Shown: positions 1 to 64,000, counted from the first letter of the stretch. The stretch is 64,000 bases of DNA from Deltaproteobacteria bacterium (GCA_040218735.1 JAVJQW010000023.1:448001-512000); one strand, 5' to 3'. Program-made: numbers and translations. The notes: generated from the letters alone by a model not told the origin.

Positions 1-753
1 GGTGAAGAAGCCGGCGCCGTTGTTGATCAGGACGTTGTTCTCGCCGATGTCGATCTGGATGAGGTCGTTGTCACCGTCGCCGTCGATGTCGCCGACCGCG
101 TAGCCAGCACCCTGCTCGATCGCGAACGGGATGCGTCCGGGGCCTTCCGTGAAGGTGCCGGTGCCGTCGTTGATCAGGACGCGGTTCACGTCGCCGGGCG
201 GGCCGAACGGGAAGGGGTTCTCGTTCGAGATGACGATGTCGAGGTCACCGTCGTTGTCGAGATCCGCGAAGAGCCCCTCCGCGCTGACCTCCACGAAGAA
301 CGGCGGGAACGACACGGCGAAGCCGGGCGGGCCGGGGGGCGTCGCCTGCGGGAGGGGCGCCTCGGTGAAGAAGCCGTTGCCGTCGTTGATCAGCAGTTGG
401 TTCGGTCCGAGGTTCGTGACGAGCGCGTCGAGGTCGCCGTCGCCGTCCACGTCTCCGAAGTCGACCTCGGTGCTGTTCGAAGGAATCGGAGGGAGGCGCG
501 CGAACGACTCGTCCGTGAAGTGGCCGGTGCCGTCGTTGATCAGCAGACGGTTCGGGAACGGCGCGGCCGACGCCGAGCCATCGACCGCGAACAGATCGAG
601 GTCACCATCGCCGTCCACGTCTGCGAATTCGACGTCGAGGGTGTCCTTGGTGTCCTCCGCCGGATCCGACGCGAGCTGGGACGTCGCGTCCACGAAGATG
701 AAGTGGGCTGGCGTGGAAGCGATCAGTACCGCTCCGAGAAAAATCGAGTTCAA
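1..753 (-). CDS. FG-GAP/VCBS repeat secreted protein (3' end runs off the window)
   Basis: Not in the ORF track; my own translation from TTG at 753 (GGAGGA upstream) gives LNSIFLGAVLIAS... with repeated DVDGDGDLD / DLDNDGDLD / DIDGDGDND and LLINDGxGxF motifs. Confidence 0.85.
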   Translation of the reverse strand, partial: MNSIFLGAVLIASTPAHFIFVDATSQLASDPAEDTKDTLDVEFADVDGDGDLDLFAVDGSASAAPFPNRLLINDGTGHFTDESFARLPPIPSNSTEVDFGDVDGDGDLDALVTNLGPNQLLINDGNGFFTEAPLPQATPPGPPGFAVSFPPFFVEVSAEGLFADLDNDGDLDIVISNENPFPFGPPGDVNRVLINDGTGTFTEGPGRIPFAIEQGAGYAVGDIDGDGDNDLIQIDIGENNVLINNGAGFFT

Positions 754-850
754 AGTGAGTTCTCCTCCCGTATCCATCCGCTTGCCACGGTGAGAACCCG
801 CCCGCAATCGCGGCCTGTTCAGATGTTTCCCGGCGCGCTACGAACGTGCC

Positions 851-2629
851 GTGTTCGTCACTCTGAGAACGGTCGGCCTGGCCGCATTCTTCGGAATACT
901 CACCACCGCGGCGGCGCCGCCGAAGGGGCCGCTGGTCCCGCACCGCGAGAAGCCGAAGGTCGCCGCACAGATTCCGCCGGCGCCCGTCGCGCGAGGCAAG
1001 AAGGGTGTCGTCGTCAGCGCGCACGCCGATGCGTCGCGTGCCGGCGTCGAGATCTTGGACCGCGGGGGCAACGCGCTCGACGCCGCCGTCGCGACCGCCT
1101 ACGCGCTCGCGGTCGTCGAACCGTTCTCCGCCGGCGTGGGCGGTGGCGGGTTCCTGCTCTACTTCGACGCCAACACGAAGAAGGTCACCGTCGTCGACTA
1201 CCGCGAGGTCGCCCCGCGCGCCGCCGACCGCGACATGTACTTGGTGAACGGCGAAGTGGATCCCAAGCTGTCGCTCGACGGCATCCTCGCCGTCGCCGTA
1301 CCGGGTATGGTGCCGGGCCTCGCGGCGGCGCAGAAGAAGCTCGGCAAGCTGAAGCTGTCGAAGGTCCTCGACCCGGCCATCCGACTCGCCGCGGACGGGT
1401 TCCTCGTCTCACCGCGCTTCCACGAAGCGAGTGTCTATCGCCTCGACACCCTCCTCGCGGATCCGGAGGCCACGCGGGTGTTCCTGAAGGACGGTAAGCC
1501 GTACCCGGTCGGCGAGCGCCTCGTGCAGCGCGACCTCGCCAAAGCGCTGCGCGCCGTGAAGCGAAACGGCCCTCGGGTGTTCACGCACGGGTGGGTCGCG
1601 AAGGCGATCGCCAAGACGAGCAAGGACAAGGGCGGCCGGCTCGTGCTCGACGATCTGAAGTCGTTCCGCACGCGCTTCCGCGAGCCGCTCGTCGGGACGT
1701 TCCGCGGCCACACCGTCTACACGATGCCGCCGCCGAGCTCCGGCGGGACGCACCTGCTCCAGATGCTGTCGATGCTCGACATCGATCGCGAGCGCCGTGA
1801 CGCACGCACCGCCGTGGACGTTCGGCACGCGCAGATCGAGATCATGCGCCGCGCCTACGCGGACCGCGCGGTGTTCATGGGCGACCCGGCGTTCGTCGAC
1901 ATCCCGCTGAAGGGCCTGCTCGCCCGTGACTACGCGGAGCGCCGCTACTCAACGATCGACTGGAAGAACGCGACCCCGTCCAAGGCCGTGAGCGCCGGGA
2001 AGCCGAACGGGGTCGAGGCGCCCACGGTGACCTCGACCCCGCGCGAGTCGAACGACACCACGCACCTCACGGTGATCGACAAGTGGGGCAACGTCGTCGC
2101 GCTGACGCAGACCGTGAACTACGGTTTCGGTTCCGGCGTCGTCGTGCCCGGGACGGGTGTGCTGCTCAACGACGAGATGGATGACTTCTCCGCCAAACCC
2201 GGTGTGCCGAACGTCTTCGGCCTCGTCGGCGGTGAAGCCAACGCGATCCAGCCGGGCAAGATCCCCCTGTCGTCGATGACGCCGACGATCGTCGTCAAGG
2301 ACGGCGCCGTGCGCCTCGCCGCCGGCTCCCCCGGCGGGTCGACGATCATCACCACCGTGCTCCAGGTGATCCTCAACGTGCTCGACCGCGACATGACCGT
2401 CGCCGAGGCCGTCGCCGCTCCGCGCATCCACATGCAGTGGCTCCCGGACGTGACCCGCTTCGAACCGGGTGCGCTCACCGACGCCGAACGGTCGGAGCTG
2501 GAGAAACGAGGCTTCGCGCTGAAGCCGCGCGCCGGGTGGGGCAACGCGACGGCGATCGAAGTGCTCCCCGACGGCACCCGCGTCGGCGCCGCCGACCCGC
2601 GAGGCGACGGCGGCGGCGACGCTCAGTAG
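851..2629 (+). CDS. ggt: gamma-glutamyltransferase
   Basis: Signal peptide; GGNALDAAVA, GVGGGGF, PPPSSGG, autocatalytic DTTH, LNDEMDDF, SSMTPT, GSPGGS motifs. Confidence 0.95.
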   Translation: MFVTLRTVGLAAFFGILTTAAAPPKGPLVPHREKPKVAAQIPPAPVARGKKGVVVSAHADASRAGVEILDRGGNALDAAVATAYALAVVEPFSAGVGGGGFLLYFDANTKKVTVVDYREVAPRAADRDMYLVNGEVDPKLSLDGILAVAVPGMVPGLAAAQKKLGKLKLSKVLDPAIRLAADGFLVSPRFHEASVYRLDTLLADPEATRVFLKDGKPYPVGERLVQRDLAKALRAVKRNGPRVFTHGWVAKAIAKTSKDKGGRLVLDDLKSFRTRFREPLVGTFRGHTVYTMPPPSSGGTHLLQMLSMLDIDRERRDARTAVDVRHAQIEIMRRAYADRAVFMGDPAFVDIPLKGLLARDYAERRYSTIDWKNATPSKAVSAGKPNGVEAPTVTSTPRESNDTTHLTVIDKWGNVVALTQTVNYGFGSGVVVPGTGVLLNDEMDDFSAKPGVPNVFGLVGGEANAIQPGKIPLSSMTPTIVVKDGAVRLAAGSPGGSTIITTVLQVILNVLDRDMTVAEAVAAPRIHMQWLPDVTRFEPGALTDAERSELEKRGFALKPRAGWGNATAIEVLPDGTRVGAADPRGDGGGDAQ

Positions 2630-3142
2630 CTACTCGGTCACGATGGAGATCGGCAGCGCGACGTCGTCATCGCAGTCGTCACAGCTCGAGCTCGCCGAGA
2701 ACGACAGCGTCGCATCGACGGCGTCGGCGGGCGACGCGAGCTCCAAACGGATCACATAGTCGCGCGTGCACGTTCCCTTGCAGACCTCGTGATCTGCGTT
2801 CATCGCGATGGAGAAACCGCGGTCGGTCCCGACGATCTCGTCGGTGCGCGCCACGGACTCGACGCCCCCTTCGACGATCGATGCCGCGAGCTGCTCGCCG
2901 ATCATCGCCGGCGCCGAGATTCCGACCCACAGCGAAGTGTCGATCGACGCGTCGCCGACGCCTTCGTAGGTCACGCGCACCGTCGACTCGACGACCGCAT
3001 CCGGCTGAAGGCGCACGGACGCCGCCCCGTCGGCGCTCCCGTACGCGCCGCCCGAACCGCAACCACCGGCCCCCCATCCGCTCCCCATGACGAGGGGGCC
3101 GAGCCCCAGAAGAACCACCGCGTAGGGGCGAAGCCGATGCAT
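2630..3142 (-). CDS. hypothetical exported protein
   Basis: Hydrophobic N-terminus with GGC, acidic Cys-containing body; converges on ggt. Confidence 0.6.
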   Translation of the reverse strand: MHRLRPYAVVLLGLGPLVMGSGWGAGGCGSGGAYGSADGAASVRLQPDAVVESTVRVTYEGVGDASIDTSLWVGISAPAMIGEQLAASIVEGGVESVARTDEIVGTDRGFSIAMNADHEVCKGTCTRDYVIRLELASPADAVDATLSFSASSSCDDCDDDVALPISIVTE

Positions 3143-3190
3143 CGCGCCATACTATGTCAGCCGCGGACCCGCTCCACCCCTGAATGATCC

Positions 3191-4411
3191 TCAAGGCGCG
3201 AGGCGCATCAGCGCGGCCTCCAGCATGGTGTCCGTACCGTTCACGAGCGCGGCGCGATCGAACGAGACCGCGAGATCCACGGGCACCCCTGCGGTCTCGT
3301 AGATCTCCCCGTCCGCTGCGCGGTAACGCTCACCCGACAGCTCGAGGCTCCACCCCGCGGGCATCGTCTGATCGACCAGATCCGAGAAGTGCCCCGAGCC
3401 GCGCTCGCCCACGACCTCGACGTTCGCGCGGACCCGCATCGCGAGGGTGAAGGTCTCGGCCGCGCTGAAGGTGCCGCGGCTCGTCAGCACGACGACGGGG
3501 CCGGCGAACGCGTCGCCGTCGGAGGCCTCGACGTACCAATCCTCCGGCGGACCGAAGTCGAGGTGTCCAGGTCCGTTTCGGCGCTGCTTCGACCACGCGA
3601 GTGTGCGTGGGCCGGCGAAGTGCTGCGCGACGTCGAGCGCGACCGTGTCCCAGCCCCCTTCGTTCGCGCGCACGTCGACGATCATCGCGCGCATGTCGGA
3701 GAGGTCGTCGAGCGCCTCCTCGATCGCGTCGACCGCGGCTTCGCGATCGTCGTCTTCGTCGCCGGTGTTCGACAGCTCGTCGAAGCTCGTGATGCTGATG
3801 TAGCCGACGTCGCCGATCGTGCCCCACGCGAACCAGTCCTCGGCGGCCCACGTGAGCTCGTCTTCTTCGATGTAGTTCGACTCCGCGTTGAACTCGAGCT
3901 CCTGCGCTTCGTCGTAGTAAGGATAGGCGCTGACCCACGCGTCCTCTTCGCGACCGCCCGGCGCACCGAGCTGGACGTGCCCATCGTCGAGGTTTTGCGC
4001 CATGCCGATCAGGACGTCGAACAGCGCGTCTTCGCCGGTGTTCGCGTCGATCGATGCGCAGCCGTCGCGACCGATCGTGTTCCAGTCGCCATTCGGGAGG
4101 CGGAAGTCGAACACGGCGTAGTTCGTGTCGAACGCGGTCCAGAACGCGTTGAAGACGTCGAAGGACGCGCCAGCGCCGGGGCATCCGGTGAAGGGCGCGA
4201 CGGTGCCGCCGTCGCGCGTCGTCGTGCCGCCGTCGCGCGTCGTGGTGCCGGCGTCGACGTGGCCCGCGTCGGGCGTGCCGGCGTCATTCGCGGCGCTACC
4301 GGCGTCGACGATCGGTCGAGCGCCACCGTCGCGTTGGAAACCATCCGTATCCTCGGGTGCACCACTGGTACACGCGAATAGCGGGAGCATGATCACCGTC
4401 CACCAACGCAT
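3191..4411 (-). CDS. S41 family peptidase (tricorn C1-like) lipoprotein
   Basis: Lipobox LFAC, DAG/RDGG linker, FWTAFDTNYAVF, DGHV, IVDVRANEGG, TFSAAE catalytic Ser, GERGSG. Confidence 0.9.
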   Translation of the reverse strand: MRWWTVIMLPLFACTSGAPEDTDGFQRDGGARPIVDAGSAANDAGTPDAGHVDAGTTTRDGGTTTRDGGTVAPFTGCPGAGASFDVFNAFWTAFDTNYAVFDFRLPNGDWNTIGRDGCASIDANTGEDALFDVLIGMAQNLDDGHVQLGAPGGREEDAWVSAYPYYDEAQELEFNAESNYIEEDELTWAAEDWFAWGTIGDVGYISITSFDELSNTGDEDDDREAAVDAIEEALDDLSDMRAMIVDVRANEGGWDTVALDVAQHFAGPRTLAWSKQRRNGPGHLDFGPPEDWYVEASDGDAFAGPVVVLTSRGTFSAAETFTLAMRVRANVEVVGERGSGHFSDLVDQTMPAGWSLELSGERYRAADGEIYETAGVPVDLAVSFDRAALVNGTDTMLEAALMRLAP

Positions 4412-4505
4412 GAAACGAGCATGCGCGGCGCCCGACCGACCGACCAGAGCGGCGCCGACACCTCACATCGAACGTGGGTCCAGGAACGGTGTTACGGTCC
4501 GGGCA

Positions 4506-5669
4506 ATGCACCTGATCTCGCGTTTTGCGCTCGCCTTCGCGCTGCTCCTCACCGGCCCCTTCGTCGCAGAGGCGTTCGCCGGACCGTGCGGCGGAAACAA
4601 CCAGCGACCGTGCAAGGTGTTCGAGCGTGTTCCGTCGTGCAACCGGGGGCTCGTCGAGGACTTCGCGAAGGGCAAGTGCATCTCGAAGAAGAAGGCGAAG
4701 AAGCAGACGAACAAGGTGCTGAAGAAGATCGTCCCGAAAGCGCCGCCGCCCAAACGTCTCAACTGCGGCAAGCGCGGTCAGCGCCCCTGCCTCGTCACCG
4801 AACGCATACCCTCCTGCGACGGGGGCCTCGTCGAAGACTTCGTGAAGAAGAAGTGCCTGCGGCCGAACGAAACGTCGGGCAAGGACGCGGAGCGGAAGGT
4901 GCAGCAGTTTGCGCGTAAGTTCGTGAACGAGAACAAGGCCGTCGCGCAGGCGCTCACGCGGTTCGGGCAGTCTCTGACGACCGGGCCGACCGCCGCGTAC
5001 TTCAAGGGGGGCGGGTTCAAGCGTGACGTCGAGGCGAACCGCGTCGCGCAGATCGTGAGCCGCATCGATCTGTCGGCGTTGAAGAACGACATGAAACGCG
5101 TGCGCAGCCGATACCTCCCGAAGACCGTGATGGTCGCCGTCGTCGTCGAGGGCGGCGTGGGGATCGGCGGGAGCATGGAGCTCGGCGTCGCGTTCGACAT
5201 CTCCCCGCAGACCGGACCGGCCGTCGTGTACCGAACCTTCGGCATCAACGCCGGCTTGATCACCGGTGGCTCGGCGTCGGTCGCGGTCGGCTTCGCGTGG
5301 ATGCGTCCGCCGAAGATCGTCGGGGAGCTGCGCGGCTTCGGCTTCGCCGCGGGGCGTTCGGTCTTCCAAGGGGCGTCCGTCGGCGGATCGATCGCGTTCT
5401 GGTTCGCGCCGCACCCGCAGGCGCCCGGCGGCCTCCTGATCGAGCCGCGCAAGTTCGCCGGCATCGCCGTCGCGGTGAGCGTCGGGGCGACCGTCCTCCC
5501 GGTCGACCTCCGCGGCAGCGCCGCGCTCACGCAGGTGCTGCGCGGTCGCAAGTGGGTCGCGGACGGGTGCGGACGTCAGAACCAGCGCCCCTGCCACATC
5601 GTGGAGCGCGTCCCCTCGTGTAACCCGGGGTTGCGCGAGGACTTCATCAAACACCTCTGTATTCGGTGA
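4506..5669 (+). CDS. basic secreted protein with three 4-Cys repeats and a Gly-rich hydrophobic core
   Basis: Start reassigned to ATG 4506 (MHLISRFALAFALLL signal peptide); three CGxxxQRPCxxxERxPSCxxGLxEDFxKxxC repeats. Confidence 0.75.
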   Translation: MHLISRFALAFALLLTGPFVAEAFAGPCGGNNQRPCKVFERVPSCNRGLVEDFAKGKCISKKKAKKQTNKVLKKIVPKAPPPKRLNCGKRGQRPCLVTERIPSCDGGLVEDFVKKKCLRPNETSGKDAERKVQQFARKFVNENKAVAQALTRFGQSLTTGPTAAYFKGGGFKRDVEANRVAQIVSRIDLSALKNDMKRVRSRYLPKTVMVAVVVEGGVGIGGSMELGVAFDISPQTGPAVVYRTFGINAGLITGGSASVAVGFAWMRPPKIVGELRGFGFAAGRSVFQGASVGGSIAFWFAPHPQAPGGLLIEPRKFAGIAVAVSVGATVLPVDLRGSAALTQVLRGRKWVADGCGRQNQRPCHIVERVPSCNPGLREDFIKHLCIR

Positions 5670-5698
5670 ACCCCTTCAGGGATACACCCAATTTTGCG

Positions 5699-5739
5699 TC
5701 ATTTCGCAATTGTTATGAGATCCAACATTGACGAAATGA
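5699..5739. promoter_or_regulatory. AT-rich imperfect palindrome upstream of the LruC-like operon (candidate operator)
   Basis: TCATTTCG-CAATTGTT ... AACATTGA-CGAAATGA; outer 8-bp arms 5699-5706 and 5732-5739 are perfect reverse complements. Confidence 0.45.
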
Positions 5740-5763
5740 TCAACTCCAAGCAGAACGCGCAAT

Positions 5764-6150
5764 GTGTTGCGCTTCTGCCGAGTGACCTTCGTTGCACTCT
5801 TGTTCGCCTGCGCGCCCGAGGTGGCGCCGACTGAGACGCCTGCGGCCGGTCCGGGGGTCCTCCGGAGCACGGCGTTCCCCGCCGACTTCGACTTCGCCAC
5901 GACCCGCAACGTCCAGATGCAAGTCCGGGCGGGCGCGCTGACCCTCCCGCGCGGCGCCGACATCGTCGAGGTCCGACGCACCGACGGGAGCCTCGTGTTC
6001 CAAGGCGCTCTGCGCGCCGGCGTGCCGCTCGACCTGAACCTCTCCCTCCCGAGCGCCGACCGCGAAGTGGAGATCCGCGTCGGGGGCGAACGCACCGTCC
6101 GCGCCGTGCGTGTCCCCGTCACCACCACCGAGCTCGATCTCGACTCCTGA
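5764..6150 (+). CDS. small lipoprotein, partner of the LruC-like protein
   Basis: Lipobox LLFAC; FPADFDFATTR segment; 17 bp upstream of the next gene. Confidence 0.7.
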   Translation: MLRFCRVTFVALLFACAPEVAPTETPAAGPGVLRSTAFPADFDFATTRNVQMQVRAGALTLPRGADIVEVRRTDGSLVFQGALRAGVPLDLNLSLPSADREVEIRVGGERTVRAVRVPVTTTELDLDS

Positions 6151-6167
6151 TCCGAAGGCCAGCCCCG

Positions 6168-9100
6168 ATGTTCACGAAGAAGACCACGCCCCTCGCCGTC
6201 GCCGCTGCGCTCTGCGTCGCTCCCGCTGCGTTCGCCCAGGACGCGGACACCGACTCCATCCCCGACAACGCGGACGCGTTCCCGTGTGACCCCGCGCTCG
6301 CCGGACTCATGTTCGCGCCGGGTGAGAACCAACACGGAATGCTGCTGTTCGAAGACCTCTGGCCAGAGGTCGCCGACGAGGACTTCAACGACGTCGCCCT
6401 CGCGTACAACTACGTCTACTTCCTCGACGCCAACAGCCAGGTCGTCCGCGTGCGCGCCACGCTCACGCCGCTCGCCCTCGGCGGCCTCTACGACAACGGC
6501 CTCGGCCTCCGCCTCCCGGTCGCCGCGTCGAACGTCGCAAGTGTCACGCGCACCATCGCGGGCGCGCCCGCCGAGACGCTCACGCCGTCGTCGACGGACG
6601 CGCAGCTGACGGTCATCGTCTCCGACAACCTTCGCGAGCTCTTCGGCGGCACCGCCGGCCCGATCAACGCCGACGCGACGACCAACCGAGTGCTCGGTCA
6701 GCGCATCGTCGTGGACGTCCAGCTCAGCACGCCCGTCGCGCAGTTCAGCGGCTCGGCGCCGCACGACCTGTACATCTTCCGCCTCAGCCACCCCGGGCTG
6801 GAGATTCACCAGCGCAACTACGCCGGCACTTCGCAGATGGACATCTCGTACTTCGGGACGCAGGACGACAACTCGAGCGCGGGCAACTGGTACGTCGATC
6901 AGTTCGGCCTCCCCTCGGCGCTCGTCGTTCCGCTGAGCGCGCCGTACCCGCAGGAGCTGACATCGATCGCGACGCTCTTCCCGAACATCATCACGTGGGC
7001 GCAGTCCGGCGGGGCGCAGAACCAGGACTTCTACGCGTCGAACGTCGCGTCCGCCTACGCGTACCAGGACGCGTCGGGTCAGGGTGCGTACACGCCGCCC
7101 GCGCCCGCGTCGATCCTGCGCGACCGCACCTGCGTCGCCACCGACGTCACGTTCAACCAGAACATCACGGTCGACGCGAGCAACATCGGCACGCTCGAGG
7201 ACCAGAACTGGATCATCCCGTCGGGCGTCACCGTCACCCTGCAATACGACCAGCCCTTCCGCGTGAACGCGCTGGACGTGCAAGGTGTCTTGCAGCACGC
7301 ATCGTGCTCGCTGTCGGGCTGCTCCTCGCTCCAGATCGAAGTCGCATCGGACGCGACCATCCACCCGGGCGGCGCGATTCGTGCGGACGGGCGCGGTTAC
7401 CTCGGATCGCGCCAGGCCGGGAACGGCTACACCGCGCGCACCCGCGGCAACGTCACCGCCAACGCGAGCGCTTCGACCGGCGGATCCCACGGCGGGTTCG
7501 GCGGCGCGGGCGGCACGGTCGCCAACACCTACGACGACGTCTACCACCCCGTCTTCCCGGGCTCGGGCGGGACGAGCGCCTCCAACTCGAACGCGTCCTA
7601 CCGCGGCGGCAACGGCGGCGGTGTCATCCGCCTCGACGTCGCGGGCACGCTCGCGATCAACGGACAGATCTCCGCCAACGGCGGACGGGGCGCGGCGTAC
7701 GACTCCGGCGGCGCGGGCGGCTCCATCTGGCTGACCGCGGGCAACGTCACCTCCACGCAGACCGGCGTCGCGGTGGTCGCGAACGGCGCCTACGGCTACT
7801 ACGCCGGCGGCGGCGGCGGACGCATCGCGATCTACGGGCCGCGCTCTGGCTGGACCGTGCCTGGCCACGTGCAGGCCGAGGGCGGCACGTCGCGCTCCTC
7901 CAACCTCTACGGCGGCCCCGGAACGATCGTGTACGGCGACACCGACGCGGCTGCGCAATCCAACTTGCTCGTCGACGCGACCTCGAACCGGAACGCGAAC
8001 TACTCCGACCTCCGCGTCGGCGCGTTCGGCAACGTTACCTCGGTCTCCGCCACGACCCTGAACACCGCGCGCACGCTGGAGCCCGGCGCCCTCGCGGGCC
8101 ACACACTTCGCCCCGACGCCGAGCAGCCCGCGACGGTCACGATCGTGAACAACACCGCCACGTCGATCACGATCACCGGCGGCGACCTCACCACGATGAC
8201 CGCGGCGGGCCGCCCGTTCTACGTCACCGACTACGCGACGCAGTTCAACAGCGTCTCGATCGGCCAGACGGCTCGCGTCGACGCGGGAGTGTTCAACGTC
8301 GCGGGTGACTTCGCGATCGCGGACAGCGCGCAGCTCGACATCTACGAGATCGCAGCGGACCGGATCCTCATGACGAACAGCGCGTCGATGAACACGTTCG
8401 ACAACACCGCGCGCATCTACAGCCAGGCCGACAGCACGGTGAACACCGCGTGGACCGTCAACGCCACCACGATGACGCTAGCGAACAGCGCTCGCCTCCG
8501 TTCGTGGGCCGGCACGCTCAGCCGCATCTACCCCCTCACGATCGTCGCCACGGATCTCGACATCGGTTCGGGCACGATCGTCGAGTCGGACGGGCGCGGC
8601 TACCTCGGCTCGCGCCAGGCCGGGAACGGCTACACGGCGCGGACCTTCGGAAACAACACGGCAAACGCCAGCGCCTCCACCGGCGGTTCCCACGGCGGCT
8701 ACGGCGGCGCGGGCGGCACCGTCGCGCAGCTCTACGGCAACCCGTACTTCCCGGACACCGCGGGCACCGGCGGGACCAGCGCGTCGAACTCGAACGCGTC
8801 CTACCGCGGCGGCAACGGTGGCGGCATCCTGCGGATCAGCGTCGCGAACCTCTTCACGCTCGACGGCGTCGTCTCCGCGGGCGGCGGGCGCGGCGCGGCC
8901 TACGACTCGGGCGGCGCGGGCGGCTCCATCTGGATCGACGCAAACCAGATCCTCCGCAACACCACCGGCGTCGCGCTCCGTGTGAACGGCGCCTACGGCT
9001 ACTACGCCGGCGGCGGCGGCGGACGCGTGGCCGTCCACTACGGCCAGCTCTCCGGGTGGGTCGTCGACAGCACCACCGTGCAGGCGCTCCCGGGCACCTC

Positions 9101-11558
9101 GCGTTCGTCCAACCTCTACGGCGGGCCCGGCACCATCCTCTACCGCCAACTCAGCGAGCCCAGCGGCCGCCTCCTGATCGCGTCACCGCACAACGCGACG
9201 TACTCCGACACGCAGCTCGGCGCGTACGGCACGGTCAACGCGGTCAACGGCCAGACCCTCACGGTCTCCGGGCGCCTCGTCCCCGGCTCGCTCGTCGGCA
9301 CCACCGTCAACCCGGACACCACGCAGGGGCAGACGTTCACCGTCGCGAGCAACACGACGAACGCAATCACCGTCGTCGAAGCCGGCCTCGACGCGGCCAC
9401 CGCGGCCGGCCGTTCGTTCTCGGTGCTCGACTACCAGACGCAGTTCGAGGAGGTGATCGTCGAGGGCGACGCCAACCTGAGCGTCGGGCAGCTCACGATC
9501 AGCCAGAACCTCGTCGTCCGCGACACCGCGACGCTCGACGCCCACGACATCTTCTCGACGAACGTCGACGTCTCGGGCGGCACCGACATCTACACGCGCA
9601 CGCTGGGCGGCGACGCCATCGTCCTCGGCGGCAGCAGCCTCACGACGCTACAGGATCTCCGCTCCACGACGCTCGACCTCACCGGCAACGCGACCGTCCG
9701 CAACTGGGCGCCGACACTCGCCGCCGTGTACCCGCTCTACATTCAAGCGAACACGATGACGCAGGCGACGAACGCCTCGATCCTCACCAGCGGCCGCGGC
9801 TACCTCGGCTCGCGCCAGGGCGGCAACGGCTACACAGCGCGCACGCTCGGCAACAACACCGCGAGCGCGAGCGCGTCGACCGGCGGCTCCCACGGCGGCT
9901 ACGGCGGCGCGGGCGGCACCGTGGCGGCGACGTACGGCGACCCCGTCTGGCCGCTGACCATCGGCGGCGGCGGCACGTCGGCGTCGAACTCCAACGCCTC
10001 CTACCGCGGCGGCAACGGCGGCAGCTCGATCCACATCGTCGTCGGCGGCATCTACACCCTCGACGGCTTCGTCCGCAGCGACGGCGGGCGCGGCGCGGCC
10101 TACGACTCGGGCGGCGCGGGCGGCTCCGTGCTCATCGAGGCGGGGACCATCAACAGCTCGGCCACCGGTCACCGCGTCACCGCCAACGGCGCGTACGGCT
10201 ACTACGCCGGCGGCGGCGGCGGGCGCGTCGCGCTCCACTACGACGCGATCAACGGCTTCGCCCCGGACGACGCGATGATCAGCGTCGGCGGCGGCGGTTC
10301 GCGGTCGTCGAACCTCTACGGCGGCAGCGGGACGATCGTCGCGTGGCCGCGCGCGCAGGTGAACCCGAACCTGCTCGTCACCGCGGCGGTCAACTTCAAC
10401 GCCACGTTCGGGCGCACGCCGATCGGCGCGTTCGGCAACGTGTCGTCGGTGAACCAGACGGTGCTCACGTCGTCGCGTCACCTCGAGCCGAACGTGCTCG
10501 TCGGCTTCGACCTCGTCCCGGACGCCGAAGACCCGGCGACCACGTTCCCGATCGTCGCGAACTCCGCGACCTCGATCACCGTGCTCGGCGACATGACGGG
10601 CGCGACGAGCCCGGGGCGGCGCTGGTACGTCGAAGGTTTCTCGACCACGTGGGAGGACGTCACGTTCCGCGGCGACGTCAACGTCGAAGCGGGTCACCTC
10701 GACGTCCTCGACGAGTACCTCCAGGAGGAGCAGGCGGACCTCTACCTGAGCCACCTCGACCTCGACCTCGCGCAGATCATCGACTCGGCGGTCATCACCG
10801 GCATCCGGCTCACCGCGAACGACCTCGACACCGCCGGCAGCCCGTACCTCCTGTTGCGTCTGTTGGAGAGCGCGACGCTCGACCTCGGCGGCTCGACCCG
10901 CGTCCACGCCTGGGCCCCGAGCCTCGCGGCCGTCTACGGCCTCACGGTCCTCGCCGACACCATGTCGATGGGCACCAACGCCCACCTCGACGCGACGGCG
11001 CGCGGTTACCTCGGCTCGCGCCAGGGCGGGAACGGCTACTCCGCGCGCACGAACGGCAACGTCACCGCGAGCGGCTCCGCGTCGACCGGTGGCTCCCACG
11101 GCGGGCTCGGCGGACCGGTGTCGGGCAACGTCACGCCGACCTTCGGCAGCGCGACGCAGCCGGTGACGTTCGGCGCGGGCGGCACCAGCGCTTCGAACTC
11201 CAACGCCTCGTACCGCGGCGGCAACGGCGGCAGCGCGGTGCGCGTCATCGTCGCCGGGGCGTTTGCGTTGGACGGCCGCATCCACGCGAGCGGCGGCCGC
11301 GGCGCGGCCTACGACTCGGGCGGCGCGGGCGGCAGCGTGTGGGTCACCGCGGGCAGCCTCAACGCCTCGGGCGGACGCCTCGAAGCGAACGGCGCGTACG
11401 GCTACTACGCCGGCGGCGGCGGCGGACGCATCGCCGTCGAAGCGGCGAACGTGTCGGACTGGGCGTCGAGCGGGATCACCGCGACCGTCACCGAGGGGAC
11501 CTCGCGCTCGACCAACCTCTACGGTCAGCCCGGAACGCTCAGCCTCAACGGCGGCTGA
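6168..11558 (+). CDS. giant secreted protein: LruC/DUF4842-like domain plus four Gly-rich repeat modules
   Basis: Signal peptide; DTDSIPDNADAFPCDP (TSP3-like); LLFEDLWP..DEDFND motif; four near-identical Gly-rich blocks. Confidence 0.8.
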   Translation: MFTKKTTPLAVAAALCVAPAAFAQDADTDSIPDNADAFPCDPALAGLMFAPGENQHGMLLFEDLWPEVADEDFNDVALAYNYVYFLDANSQVVRVRATLTPLALGGLYDNGLGLRLPVAASNVASVTRTIAGAPAETLTPSSTDAQLTVIVSDNLRELFGGTAGPINADATTNRVLGQRIVVDVQLSTPVAQFSGSAPHDLYIFRLSHPGLEIHQRNYAGTSQMDISYFGTQDDNSSAGNWYVDQFGLPSALVVPLSAPYPQELTSIATLFPNIITWAQSGGAQNQDFYASNVASAYAYQDASGQGAYTPPAPASILRDRTCVATDVTFNQNITVDASNIGTLEDQNWIIPSGVTVTLQYDQPFRVNALDVQGVLQHASCSLSGCSSLQIEVASDATIHPGGAIRADGRGYLGSRQAGNGYTARTRGNVTANASASTGGSHGGFGGAGGTVANTYDDVYHPVFPGSGGTSASNSNASYRGGNGGGVIRLDVAGTLAINGQISANGGRGAAYDSGGAGGSIWLTAGNVTSTQTGVAVVANGAYGYYAGGGGGRIAIYGPRSGWTVPGHVQAEGGTSRSSNLYGGPGTIVYGDTDAAAQSNLLVDATSNRNANYSDLRVGAFGNVTSVSATTLNTARTLEPGALAGHTLRPDAEQPATVTIVNNTATSITITGGDLTTMTAAGRPFYVTDYATQFNSVSIGQTARVDAGVFNVAGDFAIADSAQLDIYEIAADRILMTNSASMNTFDNTARIYSQADSTVNTAWTVNATTMTLANSARLRSWAGTLSRIYPLTIVATDLDIGSGTIVESDGRGYLGSRQAGNGYTARTFGNNTANASASTGGSHGGYGGAGGTVAQLYGNPYFPDTAGTGGTSASNSNASYRGGNGGGILRISVANLFTLDGVVSAGGGRGAAYDSGGAGGSIWIDANQILRNTTGVALRVNGAYGYYAGGGGGRVAVHYGQLSGWVVDSTTVQALPGTSRSSNLYGGPGTILYRQLSEPSGRLLIASPHNATYSDTQLGAYGTVNAVNGQTLTVSGRLVPGSLVGTTVNPDTTQGQTFTVASNTTNAITVVEAGLDAATAAGRSFSVLDYQTQFEEVIVEGDANLSVGQLTISQNLVVRDTATLDAHDIFSTNVDVSGGTDIYTRTLGGDAIVLGGSSLTTLQDLRSTTLDLTGNATVRNWAPTLAAVYPLYIQANTMTQATNASILTSGRGYLGSRQGGNGYTARTLGNNTASASASTGGSHGGYGGAGGTVAATYGDPVWPLTIGGGGTSASNSNASYRGGNGGSSIHIVVGGIYTLDGFVRSDGGRGAAYDSGGAGGSVLIEAGTINSSATGHRVTANGAYGYYAGGGGGRVALHYDAINGFAPDDAMISVGGGGSRSSNLYGGSGTIVAWPRAQVNPNLLVTAAVNFNATFGRTPIGAFGNVSSVNQTVLTSSRHLEPNVLVGFDLVPDAEDPATTFPIVANSATSITVLGDMTGATSPGRRWYVEGFSTTWEDVTFRGDVNVEAGHLDVLDEYLQEEQADLYLSHLDLDLAQIIDSAVITGIRLTANDLDTAGSPYLLLRLLESATLDLGGSTRVHAWAPSLAAVYGLTVLADTMSMGTNAHLDATARGYLGSRQGGNGYSARTNGNVTASGSASTGGSHGGLGGPVSGNVTPTFGSATQPVTFGAGGTSASNSNASYRGGNGGSAVRVIVAGAFALDGRIHASGGRGAAYDSGGAGGSVWVTAGSLNASGGRLEANGAYGYYAGGGGGRIAVEAANVSDWASSGITATVTEGTSRSTNLYGQPGTLSLNGG
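7385..11540 (+). repeat. four intragenic repeats with ~1200-bp period
   Basis: CTCGG(A/C)TCGCGCCAG (LGSRQ) at 7401, 8604, 9804, 11010; SASNSNASYRGGNGG, GGRGAAYDSGGAGGS and NGAYGYYAGGGGGR occur in all four. Confidence 0.95.
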
Positions 11559-12426
11559 GCCGCTCCGCGATCGCCGCGACGTGCTGCGGGCCCGTCCCGC
11601 AGCACCCCCCGACCAGCTTCGCCCCCGCCTCGACCCAGCGCACTGCGCGGTCGGCGTAGTGTTCACACGACGCCGACGCGCCGTGCCAACGTCCGTCCAC
11701 CCAGCGTCGACCGTCATTGGCGTAGACACCGACGGGCGCGTCCGTCGCGGCGAGGAGTCGTTCGAGCGGCGCGTCGACCTCGTCGACCGGTATGCACTGG
11801 ACGAAGAACACCGAGACCCGCTCCCCGAGGATGGCGACGGCGTCTTCGATCGCGAGCCCGGAGCGCATCGCACCGTCCGCACGACACACCAGCCCCACCC
11901 CCACCGGCACGCGATCGTCGAGCAGCGCAGCGACACCTTCGACGTCCGCCTTCGTCGTGAGCATCTCGAACAACACGATGTCCGGTGCGAGCTCCACGAG
12001 CGCCTCGAACTGCACCCGCAAACGTTCCGTGACCTCCGCCGCCGTCAGCGAGGCCTCCTCGGCGTACGGCACGTCCGGTGATGCAAGGCAGCCTGCAATC
12101 CACGTCCCCGCGCTCCGGGCGCTCTCGATCGCCGCGCGGTGCAGCCGACGCAGGAACGTGTCCGCGGGCGTCGGGTCGCCCCTGGCTTCGAGGTACGCCG
12201 CGCAGTGACGAAGCGACAGGTTGTGGGTGTTTGCGATCAGCAGCTCGGCGCCGGCGTCGCGGTAAGCCCGGTGCAACCGCTCGTTGAGCGCGCGACCCTC
12301 CGGCGTGAGGAGGGCCGCGCTCCCCCACAGGGGGTTGTCGACGTCGACGCCCGCCGCCTCGATCTCGGAACCCATCGCGCCGTCCACCACGACCGGCGCG
12401 TCTTCCGTCAATCGTTCGAGCAACAC
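11545..12426 (-). CDS. homocysteine S-methyltransferase family protein
   Basis: VVDGAMGSE, LWGS, H..Y..AGA, GVYAN and Zn-binding VGGCCGTGP. Confidence 0.9.
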   Translation of the reverse strand: MLLERLTEDAPVVVDGAMGSEIEAAGVDVDNPLWGSAALLTPEGRALNERLHRAYRDAGAELLIANTHNLSLRHCAAYLEARGDPTPADTFLRRLHRAAIESARSAGTWIAGCLASPDVPYAEEASLTAAEVTERLRVQFEALVELAPDIVLFEMLTTKADVEGVAALLDDRVPVGVGLVCRADGAMRSGLAIEDAVAILGERVSVFFVQCIPVDEVDAPLERLLAATDAPVGVYANDGRRWVDGRWHGASASCEHYADRAVRWVEAGAKLVGGCCGTGPQHVAAIAERLSRR

Positions 12427-12443
12427 GCGGGCGAAGATACGCC

Positions 12444-13823
12444 TCAGAACGTCATCACGCGACCGTGTCCGAGCTCCTTGATGAACCGATCGATCACGCG
12501 ACGATCCGTGCCCTTCGGGAACGCCATGATCGCCCCCGCGCCGTCGTTCCGGAACGGGCCGTCCGGGTCCTTCAGCAGATCGTCGGCGCGACGGAACTTC
12601 TCGAGCGAGTCACGCACCGCGTCCTCGTCGATCTTGCCGTTGCGCATGGCCTTGGCCTCACCGCCCACGAGCACACCGTAGCGTCCACGCCCCGTGGTCA
12701 TCATCAGATCGACCTCGGTGTCGCCGAACTCCTGGTTCCAACGACGCACGTCGAAGCCTTGCTTGCGCAGACCGTCCTCCGCGGCGATCTCCCGCAGCTC
12801 CCCGGTGATGCGTTTGGTGTCGCCGACGTCCGGTCGCGGCGCGCCCTTCTTCTTGAAGAGCCCGCGCACCATGTCGATGCCCTTCTTCGCCCAGTTCTTC
12901 GGGTTGCCGAGCTGCGCGATCGTCGTCGCGACGCCGAGCGCCGCCCCCACGTTCCCGTCCGTCCCCTTCGCCGGATCGAACTTCGGGATGCGACCGTCCT
13001 CCATGCGCTTCTGCAGCTCCTGGAGCTGGGCCTGGGACTTCGACTCCCCCGCCGCCTGCGCGAGCATCCCCGGGATGCCGGTCGCCGCGATGAACTCACC
13101 GGCGAGCGCGCGTCCCGGGATGCCATCCACCTTGTCGAGCAGCTGCGCGTTGGTCATCTCGGACGGCGGCGTGGAGCCCGCCACGCGGTGCTGCGCGAGG
13201 CGGTTCGCCTCCCCGAGCGTCTTGTAGGTCTCGGCCGCCTTCGCGTCGTCGCGCCGAGCGAGCGCCGTGTCGCTCCGCGCGAGCTCCCGCCACGACTTCT
13301 CCGACCAGGGCGCGGTCTTGTCCCCGAACTGGTACTGCCGCTGCGTCTCACGCGACAGCTCCGCGAGCTCGGGGTTGTTGAAGTCGCGGTTCTTCGTCGC
13401 GTCCGAGAAGCGTCGATCGATCTCCCCGTGCAGCGCCTTCCACCCGTCGGGCGTAACGTTCTTGCCGAAGCCCATGTCCTTCGCGTCGACGCCCTTCACG
13501 GTTTGTGTGAGCTCGGGCGTCGTCATGCCCTTCAGACGCTCCGCCATCTGCGTCTGCGACAGCGTCGTGTCCGCGAGGAACGACGCCGGGTTGTCCTTCG
13601 ACCGCGCGCCGTTCACATCCGCGACCTTGAAGGTGTCCGGCGTGTGCGTCGTGCCGGCGGTCTGGAGCGCCTGCCCCGAGACGTCGCGCCCGTTCACCTC
13701 GTCCGCCGCCTTGGTGACCTCCGCTAGGTCGGCGCCCGTAGGCTGTTTGTCGTCGTTGGCGCGCTCGGTGGCGCGCACTCGGGTTCGATCGTTGTCGACA
13801 GTCGTATCGGTCATCTTCTTCAC
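12444..13823 (-). CDS. polymorphic-toxin-like protein with C-terminal PD-(D/E)xK nuclease-like domain
   Basis: Low-complexity N-terminus, Gly/Ala hydrophobic segments, then GELREIAAEDGLRKQGF...EVDL...GGEAK. Confidence 0.55.
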   Translation of the reverse strand: MKKMTDTTVDNDRTRVRATERANDDKQPTGADLAEVTKAADEVNGRDVSGQALQTAGTTHTPDTFKVADVNGARSKDNPASFLADTTLSQTQMAERLKGMTTPELTQTVKGVDAKDMGFGKNVTPDGWKALHGEIDRRFSDATKNRDFNNPELAELSRETQRQYQFGDKTAPWSEKSWRELARSDTALARRDDAKAAETYKTLGEANRLAQHRVAGSTPPSEMTNAQLLDKVDGIPGRALAGEFIAATGIPGMLAQAAGESKSQAQLQELQKRMEDGRIPKFDPAKGTDGNVGAALGVATTIAQLGNPKNWAKKGIDMVRGLFKKKGAPRPDVGDTKRITGELREIAAEDGLRKQGFDVRRWNQEFGDTEVDLMMTTGRGRYGVLVGGEAKAMRNGKIDEDAVRDSLEKFRRADDLLKDPDGPFRNDGAGAIMAFPKGTDRRVIDRFIKELGHGRVMTF

Positions 13824-14284
13824 CTCACGCGCCGCACACGCGGCACGCCGATCCCGCCGGCGACGTCGAGAAACTCACGCAGCGGTATGGTCCCTTCAAT
13901 AGATTCGTTTCGATCGTGCACGGGCGCGTCGAGGTCGACCGCCCTCCCCTCGCGCCGACGGAAGCGACGCGTCTCGTCGATGTGCTCCGCGTGGATCAGC
14001 TGGAGCTGAACGACGCGCAACGCCTCCGGCTCCGCCGCGAGCAACGCGCGCATCCGCAGGGCGACCCCGGGCGACTCGAGCTTGCCGTCGAACGCGGCGG
14101 CCAACGCGAGGTACCGGTAGAGCTCCGCCTTCGCCTGTCGGGTCTCGGCCGCCGCGGCGAGCGCGCGGCGAATAGCCTCGAACGCGTGCGCCGGCAGCGC
14201 GAAGCGCTCCTCGGTCCCGACTTCGAGGTTCGACGTGACGACGTGCTCCAACCGATTCACGAGATCTTGTTTCGGCGGAGGCAC
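13820..14284 (-). CDS. hypothetical helical protein translationally coupled to the toxin-like gene
   Basis: GTGA stop/start overlap with the next gene; start uncertain (GTG 14284 chosen; track begins at 14323). Confidence 0.6.
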   Translation of the reverse strand: MPPPKQDLVNRLEHVVTSNLEVGTEERFALPAHAFEAIRRALAAAAETRQAKAELYRYLALAAAFDGKLESPGVALRMRALLAAEPEALRVVQLQLIHAEHIDETRRFRRREGRAVDLDAPVHDRNESIEGTIPLREFLDVAGGIGVPRVRRVR

Positions 14285-14564
14285 GAAGAACGTTGCGCGC
14301 CGCAGAACGAATACCCAAATCAATACAGATACTTACGTGGTGAGATCGAGACCCCGTCCGCCCCACCTGAACGGCGCGAGCGCCGAGCCATAGAAGTCGT
14401 CGCGATTGTCGAGACCTACGATCGTGTGTGGCGCATTCAGTGTGGGGCGAACGTCCCGGCGCCGATCTTCGACGCTGGTTCGCGGGTCGGGTGCACGTTG
14501 AACACGAACGCGCGTCCGTCGACCGTCGGTCCACAACGCAGAGCGGATGGAGGAGGCTTCGGCG

Positions 14565-15854
14565 ATGCGGCGTTCGGCCCTCCTCATCACCGCGGTCACC
14601 CTCGCCGGGTGCACCGGCAACGACCTCTTGAACCAGGTCACCGACCGCGACGCCGGTCCACGACGCGACGGTGGAGGGAACGTCTCACCGTTCGACGCCG
14701 GCTCCCTCGACGGTGGTTCGCGAGACGGCGGCAACGTGACGGACGGTGGCGCGAGGGACGGCGGCGCCGCGACGTCCTGTGGCTTCGACGCGCTCGGCGA
14801 TCCGGATCGACCGCGGGTCCTCCTCGTCGGCCACGGATTCACCGCGGACCCCAACACCCCCGGTACCCAGGTGCGCTCCATGTCGGTCGCCGCGGACGGC
14901 AACCTCGTCGACGACGGCGTCCGCGTGAACGTCGGCTTCCGCCCGGCGCGGATCGAGTTCCTCCCCTTCGGCGGCATCGCGCTGGTGCTCGGCGAAGACG
15001 GCGAAGTCGCCTCGCTCGCGGTGGACGGCGCCGCCAACGTCACGGTCGTCGACACCGTCGCGCTCGAGCCCGCGTTGTTCGGCGACCTCCGCATCGCCCC
15101 GGACGGCGAGTCCGCCTTCGCGGTGGGCTTCGACAGCTCCCCGACCGCCGGCATCTCCACCGTCCGCATCGCGTGCGACGGCCAGCTCACCGTCGACACC
15201 AACGCGTTCTTCCCGCTGCGGCTCCCGCAGTCCCTCGTCCCGGTCGGCCAAGACCGCTGGGTCATCCTCGGCGGCCAAGCGGTGTTCGACCCGATCGACG
15301 ACGACGACGTGCGCCTCCTCTCCGTCTCCGCCGGCGGCTTCACATCCGTCGTCACCGCCGACATCTACACCGACGCGATCTCCGCCGACCGCATCGCCGC
15401 CAAACACGACGGCTCGACCGTGCTGATCCCGAACAACTCGGGCTTCTCGACCAAGACCGAGCAACTCGCGATCGTCGACGTCGTCGGCGACACCCTCGTC
15501 GACCGCGGGCGCATCACGGGCCTCACCGATCCCGCCGACGTCCTGTGGTCCGCCGACGACCAGACCGCGCTCGTAGCGCTCTTCCAACCCGGCCGCGTCG
15601 CCGTGCTCGCCGACCAGGGCAACGGCCTGACCGAGGTCGACCGCATTACGGGCATCGGCCTCGCCGGGCAGATGGCTCCGATCGAGCGCGGCATGTTGAA
15701 CGGGCGCGTCTTCGTCAGCTCGGTGGACGCAAACGGCTTCCCGAACATCGCGCGCCTCGCGATCCAGGGGCCGGGGGTGGTCGTGAGCCTCGGCGACTTC
15801 GACTTCGCGGACGGCAGCGAGAACATCCCGTCGACGATCGCGGTGACGCCGTAG
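14565..15854 (+). CDS. beta-propeller lipoprotein
   Basis: GGAGGAGG RBS before ATG 14565; lipobox LAGC; RDAG/RDGG linker; repeated APDGES / SADDQTALV-type blade motifs. Confidence 0.75.
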   Translation: MRRSALLITAVTLAGCTGNDLLNQVTDRDAGPRRDGGGNVSPFDAGSLDGGSRDGGNVTDGGARDGGAATSCGFDALGDPDRPRVLLVGHGFTADPNTPGTQVRSMSVAADGNLVDDGVRVNVGFRPARIEFLPFGGIALVLGEDGEVASLAVDGAANVTVVDTVALEPALFGDLRIAPDGESAFAVGFDSSPTAGISTVRIACDGQLTVDTNAFFPLRLPQSLVPVGQDRWVILGGQAVFDPIDDDDVRLLSVSAGGFTSVVTADIYTDAISADRIAAKHDGSTVLIPNNSGFSTKTEQLAIVDVVGDTLVDRGRITGLTDPADVLWSADDQTALVALFQPGRVAVLADQGNGLTEVDRITGIGLAGQMAPIERGMLNGRVFVSSVDANGFPNIARLAIQGPGVVVSLGDFDFADGSENIPSTIAVTP

Positions 15855-15856
15855 CG

Positions 15857-16330
15857 CTACAACCGACGCAGCAGCGGGAACTTCAGGCGGTACGCGTCCT
15901 GCGCCCAGCGCGGGAGCGCCGACCAGTTCTTCTCGAGGTGCGTGATGTCCTCTTCGCCCGGCTCGATCTCCCCCGACGGGAACGCGATGGTGTGCTCGAG
16001 CGGCACGGCGATCACGTCGCCCTTGCGCCCGACGTACTTCAGGATCTCCACCCCGTCGCGCGTGCCCGAAGCGTCACGCGACTCGGCGATCTCCAGCCCC
16101 GTCACGTACGTCGACAGGTAGATCGATAGGATCTCGATCGTCTGCGCGAACCACGGGAGGCGCTCCTCGGTCTCGGCGTCGATCGCGAGGCGCCCCGACC
16201 GAATGCGGGCGTCGAGCTCCTCCGGCCCCATCGCGTCCGCGAGCGGGAAGTCCTCGTCCTCGATCGCGTCGGCGAGGTGCCCGCGCTCGACGCCGTCGAT
16301 CTCGAGGTCCATCAGATACCGATACAGCAC
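15857..16330 (-). CDS. hypothetical acidic 157-aa protein directly downstream of the retron RT (candidate effector)
   Basis: 19-bp gap after the RT stop, AGGA upstream of the GTG, coding-like composition; no family recognised. Confidence 0.7.
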   Translation of the reverse strand: MLYRYLMDLEIDGVERGHLADAIEDEDFPLADAMGPEELDARIRSGRLAIDAETEERLPWFAQTIEILSIYLSTYVTGLEIAESRDASGTRDGVEILKYVGRKGDVIAVPLEHTIAFPSGEIEPGEEDITHLEKNWSALPRWAQDAYRLKFPLLRRL

Positions 16331-16349
16331 AGAGGCATCCTAACGAGTC

Positions 16350-17558
16350 TCACCCGCCGGACCAGTCGATTCGTTCGAAGAGCGCGAGCAGCTTCCGTCC
16401 GTGCGCGGCGTGGGCCTGTGCGACGTGCGCGATCCGCCCGCGCAGGCGATCGCGAGCGTCGGCGTCCCCCCCGTCCCGCGCGAGGTTGAACAGCGTCGCC
16501 TCCAGACGTTTGCGCTCGCGCTTCGACACCGCGGGGTGTGCGTTCACGACGAGCCCGGTCACGGTCTGCCGACGGTGCGCGCGCATCCAGCGGGTCTTGG
16601 CGCGGTGGAGCGTGAAACCTTCGTCCGCGACGATCATCGCGACTGCGTCTGCGAGCGCCTCGTACGATTCGTCCGACGAGAACACGAGGTCGTCGGCGTA
16701 CCGCGTGTACGTCGCGCCGAAGCGATCCGCGAGGCCGGCCAGGCGCACGTCGAGTCGAAACGCGACGAGGTTCGCGAGGTACGGCGAGCTCGGCGCCCCC
16801 TGCGGGAGGTGACGGCCGCTGTAGATCGGCTCACGCGTGACGTGCGTCGGCGTAGTGGTCGTCGTGAGCCCCGTGAGCAGCTCGGCCACCGTCTCCGGAT
16901 AGCCGGCCGCCATGAAGACCGCGCGCACCCGACGGGCGAAGATCGACGGAAAGAACCGCCGCAAGTCGAAGCGCAGCACCAACCGACGCCCGACGTGCAT
17001 CGCGGCGTTGGTGCGGTGCGATCGGCCGCGCACATACGCGTGCGCCGCAGGGTGCACCGGGATGGATTCGAGGACGTCGCGCAGGATCCTCCGCTGGATC
17101 TTCGCGAGCTGGGCCTTCGGTGCTTCGATCAACCGCGCCCCCGCGAAGTAACGGACGTAGTGATGCAGCGGCCCCGGCGGCGCACGATCGAGGTAGCCGT
17201 TCACGTCCGCCCAACCTTCGAGCGAACGCAGCGGCATCTCGAGCCAGCGCGCGAGCTCGGCGACGTCGCAGACCGATCGCACCGGCCACCGCGGCACGTG
17301 CATGTGTGTCGCGGGGAAGAAGTACCGCGCCGGGATGGGCATCGGCTCCGCGTCCTCGTACGCCGGCAGCGCGTGGACGAACCGCCACAAAGTCTCGAAG
17401 CGCGGCGGGCGTCGGTACCGACCATGAACGGCGTCGACCACCTCCGGCAGCCACGGCGCCGGCGGCAACAACGCCGCGTGGCCAAACTCGAGCAGCCCGC
17501 GCTTCGTCCAGTCGGAGGCGAGGAACGCACGCGCGAGCGCTTGGGCGACGACGATCAT
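16350..17558 (-). CDS. retron-type reverse transcriptase
   Basis: RLIEAPK..L..IQRRIL, region X TNAAMH (NAxxH), DLRRFFPSI, LPQGAPSSP, YADD, region Y QTVTGLVVN. Confidence 0.93.
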   Translation of the reverse strand: MIVVAQALARAFLASDWTKRGLLEFGHAALLPPAPWLPEVVDAVHGRYRRPPRFETLWRFVHALPAYEDAEPMPIPARYFFPATHMHVPRWPVRSVCDVAELARWLEMPLRSLEGWADVNGYLDRAPPGPLHHYVRYFAGARLIEAPKAQLAKIQRRILRDVLESIPVHPAAHAYVRGRSHRTNAAMHVGRRLVLRFDLRRFFPSIFARRVRAVFMAAGYPETVAELLTGLTTTTTPTHVTREPIYSGRHLPQGAPSSPYLANLVAFRLDVRLAGLADRFGATYTRYADDLVFSSDESYEALADAVAMIVADEGFTLHRAKTRWMRAHRRQTVTGLVVNAHPAVSKRERKRLEATLFNLARDGGDADARDRLRGRIAHVAQAHAAHGRKLLALFERIDWSGG

Positions 17559-17560
17559 GG

Positions 17561-17715
17561 GGCGAACGCGCTCCGACTCACCGGTTGGGCCTGGCCGGTC
17601 CTACGTCGAACGGCGTAGTGGAGGCCAGGCGACGAACCGTTCTACTCATCACGCAACCCTGGAGGAGCCCCAGAGCCGAGGTTCGAAGACCTCGCGATAC
17701 TCGGAGCGCGCCGCC
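17561..17715 (-). ncRNA. retron msr-msd non-coding RNA
   Basis: Perfect 10-bp a1/a2 inverted repeat CGCGCTCCGA (17567-17576) / TCGGAGCGCG (17701-17710); minus-strand G at 17700 next to the stem; msr hairpins 17677-17694 and 17657-17675; msd hairpin 17589-17630, extendable to 17582-17639; lies immediately 5' of the RT. Confidence 0.82.
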
Positions 17716-17758
17716 GCCGGGGAGCCTACCGCATCTGTCCCGGTTGCGTCGTACCGCG

Positions 17759-18409
17759 TCAGGGGCGCGTCGCGATCCAGATGACGTGGTCGCTCCGGTC
17801 GAGGCCGCCGGAGCGCACGATCTCGACGCGTACGCCGAAGCCGCGTGACTCCAGCCGCGCCGTGAATGCGTCGTTGGGTTGCGCGGACCACACCGCGAGG
17901 ACGCCGCCGGGCTGGAGCGCGTCGAACGCCGCGTCGAGGCCCGACGTCGCGTAGAGGTGATCGTTATCCGCGCGCGTGAGGCCTTCAGGGCCGTTGTCGA
18001 CGTCGAGGAGGATGACGTCCCACTTCGCCGACCGCATCACGACGCCGACGTCGTCGGTCACGACGGTCACGCGCGGATCGTCGAGCGCGCGGTTCGACAC
18101 GACACCGAGGGGACCCTGGTTCCAGCGAACGACGGCCGGCACGAGCTCCGCGACGTGGACCCGCGCGTCTTCGCCGAGCTGGTCCAGCGCGGCGCGGAGC
18201 GTGAGCCCCATACCTAGACCACCGATCAAGATCAAACGGGTGTCCGCCGTGCACGTGAGCCGTGCGAGGGCGAGCTCGGAGTCGTGCACGCGCGAGTCCA
18301 TCAGGCGTCGGTGGTCGATGAAGATGGCGAAGTCGTCGTCGCGACGGTGCAGCGACAACACCCCCTCGCCCCCGGGCACGGGCGAGGAATCGATCAGCTC
18401 CCAGACCAC
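17759..18409 (-). CDS. spermidine synthase-like SAM-dependent methyltransferase
   Basis: LMDSR.H.SE, LIGGLGMGLT, AELVPAV, DVILLDVDNGP, GGVLAVWS. Confidence 0.85.
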   Translation of the reverse strand: MVWELIDSSPVPGGEGVLSLHRRDDDFAIFIDHRRLMDSRVHDSELALARLTCTADTRLILIGGLGMGLTLRAALDQLGEDARVHVAELVPAVVRWNQGPLGVVSNRALDDPRVTVVTDDVGVVMRSAKWDVILLDVDNGPEGLTRADNDHLYATSGLDAAFDALQPGGVLAVWSAQPNDAFTARLESRGFGVRVEIVRSGGLDRSDHVIWIATRP

Positions 18410-18442
18410 CCGGCGGAACTTACACCGTCCGGCTCCGGTCGG

Positions 18443-19351
18443 TCAGGCCGGTTGAGCTGCGCCGGCGCGGTAGAACGCGGGCGCTTCGCCGACGGCGCGT
18501 TTGAACGCACGCGAGAAAGCGAACTCCGACGTGTACCCCACACGTTCGGCGATCTGGGCGAGGGTGTCGTCCGTGGTGCGGAGCAGCTCGGCGCCGCGCG
18601 CCATCCGCAGGCGCGTGAGGTAGCCGAGCGGCGTGTCGCCGAGTGTGTCGCGGAAGCGACGCGCAAACGCCGGCCGCGACATCGTCGCGACGCGGGCGAG
18701 CGACGTGACGGACCAGGACGCCTCCGGCTGCTCGTGCATCGCCGCGAGGGAGCGCGCGAGCCGCTTGTCGCGCATCGCGCCGACCCACCCCGAGTCGGGC
18801 GCCTCGTTCTCGACCCAGTGGCGGACGACGTAGACGAGGAACGCCTCGAGGAGCAGCTCGACGACCGCGGACCGCCCCGGCGACTCGTCGCGGAGCTCGG
18901 CGAGCAACAGTCGCAGACAGGGCGACAGCGAGGGGCAGCACTGGATGATCTCCGCGCGGATGTGAATGAGCTCCGGCATCTCGCGGAGGAGCGGGTGAAG
19001 ACCGCGCAGGTCAGAGCCGAGCTTCTGGGCGGCGCACACGATGCGTGCGTTGACCGGCACGTCGTGGGTCGGCGCGGCCGCGAGGAACTGGTCGAGGGGC
19101 TGGGCGCGCCGGCGCGGAGCATCGGCGATCGTGTGCTTCGCGCCGCGCGGGAGGAGCGCGACGTCGCCTTGCAAGAGCTTCACGGCGGGGTCGCGTCCGA
19201 CGCGCAACCAACATTCGCCGCTCTCGACGAAGTGCAGGCCGGCCGTGGCGCCACCGTCGAGCTGAACGCCCCAGGCGCCCCGATACTCGTGTCGGCTGAG
19301 GATGACCGGCTTGGAGCCGCCGCGGAGGATGTCGCTCAAGACGTCCATCAT
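18443..19351 (-). CDS. AraC family transcriptional regulator (cupin + HTH)
   Basis: MDVLSDIL start, LHFVESGECWL, WSVTSLA..MSRPAFARRF, VGYTSEFAFSRAFKR; divergent from the NmrA-like gene. Confidence 0.93.
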   Translation of the reverse strand: MMDVLSDILRGGSKPVILSRHEYRGAWGVQLDGGATAGLHFVESGECWLRVGRDPAVKLLQGDVALLPRGAKHTIADAPRRRAQPLDQFLAAAPTHDVPVNARIVCAAQKLGSDLRGLHPLLREMPELIHIRAEIIQCCPSLSPCLRLLLAELRDESPGRSAVVELLLEAFLVYVVRHWVENEAPDSGWVGAMRDKRLARSLAAMHEQPEASWSVTSLARVATMSRPAFARRFRDTLGDTPLGYLTRLRMARGAELLRTTDDTLAQIAERVGYTSEFAFSRAFKRAVGEAPAFYRAGAAQPA

Positions 19352-19478
19352 TTGACGATGTCAGCGGCATCACCGTTTGTCTACGCGTTGAGCGTTCTGG
19401 ATAGGCCGACGCGAGCCTCGAACATGGTCGACCTCGACCGCGGCGCCTAACTTCGAGGCACAAAGGAGCCACACTGAA

Positions 19479-20336
19479 ATGACCAAGATTCTCGTCCTAG
19501 GTTCAACCGGAACGGTCGGCGCCGGCCTCGTGGAGGGCCTCGTCGCGCGCGGCGCCGACGTTCGCGCCGCGACACGCAGCCCCGGCGGCTACGCAGGCCC
19601 GCGCGGTGCGACCCCCGTCGCGTTCGATGCGACCAACCCCGAGACGTACGGACAGGCGCTCGACGGCGTCGACCGTGTGTTCCTCCTCTCGCCTCCCGGC
19701 CACGCCGACGCCCACGCGCTCCTCGCGCCCGTCGTCGAGGCGAGCGTGGCCGCGGGTGTGAAGCGCATCGTCACGATGACGGCGATGGGCGTCGACGCCA
19801 GCGACGAGATCCCGCTGCGGCGTCTGGAGCTCGCGGTCGAAGCGACCGGCGTCCCGTTCGCGCATCTGCGACCGAACTGGTTCGATCAGAACTTCCACAC
19901 GTTCTGGTACGAGCCGATCGCCAAGGCCGGCGTCATCCCGCTCCCCGCCGCGGACGCCAAGACCTCGTTCATCGATGCTCGCGACATCTCGGCCTCCGCC
20001 GTCGCCGCGCTCCTCGACGAAGGTGTCACGCAGAAGGCGTACACACTGACCGGCCCCGCGGCGCTAACCTACGCCGAGGCCGCGGCGATCCTCTCGAACG
20101 TCGGCGGACGGACGATCCAGTACGTGGACACGGACGAGGGGACGTTCGCGGAGAACCTCTCCGGAGCGGGGCTGCCGAGCGACTACGCCCAGCTGCTCGT
20201 CGGCCTCTTCCAGGTCGTGCGCGCGGGCGCGGCTGCCCCGGTGACCGGCGACGTGGAGCGGCTGACGAAGTCGAAGCCGCGCAGCGTCCGCCAGTACGCG
20301 CAGGACCACGCCGAAAAGTTCCGCACGCAGCTCTGA
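19479..20336 (+). CDS. NmrA-like NAD(P)H-binding oxidoreductase
   Basis: ILVLGSTGTVG Rossmann motif, LRPNWFDQN, FIDARDI; AAGGAG RBS. Confidence 0.9.
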   Translation: MTKILVLGSTGTVGAGLVEGLVARGADVRAATRSPGGYAGPRGATPVAFDATNPETYGQALDGVDRVFLLSPPGHADAHALLAPVVEASVAAGVKRIVTMTAMGVDASDEIPLRRLELAVEATGVPFAHLRPNWFDQNFHTFWYEPIAKAGVIPLPAADAKTSFIDARDISASAVAALLDEGVTQKAYTLTGPAALTYAEAAAILSNVGGRTIQYVDTDEGTFAENLSGAGLPSDYAQLLVGLFQVVRAGAAAPVTGDVERLTKSKPRSVRQYAQDHAEKFRTQL

Positions 20337-20381
20337 ACGCCCCGCTTGGCACCGACCAGGGCGCCGTGGTGAAAAGAGGCG

Positions 20382-22994
20382 GTGGCGTGTCCGTTGCGAG
20401 CGTTGTGGCCGTTGGCGTTGGTGTCGTGCGGCGCGCCGGACGCGATCGTCGTCGTCGTGGATGCAGAAGCGGCAGTGCTCGCCGACCTCCGATCGGTCGC
20501 CGTGTCGATCGGCGGCGGCGAGGCCCCGCCCGAGCGGTTCAGCTTCACGGTACGTGACACGCCGCCCGACTGTCTCCCACTCTTGTTCGCCGTCGAGCGC
20601 GACGTCGCCGACGCGGTCGAGATCGAGATCGTCGGCAACCCGGACAGCAGCACCGAGCTCACGCAGCGAATCCGAACGGAGTTCCGGTCGGGCCTCAATA
20701 CGCTGAACGTCACGTTGCCCGCGACGTGCCTCACGAGCGCGGGGTGCCCGGACATCTCCGCCGCGCCGCTCGAAGACACCACCGCCGAAGAGGTCGACCG
20801 GCGCGTGCGCAACCGCGTCTGCCGCGTCGTCCCGAGCGCCGTGGAGTGCATCGAGTCCGGGGGCTGCTACGAGGACGCGACGACCCCCGAATGCAAGCAG
20901 ACTTGCACGGCTCCGCCCCCGATCGATGAGCCGGACGCTCCCGCGCCCCCGGCGCTGCCCGCACCCGTCGTCGTCGAGCCCTGCCCCGCGGGGTGGTCCG
21001 TCGAGGACGGCGCCTGTACGCCGTGGCCCGCAGACGTCCGTGCGTGCGCCGCCGGGACGTTCCGCATCCCTGGCGCGGCGACCTGCCGACCGTTGGGCGC
21101 GTGTGACGCGCCGTGGCCGTCCGACGCACCGGCCGGCGCCATCTACGTTCAGCCGGGCGCCTCCGGTACGGGCACACGCGCGGCCCCGTACGGTTCGATC
21201 GAAGCCGCGCTGGTTCGCGCGGGCTCGGGCGCGACCATCGTGCTCTCCATCGGGACGCACACCCTCGGTCGCGCCATCACGCTCTCGTCCGATCTCACCG
21301 TGCGCGGCGCCTGCGCCGCGGAGACGATCGTGACCGGTGCGTCGTTGTCCGTCGTCGACGCAGACATCACGTTCGAACGACTCACGCTGGACACCGTCTC
21401 GTCGACGGGCGGCACGCTGCGCCTCGAAGACGTGATCGTTCGCGGCGTCGGCGTGGAGGGCGGTGCGGTCGCGCTCGAGGGCGTCGCAGTGCTCGGCACC
21501 GGTGTCACGCTCACCGATGCGCGCGGAACGCTCGCTGGCGTCGTCGGAGCCGGTCCGCTCGATCTGACCTCCACCACCGTCGACGCGGCCGACGTCGCGT
21601 GGGACGGAGGCCTCCGTGTCGACGACGCGAGCAGGGCGGTCGTCCTCCGGAGCTTGCTGCAATCGACCGGCGCGCACGTCGACGGGGAAGGGACGTTCAC
21701 GGACGTCGCCTGGCGCAACGTAAACGGCACGGCGCTGAGCGCCTCCAACGCGACCGTCACCGTGTCACGCGCCTCGCTCCGCGACGTCGACGGCGACGCG
21801 ATCCACCACGAGGGCGGCGCCCTTCACCTCACCGACGTCCAGCTCCTCGACATCCGCTTCACCGACGACGAGCGCGGCCGCGGCATCGACGCGGTCGACA
21901 CCACGAGCGTGCTCGAACGCGTCACGATCCGAAGGTCCGCGGGATACGGGGCACGGTTCGAAGGAGGCGTCGCCACGGTCACCGATCTCATCGTCGACAC
22001 GACGACCGGAGATCGCGCCGCAGAGACCGGGACGGCGCTCGGCACCATCTCCTCGTCGGTCACCCTCACGCGCGCGGCGTTCACGAACGTTCGCCACGCC
22101 GGCGCGTTCTTGCGCGGGGGCTCCGTACGTATCGAAGACCTGTCGATCGACGGCGTCGCGGAGGACGGGAACGGCGGCAACGGTCGCGGCGTCCACGTCG
22201 AGCGCGGCGCCATCGTCACCGTGCGGCGCGCGAAGATCGAACGCGCGCACTACCGAGCGGTGAGCGTCCAGTCCAGCGGCCCGCCCGGCGCGTACCTCGA
22301 GCTCACCGACGTCACGGTCGCCGACACCCTCGGCAGCACGTCGAACGAAGGCCACGGCGTCGGGCTGTTCGTGTCCGGCACCGAGAGCTCCGCTTCGGTG
22401 CTGCGCGGCGTCTTCGCCGGCAGCCACCGCGCCAACGTCGAGGTCATCGGAGGGCGCGTCGACCTCGACCACGTGCGCACCGTCGACGGTCGGCCCCACC
22501 GACGCATCATCCGCGCTCCCAACCAGACCTCGGAGATCGACTTCGGTGGGTTCGGCCTGCTCGTGCAGGGCGACGGCATGGTCGTCGGCGAACGGTTCCT
22601 CGCAGAGGACAACCGAGACGCCGCGATTCTCGCGATCAACGCGGACCCGAACCGGACCGCCTCGCTCGACCTCACCGACGTCATCCTGCGCGGCACCACC
22701 GCCATCGGGGACGCGAAGACGTACAACATGTTCGGCGCGGGTCTCGCCGTGGCGCCCGGAACGACGACGATCGTTCGTCGCTTCTCGATCGACGACAACT
22801 TCGGAGCCGGCGTGCGCTACACCGGCATCGTCGGCTCGCCGGCCCCCGAGCTGGACCTCGAAGACGGCATCGTCTCCAACAACGGCGTCGGCCTCCTCGT
22901 GCAGCTCCCCGAGTACGACGTCCAACGCGCAGCGGTGCGCGTACAGTACCGAGACAACGCTTCGACGCTCCTCGTCGAGCACCCCGGCGAATGA
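20382..22994 (+). CDS. Cys-rich lipoprotein with right-handed beta-helix (pectin-lyase-like) repeats
   Basis: Lipobox LVSC; IYVQPGASGTGTRAAPYGSIEAAL (DUF1565-like); repeated GxGxxV / LTDV coils. Confidence 0.75.
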   Translation: MACPLRALWPLALVSCGAPDAIVVVVDAEAAVLADLRSVAVSIGGGEAPPERFSFTVRDTPPDCLPLLFAVERDVADAVEIEIVGNPDSSTELTQRIRTEFRSGLNTLNVTLPATCLTSAGCPDISAAPLEDTTAEEVDRRVRNRVCRVVPSAVECIESGGCYEDATTPECKQTCTAPPPIDEPDAPAPPALPAPVVVEPCPAGWSVEDGACTPWPADVRACAAGTFRIPGAATCRPLGACDAPWPSDAPAGAIYVQPGASGTGTRAAPYGSIEAALVRAGSGATIVLSIGTHTLGRAITLSSDLTVRGACAAETIVTGASLSVVDADITFERLTLDTVSSTGGTLRLEDVIVRGVGVEGGAVALEGVAVLGTGVTLTDARGTLAGVVGAGPLDLTSTTVDAADVAWDGGLRVDDASRAVVLRSLLQSTGAHVDGEGTFTDVAWRNVNGTALSASNATVTVSRASLRDVDGDAIHHEGGALHLTDVQLLDIRFTDDERGRGIDAVDTTSVLERVTIRRSAGYGARFEGGVATVTDLIVDTTTGDRAAETGTALGTISSSVTLTRAAFTNVRHAGAFLRGGSVRIEDLSIDGVAEDGNGGNGRGVHVERGAIVTVRRAKIERAHYRAVSVQSSGPPGAYLELTDVTVADTLGSTSNEGHGVGLFVSGTESSASVLRGVFAGSHRANVEVIGGRVDLDHVRTVDGRPHRRIIRAPNQTSEIDFGGFGLLVQGDGMVVGERFLAEDNRDAAILAINADPNRTASLDLTDVILRGTTAIGDAKTYNMFGAGLAVAPGTTTIVRRFSIDDNFGAGVRYTGIVGSPAPELDLEDGIVSNNGVGLLVQLPEYDVQRAAVRVQYRDNASTLLVEHPGE

Positions 22995-23000
22995 ACCGCG

Positions 23001-23936
23001 TCAGGCGGCGGTCATCGCCTCCGACACCCGCCACAATCGCTCCGCGTTCGCGGGGTCGATCGCGTAGGACCGCACGAGTCGCATCCCTCGCGCTTCGTCG
23101 TCGACCTCACACGTCTGGCAATCCGCGAAGTACAGGCCGCCCTTGCCTTCGAGCTCGGGGTGCGCCGCCGCGTAGACACTCGTCGCGGCGCCCTGCTCCA
23201 CGGTCTTGACGGCGCCGGGGAGCGCCGAGAAACGTTCGAACATCGCGGCGAGCTCGTCCTCGGTGAGGTGGCGGACGAGGTTCGTCTGAATGACGCCGGG
23301 GTGCGCGGCGAACGCGCGGACGCCGCGATCGCGATAGCGACGGTCGAGCTCGACCGTGAAGAGGATGTTCGCCGTCTTCGACTGCCCGTACGCGTCCCAC
23401 TTCTCGTAGGGCGTGCGTTCGTAAGCGAGGTCGTCGAAGTGCACGGCGCCGCGCTGGTGCGCCGAAGAGCTGAGGTTGACCACGCGTGCCGCCGTCGACT
23501 TCTCGAGCGCGGGGAGGAGCAACGTCGTGAGCAAGAAGTGGCCGAGGTGGTTGATGCCGAAGTGCGTCTCGAAGCCGTCCTCGGTGCTGCCCTTCGGACA
23601 CGCCATGACCCCGGCGTTGGCGATCAACACGTCGAGCCGGTCGAACGTTTCGAGGAACCTCGCACCGAACGCTCGGACGCTCGCCAGCGATCCGAGCTCG
23701 ACCGTCTCGTACTCGACGTCGCGGCCCGCGGCCGCGACGATCGCCTCGGCGGCGCTGCGCCCCTTCGCATCGTCGCGCGCGGTGATGATGACGTCGGCAC
23801 CCACCGCGGCGAGCGCCCGTGCGGTCTCGGCGCCCAGCCCGCTGTTGCCCCCGGTGACGAGGATACGGCGGCCCGACAGATCGAGGCCGGCGAGGACTTC
23901 GTCGGCGGTGGTGGTGTGGTCGAAGCCGTTGGCCAT
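23001..23936 (-). CDS. SDR family oxidoreductase (retinol dehydrogenase-like)
   Basis: Start reassigned to MANGF at 23936; VTGGNSGLG, NAGVM, NHLGHF, YGQSK, HPG. Confidence 0.93.
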   Translation of the reverse strand: MANGFDHTTTADEVLAGLDLSGRRILVTGGNSGLGAETARALAAVGADVIITARDDAKGRSAAEAIVAAAGRDVEYETVELGSLASVRAFGARFLETFDRLDVLIANAGVMACPKGSTEDGFETHFGINHLGHFLLTTLLLPALEKSTAARVVNLSSSAHQRGAVHFDDLAYERTPYEKWDAYGQSKTANILFTVELDRRYRDRGVRAFAAHPGVIQTNLVRHLTEDELAAMFERFSALPGAVKTVEQGAATSVYAAAHPELEGKGGLYFADCQTCEVDDEARGMRLVRSYAIDPANAERLWRVSEAMTAA

Positions 23937-23982
23937 GCGCGGAGTATGGCAAAGTCCGCGAGACGTGCCATGCTCCCGCGCC

Positions 23983-25131
23983 ATGCGCTTCACCCCGGCT
24001 CTCCTGCTCTGTCTCACCGCGTGCGCGAGCGCTGCGAAGACGGAGGCGCAACCGAGCACGTCGAAGGCCACGGCCCTCCCGAACCCCGAGCGGATCCTCT
24101 TCTGGACGCCCGAGGAGCAGAAGGTCGGCTACCAGAGCGTCGAGCGCCTCGGCCCGACGCGCACCGTCGCGGCGGCGGAGACGGCGTCCGAGCTCCCCGC
24201 GGGGGACCCGCTGCCCTCCATTCAGTATACCGTGGACGGCAAGACGTTCGACACGGATGGGTTCGTCGCGCACAACCACGTGGTCGGGCTGTTGGTCATC
24301 AAGGACGGTCGCGTGGTGCTCGAACGCTACGAGGGTGGCAACGACGCGAACACCCGGTGGATCTCGTTCTCGGTGACGAAGTCGATCGTCTCGCTCCTGA
24401 TCGGGGCAGCGGTAAAGGACGGCAAGATCGGTTCGGTGAACGACCCGGTCACGAAGTACCTCCCGAACCTCGCCGGCTCCGCGTACGACGGCGTGACGGT
24501 GGAGAACGTGCTGCAGATGGCGTCCGGGGTGGAGTGGAACGAGGACTACGCGGATCCCGAGTCGGACATCGGCAAGACCGCACGCTTCACGGCGCCCGAG
24601 CACCTCGCCTACCTCGCATCGAAGCCGCGCGCGGCGGAGCCCGGCACGAAGTTCAACTACAACACCGGGGAGACGCACCTCGTCGGCGCGATGCTTCGTT
24701 CGGCGATCGGCGGCGACCTGGCGCCGTACCTGTCGGAGAAGATCTGGAAGCCGTTCGGCATGCAGCGCGACGCGGTGTGGCCGCTCCTCGAGAAGGACGG
24801 CGCGGAGCACGGCGGCTGCTGCCTCGCGGCGACCCTCCGGGACTACGGCCGCGTTGGGATGTTCACGCTCGCGAGCGGCGACGCACTCCCCGCCGACTGG
24901 ATGAAGCAGTCCACGACCCCCTCGAAGGGGTACCCGGGCTACGGCTACCTGTGGTGGCTGAAGGACGGGACCTACGCGGCCGCGGGGATCTTCGGCCAGT
25001 CGATCTGGGTGAGCCCGCAGGATGGGTTGGTCATCGCGTCCCACAGCATGTGGCCGAAGGCGGTGGGTAAAGAATTCACCGGCCACCGCGCGGCGTTCTT
25101 CGGGGCGGTCGCGGCGGCGCTCCGCAAGTAA
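23983..25131 (+). CDS. serine hydrolase (class C beta-lactamase / AmpC-like)
   Basis: Start reassigned to MRFTPALL; SVTK (SxxK), FNYNT, YGYLWW, AAGIFGQ. Confidence 0.9.
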   Translation: MRFTPALLLCLTACASAAKTEAQPSTSKATALPNPERILFWTPEEQKVGYQSVERLGPTRTVAAAETASELPAGDPLPSIQYTVDGKTFDTDGFVAHNHVVGLLVIKDGRVVLERYEGGNDANTRWISFSVTKSIVSLLIGAAVKDGKIGSVNDPVTKYLPNLAGSAYDGVTVENVLQMASGVEWNEDYADPESDIGKTARFTAPEHLAYLASKPRAAEPGTKFNYNTGETHLVGAMLRSAIGGDLAPYLSEKIWKPFGMQRDAVWPLLEKDGAEHGGCCLAATLRDYGRVGMFTLASGDALPADWMKQSTTPSKGYPGYGYLWWLKDGTYAAAGIFGQSIWVSPQDGLVIASHSMWPKAVGKEFTGHRAAFFGAVAAALRK

Positions 25132-25152
25132 CGCCGGTACGATAGCGAGGGA

Positions 25153-26232
25153 ATGATGATGCAGATCCACCGTTGGTGTTGGCTCCTTCTCTTCCTGGCC
25201 GTGGCTGGCTGCGGCACCGGCGACGACGATGTGATCGACCGCGATGGGGGAGCAGCGACGCACGACGGTGGTGAAACGCGCGACGCCGGCGTTGGCGACG
25301 GCGGCCCACGAGACGCGGGCGCGAGGGACGCGGGCTTCTACGACGGCGGACCACGAGACGCAGGCGGCACCGACGCCGGAGACCGCGACGCGGGCCCTGG
25401 CGACGGCGGCCCACGAGACGCGGGCGGCACCGACGCAGGTCCGCACGACGCAGGCGCCAACGACGCCGGGTCCACGGACGCCGGTTTCCGCGACGGCGGT
25501 GTCCGCGATGGCGGACCACGCGACGCAGGCTGCACCCCGACGGGCGCCGAGGTGTGCGACGACATCGACAACGACTGTAACGGCCTCACCGACGACCTGG
25601 ACGTCGGCGGCGACGGCATCTACGACTGCCTCTCGATCGCGATCCTCGGCGCACCCGGCGTGCACCCGACCTCCAACTTCGAGGCGTGGCTCAGCTCGAA
25701 CGGCGTCACGGTCGTGCGACTACAGGCGACGGGCACCGCGTCGATCTCGGCGTCAACACTCGCCCCCTACGACATCGTGATCGTCGACCGACTCATTCGT
25801 AACTACCAGCCCGCGGAGGCTGCGCACGTCGAGGCGTGGGTCGCGGGCGGCGGTGGGTTGATGGCCATGAGCGGTTACACCGGAGCGGCGTCGGACATCG
25901 ATCGTCCGAACTCACTCCTCTTGGACGTCGGTGTCTCGTACGTCTCTGGTCTACTGAATGGACCGGTCACGACCTTCGTGCCACACGCAATCACGAGCAG
26001 CATCACGTCGGTCACCTTCAACGGTGGCTTCCGCGTCGCCGCGACAGCACCCGGCGCCCAATTCGTCGCGTCCCTCGCGTCGGGCCCCGTGGCCGTGGTC
26101 GACGAGCGGGGCGCAGGCCGGGTGTTCCTGTGGGGCGACGAGTGGATCGAGTTCAACTCGGTCTGGCAGGGTGATCCGGACGTTCCGCTGCTGTGGGCGA
26201 ACATCCTGGGTTGGCTGGCGCACTTCAGGTAG
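25153..26232 (+). CDS. lipoprotein with long DAG/DGG linker, Cys/Asp metal-binding motif and GATase-like domain
   Basis: Lipobox VAGC; EVCDDIDNDCNGLTDD; WVAGGGGLM and GRVFLWGDEW. Confidence 0.75.
   Translation: MMMQIHRWCWLLLFLAVAGCGTGDDDVIDRDGGAATHDGGETRDAGVGDGGPRDAGARDAGFYDGGPRDAGGTDAGDRDAGPGDGGPRDAGGTDAGPHDAGANDAGSTDAGFRDGGVRDGGPRDAGCTPTGAEVCDDIDNDCNGLTDDLDVGGDGIYDCLSIAILGAPGVHPTSNFEAWLSSNGVTVVRLQATGTASISASTLAPYDIVIVDRLIRNYQPAEAAHVEAWVAGGGGLMAMSGYTGAASDIDRPNSLLLDVGVSYVSGLLNGPVTTFVPHAITSSITSVTFNGGFRVAATAPGAQFVASLASGPVAVVDERGAGRVFLWGDEWIEFNSVWQGDPDVPLLWANILGWLAHFR
25240..25530 (+). repeat. degenerate ~15-bp tandem repeat encoding xxDAG/xxDGG
   Basis: GA(C/T)GGCGG(C/A)CCACG(A/C)GACGC(G/A)GGC recurs four times; protein reads DGGPRDAG repeatedly. 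Confidence 0.85.
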
Positions 26233-26237
26233 CGCGG

Positions 26238-27455
26238 CTAGTCACAAACCTCGATGGGTTCGAAGGTCGCGTACCCGATCGCGTAGGTGGACGCGTCGAC
26301 CAGCGCGTAGTTCCACGCGAGGATGCCGTCTTCGAACGCCACGCCCTGCGCGGGTGAGATCGAGTCGCAGCAATCACACGGCGGGCCGACCTCGGCGACG
26401 ACCGTCTCGAGGTCTTCGTCCGGATCCCAGAGTCGGACGGTACCGGTGCCAACGCCGCGGCAGAGTGCGTCGGGATTGTCGAAGTGCACGTACGCGACGA
26501 GCCCATTGGAGAGTCGCGCCATCGTGATGATGCCGACTTCAGGGTCGCGCTCGAAGCGCTCGCCGTCGATCAAGACTTCGATCGACGCACCATGATTCTG
26601 CCCCGGCGGTGCACACGTCGAGACGAAATCCCCCGCGTCCACGTCGCGGAGCCGACAGCCCGCCGAGCCGCCGAGGACTTCCGTCTGCTGCGTGCTCAGG
26701 TCGAAGCGCGAGACGCGATCGCCCGTGAAGTACAGCGCGCCGCCGGTGAGGAGCGGCGGCGCGACGTAGGCCCCGCGCGGCGTGAGCGAGCGCCGGCCCG
26801 ACGCGACGTCGACGACCTCGATCGCGCGCCCTTGGCCAGAGCCGCCCTCCGCGAAGAACGCGACGTGCCCCGAACCGAACACCGCGTTGAAGGCCGCGGA
26901 CGGTCCACCGATAAGGTACGGCCGACGACCGGGTGTCCACGCGCGGAGCCCTTCGCTCGAATAGACGATCCCCGTCCGATCGATCAGCTGCCGCTCGGCG
27001 CCCAGGCCGCTCCCGTAGGGGCGTGGATCGAACGGTACGCCCGCGATCTGCTCGGTGCCGACGTCCGGGTGCTCGAAGAAGAGCGTCAGCCCGTCGGACG
27101 TGTGCTCGGTCCACGCGACCGCGCCGTCGCGTGCGTCGACGAGGCGCCGGTGACTTCGCTCCGCCCGGAAGGGGGATGAGATCTCGGTGTCGACGTCGAT
27201 GACCGCGATCCCATCGAGCTGGCCACGCGCGAAGGCGTGGTAGACCCGGCCGCCGCTGACGTACGGTGCATCGATGTACGCGTCGGTCACGATGCGAACG
27301 TTGGGCTCGTAGCGAACGATTCGGCAGGTGGGCTCGGGCGTCGTCGGATTCGTAGGCGTCGTCGGCGTGGTGGTGTTCGGGTCGACGCGACGCAGCGGCT
27401 CGGACCGACCACAGCTCACGAGCGTCAGAGCGAGGAGGAGGCAGAGGTGACGCAT
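26238..27455 (-). CDS. hypothetical lipoprotein (probable beta-propeller)
   Basis: Start reassigned to MRHLCLLL; lipobox LVSC; PT-rich linker. Confidence 0.7.
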   Translation of the reverse strand: MRHLCLLLALTLVSCGRSEPLRRVDPNTTTPTTPTNPTTPEPTCRIVRYEPNVRIVTDAYIDAPYVSGGRVYHAFARGQLDGIAVIDVDTEISSPFRAERSHRRLVDARDGAVAWTEHTSDGLTLFFEHPDVGTEQIAGVPFDPRPYGSGLGAERQLIDRTGIVYSSEGLRAWTPGRRPYLIGGPSAAFNAVFGSGHVAFFAEGGSGQGRAIEVVDVASGRRSLTPRGAYVAPPLLTGGALYFTGDRVSRFDLSTQQTEVLGGSAGCRLRDVDAGDFVSTCAPPGQNHGASIEVLIDGERFERDPEVGIITMARLSNGLVAYVHFDNPDALCRGVGTGTVRLWDPDEDLETVVAEVGPPCDCCDSISPAQGVAFEDGILAWNYALVDASTYAIGYATFEPIEVCD

Positions 27456-27531
27456 CTCGAGCCCATGGTACACGCCCCGCCCGCTCGCGCTACGGTGACG
27501 CGGCGCAGAACGCGTGGTATCGGCGCGATTC

Positions 27532-28176
27532 ATGACGAGCTTCATCGGCCTGATTTCGCTGATCGGCACGGCCACGACGACCGCGGGTGTGATGGTGAAC
27601 CCAGCGCCCGTCGAGGTGGTGTGCAAGTGTGAACCGGTCGCCGCGAAACCCACGGCCACGGAAGAAGCCATCGTCATCGCGGACAAGGGTGACTACGGAC
27701 TCTCGTTTCGCTTCGGTGGCCTGGCGAGCCTCTCGCTCGATGGTGACACGCGCGTGGTGTCGAACTTTCCGATCACGCAGGTGGGGCTGAAGATCGTTCG
27801 GAGTCGCGCGCTGCACATTCCAATCTCGTTCGGCTTCGCGTTCCGCGACGTCACGGACGGAGGCGGGCGCAACGACGCGGTCGTCGGCTTCGACCTCAAC
27901 GGCGGCATCGAATATCACTTCCGCATCTGGCGCAGGATCGCGCCGTACGCCGGAGTGACGTTGGGGCTCGGCTACACCGACATCGAAAACGACGCGCTGA
28001 TCGGGTTCGGGATCGGGCCCGTGCTGGGCGTCGAGTACTACGTCGCCGACCGAGTGAGTGTGGGCGCCGAGTACGCCTTCTCCTTTCAGATCGCGAAGCT
28101 GACCGACGGCGACGAAAAACTCATCAACCTGAGCACATCCGCCGCCGGACAGGCGCACCTGACGGTATACTTCTGA
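27532..28176 (+). CDS. outer-membrane beta-barrel protein
   Basis: Alternating amphipathic strands, PYAG, LGVEYY, C-terminal TVYF beta-signal. Confidence 0.75.
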   Translation: MTSFIGLISLIGTATTTAGVMVNPAPVEVVCKCEPVAAKPTATEEAIVIADKGDYGLSFRFGGLASLSLDGDTRVVSNFPITQVGLKIVRSRALHIPISFGFAFRDVTDGGGRNDAVVGFDLNGGIEYHFRIWRRIAPYAGVTLGLGYTDIENDALIGFGIGPVLGVEYYVADRVSVGAEYAFSFQIAKLTDGDEKLINLSTSAAGQAHLTVYF

Positions 28177-28182
28177 CGCAAC

Positions 28183-28710
28183 GTGATGCGCTTCGTACCG
28201 CACCTCGCCGTGGGCCTCGTCGCGCTGATCGCCGCGTGTGACACCGGCGCGCCCCCCGAGGAGCTCTACTACGGCCCGAAGGGCAAGCGCCTCGCGCCGC
28301 AGCCGTTCCCGCCGGGGCCCGAGGGGCCTTGGCTTCAGACGCGCGCGTCCGGCGAGCCGCGCGACGACGGCGTCCTCTTCGACCGCGGTACGCTCTGCGT
28401 CGTCGACCTCGACGAGGATCCCTACGAACAGTTCACCGTCGATTGTGAGTGCGGTGGTAGCTACGACTTCCGCGATGGCTTCGTCGAGCTCACGCTCGAC
28501 GGCGGGAACGTCGTGGCCACGGCGCCCTACGAGCTCCGCGACAACGGCAACGTGCTCGCGTTCGGAGAGTTCGGAGAAGCCACACGCTTCGACCTCCTCG
28601 AGGGGGCGCCCGACCACTACGAGCTCCTCGTGCGCCCCACGAAGATGTTCACGATCGACGACTGCAGTGGTGACCTCAGCCCCCGCGTGGTCATCGTGAC
28701 GGGGCCCTGA
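28183..28710 (+). CDS. hypothetical lipoprotein
   Basis: Lipobox IAAC; 6 bp after the barrel gene. Confidence 0.65.
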   Translation: MMRFVPHLAVGLVALIAACDTGAPPEELYYGPKGKRLAPQPFPPGPEGPWLQTRASGEPRDDGVLFDRGTLCVVDLDEDPYEQFTVDCECGGSYDFRDGFVELTLDGGNVVATAPYELRDNGNVLAFGEFGEATRFDLLEGAPDHYELLVRPTKMFTIDDCSGDLSPRVVIVTGP

Positions 28711-28763
28711 GCACTCGACGTAATTCTTGTGGTCACGTTCTGGTCCGCGATGGCACTCACACT

Positions 28764-30221
28764 TTGATGCTACGCCCCCTGCTCTCTTCGCTCCTGCTGA
28801 CCTCCGTCGCTTGTGTGGCGGCCCCGTACAACAATACGCAGGTCGGCAACGAGCAGCAGACGATCAACTTCCGCGGCTACTGGCTCGCGTCCGGTTCGCA
28901 GATGCAGATCCTGGCCAGCGCGAACCCGAACGGGCCGTTCACCCAGATCGCTACCGCCTACACCGGGACCGACGGCTACACCTACCCGGACGGGCTGACG
29001 GTCTACTTCTTCGAGGCCGCGATCAACGTGCCCGCGCAGTATTGGAGCGGTGACGAATGCACGGGTCGGCAGACCTACCTGCGGGCGAAGAACGGCCCCG
29101 TGTGGACCGTCCCGAGCCTCGATGCGATCGCGCCGAGCGGCGAGAGCCCGTACGCGTGCATCCAGAATCGCGTGAACAACGGGTGGTCGACGATCGACGC
29201 CGTCAACTACTGCAAGTCACCCGACTCGCCCAACGTGCGGTTGTTCACCGCCGCGAGCACCGGACCCAGCGCGTACATCGGCAACGTCACCATCGCGACC
29301 GCCGCGGACGAAAAGTACTGGTCTTGCCTCGAAACTCTGCAGGGCAACATGACGGTCTCCACGCTGAGCCCCGACGACGTCAGCCTGCCCCGCCTGCAGC
29401 AGATCACCGGGGACCTCTCGGTCGTCTACGATCGGTTCCCGCTGACCGCCGGCGAGGAGGCCTCCTATCTCTTCGAGGTCCCCAACCTCACCACGATCAC
29501 GGGAGACTTCGTCGTGACTTCACCGGCGATCACCCCCGGCTACTGGGGGCGCGTCGCGCTCGGCCTCGACGGGCTTACGAGCTTGCAAGGTGACTTGCAG
29601 ATTCAGATCGACGCCGGCAACGTCAGCCTGACCGGCCTCTCCGCGCTGAACGCGGTGGGGGGTGACTTGATCTTCGACGGGGGCACCGGTGACGCCGACA
29701 TGGATCAATTCGCCAGCGCGCTCACGCAGGTGGGTGGTGACTTGGAGGTCGACGCCGGTAACAACGTCCAGCAGCTCCTGAGGACCCTGCAGACCGTCGG
29801 CGGAGACTTCAGGCACCTCGACGGCAACCCCTACGCGACGGGCTCGGCGACGGACTCCTATCGCGACCTCCAATCCGTGGGTGGTGATCTAGTCCTGCAG
29901 GACGGTGTCATCCAGGGCCCCGGGACGTTCCCGCTCATGCCGAACCTCACCAGCATCGGTGCGACGCTCGAATATCGCCAGATGAACGGCCCGACGTCAC
30001 TGCGCGTGGGTGGGCGAGGGCTGAGCGTTGGCGGGCTCCTCGTCGAGAACAACTCCGCGCTCATCACCTTCGGCGGCAGCAACACCTCGGTGGCTCCGAC
30101 CGGTCCGATTCAGGTGACCAACAATCCCAACCTCTGCGTCTCGACCATCAACGCGTTCGTCGCGGGTCAGTCGGGTTGGACGGGCACGCTCACCCAGAGC
30201 GGCAACGACCCGGGCTGCTGA
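28764..30221 (+). CDS. lipoprotein with receptor-L-domain-like repeats
   Basis: Lipobox SVAC; repeated LxxLxxVGGDL / LPRLQQITGDL; ITFGG..IQVTNNPNLC. Confidence 0.7.
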   Translation: MMLRPLLSSLLLTSVACVAAPYNNTQVGNEQQTINFRGYWLASGSQMQILASANPNGPFTQIATAYTGTDGYTYPDGLTVYFFEAAINVPAQYWSGDECTGRQTYLRAKNGPVWTVPSLDAIAPSGESPYACIQNRVNNGWSTIDAVNYCKSPDSPNVRLFTAASTGPSAYIGNVTIATAADEKYWSCLETLQGNMTVSTLSPDDVSLPRLQQITGDLSVVYDRFPLTAGEEASYLFEVPNLTTITGDFVVTSPAITPGYWGRVALGLDGLTSLQGDLQIQIDAGNVSLTGLSALNAVGGDLIFDGGTGDADMDQFASALTQVGGDLEVDAGNNVQQLLRTLQTVGGDFRHLDGNPYATGSATDSYRDLQSVGGDLVLQDGVIQGPGTFPLMPNLTSIGATLEYRQMNGPTSLRVGGRGLSVGGLLVENNSALITFGGSNTSVAPTGPIQVTNNPNLCVSTINAFVAGQSGWTGTLTQSGNDPGC

Positions 30222-30285
30222 TCCTCTACCGAGGTGACCTGCAGGCCAGCTTGACGTGAGGGCCGAGGCTTCGCAGGGTCTCGGC

Positions 30286-32562
30286 ATGGATTCACGCTGG
30301 GTCATCGCAACGGTACTCACCACGACGTTGGTGGCGTGCTCGGACGACGATGCAAAACTACAGGCGCCGCTGGCGCTACTCACCCAGCAGCTCGCCGAGG
30401 GCGTGATCTTCGAGGACTATGAGTTCTCGCTCGAAGCAGCGGGCGGCGTCGTGCCGCACACCTGGTCGATCGCGGCTGGAGAGCTCCCTGTCGGCCTGAA
30501 GTTGGACGGCGCTCGAATCACCGGACGCCCAACCCGCGTCGGGACCTCGACCCTCACCGTGCGCGTCATCGATGACGCACAAGCCTCCGCGACGCGCGAG
30601 CTACCAATTCGAATCAACGCGGTGGAGATCGAGCCGCTCGCGAACGCGTGCGAATCCGGCTTCGGCGTCGAGCTCGACGACCGCACCGCAACGTACATGG
30701 CCCGTCTGCCCGACGAACCGACCGACGACGACGCCGTGGCCTGTGGAACCGACGACGGGGACGCGTGGGCCCGCTTCAACCTCGTGCTCATCAACCAGAG
30801 CCACGTCGAGATCCGCTTGGCGGGCGACGTCCTGGCCGCGTTCGGGGATCAGTGTCCGCTCGACGAACGAGGAACGCAGGTCTGCGGCAACGCGCTCGAC
30901 CTCACGCTGCATCCGGGCACCTACCGCGTGGGCGTCTTCGGCGACCCCTCGACGCTGTTCGAGCTCACCATCACCGCGCGTCCGCGACAGATCGACCCCG
31001 ACGCAGAGGGCACCTGCACGAACCCCATCGAAGTCACGCTCGCCCGCGGACAGAACGACCTGATGGGTGACTTCGACGACCTCGACGCCGACACTCTTGG
31101 GCAACTCTGCGCGGGGCCCTATCGTCGCGACGTCGTTTACCAACTCACGCTGAACGAACGCTCGGCCCTCTACCTCGACGCCCAGGACAGTTTGCACTTC
31201 GGATTCTTGAACGGCGGCTGTGAATCGGACGCCCACATCTGCGGTAGCAACTCCGATCCGATCTTCCTCGACGACGTGGCCCCCGGGACCTACCCCCTCA
31301 TCCTGGAGGAGCGGAACAACCACCACACGTATCACATGCAAATCACCCGGTTCGACTACGTCCCACGGCCCGCCAACGACCGCTGCCAGGGTGCCGAGGT
31401 GCTCGACCTGTCGTCGGGACCGGCGCGTGTCTCGGGCCGGTGGCTCGGCGCGGCCCCGGAGTCCGGCGCCGGCTGTGGCGGTCAGCGCGCGCGCTTCTAC
31501 AGCGTGACGTTGGACGAACCCGCGAGCCTGGACATCACCGACGCCAACGACGACAGCAGGATCCAGATCTTGGACGGTTGCGGCGGAGCCGAGCTCGCCT
31601 GCAACAACCGCGACGTGTGCCCCGCGTCGCTGGACGCCGGCACCTACGTCATCCGCGTCTCACACACGAACAGCGATCGCTTCTTCGGTTCGTTCGACCT
31701 CACGGTCGCACGCGGCGAGGCCGTGCCGCGCCCCACCAACGATACATGCGCCACGGCCGAAGCGGTGACTCCGAGCGAAGGCCTCGCGTCGGTGAGCGGG
31801 TCGATGCTCTACGCCGAGCCGGATCCGGTCGCGCCACAGTGCGGGAGCTCCAGCCGAGGCGACGTCTACTACGCGCTGACGCTCGCCGAGCGCTCGGACG
31901 TATCACTCAGGATGGCCAACGACTCGGGTCTGTCGGCGTCGTTGTTCTCCGGAAGCTGCACGAACCCGACGGGCGGCGTCTGTCTGGACCGCCTCGGCTC
32001 CACCCAAACCTGGTTCTCCGTGCCCGCGGGTCCGCTGTACATCGCCCTGGAGCGCGGCGGCTCGAGCTCCGAGCTCGAATGCAACGGCTCCAGGGAAGGC
32101 TTCGAGCTCGACATCGACGTGCAGCCGTCACCGCCAGCGCCGCCCAACGACACGTGCGCCTCGCCGACGCTCATCACCTTCCCCGGCGGACACGGCTCGA
32201 TCGCCGCTGCGCACGGGACGACCGTCGGCGCCGCGAACGACCTCGATCCCCTCACCTGCCCCGCGGACTCGGAGCAACCGACGGGCCTCGACGTCTTCTA
32301 CGAGATCGTCGTGCCCGTCGCGTCCAAGCTCCGCGTCACACCGACCAACGTCTCAGAGGACATGAGCGTCTCGCTGCACAGCCTGAGCTGCGGCGACACC
32401 GGCGCCCTCGCGTGCGGCTCGTCGTCGGGCGGCGACGGCTTCGAGACGACGTTCGGCGTCCCGGCTGGGAGCTACTTCCTCCGCGTCGAACAGTTGGGCC
32501 GCTTCGGCAATACGGTCACGCCGGCCGACTTCACCTACGCGATCGAGCTACTCGCCCCCTGA
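30286..32562 (+). CDS. lipoprotein with putative Ig domain and repeated PPC-like Cys modules
   Basis: Lipobox LVAC; GGVVPHTWSIAAGELPVGL; three PxNDxC modules with DVxY and GxY strands. Confidence 0.75.
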   Translation: MDSRWVIATVLTTTLVACSDDDAKLQAPLALLTQQLAEGVIFEDYEFSLEAAGGVVPHTWSIAAGELPVGLKLDGARITGRPTRVGTSTLTVRVIDDAQASATRELPIRINAVEIEPLANACESGFGVELDDRTATYMARLPDEPTDDDAVACGTDDGDAWARFNLVLINQSHVEIRLAGDVLAAFGDQCPLDERGTQVCGNALDLTLHPGTYRVGVFGDPSTLFELTITARPRQIDPDAEGTCTNPIEVTLARGQNDLMGDFDDLDADTLGQLCAGPYRRDVVYQLTLNERSALYLDAQDSLHFGFLNGGCESDAHICGSNSDPIFLDDVAPGTYPLILEERNNHHTYHMQITRFDYVPRPANDRCQGAEVLDLSSGPARVSGRWLGAAPESGAGCGGQRARFYSVTLDEPASLDITDANDDSRIQILDGCGGAELACNNRDVCPASLDAGTYVIRVSHTNSDRFFGSFDLTVARGEAVPRPTNDTCATAEAVTPSEGLASVSGSMLYAEPDPVAPQCGSSSRGDVYYALTLAERSDVSLRMANDSGLSASLFSGSCTNPTGGVCLDRLGSTQTWFSVPAGPLYIALERGGSSSELECNGSREGFELDIDVQPSPPAPPNDTCASPTLITFPGGHGSIAAAHGTTVGAANDLDPLTCPADSEQPTGLDVFYEIVVPVASKLRVTPTNVSEDMSVSLHSLSCGDTGALACGSSSGGDGFETTFGVPAGSYFLRVEQLGRFGNTVTPADFTYAIELLAP

Positions 32563-33281
32563 GGAGAGTCGCGCAGCGCGGTCGCCAACGCCGCAGCGAC
32601 CGCGGCGAGCCCGTCGACCAGGCGATCGAGCGGTTCGTCGAAGTACTGATCGGAGTGCTCGGGCAACACGATCACTGAGTTCCCCTGCACCTCGAAGCGC
32701 GCGCCGTGCTGCGCGTCGATCGCGGAGGTGAGCTCCGGCGTCCAGAGCCCCTCGACCGCGCTCGGCGTCGAACCCGAGACGACCCACCGCTTCGCGAAGT
32801 CCGCCTCGCCGACGTCCGCGGGGGTGTAGCCACGGTCGAGCTGCCCGCGCGGCAACCCGATCGCATCGACGACCGAGGCGATCCGCTGCCGCGCCTGCTC
32901 CTGTTCGTGGCGCGCACGACAGATGAAGCTCGGCGCCGTCTGCGGCAAACGCGCCGCGAGCACCGTCCGAACGGAGGTCTGCGTGCTCTGCGACGAGCGC
33001 GTCGTGACGTGCGCGTCGAAGACGGTGACCTCGACGCCCCGGTGGCGAAGCTCCACCACATCCAGCGCACGCGCGCCGCGGCTCGTGAACGGCGCCGCGG
33101 GCTCGAGCCGCGCGCGCAGGGACTCCGTCGCGTCCGCCTTATACTGACCGCCGCGCCGCTCGGCCCACGCGCGCATGAACTTCTTCCGCTGCTGCCGAAG
33201 CACGACCTTCACGCCGATCACGAGCGCGAACACCACGGCGAACAGGCCGAGCACGATCCAGAACCCAACGTCCTTGGACAT
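32535..33281 (-). CDS. hypothetical single-pass membrane protein
   Basis: N-terminal TM helix followed by basic residues; 10 bp after the upstream gene. Confidence 0.65.
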   Translation of the reverse strand: MSKDVGFWIVLGLFAVVFALVIGVKVVLRQQRKKFMRAWAERRGGQYKADATESLRARLEPAAPFTSRGARALDVVELRHRGVEVTVFDAHVTTRSSQSTQTSVRTVLAARLPQTAPSFICRARHEQEQARQRIASVVDAIGLPRGQLDRGYTPADVGEADFAKRWVVSGSTPSAVEGLWTPELTSAIDAQHGARFEVQGNSVIVLPEHSDQYFDEPLDRLVDGLAAVAAALATALRDSPQGASSSIA

Positions 33282-33291
33282 CCTGAGTGCC

Positions 33292-35040
33292 TCAGGGTCC
33301 GCAGGTCTCGGAGGTGGTGTTCACGTAAGTCACCCGCACCAGCTCGGCGGTGGCGTTGGCGTCGTAGCTGCGCACGCCGCAACCTGCGTTGCGGATCGTC
33401 GCGTCCTCGAGACGAACGTACGCGTCGGCGTTTCCGAACCCGACGTCGACCGCGGTCCCCGCGCCGTCGATCTCGACGTGCCGCAACACGTTGAGCATGC
33501 TGCTCGACCGGACGCTGATTCCGGCCCAGGCCTCCTGGGGGCTCGGCGGCCGAAAGACGACCGGCATCGCCGCGCTTCCTTCGACGGTGAGTGAGCCCCG
33601 CCCTTGGACCCCACCGACGACGACCACGCCGGCGCCGGGGGTCATCTCGAAGACGACGCCGGGCTGGACGGTCATGTCGAGCAAGACGATCAGGTTCCGC
33701 TCCGGCGTGAAGCCTGGATAGGCGTCCTGCTCTTCGTCGGTCATGCCCACGCGGTACGGCACGCCGGGATCGCGGACGCCGTAACCCTCCGTGAAGACCT
33801 CGCCGCCGCGCAGCCACACCCGGTTGTCACCGTTGTCGGTGAACGTGTTGTCCGCCCCGAGGCCCATCGTCCCGTGCGGCCACAGCGCGAGCGGGTAGCC
33901 GCTGACCCGGCGAATGGTCGAGCGCTCCACGACGAACGCGCCGGGGTCGTACACTGCGGTATCCAGAATGACATCGATCCCGTTGCCGAGGCCGTCCTCG
34001 ATCACGGAGTCCACGACGCGCAGGTCGACGACGTCCGCGACGCCGAAGTCGTGACTGCCGAGCGCGATGCTCGCCTGGACCACCGACCTCGGGTTCTGTT
34101 CGGTCCAAGCGCGCCCGGCGTGGCGAATGACGACGTTTTCGAGGACGTTGTTCTCGTCGGAGTCGTCGCGCCGTGGGTTGAGGAAGAGGCCGCGCCAGTG
34201 CCCGGGCCCCGGAGCGCCGCGGTCGTCGGCGCCTTCGAAGACGATCGGCGCGTTCGGCGTACCCTCCGCGATGACGCGGCCGACGACGCGCATCGCGGCG
34301 TCCTCCTCGAACCAGATGCGCACGCCCGGATCGATCCGCAGATCGGTACTCACGATGAGCCCGCGGAACGCCGGGCTCGGGTGGTCGCCCACCTCCACGA
34401 TGTAGTCGGGGGCCTCGGCGTCGAGCACGATGTTCTCGAGCCGATCGCCCACCATCGAGTTGTTGTCGAGACGCACCGCTTCGCCGGCCCGCACCGTGAG
34501 CCCAATGACCGAGAAGTGTTCGACGCTCGCGGTCGCGAGCTGGTGCGCGGTGTCGAGCGTCGTCGGCAACGTCGCCGACCACTGCCCATCCTCCAGGTAC
34601 GACGCGACCACGTCCGAGGGCGTCGCACCCGCCGGGATGCGCGCGGGGTCGTACGGCATCTCGAGCTGCGCCGGGACCGCGAACTGCAACCCGTCCGGGT
34701 TGAAGTCCACGACCGGCCCGACCGCGGACGCCGGGCCGGACACAAACGTCATCGCGATCTCGACGGGCTCGCTCAACGCCCCCGCGGGGACGTCGAAGCG
34801 CACGCCGCCGCTCTCCAGCACCCCGCCCTCTGGCCCGATGGTCGCGCGTACGCTGTCGGCGACGCCGCCGTCGGGGGCCTCGCCCGCGTCGCGGACCTGC
34901 GCGTCCGTCGGTCCGGCGTCGCGGGCGGACGGGGTGCCTGCGTCGCGCGCGGCTGGGTCCGGGTCTTCGCCGCTGCAGGCCGCGGCGAGCGCGAAGGCGG
35001 CGAACACGAGACAGGAGCGGAGGAGCGTCGGTGGGGTCAT
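33292..35040 (-). CDS. lipoprotein with ZU5-like domain and right-handed beta-helix
   Basis: Start MTPPT at 35040; lipobox AAAC; IGPEGG..VPAGAL..PDGLQFAVP..VEHFS; IDPGV..F..GT..PIVF..GHWRG repeats. Confidence 0.8.
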   Translation of the reverse strand: MTPPTLLRSCLVFAAFALAAACSGEDPDPAARDAGTPSARDAGPTDAQVRDAGEAPDGGVADSVRATIGPEGGVLESGGVRFDVPAGALSEPVEIAMTFVSGPASAVGPVVDFNPDGLQFAVPAQLEMPYDPARIPAGATPSDVVASYLEDGQWSATLPTTLDTAHQLATASVEHFSVIGLTVRAGEAVRLDNNSMVGDRLENIVLDAEAPDYIVEVGDHPSPAFRGLIVSTDLRIDPGVRIWFEEDAAMRVVGRVIAEGTPNAPIVFEGADDRGAPGPGHWRGLFLNPRRDDSDENNVLENVVIRHAGRAWTEQNPRSVVQASIALGSHDFGVADVVDLRVVDSVIEDGLGNGIDVILDTAVYDPGAFVVERSTIRRVSGYPLALWPHGTMGLGADNTFTDNGDNRVWLRGGEVFTEGYGVRDPGVPYRVGMTDEEQDAYPGFTPERNLIVLLDMTVQPGVVFEMTPGAGVVVVGGVQGRGSLTVEGSAAMPVVFRPPSPQEAWAGISVRSSSMLNVLRHVEIDGAGTAVDVGFGNADAYVRLEDATIRNAGCGVRSYDANATAELVRVTYVNTTSETCGP

Positions 35041-35041
35041 C

Positions 35042-35085
35042 GATGGTCCTTTCGTGGTTCGCGGAGATCTGCGCGGAGTTTTTTC
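35042..35085 (-). promoter_or_regulatory. conserved upstream motif copy A (putative ECF promoter)
   Basis: Minus strand GAAAAAACTCCGCGCAG-N11-CCACGAAAGGACCATC; aligns ungapped with copy B at 41981-42024. Confidence 0.7.
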
Positions 35086-35090
35086 ACCGC

Positions 35091-36971
35091 TCACTCACAA
35101 GGCCCTTCCCGGCACGCATCCACCGTAACCCGAGTGACGTCCGCCTCGACCTCCAGCTCCCGCCGCGTCGCCGGGCCGAAGTCCACGACGACCCGAACGG
35201 GCCCGGCGTACGCCCCGAGCCCGAAGTGCGCGACGGGCTCGGACATGCCGAGGTGGCCATCGGGACCGAGCGTTCGAATCTGCGCGGGCTGCTCGCCGGC
35301 GAACACCCGCACCGTCGCCCCCCACGCCGGGCGCTCGCCCTCGCGCGGCCGAACGCGGAGCCACCGCCGCTCGGACAGCGCGGCGTCGACCACCTCCGAC
35401 CGCAGCGCGCGCGGCGCCGACGGAGGCTCAGCGTGCACGACGACGTCCTGATCGCCATCCTCGTCGAAGTCCGCGAGCGCGATCGCCGTGGCGCCGAGCA
35501 GGTGCCCGCTCACGTCGAGGCGCACCAACGAGAAGCCGGCTTGGCCCTGCCCGTGCCGGTTGAGCAACAGGACCGGCCCCATCCCGCAGCGGAACGAAGG
35601 CAGCGGCACGAAGACGTCGAGGTCGCCGTCGTGGTCGACGTCGGTCCACGCCATCGTGCGACCGCCGTAACGGAGGCTCGCGCCGGACCACGGTGCGTCG
35701 TCCGGCACGCGGCAGTCGGTGGCGGGAGGGTCGAGGTCGAGGGCGCTGACGGCTTCGAACGCGCCCGACCCGACGTTGCGTAGGAGGCCGATGCCGGAGG
35801 GTTCGTCGCCTTGGGTGCCGTCGCGCGTGTACGCGAGATCGAGATCGCCGTCCGCGTCGAAGTCGACCCAGCTCACCGCGGCGCACGTCGACCAGCGCTC
35901 CAGGCCCGACGCCACCGTGACGTCGAAGAGCTGTCCGCCGCGGTTCTCCCAGAGCCCGAAGAAGCTGCCGCACGCGGCGACGTCGGGATCACCGTCCGCG
36001 TCGAAGTCACCGACCGCGACCGCGTCGCACTGTGCGCCGAGCGGCGGGTCCGGCGCGGCTTCCTCGCGTTGCAACCTACCTTGCGACCCGCCGAGGACGA
36101 CGAACCGCCCCTCCCCGGGGAACTCGTCGTTGCGCATGCACCCGACGAGCTCGACGGTTCCGTCGTCGTCGAGGTCGACGGGCACCGCGAGATCAAAACC
36201 ACGCGGGCCGAGCGGATCGACGTCGACGGCGCGCCACCCGGCCCCCTCGAACGTCAACGCACCGACCGCGCTCCGCGCCGGCCCGCCCGCGAAGACGAGC
36301 TCGGGGCGAGCGTCGCCGATCACGTCGACCGCGCTCACGCCGACGTGCCCCGGGACCGCCGGGCTGTCGAGCGCGGATGCTCGCCAGCCTTCGTCTTCGA
36401 ACGTGAGGACGGTCGGGGGCACGAACGCCGCGTCGTCGTGGGCGAGCACGAGCTCGAGGCGTCCATCGAGATCCAGATCGACGAGCGCCGCACCGCGCCC
36501 CGAGGGGGCCGCGCGCAGATCGTCGGAGGTGACGTCGCGCAGCCACGGGCTCAGGTAGCGGAAGGCGCTGGGGAGGACCGCCTCGCTCTGTCCGGTCCGA
36601 ACGCGAACGTCGACCGCTCCCCCCTCCGCGGGCCCGGCGGGCACCGTACAGCGGACCTCTGCGGAGCTGTCGCGGACGACGTCGCGACACACCGCACCGC
36701 CGAGCGCGACTTCGACGTCGGCGTCGAAGCCCGTGCCGAGGATTCGCAGCTCGGTGCCGCCTTCACTCGGACCGGAGCTCGGATCGACCCGGGTGATCGA
36801 AAGCGGCTCGGCGCAACCTTGGCTCGCGGCCGCGCAGGTCTGGGTCGCTGCGCAGCAGACGTAACCGTCGATGCAGGGGCACGGCGCGCCGAGGAGCAAC
36901 GCGTCGGCGGAGCACGCGACGAGCGCGAGGGCGACCAGCGCCGCGAGCTTGTGAAGACGTCGCACGCGCAT
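35091..36971 (-). CDS. IPT/TIG + FG-GAP/ASPIC (CRTAC1-like) lipoprotein
   Basis: Start MRVRR at 36971; lipobox LVAC; ITRVDPSSGPSEGGT; DFDADGDLD repeats; WLRVR..GATV..HFGLG. Confidence 0.85.
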   Translation of the reverse strand: MRVRRLHKLAALVALALVACSADALLLGAPCPCIDGYVCCAATQTCAAASQGCAEPLSITRVDPSSGPSEGGTELRILGTGFDADVEVALGGAVCRDVVRDSSAEVRCTVPAGPAEGGAVDVRVRTGQSEAVLPSAFRYLSPWLRDVTSDDLRAAPSGRGAALVDLDLDGRLELVLAHDDAAFVPPTVLTFEDEGWRASALDSPAVPGHVGVSAVDVIGDARPELVFAGGPARSAVGALTFEGAGWRAVDVDPLGPRGFDLAVPVDLDDDGTVELVGCMRNDEFPGEGRFVVLGGSQGRLQREEAAPDPPLGAQCDAVAVGDFDADGDPDVAACGSFFGLWENRGGQLFDVTVASGLERWSTCAAVSWVDFDADGDLDLAYTRDGTQGDEPSGIGLLRNVGSGAFEAVSALDLDPPATDCRVPDDAPWSGASLRYGGRTMAWTDVDHDGDLDVFVPLPSFRCGMGPVLLLNRHGQGQAGFSLVRLDVSGHLLGATAIALADFDEDGDQDVVVHAEPPSAPRALRSEVVDAALSERRWLRVRPREGERPAWGATVRVFAGEQPAQIRTLGPDGHLGMSEPVAHFGLGAYAGPVRVVVDFGPATRRELEVEADVTRVTVDACREGPCE

Positions 36972-38410
36972 CACTCCGTCAGCAACAACACCGCGCCCGT
37001 GACGGCGGCCGCGAGTCCGAGGCCCGCGGCGGAACCGGCGCCCACGGTCCACGCGTCCGCTTCGTCGAGGCGTTGTCGTCGCTGCACCTGATCGAGCTGA
37101 GCGTCTCCTGCGGATGCGCGACGATCCGCGGCCACGGCCATCAACACCGCACCGATCGCGAGCCCGGCGCCGCCTCCGATCGCGAGCCCCGCACCCCACC
37201 GCCGACGCGCGGGATCCTCCGGTGGTGAGGAGAGCGCGGTGAGGGTCTCGACTTCGCGCCCGAGTCGAAAGCCGCGCACGACGTCGGGGCTGAACGGCGT
37301 GGTGAAGAGCTGTTCGAACGCCTCGTGCGCGAGGCCGCGGGTGCCTTCGCGCTTCGGCTGGGCCTGGAGCGCCGACAGCTCGACCTCCCCCGTCGCGGCG
37401 GGGACCTCGAAGCGCACATCGTCGAGCTCGACCTCGTACGTGCCTGGCTCCAGCAGGCCGATGCGGAGCACGCGACCGCGCGCCTTGTGCAGGTCGACGT
37501 GGCGGAGCCCACGCGGATCCGTGATGCGCACGCGCCCCGCGACCGGTGCGTCGAGCGCGAGGCGGGGGGTGTCGGGGACCTTCAGCAGCGGCGCGTCCTG
37601 CAGGCCCTCGGGCGGGCGGATGAACACGTTGGGGCGGTAGCGCGCGATCGCAACGCCCTCGTTCGCGGCGGAGACGAACGCCCCGAGCTCGAAGTAGTCG
37701 ACGGCGCGATCCCCGTCGATGTCCGCCGCACCGAGTAACGCCGAGCGGACCTCATGCGAGAAGATGCCCGCGCTGAGCGCCGCGAATTCGTGGGACTCTG
37801 CGTCGTTGCTGGTCGACAGGACGAGCCCGACTCCGGGGCGAGGTTTCGGGCCGGCGTAGGCGCTCGGGGTCGTGGTCCGTTCGCCGCCGGGTCCTCGGCC
37901 CGAGACCATGAAGTACGATTTACACGCGTCGATGACGACGTGTTTGAGGTCGGCTTCGATCTGGGTGAGCAGCTCGCGTTCGAGGTCGTCGCGTGTCCAC
38001 CGCCCGTCGACGAGGTTGACGTAGCCGACGCCGTCGTCGACGTCGCCGTGACCCGCGTAGAAGAAGTGCACCTCGCTCCTGCGTCCGGCTTCGCGCGCGG
38101 CGGCGACCTGCTCCGCGACGCTGCGCAGCGTGCGCGACAGCTCCGCGCGGGTGGGTGCGCGCGCGATCGAAACGAGCCGCGGGTAGAGCGCCTGGGAGGG
38201 TGGATCGAAGACCGTGAGCAGGTGCGCGTGCACCGCGCCGAGCGAGACGAGCTCGAAGAATCGTGCGGCGTCGTCGTCGGCGAAGCGGAGGTCGTCCAGC
38301 TCGGCGCGATCGGCTTGGTTGTAGCCGACCACGATCGCAAAACGGTCCGGCGCGGCGGTGGTCGTCGTGGACGTTGCGCCCGCGAGCACGAGGAGTGCGA
38401 CGACGCTCAT
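36971..38410 (-). CDS. exported caspase-family (peptidase C14-like) protease with C-terminal TM helices
   Basis: FAIVVGYN, LRFADDDA, catalytic FYAGHG and IDAC, EF-hand-like DIDGDRAVDYFEL. Confidence 0.9.
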   Translation of the reverse strand: MSVVALLVLAGATSTTTTAAPDRFAIVVGYNQADRAELDDLRFADDDAARFFELVSLGAVHAHLLTVFDPPSQALYPRLVSIARAPTRAELSRTLRSVAEQVAAAREAGRRSEVHFFYAGHGDVDDGVGYVNLVDGRWTRDDLERELLTQIEADLKHVVIDACKSYFMVSGRGPGGERTTTPSAYAGPKPRPGVGLVLSTSNDAESHEFAALSAGIFSHEVRSALLGAADIDGDRAVDYFELGAFVSAANEGVAIARYRPNVFIRPPEGLQDAPLLKVPDTPRLALDAPVAGRVRITDPRGLRHVDLHKARGRVLRIGLLEPGTYEVELDDVRFEVPAATGEVELSALQAQPKREGTRGLAHEAFEQLFTTPFSPDVVRGFRLGREVETLTALSSPPEDPARRRWGAGLAIGGGAGLAIGAVLMAVAADRRASAGDAQLDQVQRRQRLDEADAWTVGAGSAAGLGLAAAVTGAVLLLTE

Positions 38411-39201
38411 GGCGCGGCCGGGCCTCGCGGTTCGACGTCGCTAGGTTGGACCTCATACGTATGGCAGTCGGTCTTCGCGTCACTCGGCCAGCGCCCGGAC
38501 CGTTCGAGCTCACGATCGACCGCGGCGACGTCGAGCGCCACCACCGTGAACAACCCACACACGCGCATCGGGCCGGGCGCGGGTTGGATGCGTACGACCT
38601 CCCCGAGCTCGCGGTCAGCAGCGCCCGCCTCGATGCGGACGCTCCGCGGGGACTGCGACGCGTCGGTGTACGCGGGGTGGAACCAGTGCGCGTGGCCCGC
38701 GGCGTCGAGCCCGACGACGGCGAGGTGGCGCGACTTGCTCTCGCGGAGGTTCGTATAGGCAAACGCCCAGCCCGCGTCCGCGGGGACGGAGGGGGTTGCG
38801 GGCTCCAGCCCTTCGCCCGACTCGAGGAAGACCGAGAGCCACGCCGTGCGACCGGTCGCCTCGCCGCCGCGCACCCCCACGCCGCCTTCGGGCCAGGCCA
38901 GGACCGCGATCAGGACACACGCGGCGGCGAGCCCGCCCGCCACCGCGAAGGTGGGGAGGCGACGAACGGGAGGGGCCTCTGCAACCTGTCTTGCGGGAGG
39001 GGCCCCGCGGGCGAGGAGACGTTCGAGCTGTGCGTTGGGGATGTCGGCGCCTTCGAGCCCGCGCTCCATCTCGACGAGCTTGCGGTACTCCGCGCGGAGC
39101 TCCTCCGACTCGCGCAAGAGAGCTTGCAGCTCGCGATCTTCCTCGGGCGACAGCGGGCCGTCGTGGAACTGCCGCTCGAGCAGCTCGCGCCCCCGGCTCA
39201 T
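38407..39201 (-). CDS. putative membrane anti-sigma factor
   Basis: ATGA overlap with the sigma stop; short helical cytoplasmic domain, one TM helix, VRGG, periplasmic domain with HWFHP. Confidence 0.7.
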   Translation of the reverse strand: MSRGRELLERQFHDGPLSPEEDRELQALLRESEELRAEYRKLVEMERGLEGADIPNAQLERLLARGAPPARQVAEAPPVRRLPTFAVAGGLAAACVLIAVLAWPEGGVGVRGGEATGRTAWLSVFLESGEGLEPATPSVPADAGWAFAYTNLRESKSRHLAVVGLDAAGHAHWFHPAYTDASQSPRSVRIEAGAADRELGEVVRIQPAPGPMRVCGLFTVVALDVAAVDRELERSGRWPSDAKTDCHTYEVQPSDVEPRGPAAP

Positions 39202-39761
39202 GGCCACCACCCCTTGGCGCTGAAGTACTTCGACGCGCGGCGACGTATCTGCACCAGCGTGCGGTACACCTGGTCCCGCGACATGCCGAGCTCGGCCCCC
39301 ACCTCGGCCTGCGACGCGACGTCGTGTTTGGCGTACTGCTCGAGCACAGCGCGCTCGCGATCGTCGAGCGCCTCCTTGAACTCACTCATGAGCGCCTGGA
39401 GCTCCTTGTGCTCGAGGTCGCGCGACTCGGCTTCGACGGGTTCGGAGGCTTCGGTGAGCGCGACCTCGCGGCCCTGGATTCGGGCGCGTCCCAGCGCGAG
39501 GTTGACGGCGATACGTCGGAGGTACGGCAGCGCGGGTCGGCTGGGATCGTAGTTGCCCTTCTCCACCTGCCCGAAGAACGCGGCAAAGGTCTCCTGCGTG
39601 AGGTCCTCGGCTTCGAATGGGTCCTCGACCCGATGGAAGCCGAGGCCTCCGCTCGCGCGCTGAAACCTGAAGCCTCGAGTCAGGACCGTCATGACGTACC
39701 CCACGTGCGATCTGTAGAACGCCTCGCGATCGGCCGGGGCTTCGCCGTGCGCGTCCGTCAA
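39198..39761 (-). CDS. ECF RNA polymerase sigma factor
   Basis: EAEDLTQETF, YDPSRP..PYLRRIAVN, region 4 SQAEVGAELGMSRDQV. Confidence 0.9.
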   Translation of the reverse strand: MTDAHGEAPADREAFYRSHVGYVMTVLTRGFRFQRASGGLGFHRVEDPFEAEDLTQETFAAFFGQVEKGNYDPSRPALPYLRRIAVNLALGRARIQGREVALTEASEPVEAESRDLEHKELQALMSEFKEALDDRERAVLEQYAKHDVASQAEVGAELGMSRDQVYRTLVQIRRRASKYFSAKGWWP

Positions 39762-39814
39762 CGACGGGCAGCGTAGGAACCAATCGAGGCCAGATCAAGC
39801 CGCGTACCGCGCGC

Positions 39815-41980
39815 CTAGTTGTTACACAGCGTCCCGCTGCTCACGCCGCTCGCGATCACTTCGGGCACGACGCCGAGGAACTGCACACGGGCGCAGGACG
39901 GCATCACGAGGTTGGGCTCGATCGCCACGCCCGCGTTCGAACCCGACTCCAGGAGCAGGTCGGCGATCCATAGGCGCACGGGGTCCGGGCGCCCGCGAAT
40001 GACGAGGTTGGCCTGCAACCCACGGTACGCGGCGCGACCGCCGTGCGCGATGACGACGTGTTCGAGGCGATTGGCGACGTGGTCGCTCGACTCGAACCGA
40101 ATACCGTCCCAGTAACCCGGCGTCGCGACCTCACCGGCGAAGATGATCGGTTCGGTCATGGTGCCGGGCGCGGCCAGGCTCCCGCTCTGCAAGATGAACA
40201 GCTCGGCGCCCTCGCGGAACCGCAGCTCGGTACCGGCGGCGATCGCGAGCGGCGCGACCACCCACAGATCGCCGAGCTGATACGGGACGTTGATCGCCGC
40301 CAGCTCGCCGCCGACCCGAAGTGGGTTCGTCCCGGGGCGATCGACGACGACGACGCGGTCGACGTCGTTGGCCGAGTAGCTGGACTGGTTGTCGAGTTGG
40401 AGCGCGACCTCCGGCGAGACGTGCGCCGCGCCGAGTGTGTTCTCGGTGAGCGTGACCTGCGAGAAGTCGAGGGTCACCTGCGTCGCCGCGGCGAGCCCGT
40501 AGCCGGCGCTGCGTCGGGAGATGGTCTCGACAACGGCCAACCGCGCGGGACCGCTCCAGTCCGAGATCGCGATGTTGCCGCGCTGACCGCGATACTCGAT
40601 GCCGCCGCCGTGCACGACCTCGACGCGCTGGAGCGCGTTCTCGATGCGATCACTCCCGTCGAAGACGAGCCCCGACCAATGGCCGCGGCGATCCATGTCG
40701 CCTTCGATGACCGTCTCCTGCGGCGCGATGGCTCGCAAGGTACCTTGCGGGCGCACGAACCACTCGACGTTCTGGGCGACCCGGATGTGGAGGTCCGGTC
40801 CGAGCTCGAGGCGAGCCTCGACGTCGAGGTTGCCCGTCAGGTGGTAGGGCACGTCGAGCTTCGGCCACGTCGCGTCGCGGAGGAGGCGCCCGCCCTCGGA
40901 CGCGCCACCGCGGATCTCCACTTCATCGCGACCGTTGCCGGTGAGGGTGGCGGCCGACGTGAGTTGTCCGATCGCGTCCGCCGGCATGCGGATCGGCGCG
41001 AGCTCACTGCCGGTGATCGTGATCGTGTCGAAGGCCTCGAGTGTGATCACGTCCGTGTCGAGGCCGTACGCGGCGTTGTCACGCAACGTGAGGTTGGAGA
41101 GCGAGACCCGCGTCGCGTTGCCCTGCAGGACCAGCCCGCCCTGTCGCCCGCGGTAGACGTCGCGGCCGGCGTCGGTGATCTCGACGTAGCGAAGCGCGTT
41201 CTCGAGCTGGTCGGATTCGCTGAACATCACGCCGTCCCAAGAGCCCGGCGCCGAGGTCTCGCCGCGGAGGAGGATCGGCGACATCGCGGTACCGACCGCC
41301 GAGAGGACGCCGGTGACGAAGAGTCGCGCGTCGTCGTGGAAGACCACCGTCACACCCGGCTCGATGCGGAGCGTCCCTTGGACGGTCAGCTCGGTCGGCA
41401 CTTCGAAACAACCACCGGCGGCCAGGACCACCTCGCCATCGATGCGAGGTCCGTCGATGACCATCGGGGTGGCGCAGTCGCCGACGTAGGCTTCGCCGCG
41501 CACGCACCGGGCGAGCTCGGGCGCGAAGACCGTGCCCGGACCGCACACGTCCATCGTCGGGAGGCACTGTCCGTTCAGCTCGGCGGTGCCGGGTCCGCAG
41601 CTGACGTTGCCGGCCACGCAGGTGCGCGTCGCGGTGTCGAACTGCGTGCCCGCGCCGCAGGCGGCGGGGGCGACGACGCAGCTGTCGCCGCCCATCGAGA
41701 CCACCGTGCCGGCCGCGCAGGTCACGCCGCCGGCGGTCGGTACACAGGCCATCGATTCGAGGCGTGTCCCGGGACCGCACTGGATCGCGGCGGCGTCGCC
41801 GATGCACTGGCCCGCGGCGGCATCGAATTGGCTGCCGGCGCCGCAGACGGTCGCGGCCGGGACGCAGCGACCGTCGATGTTCATGGTGGCGTCCCCGCAG
41901 ACGACGGGTTCACAGCCGGTCGCCGCGAGGCCGGCGAAGAGGAAGAGGAGGGAGCGAGCGTGGAGTGTTCGGGGTTCCAT
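39815..41980 (-). CDS. lipoprotein with CGPGT Cys repeats and three beta-helix modules
   Basis: Start MEPRT at 41980; lipobox ATGC; CGxGTxxxxxxC repeats; IEPGV..GT..PI..GxWDG..SD..EN.L three times; similar to the 33292 gene. Confidence 0.8.
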   Translation of the reverse strand: MEPRTLHARSLLFLFAGLAATGCEPVVCGDATMNIDGRCVPAATVCGAGSQFDAAAGQCIGDAAAIQCGPGTRLESMACVPTAGGVTCAAGTVVSMGGDSCVVAPAACGAGTQFDTATRTCVAGNVSCGPGTAELNGQCLPTMDVCGPGTVFAPELARCVRGEAYVGDCATPMVIDGPRIDGEVVLAAGGCFEVPTELTVQGTLRIEPGVTVVFHDDARLFVTGVLSAVGTAMSPILLRGETSAPGSWDGVMFSESDQLENALRYVEITDAGRDVYRGRQGGLVLQGNATRVSLSNLTLRDNAAYGLDTDVITLEAFDTITITGSELAPIRMPADAIGQLTSAATLTGNGRDEVEIRGGASEGGRLLRDATWPKLDVPYHLTGNLDVEARLELGPDLHIRVAQNVEWFVRPQGTLRAIAPQETVIEGDMDRRGHWSGLVFDGSDRIENALQRVEVVHGGGIEYRGQRGNIAISDWSGPARLAVVETISRRSAGYGLAAATQVTLDFSQVTLTENTLGAAHVSPEVALQLDNQSSYSANDVDRVVVVDRPGTNPLRVGGELAAINVPYQLGDLWVVAPLAIAAGTELRFREGAELFILQSGSLAAPGTMTEPIIFAGEVATPGYWDGIRFESSDHVANRLEHVVIAHGGRAAYRGLQANLVIRGRPDPVRLWIADLLLESGSNAGVAIEPNLVMPSCARVQFLGVVPEVIASGVSSGTLCNN

Positions 41981-42024
41981 GACCGTCCCTTCGAGGCCGC
42001 GAGGATCCTGCGCGGACTTTTTTC
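41981..42024 (-). promoter_or_regulatory. conserved upstream motif copy B (putative ECF promoter)
   Basis: Minus strand GAAAAAAGTCCGCGCAG-N11-CCTCGAAGGGACGGTC directly before ATG 41980. Confidence 0.7.
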
Positions 42025-42724
42025 CCAGGGCCGCGCCGGGTGGGCGCCGCAAAGTGGGCGAATGTGCGAGGGAACACCGACGAACCGGTCCGCGGATCGG
42101 GCTATCATCGGGGCGATGCGGGCGCGTCTGGATGGGCCCGAGTCACGGCGGATCGCGGACGCCACGCCGGTCGAGTCAAGAGGGCGTAGCTGGATCCGAC
42201 GCTCGAGCAACGTGCCCGATGTCGGAGCGGAGCGGGCGCCTGGGCAGCGCGTCGCATCTGGCGGGGCGTTGGGTCGAAGCTCCCCGGGTCAGACCACTCA
42301 TCAGATCGCTGGCGAGCGGCAACTCGAGAAGCGGAGCGATGGCGGCGGGCGGGGACCTCTTCGTAGGGAATCAGTTCGGCTCGCCCACCGCGGCAAACAG
42401 CGAAGCCGAGTGGCCACACCCGGCGAGACGAACGGCTTCTGACCGGAGGGGAGGTCCCCGGCCGTCGCCGAAAGCGAAGCCGAGCCTGGGCACTCCCACC
42501 CCGGCTATCTGATACGGCCTCTTAGGCCATAACGCCGCTCCGCGTCGCGGACCGCCTTGGCACAGTCCTCAGTCCCGCCGCATTCGCGGCGGGCTTCGAC
42601 CTAGTCGGCGGGACGCAAGGACCTGCGCATTCCGGCGGGCGCTTGCTCGCGGCCCCGCGCGGTCGGCGGGGCCGCTCTCCTACAACCCGCCGATAGCCCC
42701 TGGCTTTCGGCGGCCGCTGCCCGC

Positions 42725-42740
42725 TGGCACGTGCGCTGCG
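42725..42740 (+). promoter_or_regulatory. candidate sigma-54 (-24/-12) promoter
   Basis: TGGCACGTGCGCTGCG matches TGGCAC-N5-YTGC with correct GG/GC spacing, just upstream of the ECF gene. Confidence 0.45.
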
Positions 42741-42741
42741 A

Positions 42742-43302
42742 ATGCGGCGGCGCATGACCCAGCGTACCCCCGCGATTTCGACGCTCGATGAACATCTCCC
42801 GACGGTCGTCGCCTGGGCGACACGTCTGTGCGGCCCTAGCTTGGACCCGGAAGACATCGCGCACGACGCGTTGATCACCGCGATGCGTCGACTGCCGACG
42901 CTCCGCGATCCGGAGCGCCTCGAAGCGTGGCTGTTCGGCATCACGCGCCGCACGGTTGCCGGCCACCGACGGAACGCCTGGATGCGACGTTGGGTCGGCG
43001 CACCGGACATGCCGCCCGCCGACACCACTGCGCTCCCCTTCGAGATGCTCAGCACCAAACGCCGCGCGGAACACGTCCAGCGGCTCCTCGAGAAGGTCCC
43101 GGCCAAGCAGCGCGAAGTGCTCGTCCTGATCTGCGTCGAAGACCGCACGTCGGTCGAGGCCGCCGAGATCCTCGGCGTCCCCGAGGGCACCGTTCGCAGC
43201 CGGCTCCGCATCGGTAAGGCGCGGCTGAGGAAGCTCGTCTCCGCGTCGCGGTCGCTCGAACACGAGGGTGATCGAATCTTCCTCGCCACCGCACTGCGCT
43301 GA
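42742..43302 (+). CDS. ECF RNA polymerase sigma factor
   Basis: DPEDIAHDAL, AWLFGITRR, EAAEILGVPEGTVRSRL; start may be ATG 42754. Confidence 0.92.
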   Translation: MRRRMTQRTPAISTLDEHLPTVVAWATRLCGPSLDPEDIAHDALITAMRRLPTLRDPERLEAWLFGITRRTVAGHRRNAWMRRWVGAPDMPPADTTALPFEMLSTKRRAEHVQRLLEKVPAKQREVLVLICVEDRTSVEAAEILGVPEGTVRSRLRIGKARLRKLVSASRSLEHEGDRIFLATALR

Positions 43303-43314
43303 GGAGTGACGGAA

Positions 43315-45546
43315 ATGAAGCGCCCAAACGTTGTCTGCTCCCTACTGATCCTCCTCGCCGCCTGCGCGTCCGAACCGGAGGTCCTCGTCTGTACCGACGG
43401 CGCCCGCGAATGCGGCGGCGCCTGTATCGACACCTCGTCGGACCCGCGACACTGCGGCGGATGCGGCGTCAGCTGCCAGGCCGGGGACGCCTGCGAGAAC
43501 GGCCTCTGCATCCTCGACTGCGGTTCGCTCGACCGCTGCGACAGCGGCTGCGCCGACCTCTCGCTCGATCCTGCGAACTGTGGCGCGTGCGGCACGGCGT
43601 GTTCGGCGGGCGAAGTGTGCGGCGACGGTCAATGCGGGCTGTCCTGCCCCGAGGGGCTGACCGAGTGCGGCGCATCGTGTCGCGCGCTCTCGGAAGACCG
43701 CCTGAACTGCGGCGCGTGCGGAAACGCCTGCGCCGAGGGTGAGATCTGCTCCGACGGCGGGTGCGCGCTCTCCTGTCAGCCGGGCCTGACGATCTGCGAC
43801 GACGTCTGCCGGGACATCCTCACCGACACCCGCCACTGCGGAGCGTGCGGCGAGTCTTGTGGCACGGGCGAAGCGTGCATCGACGGCTCGTGCACCCTCA
43901 CCTGCCCCGAAGAACAGACGGCCTGCAACGGAGCTTGCGTCGACGTGCTCACCGACGCCGCGCACTGCGGCGCCTGCGGTGAAGCCTGCGGTGTCGACGG
44001 GCGATGCCGCGATGGCGTGTGTGAGCTGTTCTGCTCGTCCGGTCTCGAGGCCTGTGGCGGCGCCTGCCGCGACATCTCGGCCGACCCGAACAACTGCGGC
44101 GCGTGTGGTGTGGTCTGCGCGGCCGGTGAGGTGTGTTCGTTCGGCGCGTGCAACCTGGCTTGCGAAACTCAGCTCACGCCTTGCGGCGGTTCCTGTCGCG
44201 ACCTTTCGACGGACCGATCGAACTGCGGAGCGTGCGGCTTCGCGTGCGCCGCCGGCGAAGTCTGCACCGCGGGCGCGTGCCTCCTCTCCTGCCAAGCCGG
44301 CCTCACCGAGTGTGGCGGTACGTGCCGGGACCTCGCGAGCGACGCCTCACACTGCGGCGCGTGCGGTAGCGCCTGCGCCGCCGGCGAGGTCTGCGCCGCG
44401 GGGGTGTGCGCGGTCGAGTGCCCCACCGCCCTCGCGGAGTGCGGCGGGACGTGCCGGGACCTCGACAGCGACGCCTCGCACTGCGGCGCGTGTGGCAACG
44501 CGTGCGCCGCGGGCGAGCGATGCGCGGGAGGCCAGTGCGAAGTCTCGTGCCAGGCGGGCCTGAACGAATGCGGTGGGCAGTGTCGAGACCTCGCGACCGA
44601 TCGCAGCCACTGCGGCGCGTGCGGGGTGGCGTGCGCCGCGGGAGAGATCTGCACCGCCGGCGTCTGCGCCCTGTCGTGCCAAGTGGGCCTCACCGACTGC
44701 GGCGGCATCTGCCGTGACCTCGCAACCGACGTGCTGGCGTGCGGCGCGTGCGGAACGACCTGCGCGTTGACCGAAACCTGCGCCTCGGGACTCTGCTGCG
44801 CGAGCGGATTCGACAACTGCGGCGGCGCCTGCACGGACGTCACGAGCGACGCCGCGAACTGCGGCGGGTGCGGCATCGCGTGCGGTGCAGCGCAGGTCTG
44901 CAACGCGGGGACGTGCTCGAACCCCGTCGGTGCGGTGGTCATCATCGGCCACGACTACTTCGCGTCGCCGCCGGCTCAGGACCTCGTGCTGGCCAACGCG
45001 ATCCTCGACGTGACGCAGCTGTCGGGCACGGTCGACGTCGTCGCCTATATCGAACACGCGGATCTCGCGGGGGAGTGGGCGCGGTCGCGCTCGATCATCG
45101 AGACACGCGCCGGCATCGTCGGGCGTTCGATCACGGTCACGGAGGCCTCCTCCGCCGCAGCCGTCGCGACGCAGCTGCCCAGCGCGGAGGTGCTCTACAT
45201 CCCGGAGCAGGAGCTCGCGTTCATCGGCGACCTGACGCCGGTCGGCCTGGCGCTCGAGCCCGACATCGCAGCGTTCCTCGCCCGCGGTGGTGTCGTCGTG
45301 ATGAGCGACTACAGCACGCTTCGGATGCACGAGCTCTTGCGGTCGGCGGTCGGAACCGTGCCTCAGGAGGCCTTCGCCCTGAACCCGATCACCACCGTCC
45401 CGGCGAGCACCGACCCGATCACCGTCGGCGTCACGACATACGTCGGCGCGAGCGCAACCCTCAGCTTCGGCGGCGTCCCGGCCGGCGGGACCGCTCTACT
45501 CGTCGACGCGTCGGGACGCCCGGTCGTGTTCCGCATCGACTTCTAG
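43315..45546 (+). CDS. Cys-rich repeat lipoprotein (Stig1 / MXAN_6577-like repeats)
   Basis: Lipobox LAAC; 12 repeats of ~43 aa with 8 Cys (CxxxLxxCGGxCRDLxxDxx(H/N)CGACGxxCxxGExCxxGxC); alpha/beta C-terminal domain. Confidence 0.85.
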   Translation: MKRPNVVCSLLILLAACASEPEVLVCTDGARECGGACIDTSSDPRHCGGCGVSCQAGDACENGLCILDCGSLDRCDSGCADLSLDPANCGACGTACSAGEVCGDGQCGLSCPEGLTECGASCRALSEDRLNCGACGNACAEGEICSDGGCALSCQPGLTICDDVCRDILTDTRHCGACGESCGTGEACIDGSCTLTCPEEQTACNGACVDVLTDAAHCGACGEACGVDGRCRDGVCELFCSSGLEACGGACRDISADPNNCGACGVVCAAGEVCSFGACNLACETQLTPCGGSCRDLSTDRSNCGACGFACAAGEVCTAGACLLSCQAGLTECGGTCRDLASDASHCGACGSACAAGEVCAAGVCAVECPTALAECGGTCRDLDSDASHCGACGNACAAGERCAGGQCEVSCQAGLNECGGQCRDLATDRSHCGACGVACAAGEICTAGVCALSCQVGLTDCGGICRDLATDVLACGACGTTCALTETCASGLCCASGFDNCGGACTDVTSDAANCGGCGIACGAAQVCNAGTCSNPVGAVVIIGHDYFASPPAQDLVLANAILDVTQLSGTVDVVAYIEHADLAGEWARSRSIIETRAGIVGRSITVTEASSAAAVATQLPSAEVLYIPEQELAFIGDLTPVGLALEPDIAAFLARGGVVVMSDYSTLRMHELLRSAVGTVPQEAFALNPITTVPASTDPITVGVTTYVGASATLSFGGVPAGGTALLVDASGRPVVFRIDF

Positions 45547-45569
45547 AACCCACAGGAAAGGAGACCCTC

Positions 45570-46631
45570 GTGAACTACCCCCGCATCACGATCCTGTCCC
45601 TCGTCCTCGTCTCGTTGGCGGCTACGGCACACGCGCAGGACGCGCGTGACCGCGCCATCGAGCTGGTCCGAGAGGGCTTCGCCGAAACCCAAGACGGCAA
45701 CTTCGATGAAGCCGAGCGACTCATGGAACGCGCCTACGAGCTGTATCCGCGGCCCGCGATCCTCTTCAACCTCGCGGACCTCCAGGCGCGCCGACCGAAC
45801 AACTGTCGGCGAACGCGAGCGGCGTTCCTCCGGTTCCTCGACGCGTGCGACGGCTGTGAAAACGAAGCCTCGGGGCGCGCGCGCCTCGCGCGCCTCGAGC
45901 GACGGTGCCGCGTCGAAGTCACCGTCACCAGCACCCCTCGCGGCGCCGCCGTCCGCGTCGGCGCGGACTACCGAGGCACGACACCGCTGACCTTCGAGAG
46001 CCTCCCCGGGCTCGTCCCGGTGAAACTCGAGCTCGACGGCTACGAGGAGCTCGAGGAGACGTTGACCGTCGTGGAAGCGTCGCCGCTGCGCGTCGACTTG
46101 TCGCTTCGCGCGCTCGAAAAGGTCGGGACGCTCCGGCTGACCAACGTGCGCGACGGCGTCGAGGTCTCGGTCGACGCCCAACCCGTCGGCACCGCCGCGC
46201 TCTCGGGCGTGACCCTCCCGGTCGGGCTCCACCGAGTCGAGCTCACGACACGAACCGGCCGCGGCTACGCCAAGCTCGTCGAGGTCCGTCATGCGTCGCT
46301 GACCGATGTGAACGTCGGCGCCGAGCTCGAGCGCTTCCTCGCCAACGAAGAGACGACCGTCGCTCCCCACGTCGTCTTCTGGACATCCGGCGGCGTCGGC
46401 GTCGCCGCGCTGGGTACCGCGATCGGGTTCGCCGTCGCCCGCAACTCGACGCTGACGAAGCGCGACGCGACGCAGGTCCCGAGTGAGCGCTCGGCGCTCG
46501 CACGAACCGCCGACCGCCAAGGCCTCGTCACGACCGTCGGCTTCGCCACGGCCGGTACCGCCCTCGCCATCGCCACCACCGCCTGGCTCTGGCCGGCGCT
46601 CACCGACGACGGCGCACCCCTCTACTGGTGA
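45570..46631 (+). CDS. TPR + PEGA domain protein
   Basis: AAGGAG RBS then GTG 45570; signal peptide; AYELYPRPAILFNLA; VTSTPRGAAVRV..GTTPL; two C-terminal hydrophobic helices. Confidence 0.85.
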   Translation: MNYPRITILSLVLVSLAATAHAQDARDRAIELVREGFAETQDGNFDEAERLMERAYELYPRPAILFNLADLQARRPNNCRRTRAAFLRFLDACDGCENEASGRARLARLERRCRVEVTVTSTPRGAAVRVGADYRGTTPLTFESLPGLVPVKLELDGYEELEETLTVVEASPLRVDLSLRALEKVGTLRLTNVRDGVEVSVDAQPVGTAALSGVTLPVGLHRVELTTRTGRGYAKLVEVRHASLTDVNVGAELERFLANEETTVAPHVVFWTSGGVGVAALGTAIGFAVARNSTLTKRDATQVPSERSALARTADRQGLVTTVGFATAGTALAIATTAWLWPALTDDGAPLYW

Positions 46632-46642
46632 AGGAGACCATC

Positions 46643-49600
46643 ATGTCGATCCCGAACAACATCTACCGTATCGCGCTCTGCCTCGCGGCCCTCTCGGCGT
46701 GCAGCTCTCCCACGGAGACCATCGAGGGCTTCAGCGCCCCTTCGCTCGGCGGAGGGTTCGGCGCGTGTGTCGAGGACATCCTCGCCCTGCCCGACCGCGC
46801 GCCGACCGTCTGCTTCTACGCGCAAGGTGCCAACTTCCCCGTCGAGTCCTCGGCCGTCGAGGCGTGCAACGACAACGGCTGCGACTTGAAGACCTGGAAC
46901 CTGCGAGAGTCGGCGGACACGCTGCGTCCGCTCGAGGGACCTGCGCACCTCATCCCATTCGCCGACGCCGCGAACGCCCAGGAGCGCTTCCCCGGGCGCG
47001 TCGTCATGTTCTCGGACGGTCCGTGCCCCGCGAGCCCACCGTACGACCCATACGCGCAGACCGAGTGTACCGGGAGCTCCAGCGCCTCCGGACGTGCGTG
47101 CTTCGCGATGATCGCGGTCGAGCTCCAGCTCGGCGCAGAGGGCATCGTCGTCCCGCCGAGCGCGGCCTCCACGTTGATCTACTCACGCCGCTTCCGCGCG
47201 GAGGTCGAGCAGGAGGGCCTCGAGTTCGACGGGATGTGCGACGCGTTCAACGGACGGATCGGCACCGGCGACGCTCCCTCGCGCCGAACGGTACGCTTGG
47301 AGATCACCGGGAGTGGCGCCGGCGCGGTCGCCGCGGAGAACCTCGCGGGGTTCGGCGACTGCATCAAGACCGAAGGCGCCGCGATCACCTGCGAAGCCGA
47401 AGCGGTCTTGGTCGGTTCGTCGATTCGATTCGCGGCGCAACCCGAGTTGCAGTCGACCGTCGCGTGGGGCGGTCCGTGCGCAGACGCGGAAGACGTTTGC
47501 TCGGTCGAGGTCGATTCCGGCCCCGACGCGATCGTCGTCCCCGTTCGGTTCGACCTGAAGCGCTACACACTCACGATCGACATCGCGAGCCAGGACGGCG
47601 ACGGCGCACCGCACCACGTCCCCGGCGCAATCCGCGGCGACATCGCCGACGCGGACGGCGCAGAGATCCTCTGTGAGCTCCCCGTGGGTGACTCTTTGGC
47701 GTCGTGTGCGTTCGAGCTGGAGTTCGGGACGGTCGTACAACTCTCCGCGAACAGCGGGAGCAACTTCGCGCTCGCCAAGACCGTCGAAGCCTGGGGCGGC
47801 GACTGCCCGGACGCCTTCGCCCCGACCTGCGCCCTGCAGGTCGAAGCATCGCGCGTCGCATCCGCGACCTTCGAGTTCGGCGTCTACCCGCTCACCCTCC
47901 TCCCCAGCCACGGCGTCCGCGTGGGGGGAGGTCGAGTGTTCGACGACGACGGACTGATCGACTGCGGCTCCGAGTCGATTGCGAACCCAGAGCGCTGCAC
48001 GCGCGTCGTTCAGGCGGAGGAGCGCGTGCGGCTCCACGCCGACGGTGTCGACGACGACAAGAAGCTCCTCAGCTGGAACGTCAGCGGCGCCCAGATCGTC
48101 GACGGGTGCCTGAACCGCGTCAGCATCGACGGTGAGACGAGCGCGAGCTGTGAGCTCGAGGTGGGAGCCGAGCCCGTCGAGGTCAAACCGATCTACGGCT
48201 ACCGGACGAGTGTATCGGTCCGCGGCGACGGCACGGTGGCGAGCACCCCGGGCTTCGTCGACTGCGCTGCCGGCGAAACGTGCACCGACTTCTTCGAGCA
48301 CGGCGGCGCGCTCACCCTCGCCGCCAACCCCGTCGCGCAGACCGGCGCGCGGTTTCTCCGGTGGACCCACGACACGAACGCGATGGGCACCGAGCGCAGC
48401 CTCGCCCGCACCGCGACCGACGCGCTCGATGTCACCGCCGTGTTCGGTCATCAGCTCGACGTGACGATCGAAGGCGCCCCCGTCTGCGGGAGCGTGACGG
48501 CCACCAGCGACGAGCTCCTCGATGGCACGTTCTCCTGCCCCAGCGGTTGCTCCGGCGCGTTCGCGCATGGCGCACAGATCACGCTCGTCCCGCAGGGCAA
48601 CGCGGACGGTTCATCGTTCACCGGGTGGTCGGGCGACTGCGCCGGGGGCGGTGACTGCGTCGCGACGATGGACGGCTCGCGGTCGATCGGCGCGAGCTTC
48701 TCTTACCCCCTGTCGGTCGAGGTCGCGGCGCCGGCCGGCGAACCGAGCGCGGCGCCAGGGACCGGCGGACGTGTCACGGGCACGAACATCGACTGCCCGT
48801 CGTCGAGCTGCGAAACGTCCTTCCTGTGTGAGCAACCCTCGACGCGCGTACGGCTGACGGCGCTCCCCGCGGTCGACTACGGCGTGGGCACGTGGACGGG
48901 GTGTACGTTGGTCAACCCGGCCAACACCTGCTTCGTCGACATGAACGAGGCGCGCACCTTCAACCAGCGTGTCACGCACACGTTCGAGTGCCAGCGCACG
49001 CTCACCATCGGCGTGAACGGAGGCGGCTCGGTGACACAATGCCCGGGCGGCGGCGGATGTGTGATCACCGACCTCTGCAACGCAACCGTCCTCGTCTCGG
49101 CGACGCCCTCCAACGCGACGACGCCGCAGATCCCGCATTGGTCGCCGGGGTGTCCGCTCGGCGCGCCGAGCTGCAGCGTCGCGCTCGCCGGTCAACACCG
49201 GACGCTGGACGTCACGTTCACCTATCCCCTCTCGGTGACACCTCCCGCGAACGGAACGATCCGAGCCACGACGGCCGGGGTCGACGGCACGATCGACTGC
49301 GGCGCGAGCTGCTCGGCCCACTACCAAGACGGTCTGCCGGTCACGCTCGATGCGATCGCGGACCCGGGGTACCGATTCACCGGGTGGTCCGGCTGCACCG
49401 AGGCCGGCGGGACGGCGACCGCCACGCGCTGTGTGCTCCCGATGAACGCGCCCGTCCAGGGCCTCACCGCGAGCTTCGAGCGCGTTCACACGCTCGCGCT
49501 GACGATGGCCGGCGCGCCGGCGTCGATCGCGCTGTCGGGTGGTCTGGCCTCGTGCACGACGACGACGAACGAGACGACGGTCTGCACGTACATCGTCGCG

Positions 49601-50713
49601 GAGGGGACGTCCGTTACGCTCACGCCGACGCCGTCGCTTCGTTCGGTGATGAACCCGTGGGCCGGGAACTCGGGGTGCACGGGATCGTCGGCGTGCACGG
49701 TGACGATGAACCGCGACGTCACGATCACGGCCAGCTTCCTCTGGGAGCTGTCGGTGCGCTTCGATCTCACCGCGGTGTCGAACGCCTCGCTCCTGAACGG
49801 CGCGTGCGTTCGTAGCCTCACGCCGACCTGCGCCATTCACAGCTGCTTCGGAGGGACCGGTCCCACCGCGCAGCGGACGTGTCATGTGCTCCCGGGGACG
49901 GAGGTCACGTTGGAGGGCACGCCGCCGCCCGGAAGTCCGACCGTCTCCTTCGATCACTATCGGGTCATCGAAACCGGGCAGCGAATCACGGATGCGTCGA
50001 ACCCGTTCGAAATCGATCGGGCGACGATCGTGGAAGCCACCTTCTCCGAAGCGTGGTCGCTCGACCTCGACCTCACCGGCCGCGGAGAGATCACGGGCAA
50101 CGGCGTGACCTGCTCCGACCTGGATCCCACCTGCGTCATCCGCGTGGCGCGGACGCCGGGCACCGTCGATCTCGTGGCGACGCCGAACCCGAGCGGGCTC
50201 GGGTGGACCACCGCGTGGCCGCCGGGGCTGTGCGTCGCGGGGACTGGTATCGGCAACACGTGTCGCGTGCAGCTCACGGCGAACCGCAGCGCGACCGTGC
50301 CGTTCGAGTACCCCGTGTCCTTCGGGCAGGACGTGGTGGCCGGGATCATCCAGACGGCGGGCTGCACGAACTGCCACGCGGGCGGGTCCAGCGCGGCGTC
50401 GGAAAGTGACCTCGTGTTCGCCGGTCGCACGCCGCGACAGATCTACGATCAGGTCGTCGGTGAGAACTGCAACACCGCCAGCGCCTGCGCGACGCTGACG
50501 TCCTGGGTGCGGGGGTGCAGCGGGCACTTCGTCGGCCCCTCGCGCATCAACCCCGCGAGCCCGGTGAACAGCTTGTTCCTGCAGATGCCCGCGAGTCACC
50601 CGACGCCGGCGACCGACCTATGCCCCAACCACGGGAGCACCGTCTTCGCGAGCGGCTCGGCGCACTACAACACGATCCTCGACTGGATCTCCGGCGGCGC
50701 GCCGTTCAACTGA
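46643..50713 (+). CDS. large lipoprotein with InlB-B / bacterial repeats and C-terminal c-type cytochrome domain
   Basis: AAGGAG RBS; lipobox LSAC; repeated GxGxV..C..VTLxA..FxGWxG.C..ASF; CTNCH heme motif then RINPASPVNSL..ILDWISGGA. Confidence 0.8.
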   Translation: MSIPNNIYRIALCLAALSACSSPTETIEGFSAPSLGGGFGACVEDILALPDRAPTVCFYAQGANFPVESSAVEACNDNGCDLKTWNLRESADTLRPLEGPAHLIPFADAANAQERFPGRVVMFSDGPCPASPPYDPYAQTECTGSSSASGRACFAMIAVELQLGAEGIVVPPSAASTLIYSRRFRAEVEQEGLEFDGMCDAFNGRIGTGDAPSRRTVRLEITGSGAGAVAAENLAGFGDCIKTEGAAITCEAEAVLVGSSIRFAAQPELQSTVAWGGPCADAEDVCSVEVDSGPDAIVVPVRFDLKRYTLTIDIASQDGDGAPHHVPGAIRGDIADADGAEILCELPVGDSLASCAFELEFGTVVQLSANSGSNFALAKTVEAWGGDCPDAFAPTCALQVEASRVASATFEFGVYPLTLLPSHGVRVGGGRVFDDDGLIDCGSESIANPERCTRVVQAEERVRLHADGVDDDKKLLSWNVSGAQIVDGCLNRVSIDGETSASCELEVGAEPVEVKPIYGYRTSVSVRGDGTVASTPGFVDCAAGETCTDFFEHGGALTLAANPVAQTGARFLRWTHDTNAMGTERSLARTATDALDVTAVFGHQLDVTIEGAPVCGSVTATSDELLDGTFSCPSGCSGAFAHGAQITLVPQGNADGSSFTGWSGDCAGGGDCVATMDGSRSIGASFSYPLSVEVAAPAGEPSAAPGTGGRVTGTNIDCPSSSCETSFLCEQPSTRVRLTALPAVDYGVGTWTGCTLVNPANTCFVDMNEARTFNQRVTHTFECQRTLTIGVNGGGSVTQCPGGGGCVITDLCNATVLVSATPSNATTPQIPHWSPGCPLGAPSCSVALAGQHRTLDVTFTYPLSVTPPANGTIRATTAGVDGTIDCGASCSAHYQDGLPVTLDAIADPGYRFTGWSGCTEAGGTATATRCVLPMNAPVQGLTASFERVHTLALTMAGAPASIALSGGLASCTTTTNETTVCTYIVAEGTSVTLTPTPSLRSVMNPWAGNSGCTGSSACTVTMNRDVTITASFLWELSVRFDLTAVSNASLLNGACVRSLTPTCAIHSCFGGTGPTAQRTCHVLPGTEVTLEGTPPPGSPTVSFDHYRVIETGQRITDASNPFEIDRATIVEATFSEAWSLDLDLTGRGEITGNGVTCSDLDPTCVIRVARTPGTVDLVATPNPSGLGWTTAWPPGLCVAGTGIGNTCRVQLTANRSATVPFEYPVSFGQDVVAGIIQTAGCTNCHAGGSSAASESDLVFAGRTPRQIYDQVVGENCNTASACATLTSWVRGCSGHFVGPSRINPASPVNSLFLQMPASHPTPATDLCPNHGSTVFASGSAHYNTILDWISGGAPFN

Positions 50714-50725
50714 GGAGCGAAAAAG

Positions 50726-53191
50726 ATGCGACGGCTAAGTTGGGTCGTGCTCGTGTGTGTCGGCTGCGGCACGGGTACCGGCGCGGCGCCCGATGCGACG
50801 GCGCCGCGCGATGCGGGCAGCGTTCGACGAGACGGAGGGGCGCGGGACGGTGGGTCCTCGCGCGACAGCGGCGAACGACACGATGCCGGTACGCGCGACG
50901 CTCACGTCCGCGACGCCGGTGAGCGCGACGGCGGAGTCTTCGTCGACGTGACTCCGCCTCGACTCGTGTCGGAGCCCGACGCGACGTTCGACGTTCGGCG
51001 CGCGCTCGTCTTCGAGTTCGACGAGCCCTTGGATGGCACCACGGTCGGCGCGTCGTCGTTCGTGGTCGCAGGATCCGATGGCACGCTCGACCGCACCGTG
51101 ACGCTGGAGGACGAGGTCCGCGTTCGAATCACGCTCGCCGAGACACCCGTGCTCCCCGCCGATCTCACGGTGACGATCGAACCGCAGGTACGCGACCTCG
51201 CCGGGAACACGTTCGCCGGGAACACACTTCGGATCCACGCGCCGGCGTGGTTGGCGCACGACATCGACGGCCCCGGACCCGGCGACGACGCGCGGGCGTT
51301 CTTCGCAGGGGGCGCCCCTCGCCTCTCGATACGATCGGGCGGCGCCATCCACGTCTACACCCACGACGAAGCTTGGGGCCCACCTCTGCTCCTCACCCAG
51401 AGCGCGACCGGCGGTCCCTGGGTGGCGGTCGAGGGTGACGTCGCGCTGGTGGCGTGGCGCGAAGGCTCCGGCGGTTCCACGACGATCGCGCTACGTCGTT
51501 TCGAGAGCGACGGTTCGGTGAACGCGACGCCGGACCTCGTCGTCGGGACCGCGCTCGTCGTACGCGTCGCGATGGTCGGTGGGGTTCCGATCGTCGCCAC
51601 GTTCGCGGCCGGGGCCGCGCGCATCTGGCGCTTCGACACGACGTGGACGGAGGGCGCTGCACCCGCGACCTTCGACGGGTCCCACCGGCGGTTCGCGCTC
51701 ACGGCGTCCGACGGTCGGCTGTGGTGGGCGGAGCCCGAAGGCGAGACGCTGCGAGCCTGGCAGAGCGACGGAGCGGGGGGTTGGGTTCCGCGCGCCGCGA
51801 TCACCTCGGACGCCGAAGACGTCGCCCTCGCGCCGGGGCCTCACCCTGCGCTCACGTGGACCGTGACGCGCGGCGCGCAAGTCAGCTTGCACACCGCCGT
51901 CCTCGACTCATCATCGCCCGCGATCTCGACGGCCGCGAACCTCGACTTGGGGCGTGCGGCCTCGCGGCTCGCATTCGTCGTCGACGAGCTGGGCCGACCG
52001 CTGCTCGCCTGGTCGGAGGCTTCCGCATCCGGCGTCGACGCGTACCTCGCCGCGTGGGACCAAGGTACGTGGCGGCACCGCCGCGGCGTGATCGAAGGCG
52101 CGGCACGTCACACGGACCGCGTCGTGCTCGCGACGGATCGGTACGGGCGAGTCTTCGTCGGCGCATGGGCGGGAGCCTTCGCGGGGCGCCTCGCCAACAC
52201 CTTCACGTTGGGCGACGGCGGTCGCGTCTCGTCCGCGGGTGCACCGGGCTGTGCCCCGCTGCCGGCCGACGGTCCGGCGTTCCCGACTTCACTCGCAGCC
52301 ACCGGCTGTTTCACCGACCACGGGCTGTCTCCTATAGCGGGGGTTATCGGGTACAGCACGGCGTCGCGACTGTGGTCCGACGCGGCGGTGAAACGCCGGT
52401 GGCTCGCGGTGCCTGCGGGCGCTTCGATCACCTACAACGCGACGCTGGACGCGGCCTGGTCGTTCCCGGTCGGGACCGTGCTGATCAAGGAGTTCGCGTT
52501 CGAGCGCGGCGGAGATCGGAAGGTCGTCGAGACGCGGTTGCTCGCCAAACGCTGCGACAGCGGATGCGCCGAACCGTGGGAAGGCTACAGCTACGTCTGG
52601 GCGGAGGATGGCTCGGGCGCGATGCTCCGTCCCGCCGTCGCGACGACCACCGTGGCGTCGTGGACCGTCGGCGGCGAGACGCTCGAGCACATCTACCCGT
52701 CGCGAGCGGCGTGCCCCACGTGCCACACGCCGCAAGCCGCGCACGTCCTGGGCCTCTCTTCGCTCCAGCTCGACGGGCGGCGGGACTTCGACGGCGTCGT
52801 GGATCAGCAGCTCGACGTGCTGCTCGCGTCGGGGCTCGTGACGGGCGGACCGACGCAGCGCCCCGTCGGCGCCCCACGTCCCGAAGATCCCCATGACGGC
52901 AGCGTCGCCGCACGCGCGCGCGCCTACCTGCACGCGAACTGCGCACACTGCCATCGCCCCGGCGGTCAGAGCACGAACCTCGCGTGGTCGGCGCCGCAGG
53001 TGGCGGGCGGGAACATCTGCAGTCGCGTCGTCCCCGGGGAGCCTGGTGCCTCCCTGATCTGGCGTCGAATGGAGGTGCGCGGGTTCTCGGGCGGTGTCTC
53101 CCAGATGCCACCGCTCGCGACGAACGTCGTGGACCCCGTCGGCGTACAGCTCGTCGGCGCGTGGATCGAACGAATGACGTCTTGCCCGTGA
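50726..53191 (+). CDS. lipoprotein with Ig-like domain and SO2930-like diheme cytochrome c domain
   Basis: Lipobox CVGC; FDEPLD; LWSDAAVKRRW, FPVGTVLIKEF, ETRLL; CPTCH and CAHCH; QMPPL. Confidence 0.85.
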   Translation: MRRLSWVVLVCVGCGTGTGAAPDATAPRDAGSVRRDGGARDGGSSRDSGERHDAGTRDAHVRDAGERDGGVFVDVTPPRLVSEPDATFDVRRALVFEFDEPLDGTTVGASSFVVAGSDGTLDRTVTLEDEVRVRITLAETPVLPADLTVTIEPQVRDLAGNTFAGNTLRIHAPAWLAHDIDGPGPGDDARAFFAGGAPRLSIRSGGAIHVYTHDEAWGPPLLLTQSATGGPWVAVEGDVALVAWREGSGGSTTIALRRFESDGSVNATPDLVVGTALVVRVAMVGGVPIVATFAAGAARIWRFDTTWTEGAAPATFDGSHRRFALTASDGRLWWAEPEGETLRAWQSDGAGGWVPRAAITSDAEDVALAPGPHPALTWTVTRGAQVSLHTAVLDSSSPAISTAANLDLGRAASRLAFVVDELGRPLLAWSEASASGVDAYLAAWDQGTWRHRRGVIEGAARHTDRVVLATDRYGRVFVGAWAGAFAGRLANTFTLGDGGRVSSAGAPGCAPLPADGPAFPTSLAATGCFTDHGLSPIAGVIGYSTASRLWSDAAVKRRWLAVPAGASITYNATLDAAWSFPVGTVLIKEFAFERGGDRKVVETRLLAKRCDSGCAEPWEGYSYVWAEDGSGAMLRPAVATTTVASWTVGGETLEHIYPSRAACPTCHTPQAAHVLGLSSLQLDGRRDFDGVVDQQLDVLLASGLVTGGPTQRPVGAPRPEDPHDGSVAARARAYLHANCAHCHRPGGQSTNLAWSAPQVAGGNICSRVVPGEPGASLIWRRMEVRGFSGGVSQMPPLATNVVDPVGVQLVGAWIERMTSCP

Positions 53192-53218
53192 TCGTTTCGG
53201 TCGGGTCGACGCACTGAA

Positions 53219-54910
53219 ATGAGCAGGATGGGGATGGCCACCCAAGACGCAGGGACGATCGTCGATCCTTCGCCCTTCGAAGCGACGGATCCACGCGTCG
53301 GAATGACGCTCCTCGACGGTCGATTCGAGATCACCGCCTTCATCGCACGGGGCGGGATGGGCGCCGTGTACCGAGCGACCAACCGCGAGGTGGGCAACGA
53401 GGTCGCGGTGAAGGTGCTCGACACCTCGCAGGTCTACGCCGACCCGCAGGAGCTCGAGCGACGCTTCGAGTCCGAGCTCGACACCCTCGCCGAGCTCCGC
53501 GACGTACGCATCCCGAAGGTGATCGCGCGCGGCGCGATGGAGACCGGCGAGCTGTTCATGGTGACGGAGCTCCTCATCGGGCAGACGCTCGAGGACGAGA
53601 TCGCGGAGCGCGGAGCGCTCGGGTCGGAGCGCACGATCCGCATCATGCAGGAGGTCTGCCTCGCGCTCATCGAAGCGCACGCCAGAGCGATCATTCACCG
53701 CGACATCAAACCTGCGAACCTCTTCGTCCAGCGGATCGAAGGAGGCCTCGAGCAGCTCCGGGTGCTCGACTTCGGAATCGCGAAGGTTACACGCGAGGGG
53801 CGCAACATGACGTCCACGGCCGAGGACGGCCGCACGGCGACCATCGGTACGTATCAGTACATGTCGCCGGAGCAGGCGAGCGGGATCGCCGCCGTGCCGC
53901 AGAGTGACCTCTACAGTCTGGGCGTCGTCGCGTATCACTGCCTGGCGGGGCACCCGCTGTTCGTCGGCGATCCCATGCTGCTGATGGAAGCGCACCGGAG
54001 CACGGTCCCGCCTCCCTTCTCGGCGGTGGCGCCGGACGCGGAGATCGATCCGCGCCTCGCGGCGCTCGTCTTCGAGCTACTCGCGAAGTCCCCGGAGGAC
54101 CGGCCCGAATCGGCGCAGAGGGTCTACGAGATCCTCCGGGCGATCGAACGGAGCGAACGCGACACGGTCGAGCGGCGCCCGCGCCGCGCCGCCTGGACAC
54201 TCGCCGCCGCAGCGATGGCGGCGATCGCCGTGGGGGTATTCGTTCAGAAAGGAGCCGAGGTCTCGGAGGGCGAGGTTCGGTGTACGCCCGCCGAACCCGG
54301 CTGTCTCGCGGACGTCGCGATTGCGGCAGCCAAGGCAGGACGCTGTGACGAAGCGACGTCGGGGATCGCGGCGTTCGACTCCGCGTGCGCGGGGACGTGC
54401 GCGCAGGCTCGTGCTTTCGACGCCGGACGCATCGCGATCGCGATCGCGTGCCCGGCTGCAACCCAGGTTGCAGCAACGGGACGCCTCGAGCTGAGCACCC
54501 GACCGGACGACGCGCAGGTCCTGGTCGCGGGTGAGCCCATCGACGGAGCGGTGGAGCTCGCGCCGGGTTCTTACGTCGCCGTCGTGCGACGCCCGGGCTT
54601 CGCGGAGCGCGAGGTTCGTTTCGACGTGCGACCGTGGTCGATCACGCAACTCCAAGTGACGCTGCTGCCGGACTCGGCGGACGATCGATGGGTTCGATAC
54701 GACGACGCGTCGCGGGATGCCGCCGACTTCGAGTCTCTGCGGGCGGCCCTCGAACGCTGCGTCGACGCGCCGCGCTCGGTGTACATCGCGCTGGCGCCCG
54801 GCGAGCCGCCGCGCTACGAACCTCACGATCCGTGTCTCGAGCGTGCGATGCGAAGCAGGGCCTACGCGGGCCCGACGGAGCTCGTACGTGCGGTGGTGGA
54901 GGTTCGATGA
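53219..54910 (+). CDS. serine/threonine protein kinase with TM and PEGA domain
   Basis: RGGMGAVY, VAVKVL, HRDIKPAN, DFGIAK, GTYQYMSPEQ, SDLYSLG. Confidence 0.95.
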   Translation: MSRMGMATQDAGTIVDPSPFEATDPRVGMTLLDGRFEITAFIARGGMGAVYRATNREVGNEVAVKVLDTSQVYADPQELERRFESELDTLAELRDVRIPKVIARGAMETGELFMVTELLIGQTLEDEIAERGALGSERTIRIMQEVCLALIEAHARAIIHRDIKPANLFVQRIEGGLEQLRVLDFGIAKVTREGRNMTSTAEDGRTATIGTYQYMSPEQASGIAAVPQSDLYSLGVVAYHCLAGHPLFVGDPMLLMEAHRSTVPPPFSAVAPDAEIDPRLAALVFELLAKSPEDRPESAQRVYEILRAIERSERDTVERRPRRAAWTLAAAAMAAIAVGVFVQKGAEVSEGEVRCTPAEPGCLADVAIAAAKAGRCDEATSGIAAFDSACAGTCAQARAFDAGRIAIAIACPAATQVAATGRLELSTRPDDAQVLVAGEPIDGAVELAPGSYVAVVRRPGFAEREVRFDVRPWSITQLQVTLLPDSADDRWVRYDDASRDAADFESLRAALERCVDAPRSVYIALAPGEPPRYEPHDPCLERAMRSRAYAGPTELVRAVVEVR

Positions 54911-55599
54911 TGGGCGGCTGGGTTCGAGCGACGTTCCTGTTGGCCTGCGTGGCGTGCGCGCCGGACGCGATCCCCACCGCGCCGCCTCGCCCTCCTCCGG
55001 AGGGTTTCGTTCGGCTCCCGGATCGATCGCATCAGGCGGCCTTCGAGCTCGTCGATAAAAAAGAGCACCTCGCCTTCGCGCGTCTGATGCATCGGCTGGA
55101 TCCCGAGCACCCCGCGTACGGGTACAACGCCGCCGCGGCTGCGCTCGCCGGTGGCCACTGCGAAGAGACCGCGTGGTTGCTCCGGGCCGCAGAGCGAAAG
55201 TGCGCGTCCGGGTGCCGCCTCCGCGAGCACATTCGGAAGCTGACCGACCGCTACGACACCCGCTGCCGGGGTCGACTCCGCGTCCGCGTCGAACCCAGCG
55301 ACGCCGAAGTGTGGGTCGAAGGTGCACGAGGCGCCCGCCGAACCTCCGGCCGCGACACGCTCGTCCTGGCCCCGGGCTCGTACCGCGTCGTCGCTGCGGC
55401 ACCGGGTCACACGATCGGGGCGACCCAGGTCGAAGTCACGCGGGGCGCCGAGCGAACCGCGACGGTAAGGCTCGCCGCGCTCCGGACGGAGGCCCCTCGC
55501 GTCTCGGTCGCCGCCGCGCGGTCGGAGCCGGCGATCGAAACACCGAAGTCAGAGCCCGAGCGGACCACCGCGCCCGCGGGGATGGTGGAGATCCGGTGA
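54907..55599 (+). CDS. PEGA domain lipoprotein
   Basis: ATGA overlap with the kinase; lipobox CVAC; LRVRVEPSDAEVWVEG..LAPGSY. Confidence 0.75.
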   Translation: MMGGWVRATFLLACVACAPDAIPTAPPRPPPEGFVRLPDRSHQAAFELVDKKEHLAFARLMHRLDPEHPAYGYNAAAAALAGGHCEETAWLLRAAERKCASGCRLREHIRKLTDRYDTRCRGRLRVRVEPSDAEVWVEGARGARRTSGRDTLVLAPGSYRVVAAAPGHTIGATQVEVTRGAERTATVRLAALRTEAPRVSVAAARSEPAIETPKSEPERTTAPAGMVEIR

Positions 55600-55680
55600 T
55601 GAGCCCGGCGCGCTCACGACGGAAGATCCGCTCCAGGCTTGACTGATGAGCGAGAGCTCCATCGCGGGTCTGAGCGCCGT

Positions 55681-57003
55681 TCAGCGGACGCCCCACTTCG
55701 CCGCGAGGTACAGCAACACGCGCTCCGCCTCCGGCTCCTCCAAGGCACGCTCGTAGACGATGATCTCCGCGATGTCGCCGTCGAGCGTCTCGTCGGTGAG
55801 CCCCGTGCCGAGCGTCAGCCGGAGCGACCCGAGGTTGCCGGCCTCGACGAGGGTGTCGTCGACCTGCAGCCCCATGACGTCGCCGCCGTCCTCGCCCCAC
55901 ATGCGGTAGTGATCCAGCAGGCCGGAGGTCCAACGGCGGACACCGATCAGCGTGGGCTGCGTCGGCGCAAAGCCTTGGGCCTGGACGCTGTCCTGCACCG
56001 ACGGCGTGAGCGGGACCCGGTGGATGAAGCGCCCGCCCTGACCGGGGTGGACGAGGTCGAGCGCCGCCGCGACGCCGAACTCGGAGTGCGAAGCCTCGAA
56101 GATGCCGGCGCTCCCGATCGAACGCGGGTAGACCAGCGCAAAGACCGTGTAGTCGTCACCCGCGAAGCCGGCGAAGCTCTGCACGTTGAGGCGATCGTCG
56201 ACGCCGTCGAAGCGAACCACGGAGCGACCGTTCATCGCCGCGTCGACGAGCTCGGGGCGCAGCGTCGAGAGCGCGACCGACGCCTCGGGTGCTTCGGCCC
56301 CGCCACGTCGATCCGTCCAGCGCACGACGCGATCGTTGCGAACGGTGAGGGTCCCGCTGGCGTCGGCGTCGAGCCACAGCGCCATGCCGTCGACGTCCGG
56401 TGTGTCGAGGATGCAGTGGCCGCGGTACGCGACGTAGCCCGGCACGCACATCTCACACGCCGCGCCCTCGTAACCTTCGTCGCAGACGCAGAGCTCGGAG
56501 TCGTCGGCTTCGATCTGACACGAGCCGTAGTCACCACACTCGAGCTGGCACTCGCGGATACAGACGCCGTCCCCGTCGAGGTCGGCGTAGCCGACGTCGC
56601 ACGTGTCGCACGATGCACCGACGTGTCCGACGTCGCAGCGACAGGCGCGCCCGTCGATCTCGGTGTCGATGAAACACGTCCCCTGACCGCAGCTCGGCGC
56701 GTCCTCTCCGGTGGCGTCGCAGGCCAGCGAGCAGATCCCGTCCGCGTTGCCGTCCTGCCAACCCGGGGCGCACTGGTCGCACCGCGGCCCCGCGTAGCCG
56801 CGCGCGCACTCCTCCGTCATGGGCTGCATCCCCGCGTCCGGTGTCGTGCCGGCGTCGGTCGGCGCGACGCCGCCGTCGCGCATCATCGCGGGGGAGGTCG
56901 GGTCATCGAGCCCCAACATCGGGTCGGGGAGGTCGGCACCGCCCCCGCACGCGACGAGGAACAGCGAAGTGAGGGTGAATCGAAGGGCGATGGAGTCGTT
57001 CAT
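55681..57003 (-). CDS. EGF-like repeat + LamG/concanavalin-like lipoprotein
   Basis: Start MNDSI at 57003; lipobox LVAC; CxCxxGYxGxxC repeats; LWLDA, VRFDGVDD, GDIAEIIVY..YLAAKWG. Confidence 0.85.
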   Translation of the reverse strand: MNDSIALRFTLTSLFLVACGGGADLPDPMLGLDDPTSPAMMRDGGVAPTDAGTTPDAGMQPMTEECARGYAGPRCDQCAPGWQDGNADGICSLACDATGEDAPSCGQGTCFIDTEIDGRACRCDVGHVGASCDTCDVGYADLDGDGVCIRECQLECGDYGSCQIEADDSELCVCDEGYEGAACEMCVPGYVAYRGHCILDTPDVDGMALWLDADASGTLTVRNDRVVRWTDRRGGAEAPEASVALSTLRPELVDAAMNGRSVVRFDGVDDRLNVQSFAGFAGDDYTVFALVYPRSIGSAGIFEASHSEFGVAAALDLVHPGQGGRFIHRVPLTPSVQDSVQAQGFAPTQPTLIGVRRWTSGLLDHYRMWGEDGGDVMGLQVDDTLVEAGNLGSLRLTLGTGLTDETLDGDIAEIIVYERALEEPEAERVLLYLAAKWGVR

Positions 57004-57056
57004 GCCCACGCATTGGTGGCGTGGGCGCGGGATCCAACATGCGGTCGAAAAAAAGC

Positions 57057-57614
57057 TCAGATCTCGATCGGAACGACGTAGACCGGGCCGAGCCCCAACT
57101 TCGCCACGGCCCAAGCGGCGAACGGGAGCATCGCGTCGAGGACCCGCAGCTCGGCGACGTGCTCGAACAGGATCGGGGCCTCGGGCGACTTGACGAGCAT
57201 CTGCACACCTTCGAGTCCGCCGACCGGAACCGCTTCGTGGCCCGCGAAGCCGCGCGCGCGCGCCGCGCCGGTGGGATCCGCGCCATGGATCGGCACGATC
57301 ACTTCGAGCGGATCGAAGGGGGCGCGCGGATCGCTCGACCCGAGGAGCGCGCCGCAGGCTTCGCGCGCGCCGTTCTGCAACGCCTCGGGCCACGCCGCCG
57401 GCGCCACCCAGCGCGCGTACAGATGGAGGTCCTCGACGCGGTCGACGAACAGCCCGCGAAGCGCGTCGTAGTCCGCGTCCGACGGCGCGTGCTCGCCGTG
57501 TTTCGGATCGGGCGCCGGGGGGCCCTCGACGATCCCCGCCCCCTCCAGCGTGCGGAGCACGTCCAGGATCTCGACGGCCGGCCGCGGCAGCAACAACGCG
57601 TACAGCTCGATCAC
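57057..57614 (-). CDS. hypothetical protein coupled to the IucA/IucC-like gene
   Basis: GTGA overlap at 57611-57614; coding-like VIELYALLLPRP... Confidence 0.65.
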   Translation of the reverse strand: MIELYALLLPRPAVEILDVLRTLEGAGIVEGPPAPDPKHGEHAPSDADYDALRGLFVDRVEDLHLYARWVAPAAWPEALQNGAREACGALLGSSDPRAPFDPLEVIVPIHGADPTGAARARGFAGHEAVPVGGLEGVQMLVKSPEAPILFEHVAELRVLDAMLPFAAWAVAKLGLGPVYVVPIEI

Positions 57615-59239
57615 GACGCCGCCCGCACCGGAGCTTCGTGCTCCTCGATGAACTTGCGGCGCTGCTCGGGATCGAGCGGCCGCCGGAAGAGAACGCGGCC
57701 CCGAAGGCCGCTGTCGAACGCACGTTCCATCGTGCCGGTGAAGGACGTGTAGCCGCCGACGTCGAGGTTCGCGAGATCGAAGCCGTGTTTGTCGGCCGCG
57801 GCTTCGACGGCGTCGCGGATCCCGATCATCGCGAGGTCGACCTCGTGGCGCGTGAGGTACCCCGCCTCCTCCAACGCGACCAACGACTGGTACTGGAAGA
57901 TCGAGAAGTAGATGTCGAAGTTGCGCCCGAAGATCCCGGGCGCCTTGTAGCGATCCCGGAGCTTGGGCACCCCCGTCTGCGGATCCGGACGCATGAACCA
58001 CCCGTCGAGATCCGCCTGCGTGATCCCGGGGAACTCCGCCTGGAGCGCCTCGACGCTCGCGATGTCCTCGAGCCCGTGCTCGGTGCGCCACGCGGCGCTG
58101 TAGTTCGTCCCGTGCACGTCGCGGACGTAGACCTTCTCCACCTCGCGCGTGCGCGGGTCGAAACACATCAGGAAGTTCTGCGGGTGCAGCTCGAGCGTCA
58201 CGCCCTGCGCGTAGAAGTGGAACGCGATGTCGAGGAGCGGCTCGGAGAAGAGCTTGAGGAACCCGTCGACCTTGCTGAGCCCGGGGTTCTTCTTCCGCAG
58301 GCGCTCGATAGCGTCGGCCGCGAGGACGCGCGTCTCTTCCTTGGCGCGCACGTCAACCTGACTTGCAGCGGCGCGATCCGCGGGGAGGCGCTCCTTGGTC
58401 GGCGAGAACAACGCGAAGCCCGGGACCGCGAGGGTGTCCGGGAGCCGGCGGAAGATCGCGCCGAGCTCGACGGCCTTCTTGCCGTCGCCGAGACGCGCCG
58501 CGACCGTCGCGCCCTCCGAGAGCACCTCGAAGCGCGGCAGGCCCTCCCCGAGGGTCTCGAGCAGGTGCGTGAAGACGGGCGCGATCAAACAGTCGTTGAG
58601 GTTGAGCTGTCGGCTCCCGTCGAGGCCCCCCATGCGCGCGTACGTCGCGTCCGAGAGGTGCAGCTTCACGGAAAGATCCTGGAGCCCGTCGACGAGCCGC
58701 GGGACCCCCTCGGCGCCGAAGAGCACGCTGCGCGGCGACGCGGTCTGGAACATCTCGCCGTCGTCGATCACGGCGACCGCGCCGAAGGTCTTCTGCAGCG
58801 TCGCGACCTCCTCTTCGTGCACCGGCAGCAGCAGGACGCGGCCCGTCCCCGGGAGGTCGCGCACGAGCTGGTCGAGGAAGGTCGACGCCTCCGCGTCCGA
58901 GGCGCGCGCCGTGAGCCGCATTCGATCGTCGGACGCGACGGGGACCACCAGCCACTTGAACGCGCGCGGCTCGGCCCGGTAGAGGGCGTCCATCGCCTTG
59001 ACGCGCGTGCGCGACTGGAAGCGGCCGCTGTTCGCGAACAGCTCGTAGCGGATCAGCTGCGCGCGACGCTCACTCGCCGCGCGCACGCCCTCGGGGAGCA
59101 GCACCCCGCCCGCCGTGCGACCCGCGACCTCGGGCGGCGGAACGACCGCACCGAGCTCGGCCTGCAGACGCTCGACGTTCTCGATCGGCCCGTAGATCGG
59201 GCTCGACTTGGGGCGTAACCCCAACCACGTGAGCACCAT
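57611..59239 (-). CDS. divergent IucA/IucC-family (NIS synthetase-like) protein
   Basis: LLPVH, TASPRSV, SVKLHL, ELHPQN..YVRD motifs in family order. Confidence 0.65.
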   Translation of the reverse strand: MVLTWLGLRPKSSPIYGPIENVERLQAELGAVVPPPEVAGRTAGGVLLPEGVRAASERRAQLIRYELFANSGRFQSRTRVKAMDALYRAEPRAFKWLVVPVASDDRMRLTARASDAEASTFLDQLVRDLPGTGRVLLLPVHEEEVATLQKTFGAVAVIDDGEMFQTASPRSVLFGAEGVPRLVDGLQDLSVKLHLSDATYARMGGLDGSRQLNLNDCLIAPVFTHLLETLGEGLPRFEVLSEGATVAARLGDGKKAVELGAIFRRLPDTLAVPGFALFSPTKERLPADRAAASQVDVRAKEETRVLAADAIERLRKKNPGLSKVDGFLKLFSEPLLDIAFHFYAQGVTLELHPQNFLMCFDPRTREVEKVYVRDVHGTNYSAAWRTEHGLEDIASVEALQAEFPGITQADLDGWFMRPDPQTGVPKLRDRYKAPGIFGRNFDIYFSIFQYQSLVALEEAGYLTRHEVDLAMIGIRDAVEAAADKHGFDLANLDVGGYTSFTGTMERAFDSGLRGRVLFRRPLDPEQRRKFIEEHEAPVRAAS

Positions 59240-59265
59240 CCGACCGACTGTAGCAGAGCCGGATG

Positions 59266-60624
59266 CTAGCGAAAGCCCGCCACTCGACTCTTGCGGATCC
59301 GCAAGACGCGCTCATTGTCGCGCGTCGTCGCGTCGCCGATGACCACGCCGCGTCGGCTGCGTGTGTCGGAAGAGAAGTACGGAATGCGCCGCTCGGTCGC
59401 GGGCCCGACGCCCATGACCGTGTAGAAGCCGTCGCTCGACGGCCCGAAGACCGAGCCGAAGAGAGAGTCGCGGCGCCGGAAGCCGTGCCCGAACGCAAAC
59501 GGCGTGTTGGTCGTGTCGCTGTCGTGCCGCGCTCCGAGGAGGTGCCCGATCTCGTGCGCGAAGGTGTGGTCGGTTGCGTCCGCGCGAATCGCGAAGAAGG
59601 CCTGAGCGGGCCCCGCGTCGATCCTATGCACCTGACCGTTGGGGCGAACGACCGCGCCCGGTGACCACGGTGACGGGATGGTGAGGTCATCGACCACGAT
59701 GCCGACGATGTCGGCCGCGGTCGCGTTACGACCGCGGCCGTCCGTCGGCCCCGCGGCGAGGTCGTCGTAGACGAGGCCATCGCTCGGTCGGGAGAGGCGC
59801 CGCAAGAGGACGGTCGAGTCGCTCGTCCCCGGGTTCTGCGACGGCAGTCGGAGCCCCGCGTTGACGAGCTCGATCCCCACGCCGCTGTTCGTGAACGCCT
59901 GGTTCGCCTGGGCGAGGAAGAAACGCATGCGATCCTTGGTCACGGCGCGTCCGCCGAGGACGTTGCGTGCGTTCGGCGCGGCGATCTGGAGCACGCGGAT
60001 CTTCGTGGAGGCGGTGAGCGCGGACGTGCTGCGCCCGAACGGCGCGTCGTCCATCGCGAGTTCGGGCGTCGACTCGATCACCTCCGCTTCGGGCGGCGTG
60101 TCGTCGGCGTTCGGCAGGTGCGCGAAGTCTCGTGTGTAGAGGATCTGATGCCCGCCCTCCTCGACCGTGACGACCTCGAGCGTCCTCGCGCCGAATGCGA
60201 GCTGCCCCATCACCCGATCGCCGGTGACGACGAACAGCGCCGCTGCGCCGTGGGGCGGAGGTGTTCCGTCGACCGCCTCGATCGTGCCCTCCCACACCGA
60301 CGACGGCGGTCCATCGGGGTCGTCCATTCGGTACGTGGACGTCGCGCTCAGCCGCAGCACCGCGTCGTCCGGGAGCCGCAGGGTCAGATCCGGATCACCC
60401 CTTCGAAGCGGGTCGAGCGCGACGGTGACGACCCGCGGTGACGAGACGGACGGATCCGCGGCGAGCGCGGCGAGTGTGCTTCGGCCCGTCGCCGGGTCGG
60501 CGGGCGCGGCGGGCGCGAGCAGCTCCGGCGCTGCCGCGGGCGCTCCACACGCAGCCGGCAGAACGAGGGCGAGCGCAGCCCACCCTGAAGAAGCGTACCT
60601 CCTGGCGATCGCTTGGTTCGACAT
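59266..60624 (-). CDS. M12 / reprolysin-like zinc metallopeptidase lipoprotein
   Basis: HEIGHLLGARHD metzincin motif, Met-turn YTVMG, RIPYFS; lipobox PAAC. Confidence 0.88.
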   Translation of the reverse strand: MSNQAIARRYASSGWAALALVLPAACGAPAAAPELLAPAAPADPATGRSTLAALAADPSVSSPRVVTVALDPLRRGDPDLTLRLPDDAVLRLSATSTYRMDDPDGPPSSVWEGTIEAVDGTPPPHGAAALFVVTGDRVMGQLAFGARTLEVVTVEEGGHQILYTRDFAHLPNADDTPPEAEVIESTPELAMDDAPFGRSTSALTASTKIRVLQIAAPNARNVLGGRAVTKDRMRFFLAQANQAFTNSGVGIELVNAGLRLPSQNPGTSDSTVLLRRLSRPSDGLVYDDLAAGPTDGRGRNATAADIVGIVVDDLTIPSPWSPGAVVRPNGQVHRIDAGPAQAFFAIRADATDHTFAHEIGHLLGARHDSDTTNTPFAFGHGFRRRDSLFGSVFGPSSDGFYTVMGVGPATERRIPYFSSDTRSRRGVVIGDATTRDNERVLRIRKSRVAGFR

Positions 60625-60798
60625 CGCAGGGTGAGTGCGCAGGCCGCACGCGCTTGTGACGACGACGCGGTGCCGCGTGCGCCCCAAATGACCTCGTCAA
60701 CCACACGAACGGGTTATGCGCTCCACTCACGCATCCGTCGGAACACCGGTGGTTCCCGACCTTGCCGTCGCGCTCACCGCGCCCCTACGCTGATTTGT

Positions 60799-61620
60799 GT
60801 GCGTGTCGCCGCGGTCATCGCTCTCGGCCTGACCGCCTGGGCCCTCCCCGCCGAAGCCCAAAACATGGCGCTCACGTACGGGGTGGTCGGGAGCTCCTCG
60901 ATCGATGGCGGGGGCACCGACGCCCAGGGCGCGCTCGACACGTTGTCACTTCAGGGCGGCTTCCCGATCGTGTTGGACGGAGGCGACTGGGTGCTCCTCC
61001 CCGGGCTGCTCTTCGAGCGCTTCGGGTTCTACGGACGAGACGACGTCGCGGCGTACGGCTTCGGCGCGAGCTTCGTCGTGTTCCACCGGCTCTCCGACGT
61101 CTGGGGCCTCGCGCTGCAGACGAGCCTGACTCACCACTCGGACCTCGGCGGTAGCGACGCAAACGCCTGGGGCGGCACGTTCTCGGCGATCGCTCGACGC
61201 CGGCTGAGCGAGGACCACACCCTCGGCTTCGGCGGGGCCCTCACCTACCGACAGGGCCGCTGGCTCCCGGTACCGGTCGTACGTTGGTTGCTACGAACGA
61301 AGCGATGGACGGTGGACGTCCTCGCCCCGGCGCGCGCGTTGGTCGCGCTCCGACTCACCGAAGACGTCGAGCTCGGCCCCCAGGTTCACGTCGGCGGCGG
61401 CGGTGCGTCCCTGACCGGCCTCGGTTTGTCGACGCGCATGGTGAACGTCGCGGTCGGCCTCACCGCGCGCTACCGAATCGCGGGGCCGATCTACGCGTTC
61501 GCGTTCGGCGGCGCGACGGTGTTCCATCGGTTCCAGGTCGACCGCGACGCGGGTGCGTCCGCGACGGTGTTCAAGACCCCGGCCCCGACGTTCTCCGTGG
61601 GCGTGCGCTTGGTCCGCTAG
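60799..61620 (+). CDS. outer-membrane beta-barrel protein (DUF6268-like)
   Basis: Signal peptide ending AEA-Q; amphipathic strands; WLPVPV, DVLAP; start uncertain. Confidence 0.65.
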   Translation: MRVAAVIALGLTAWALPAEAQNMALTYGVVGSSSIDGGGTDAQGALDTLSLQGGFPIVLDGGDWVLLPGLLFERFGFYGRDDVAAYGFGASFVVFHRLSDVWGLALQTSLTHHSDLGGSDANAWGGTFSAIARRRLSEDHTLGFGGALTYRQGRWLPVPVVRWLLRTKRWTVDVLAPARALVALRLTEDVELGPQVHVGGGGASLTGLGLSTRMVNVAVGLTARYRIAGPIYAFAFGGATVFHRFQVDRDAGASATVFKTPAPTFSVGVRLVR

Positions 61621-61636
61621 GCGCGGTTGGACTCGA

Positions 61637-63361
61637 TCAAAGATCTGAAATACGCACGATTCGCCCGGACCAGGCGAGGACGACATAAAACGCGCCGTCG
61701 ACCTGCACGCCGGTCGTCGGGAGGCCAGCGCCGAGGTCGACGGAGCCCGGGAGGAAGGCCTCGCGGACGGGATCGTAGGCGAAGAGCTCCGCGCGCCCGA
61801 CGGGCGCCGGCTCGCCCTGCGCGTGCGCCGCGACCCACAATCGGCCGCCCGCGAACCCCAGCGGCAAGCGTGTGTTCGCCTCGTTCACGAAGTACCGCGC
61901 CAGGATGCACGGCGACGAGGTCGTGGCGAGATCGATGACGGACAGGACGGAGTCCACGCCCACGCCGAGGGCGTAGGCGACGCGCCCGTCGACGAAGAGC
62001 GACTCGGCGTTCTTCGCGCCCGCGCACAGCGAATATTGGTCACCGTAGGACTGCGCCACGACGTCATATTCGACGACGCGGTTGAAGCCGACGTCAGCGA
62101 CGAGGACACGACCGGGCGACAACGGGTAGACATCCATGGGTCGAGCCATGGGTTCCTGAGGGAGCGTGGTCTCGGAGAGTGTGAACGTCGCCAGGTCTAC
62201 GGCTACGACGTTCTCGGTCGACACCAACGTTTCTTGAATGAAGTGCTCGAGGAAGACGGCGTAACCGCCGGTGAGTACGATGCGCCCGTACTCCGTGGGC
62301 CCGGCCCATCCCGGATCGCGCGCGACCTCGCGTATCAAGTTACCGTCGGCGTCGAGCTCGACGAAGCGGACGCCGGGGTTGCTGCCCACGAGACCGAAGA
62401 TGGTGGTGCGATCTTCGGAGGCGACGATCTCACGAACGCAGCGCCCGATCGGTGCGTCACCGATCCGTGAGAGGTCATCGCGGTCGAAGAACACCAGCTC
62501 ACTCTCGAGATCGGGACACGGCAAGGTGAGCGGAGCGCCGCGGTACCCGGCGGCGACGACGCGGTCCTGGAGCACGGCGAGGCCCCCCACGAACCCGGCG
62601 TCCTCCCAGGGCGCGTCGTCGATCGGCGTCGCCTCGACGTCGTAAACCGTCGCGGTCTCGACGCGGGCCGCGATCGATTCGAGCCCGTCGTACAGATGAA
62701 TCGGGCAGTCCGCGGCGGGCGGATCCTCGCAGAGGATCTCGGCCCGGGGGGCGTCGCCCTCCTCGGTCGTCTCACAGCGCGTCGCGAACGTCGGACGACC
62801 GCGGCCATCGAGCGTCCCCTCGACGCCCAACTCACACGCGAACTCATCGATCGAGATGCGACACCCATCCTGCGCGATCGGCGCGACGCAGGGACGAGGC
62901 CGACAACGAAAGTCGGCGAAGCTGTCCGGACCGTAGACCTGCGGACACGGCGGGAGCCCCGCGACGGTGAGCGACGGCGGCGCGACGCCGTCCGCGGCCA
63001 GGGTCACGCTGCCGTCCGCGACGATCCCGTGCACCTGCCACCCGGGCGGCGCGAGCAGAGGTTCGGATCCGCCCGCGGCGCGCGCGGGCTCCGCGCTGGG
63101 CACCAGGCCGATCCGATCGAGCTCGTCGTCGGTGAAGCCGAGGATCCAGGCTTCCTCGGCGCGGTCCCAGGCTTCGGGGAGCTCTGCGCCCACTTCCGCC
63201 ACGTCGTCGCGGCGCACGATGGCGGACGCGAAGACGTCATCACCGCGCGCGACGGCGAGGACGTGTGTGACGGCCTCCGGTGGCGCCGGCGCCGTCGCGC
63301 TCCGCGAAGGCGAGGCGGTGCACGCGCTGACGAGGAGCATCGCCAAGATCACCGACCGCAC
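61637..63361 (-). CDS. Cys-rich beta-propeller lipoprotein
   Basis: Start reassigned to GTG 63361 (VRSVILAMLLVSAC); blade-like C-terminal repeats. Confidence 0.65.
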   Translation of the reverse strand: MRSVILAMLLVSACTASPSRSATAPAPPEAVTHVLAVARGDDVFASAIVRRDDVAEVGAELPEAWDRAEEAWILGFTDDELDRIGLVPSAEPARAAGGSEPLLAPPGWQVHGIVADGSVTLAADGVAPPSLTVAGLPPCPQVYGPDSFADFRCRPRPCVAPIAQDGCRISIDEFACELGVEGTLDGRGRPTFATRCETTEEGDAPRAEILCEDPPAADCPIHLYDGLESIAARVETATVYDVEATPIDDAPWEDAGFVGGLAVLQDRVVAAGYRGAPLTLPCPDLESELVFFDRDDLSRIGDAPIGRCVREIVASEDRTTIFGLVGSNPGVRFVELDADGNLIREVARDPGWAGPTEYGRIVLTGGYAVFLEHFIQETLVSTENVVAVDLATFTLSETTLPQEPMARPMDVYPLSPGRVLVADVGFNRVVEYDVVAQSYGDQYSLCAGAKNAESLFVDGRVAYALGVGVDSVLSVIDLATTSSPCILARYFVNEANTRLPLGFAGGRLWVAAHAQGEPAPVGRAELFAYDPVREAFLPGSVDLGAGLPTTGVQVDGAFYVVLAWSGRIVRISDL

Positions 63362-63433
63362 CTTCGGAGCATCGCACGCGCGCGCCTTCACGACCTGCCC
63401 GGTGCGCGATTTTCGGTTAACGTCTCGACGAAC

Positions 63434-64000
63434 ATGGCCACGACACAGAACGGCATCCACCTCGTTGGACCCGGACTCCTCCTGACCGCGCTGCTCTGTG
63501 GCTGTCCCCAGACGAAGGCGGCCCCCGAGCCGGAACCGCCGAAGCCCGTCGCGCAGGCGACGCCGACGAGCGCGATGGAGACGCCGTTCTCCGACGCGTT
63601 CCCCGAAGTGAAGGTGTACACGTCCCAGAGCTTCGCGCACGACCGGGGGAACATCACGCGGATCGAGTCGTTCTGGGTCGACGGTAAGCCGGCGCAGGGG
63701 CACTACCTCGCAGCGGTGGTCGAACACCGCGGCGGGTGGTCGCAGAAGGGGGAGCGCACAGAAGCGGCCGCCCTCGCGACGGTGAAGGCGTTCGTGGAGG
63801 CGAGCAACAAGGTGTTCGGCGTGAACGTCGTGGACGGCGCGGACGAGAACGCCAGGCCAACCACGGGCGGACCCTCGGGGTACTGGATCACCGAGCACGA
63901 GGGCGTCCGTCTCGTCGTCGCCGCGCAATACTACGCGTACGACGGCGGCAACCACGGACGGCAGATCGCCCGAAGCGTCGCCGGCTTCCGCCTCGACGAC
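63434..64000 (+). CDS. hypothetical lipoprotein (runs off the window)
   Basis: My own translation: MATTQNGIHLVGPGLLLTALLCGCPQTK...; open to the window end. Confidence 0.65.
   Translation, partial: MATTQNGIHLVGPGLLLTALLCGCPQTKAAPEPEPPKPVAQATPTSAMETPFSDAFPEVKVYTSQSFAHDRGNITRIESFWVDGKPAQGHYLAAVVEHRGGWSQKGERTEAAALATVKAFVEASNKVFGVNVVDGADENARPTTGGPSGYWITEHEGVRLVVAAQYYAYDGGNHGRQIARSVAGFRLDD

Follow-up and report, generated by a model that had tools for sequence, protein, structure and literature searches.

A probable two-part retron of the stand-alone reverse transcriptase clade 11 in a deltaproteobacterial genome

Introduction

An earlier note, made from the sequence of a Deltaproteobacteria bacterium (GCA_040218735.1 JAVJQW010000023.1:448001-512000), had read a complete retron on the minus strand, consisting of an msr-msd RNA followed by a reverse transcriptase (RT) gene. 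This locus raises three linked questions: whether the RNA and the RT do form a retron, to which lineage such a retron would belong, and whether an effector gene accompanies it. We have addressed them in the whole 64,000-nt stretch, hereafter the window, in whose coordinates all positions are given. Anti-phage activity is common among retrons, a generality that does not derive from this element or its clade.

Retron RTs have been divided into 11 clades by Mestre et al. 2020 (PMC7736814), who predicted msr-msd structures in eight of them, clade 11 included. According to the same paper, the 16 validated retrons are distributed over six of these clades; its Table 1 gives clade 11 neither a type nor a described retron. 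The SPIRE retron survey (PMC13712802) splits this clade into clade11-A/B, with two msr/msd families and the corresponding models OutgroupA and OutgroupB. A search of the literature for clade-11 msDNA or stand-alone actinobacterial retrons returned nothing beyond these two sources.

Results

The reverse transcriptase groups with retron RTs

The RT ORF is open throughout, and its GC content by codon position (0.72/0.51/0.88) is like that of neighbouring real genes. The motifs announced in the earlier note are all there, NAAMH at residues 184-188, YADD at 287-290 and VTG at 333-335, and none of the 91 aligned relatives departs from H188, Y287, D289, D290 or G335. Pfam RVT_1 matches the protein with an E value of 5.8e-17. 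In PADLOC, RT_other ranks first with 426.7 bits, then RT_outgroup with 400.5 bits over profile positions 7-407 of 407, followed by RT_XIII with 293.9 bits, and every other type scores 219.5 bits or less. NCBIfam retron models, which are models of other retron lineages, remain under their cut-offs (retron_St85_RT, 188.6 versus 235 bits). Among PDB sequences, all 14 matches with E < 1e-10 are retron RTs, with Ec86 as the best (5.3e-30) and Drt2 at 22 bits; these matches cover the protein only from residue ~116-142 on. An AlphaFold2 model built from a 91-sequence alignment reached a pLDDT of 95.7 and a pTM of 0.88, and every chain that Foldseek listed from rank 1 to rank 18 was a retron RT.

Two parts can be distinguished in the protein, a helical, clade-specific N-terminal extension (residues 1 to ~94) and a retron-type RT (~95 to 402). 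Searched against the ESM Atlas, the N-terminal domain (1-135) resembles RTs of the same family only (TM 0.59 over 1-95), and its ESM Atlas feature scores, none higher than 0.83, do not rise above chance. No domain of known family was found fused to the RT. The ranking of profiles would place this RT in clade 11 and not in a typed clade, 'RT_outgroup' being equated with clade 11 through matching names in PMC13712802. As a control of the ranking, the second RT of the same genome was assigned to RT_XIII (517.5 bits versus 311.9 for RT_other).

ARAGORN reported a 'tRNA-Gly(gcc)' at 17407-17502 on the minus strand. Its length of 96 nt, its position within the RT ORF and the failure of Rfam to find a tRNA there at E ≤ 10 mark it as a probable false positive.

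Anatomy of the RNA upstream of the RT

Read on the minus strand, all the msr-msd elements of the earlier note were found where it had placed them (Table 1). The arms CGCGCTCCGA (a2) and TCGGAGCGCG (a1) are separated by 124 nt. G17700, directly after a2, faces G17577, directly before a1, and the ATG of the RT is located at 17558, 8 nt past a1, both as previously described. The a1 arm contains GGAG, 12 nt before this ATG, which is possibly a ribosome binding site. Between the arms, two msr hairpins precede the msd; the second, which reads CUCUGGGG-CUC-CUCCAGGG in the RNA, is probably the one recognised by the RT. In the msd, the main stem GCCTGGCC...GGCCAGGC occupies 17630-17589 with an inner hairpin CTACG/CGTAG, and is extended outwards by CGGTT/AACCG (17639-17635 / 17586-17582).

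Table 1. Coordinates of the retron features and of the adjoining gene in the window
Feature	Position	Strand	Evidence or description
msr-msd ncRNA gene	17565..17712	-	full-length match to covariance model R1 (79.6 bits, E 1.2e-14, model 1-158 of 158)
a2 arm, 5' half of closing stem	17701..17710	-	perfect 10-nt inverted repeat with 17567-17576
Branching G (predicted); its 2'-OH would prime cDNA	17700	-	first base after a2; priming role predicted from retron biology
msr hairpin 1, variable	17677..17694	-	CGAGGT (17694-17689)-CTTCGA-ACCTCG (17682-17677)
msr hairpin 2	17657..17675	-	DNA CTCTGGGG-CTC-CTCCAGGG; 8 bp, two G-U pairs
msd stem-loop, msDNA template	17582..17639	-	sequence reading and minimum free energy (MFE) fold
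G opposite the branching G; predicted reverse-transcription start, at or next to this base	17577	-	near-invariant in alignment
a1 arm, 3' half of closing stem	17567..17576	-	perfect 10-nt repeat with a2
Retron RT, 402 aa	16350..17558	-	intact ORF, Pfam, PADLOC, PDB, AlphaFold2, Foldseek
P0002, 157 aa, acidic	15857-16330	-	19 nt downstream of RT; GC3 0.95, clearly coding

The MFE fold of 17720-17560 displays the same layout. Here 17715-17701 pair with 17576-17561, which makes the closing stem 15 bp long with a single bulge, and this pairing of the flanks lengthens the ncRNA to about 17715-17561. The fold has an energy of -83.4 kcal/mol (z = -2.87), and none of 200 shuffled sequences folds as well. 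An inverted-repeat scan found 15 inverted pairs within 501 bases of this 70% GC DNA, so that the 10-nt repeat is by itself weak evidence. The ncRNA stands above chance because it is conserved and covaries across homologous loci, as detailed below.

At E ≤ 10, Rfam gave seven matches in the region 14000-20000, none of them in 17560-17720 and none to a retron family. No sigma-70-like promoter was detected by scanning 15700-18500. In the same interval a terminator scan yielded a single terminator-like site, located inside the RT ORF, which is no more than chance gives.

A conserved and covarying RNA family

At least 598 relatives of the RT are encoded in a collection of species genomes (598 among 600 pattern matches listed encode one), from which the best 80 were fetched. 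Members of the clade are found in Actinomycetota, Pseudomonadota and further phyla, from soil and aquatic environments. One frame, ...CTCCAA-G / CTCG-TTGGAG..., recurred when the upstream regions were scanned for inverted repeats; it spans 130-172 nt, and its outer sequences differ from locus to locus. An alignment of 34 upstream regions, including that of the window, was made; helix 1 had been picked by this same scan and helices 2-4 had not, so that the alignment leans towards structure at helix 1. RNAalifold predicted 31 pairs for these 34 loci, 27 of them with compensatory change. In this alignment 95.5% of the cells are paired, versus 82.1% in shuffled alignments (0 of 500 reach the observed value) and 34-51% when the partners are slid.

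We constructed a covariance model (R1) from the 34-locus alignment and ran it over 93 sources at E ≤ 0.01. It produced 81 matches, 80 of which are full-length, one per source, on the strand of the RT and just upstream of it; the remaining match is partial, antisense, and located in L039. The full-length matches comprise 75 of the 80 loci of the genome_contigs set, which belong to several phyla, the window itself and four loci in related genomes, and 46 of the 80 come from outside the set used to build the model. In the 11.6-Mb source genome, R1 matches only the RNA of the window. Five loci have no R1 match, namely L002, which lacks upstream DNA, and the actinomycetotal L022, L033, L069 and L080. 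Four other Actinomycetota loci (L037, L053, L071 and L076) match weakly, at 26-30 bits; the Actinomycetota loci matching R1 weakly or not at all may represent a second structural family of clade-11 ncRNAs.

The model-fitted alignment has 81 rows and, being fitted to R1, also leans towards structure; 95.4% of its cells are paired and 28 of the 31 pairs show compensatory change. Such changes occur at all 12 pairs of the a2/a1 helix across loci, and at all 11 pairs of helices 3 and 4 (msd), which are 93.8% and 94.0% paired. Helix 2, corresponding to msr hairpin 2, is 99.1% paired. No other element of the RNA is as conserved as this hairpin, whose consensus is CUCUGGGG-UUA-CCCCAGGG and whose core G and C columns keep the same letter in 77-80 of 80 rows. 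The branching G is found in 78 of the 78 rows that have a letter at alignment column 16 (80 rows examined); at column 227, 79 of 80 rows have the opposing G. Covariation among homologous upstream regions was the check that the earlier note had proposed, and the structure is indeed conserved with compensatory change in 80 of the 93 sources. As judged from these sequence comparisons, the ncRNA is one conserved family and not a chance fold.

Close relatives, metagenomes and a second retron

The same RNA and RT are present in a genome of the same genus (G001), with 64% amino acid identity between the RTs by HMMER and 63% by tblastn. The closing arms are changed there on both sides, from CTCCGA:TCGGAG to CCCCGA:TCGGGG. 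Hairpin 1 of this genome, CGAGC-GUA-GCUCG, is unlike that of the window, and the msd interior is also swapped for other hairpins, with the overall fold kept. A convergent 273-aa Sel1-repeat gene (L101:1141-1962, plus strand) lies in G001 between the RT and a homologue of P0002; it is absent from the window and was either inserted in G001 or deleted here.

In three other metagenome studies, DNA contigs match the locus at 95-99% identity. The 33 differences listed are all in the RT ORF (16470-17471) and none is in the ncRNA, which contigs X2 and X3 span throughout. By rough arithmetic about four differences would be expected in the ncRNA, and their absence is therefore a weak hint of constraint. 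A metatranscriptome (X18) contains two 151-nt contigs at depth 2, both within the RT ORF and none on the ncRNA; like the DNA runs, it consists of contigs only, which are uninformative on expression and on any excess of msDNA.

The source genome harbours a second retron, of type XIII, outside the window (G000 contig C8, L102:5060-8497). Its RT of 427 aa scores 517.5 bits with RT_XIII, and the adjoining 602-aa protein 481.2 bits with SWIM_XIII. A TAG was flagged inside the tblastn match to this RT, yet the 427-aa ORF is open.

Genes around the retron

For 81 loci, the ORFs of at least 70 aa lying up to 4.5 kb from the RT were clustered. No conserved neighbour gene emerged, the largest of the flanking families being present in 10 loci. 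The top families (sigma-54 regulators, histidine kinases and ABC transporters) are generic paralogues. In the window, the neighbours are ordinary regulators and enzymes, including an AraC regulator, methyltransferases and dehydrogenases. No retron-effector model for the type-defining effectors of the tripartite types I-XIII matches P0002, the upstream gene P0003 or nine other neighbours, and none of nine window neighbours has a PADLOC match at E ≤ 1e-5. The sole PADLOC match among the neighbours is a weak one (E 5.1e-05) between P0003, a spermidine-synthase-like methyltransferase, and the methyltransferase model mad2. An ORF of 1796 aa at 6168-11558 (plus strand) has an N-terminal DUF4842 as its sole Pfam match.

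We also considered the retron as an insertion between orthologous flanks. This reading was rejected because P0003 is not orthologous to the methyltransferases found beside P0002 homologues in the related genomes G011 and G006 (E 0.63 and 40).

Weighing the alternatives

A three-part retron with P0002 as its effector would be in keeping with several features of the locus: the gene is on the strand of the RT after the 19-nt gap, has AGGA 8-11 nt before its GTG, is clearly coding by its GC3 and belongs to no family known to Pfam, PADLOC or NCBIfam, and its 87%-identical homologue in G001 is also near the RT. Its distribution speaks against this reading. P0002 homologues are limited to five of 41 related genomes, at 48-87% identity, and in G011, G006 and G009 no RT homologue was found in the 9-15 kb around them; RT matches lie only elsewhere in G011 and G006, and the search gave none in G009. 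In G011 and G006 the homologue comes last, preceded by a PilZ response regulator gene and one for a small methyltransferase, and even in G001 the convergent Sel1-repeat gene parts it from the RT. A P0002-like neighbour was seen in none of the 80 genome_contigs loci, and the window ORFs are in none of the flank clusters listed. P0002 is thus a resident gene and not an effector, since in three genomes no RT was found near its homologue and in G001 the homologue is separated from the RT. We consider the three-part reading highly improbable.

It could also be that this RT is related to retron RTs without making a classical 2'-5' branched msDNA, the RNA acting as a scaffold or another kind of template, as in systems of the DRT2 or DRT9 type, or as a leader for RT translation. 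The empty entry of clade 11 in Table 1 of Mestre et al., the confinement of the validated retrons to six clades and the overlap of a1 with a possible ribosome binding site would fit such a reading. The geometry a2-G...G-a1, with both G residues near-invariant, is nevertheless the signature of branch priming, and the legend of Fig. 2 in PMC7736814 describes retron ncRNAs with 'two opposing G residues'. By sequence and by fold, moreover, the RT groups with msDNA-making retron RTs, far above Drt2. Retrons from every RT clade have been synthesised by Khan et al. (bioRxiv 10.1101/2024.01.25.577267), whose clade-level results give high RT-DNA in clades 2, 9 and 10, none in clades 3 and 4, with intermediate amounts otherwise. 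A retron-like RT without branched product is on balance quite improbable. As for a decaying, non-functional relic, which the lack of an effector, of a defence neighbourhood and of a recognisable promoter might suggest, it is exceedingly improbable: the ORF of 402 codons is uninterrupted and retains all the catalytic and retron motifs, the ncRNA matches its model over the full length, the metagenome differences spare the ncRNA, and the G001 copy keeps the structure by compensatory change.

Discussion

The locus from 16350 to about 17715 on the minus strand is, with a probability that we put at roughly 0.88, an intact two-part retron whose RT falls in the 'outgroup' or stand-alone lineage, clade 11 of Mestre et al. 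2020. The retron reading of the earlier note is borne out both by the RT, through its family, motifs and fold, and by the RNA, through its layout and the compensatory changes upstream of homologous RTs. The word complete stands for the two-part cassette of ncRNA and RT; it goes too far beyond that, since no effector gene is linked. A cassette without linked effector fits the stand-alone clade 11 as Mestre et al. (PMC7736814) present it. The lineage is a known one, already catalogued as clade 11 without partner effector, and the locus adds one member to it and no new kind of system.

Among the features tested, nothing distinguishes this retron from the other stand-alone retrons of clade 11: the RT matches PADLOC RT_other and RT_outgroup best and over their full length, the msr-msd is located directly upstream, and there is no effector. 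Retron-Eco5 (Ec107), from the stand-alone branch of RT clade 2, likewise consists of ncRNA and RT only, without cis effector and, in the account of PMC7736814, with its function unsolved. It belongs, however, to another RT clade (RT_Ec107-like, 189.5 versus 426.7 bits), and the RT of the window is longer by ~95 residues at its N-terminus. Type XIII retrons (Mx162, Mx65 and Ne144; RT clade 10) represent the next-best PADLOC type. The type XIII RT of the source genome is 37% identical to the RT of the window over residues 95-398, whereas the first ~94 residues do not align, and the SWIM-domain partner of this type, found beside the genome's other RT, is absent at the window locus. The closest solved structure is that of the Retron-Eco1 (Ec86) RT (7v9x, 7v9u), which shares the fold (TM 0.77, target-normalised) at 26% identity, with a sequence E value of 5e-30 over residues 142-398. 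In contrast to our RT, Ec86 lacks the N-terminal extension; its ncRNA is unrelated, and Table 1 of PMC7736814 lists it as type II-A3 with an NDT effector.

By analogy with known retrons, the element might work as follows. A single transcript would carry the msr-msd RNA of ~150 nt and then the RT ORF. The a1/a2 stem would close the RNA, and the RT would bind it, probably via the near-invariant CUGGGG-triloop-CCCCAG msr hairpin. The 2'-OH of G17700 would then prime cDNA at or next to G17577, and synthesis would run back through the msd stem-loop and halt before the msr. The expected product, an msDNA of branched RNA and DNA, would measure roughly 60-80 nt and remain attached to the RT; the 65-80 nt predicted in the earlier note for the branched msDNA are a reasonable expectation from the same analogy. 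Lacking an effector in cis, the element may rely on an unlinked partner, use the N-terminal domain of its RT, or have a role besides abortive-infection defence.

The N-terminal domain of ~94 residues is conserved and confidently folded, and the ESM Atlas search found no relative of it outside the RT family. Clade-11 retrons could be self-sufficient, with this domain as an output or sensor module, or their msDNA-RT particle could have a cellular role besides abortive-infection defence; we offer this pair of alternatives tentatively and regard it as rather unlikely. If true, either alternative would account for a lineage of at least 598 copies in many phyla that has never kept a cis effector.

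The locus provides a well-documented intact example of the effector-less clade-11 retrons. Our alignment of 80 loci and the covariance model show which parts of the RNA are invariant (both G residues as well as the hairpin CUGGGG-triloop-CCCCAG) and which are free to vary (hairpin 1, the interior of the msd and the sequence of a1/a2). This map offers information for designing msDNA assays or editing templates in clade 11. With a type XIII retron and its SWIM partner also encoded in this genome, both kinds of retron could be compared in one host.
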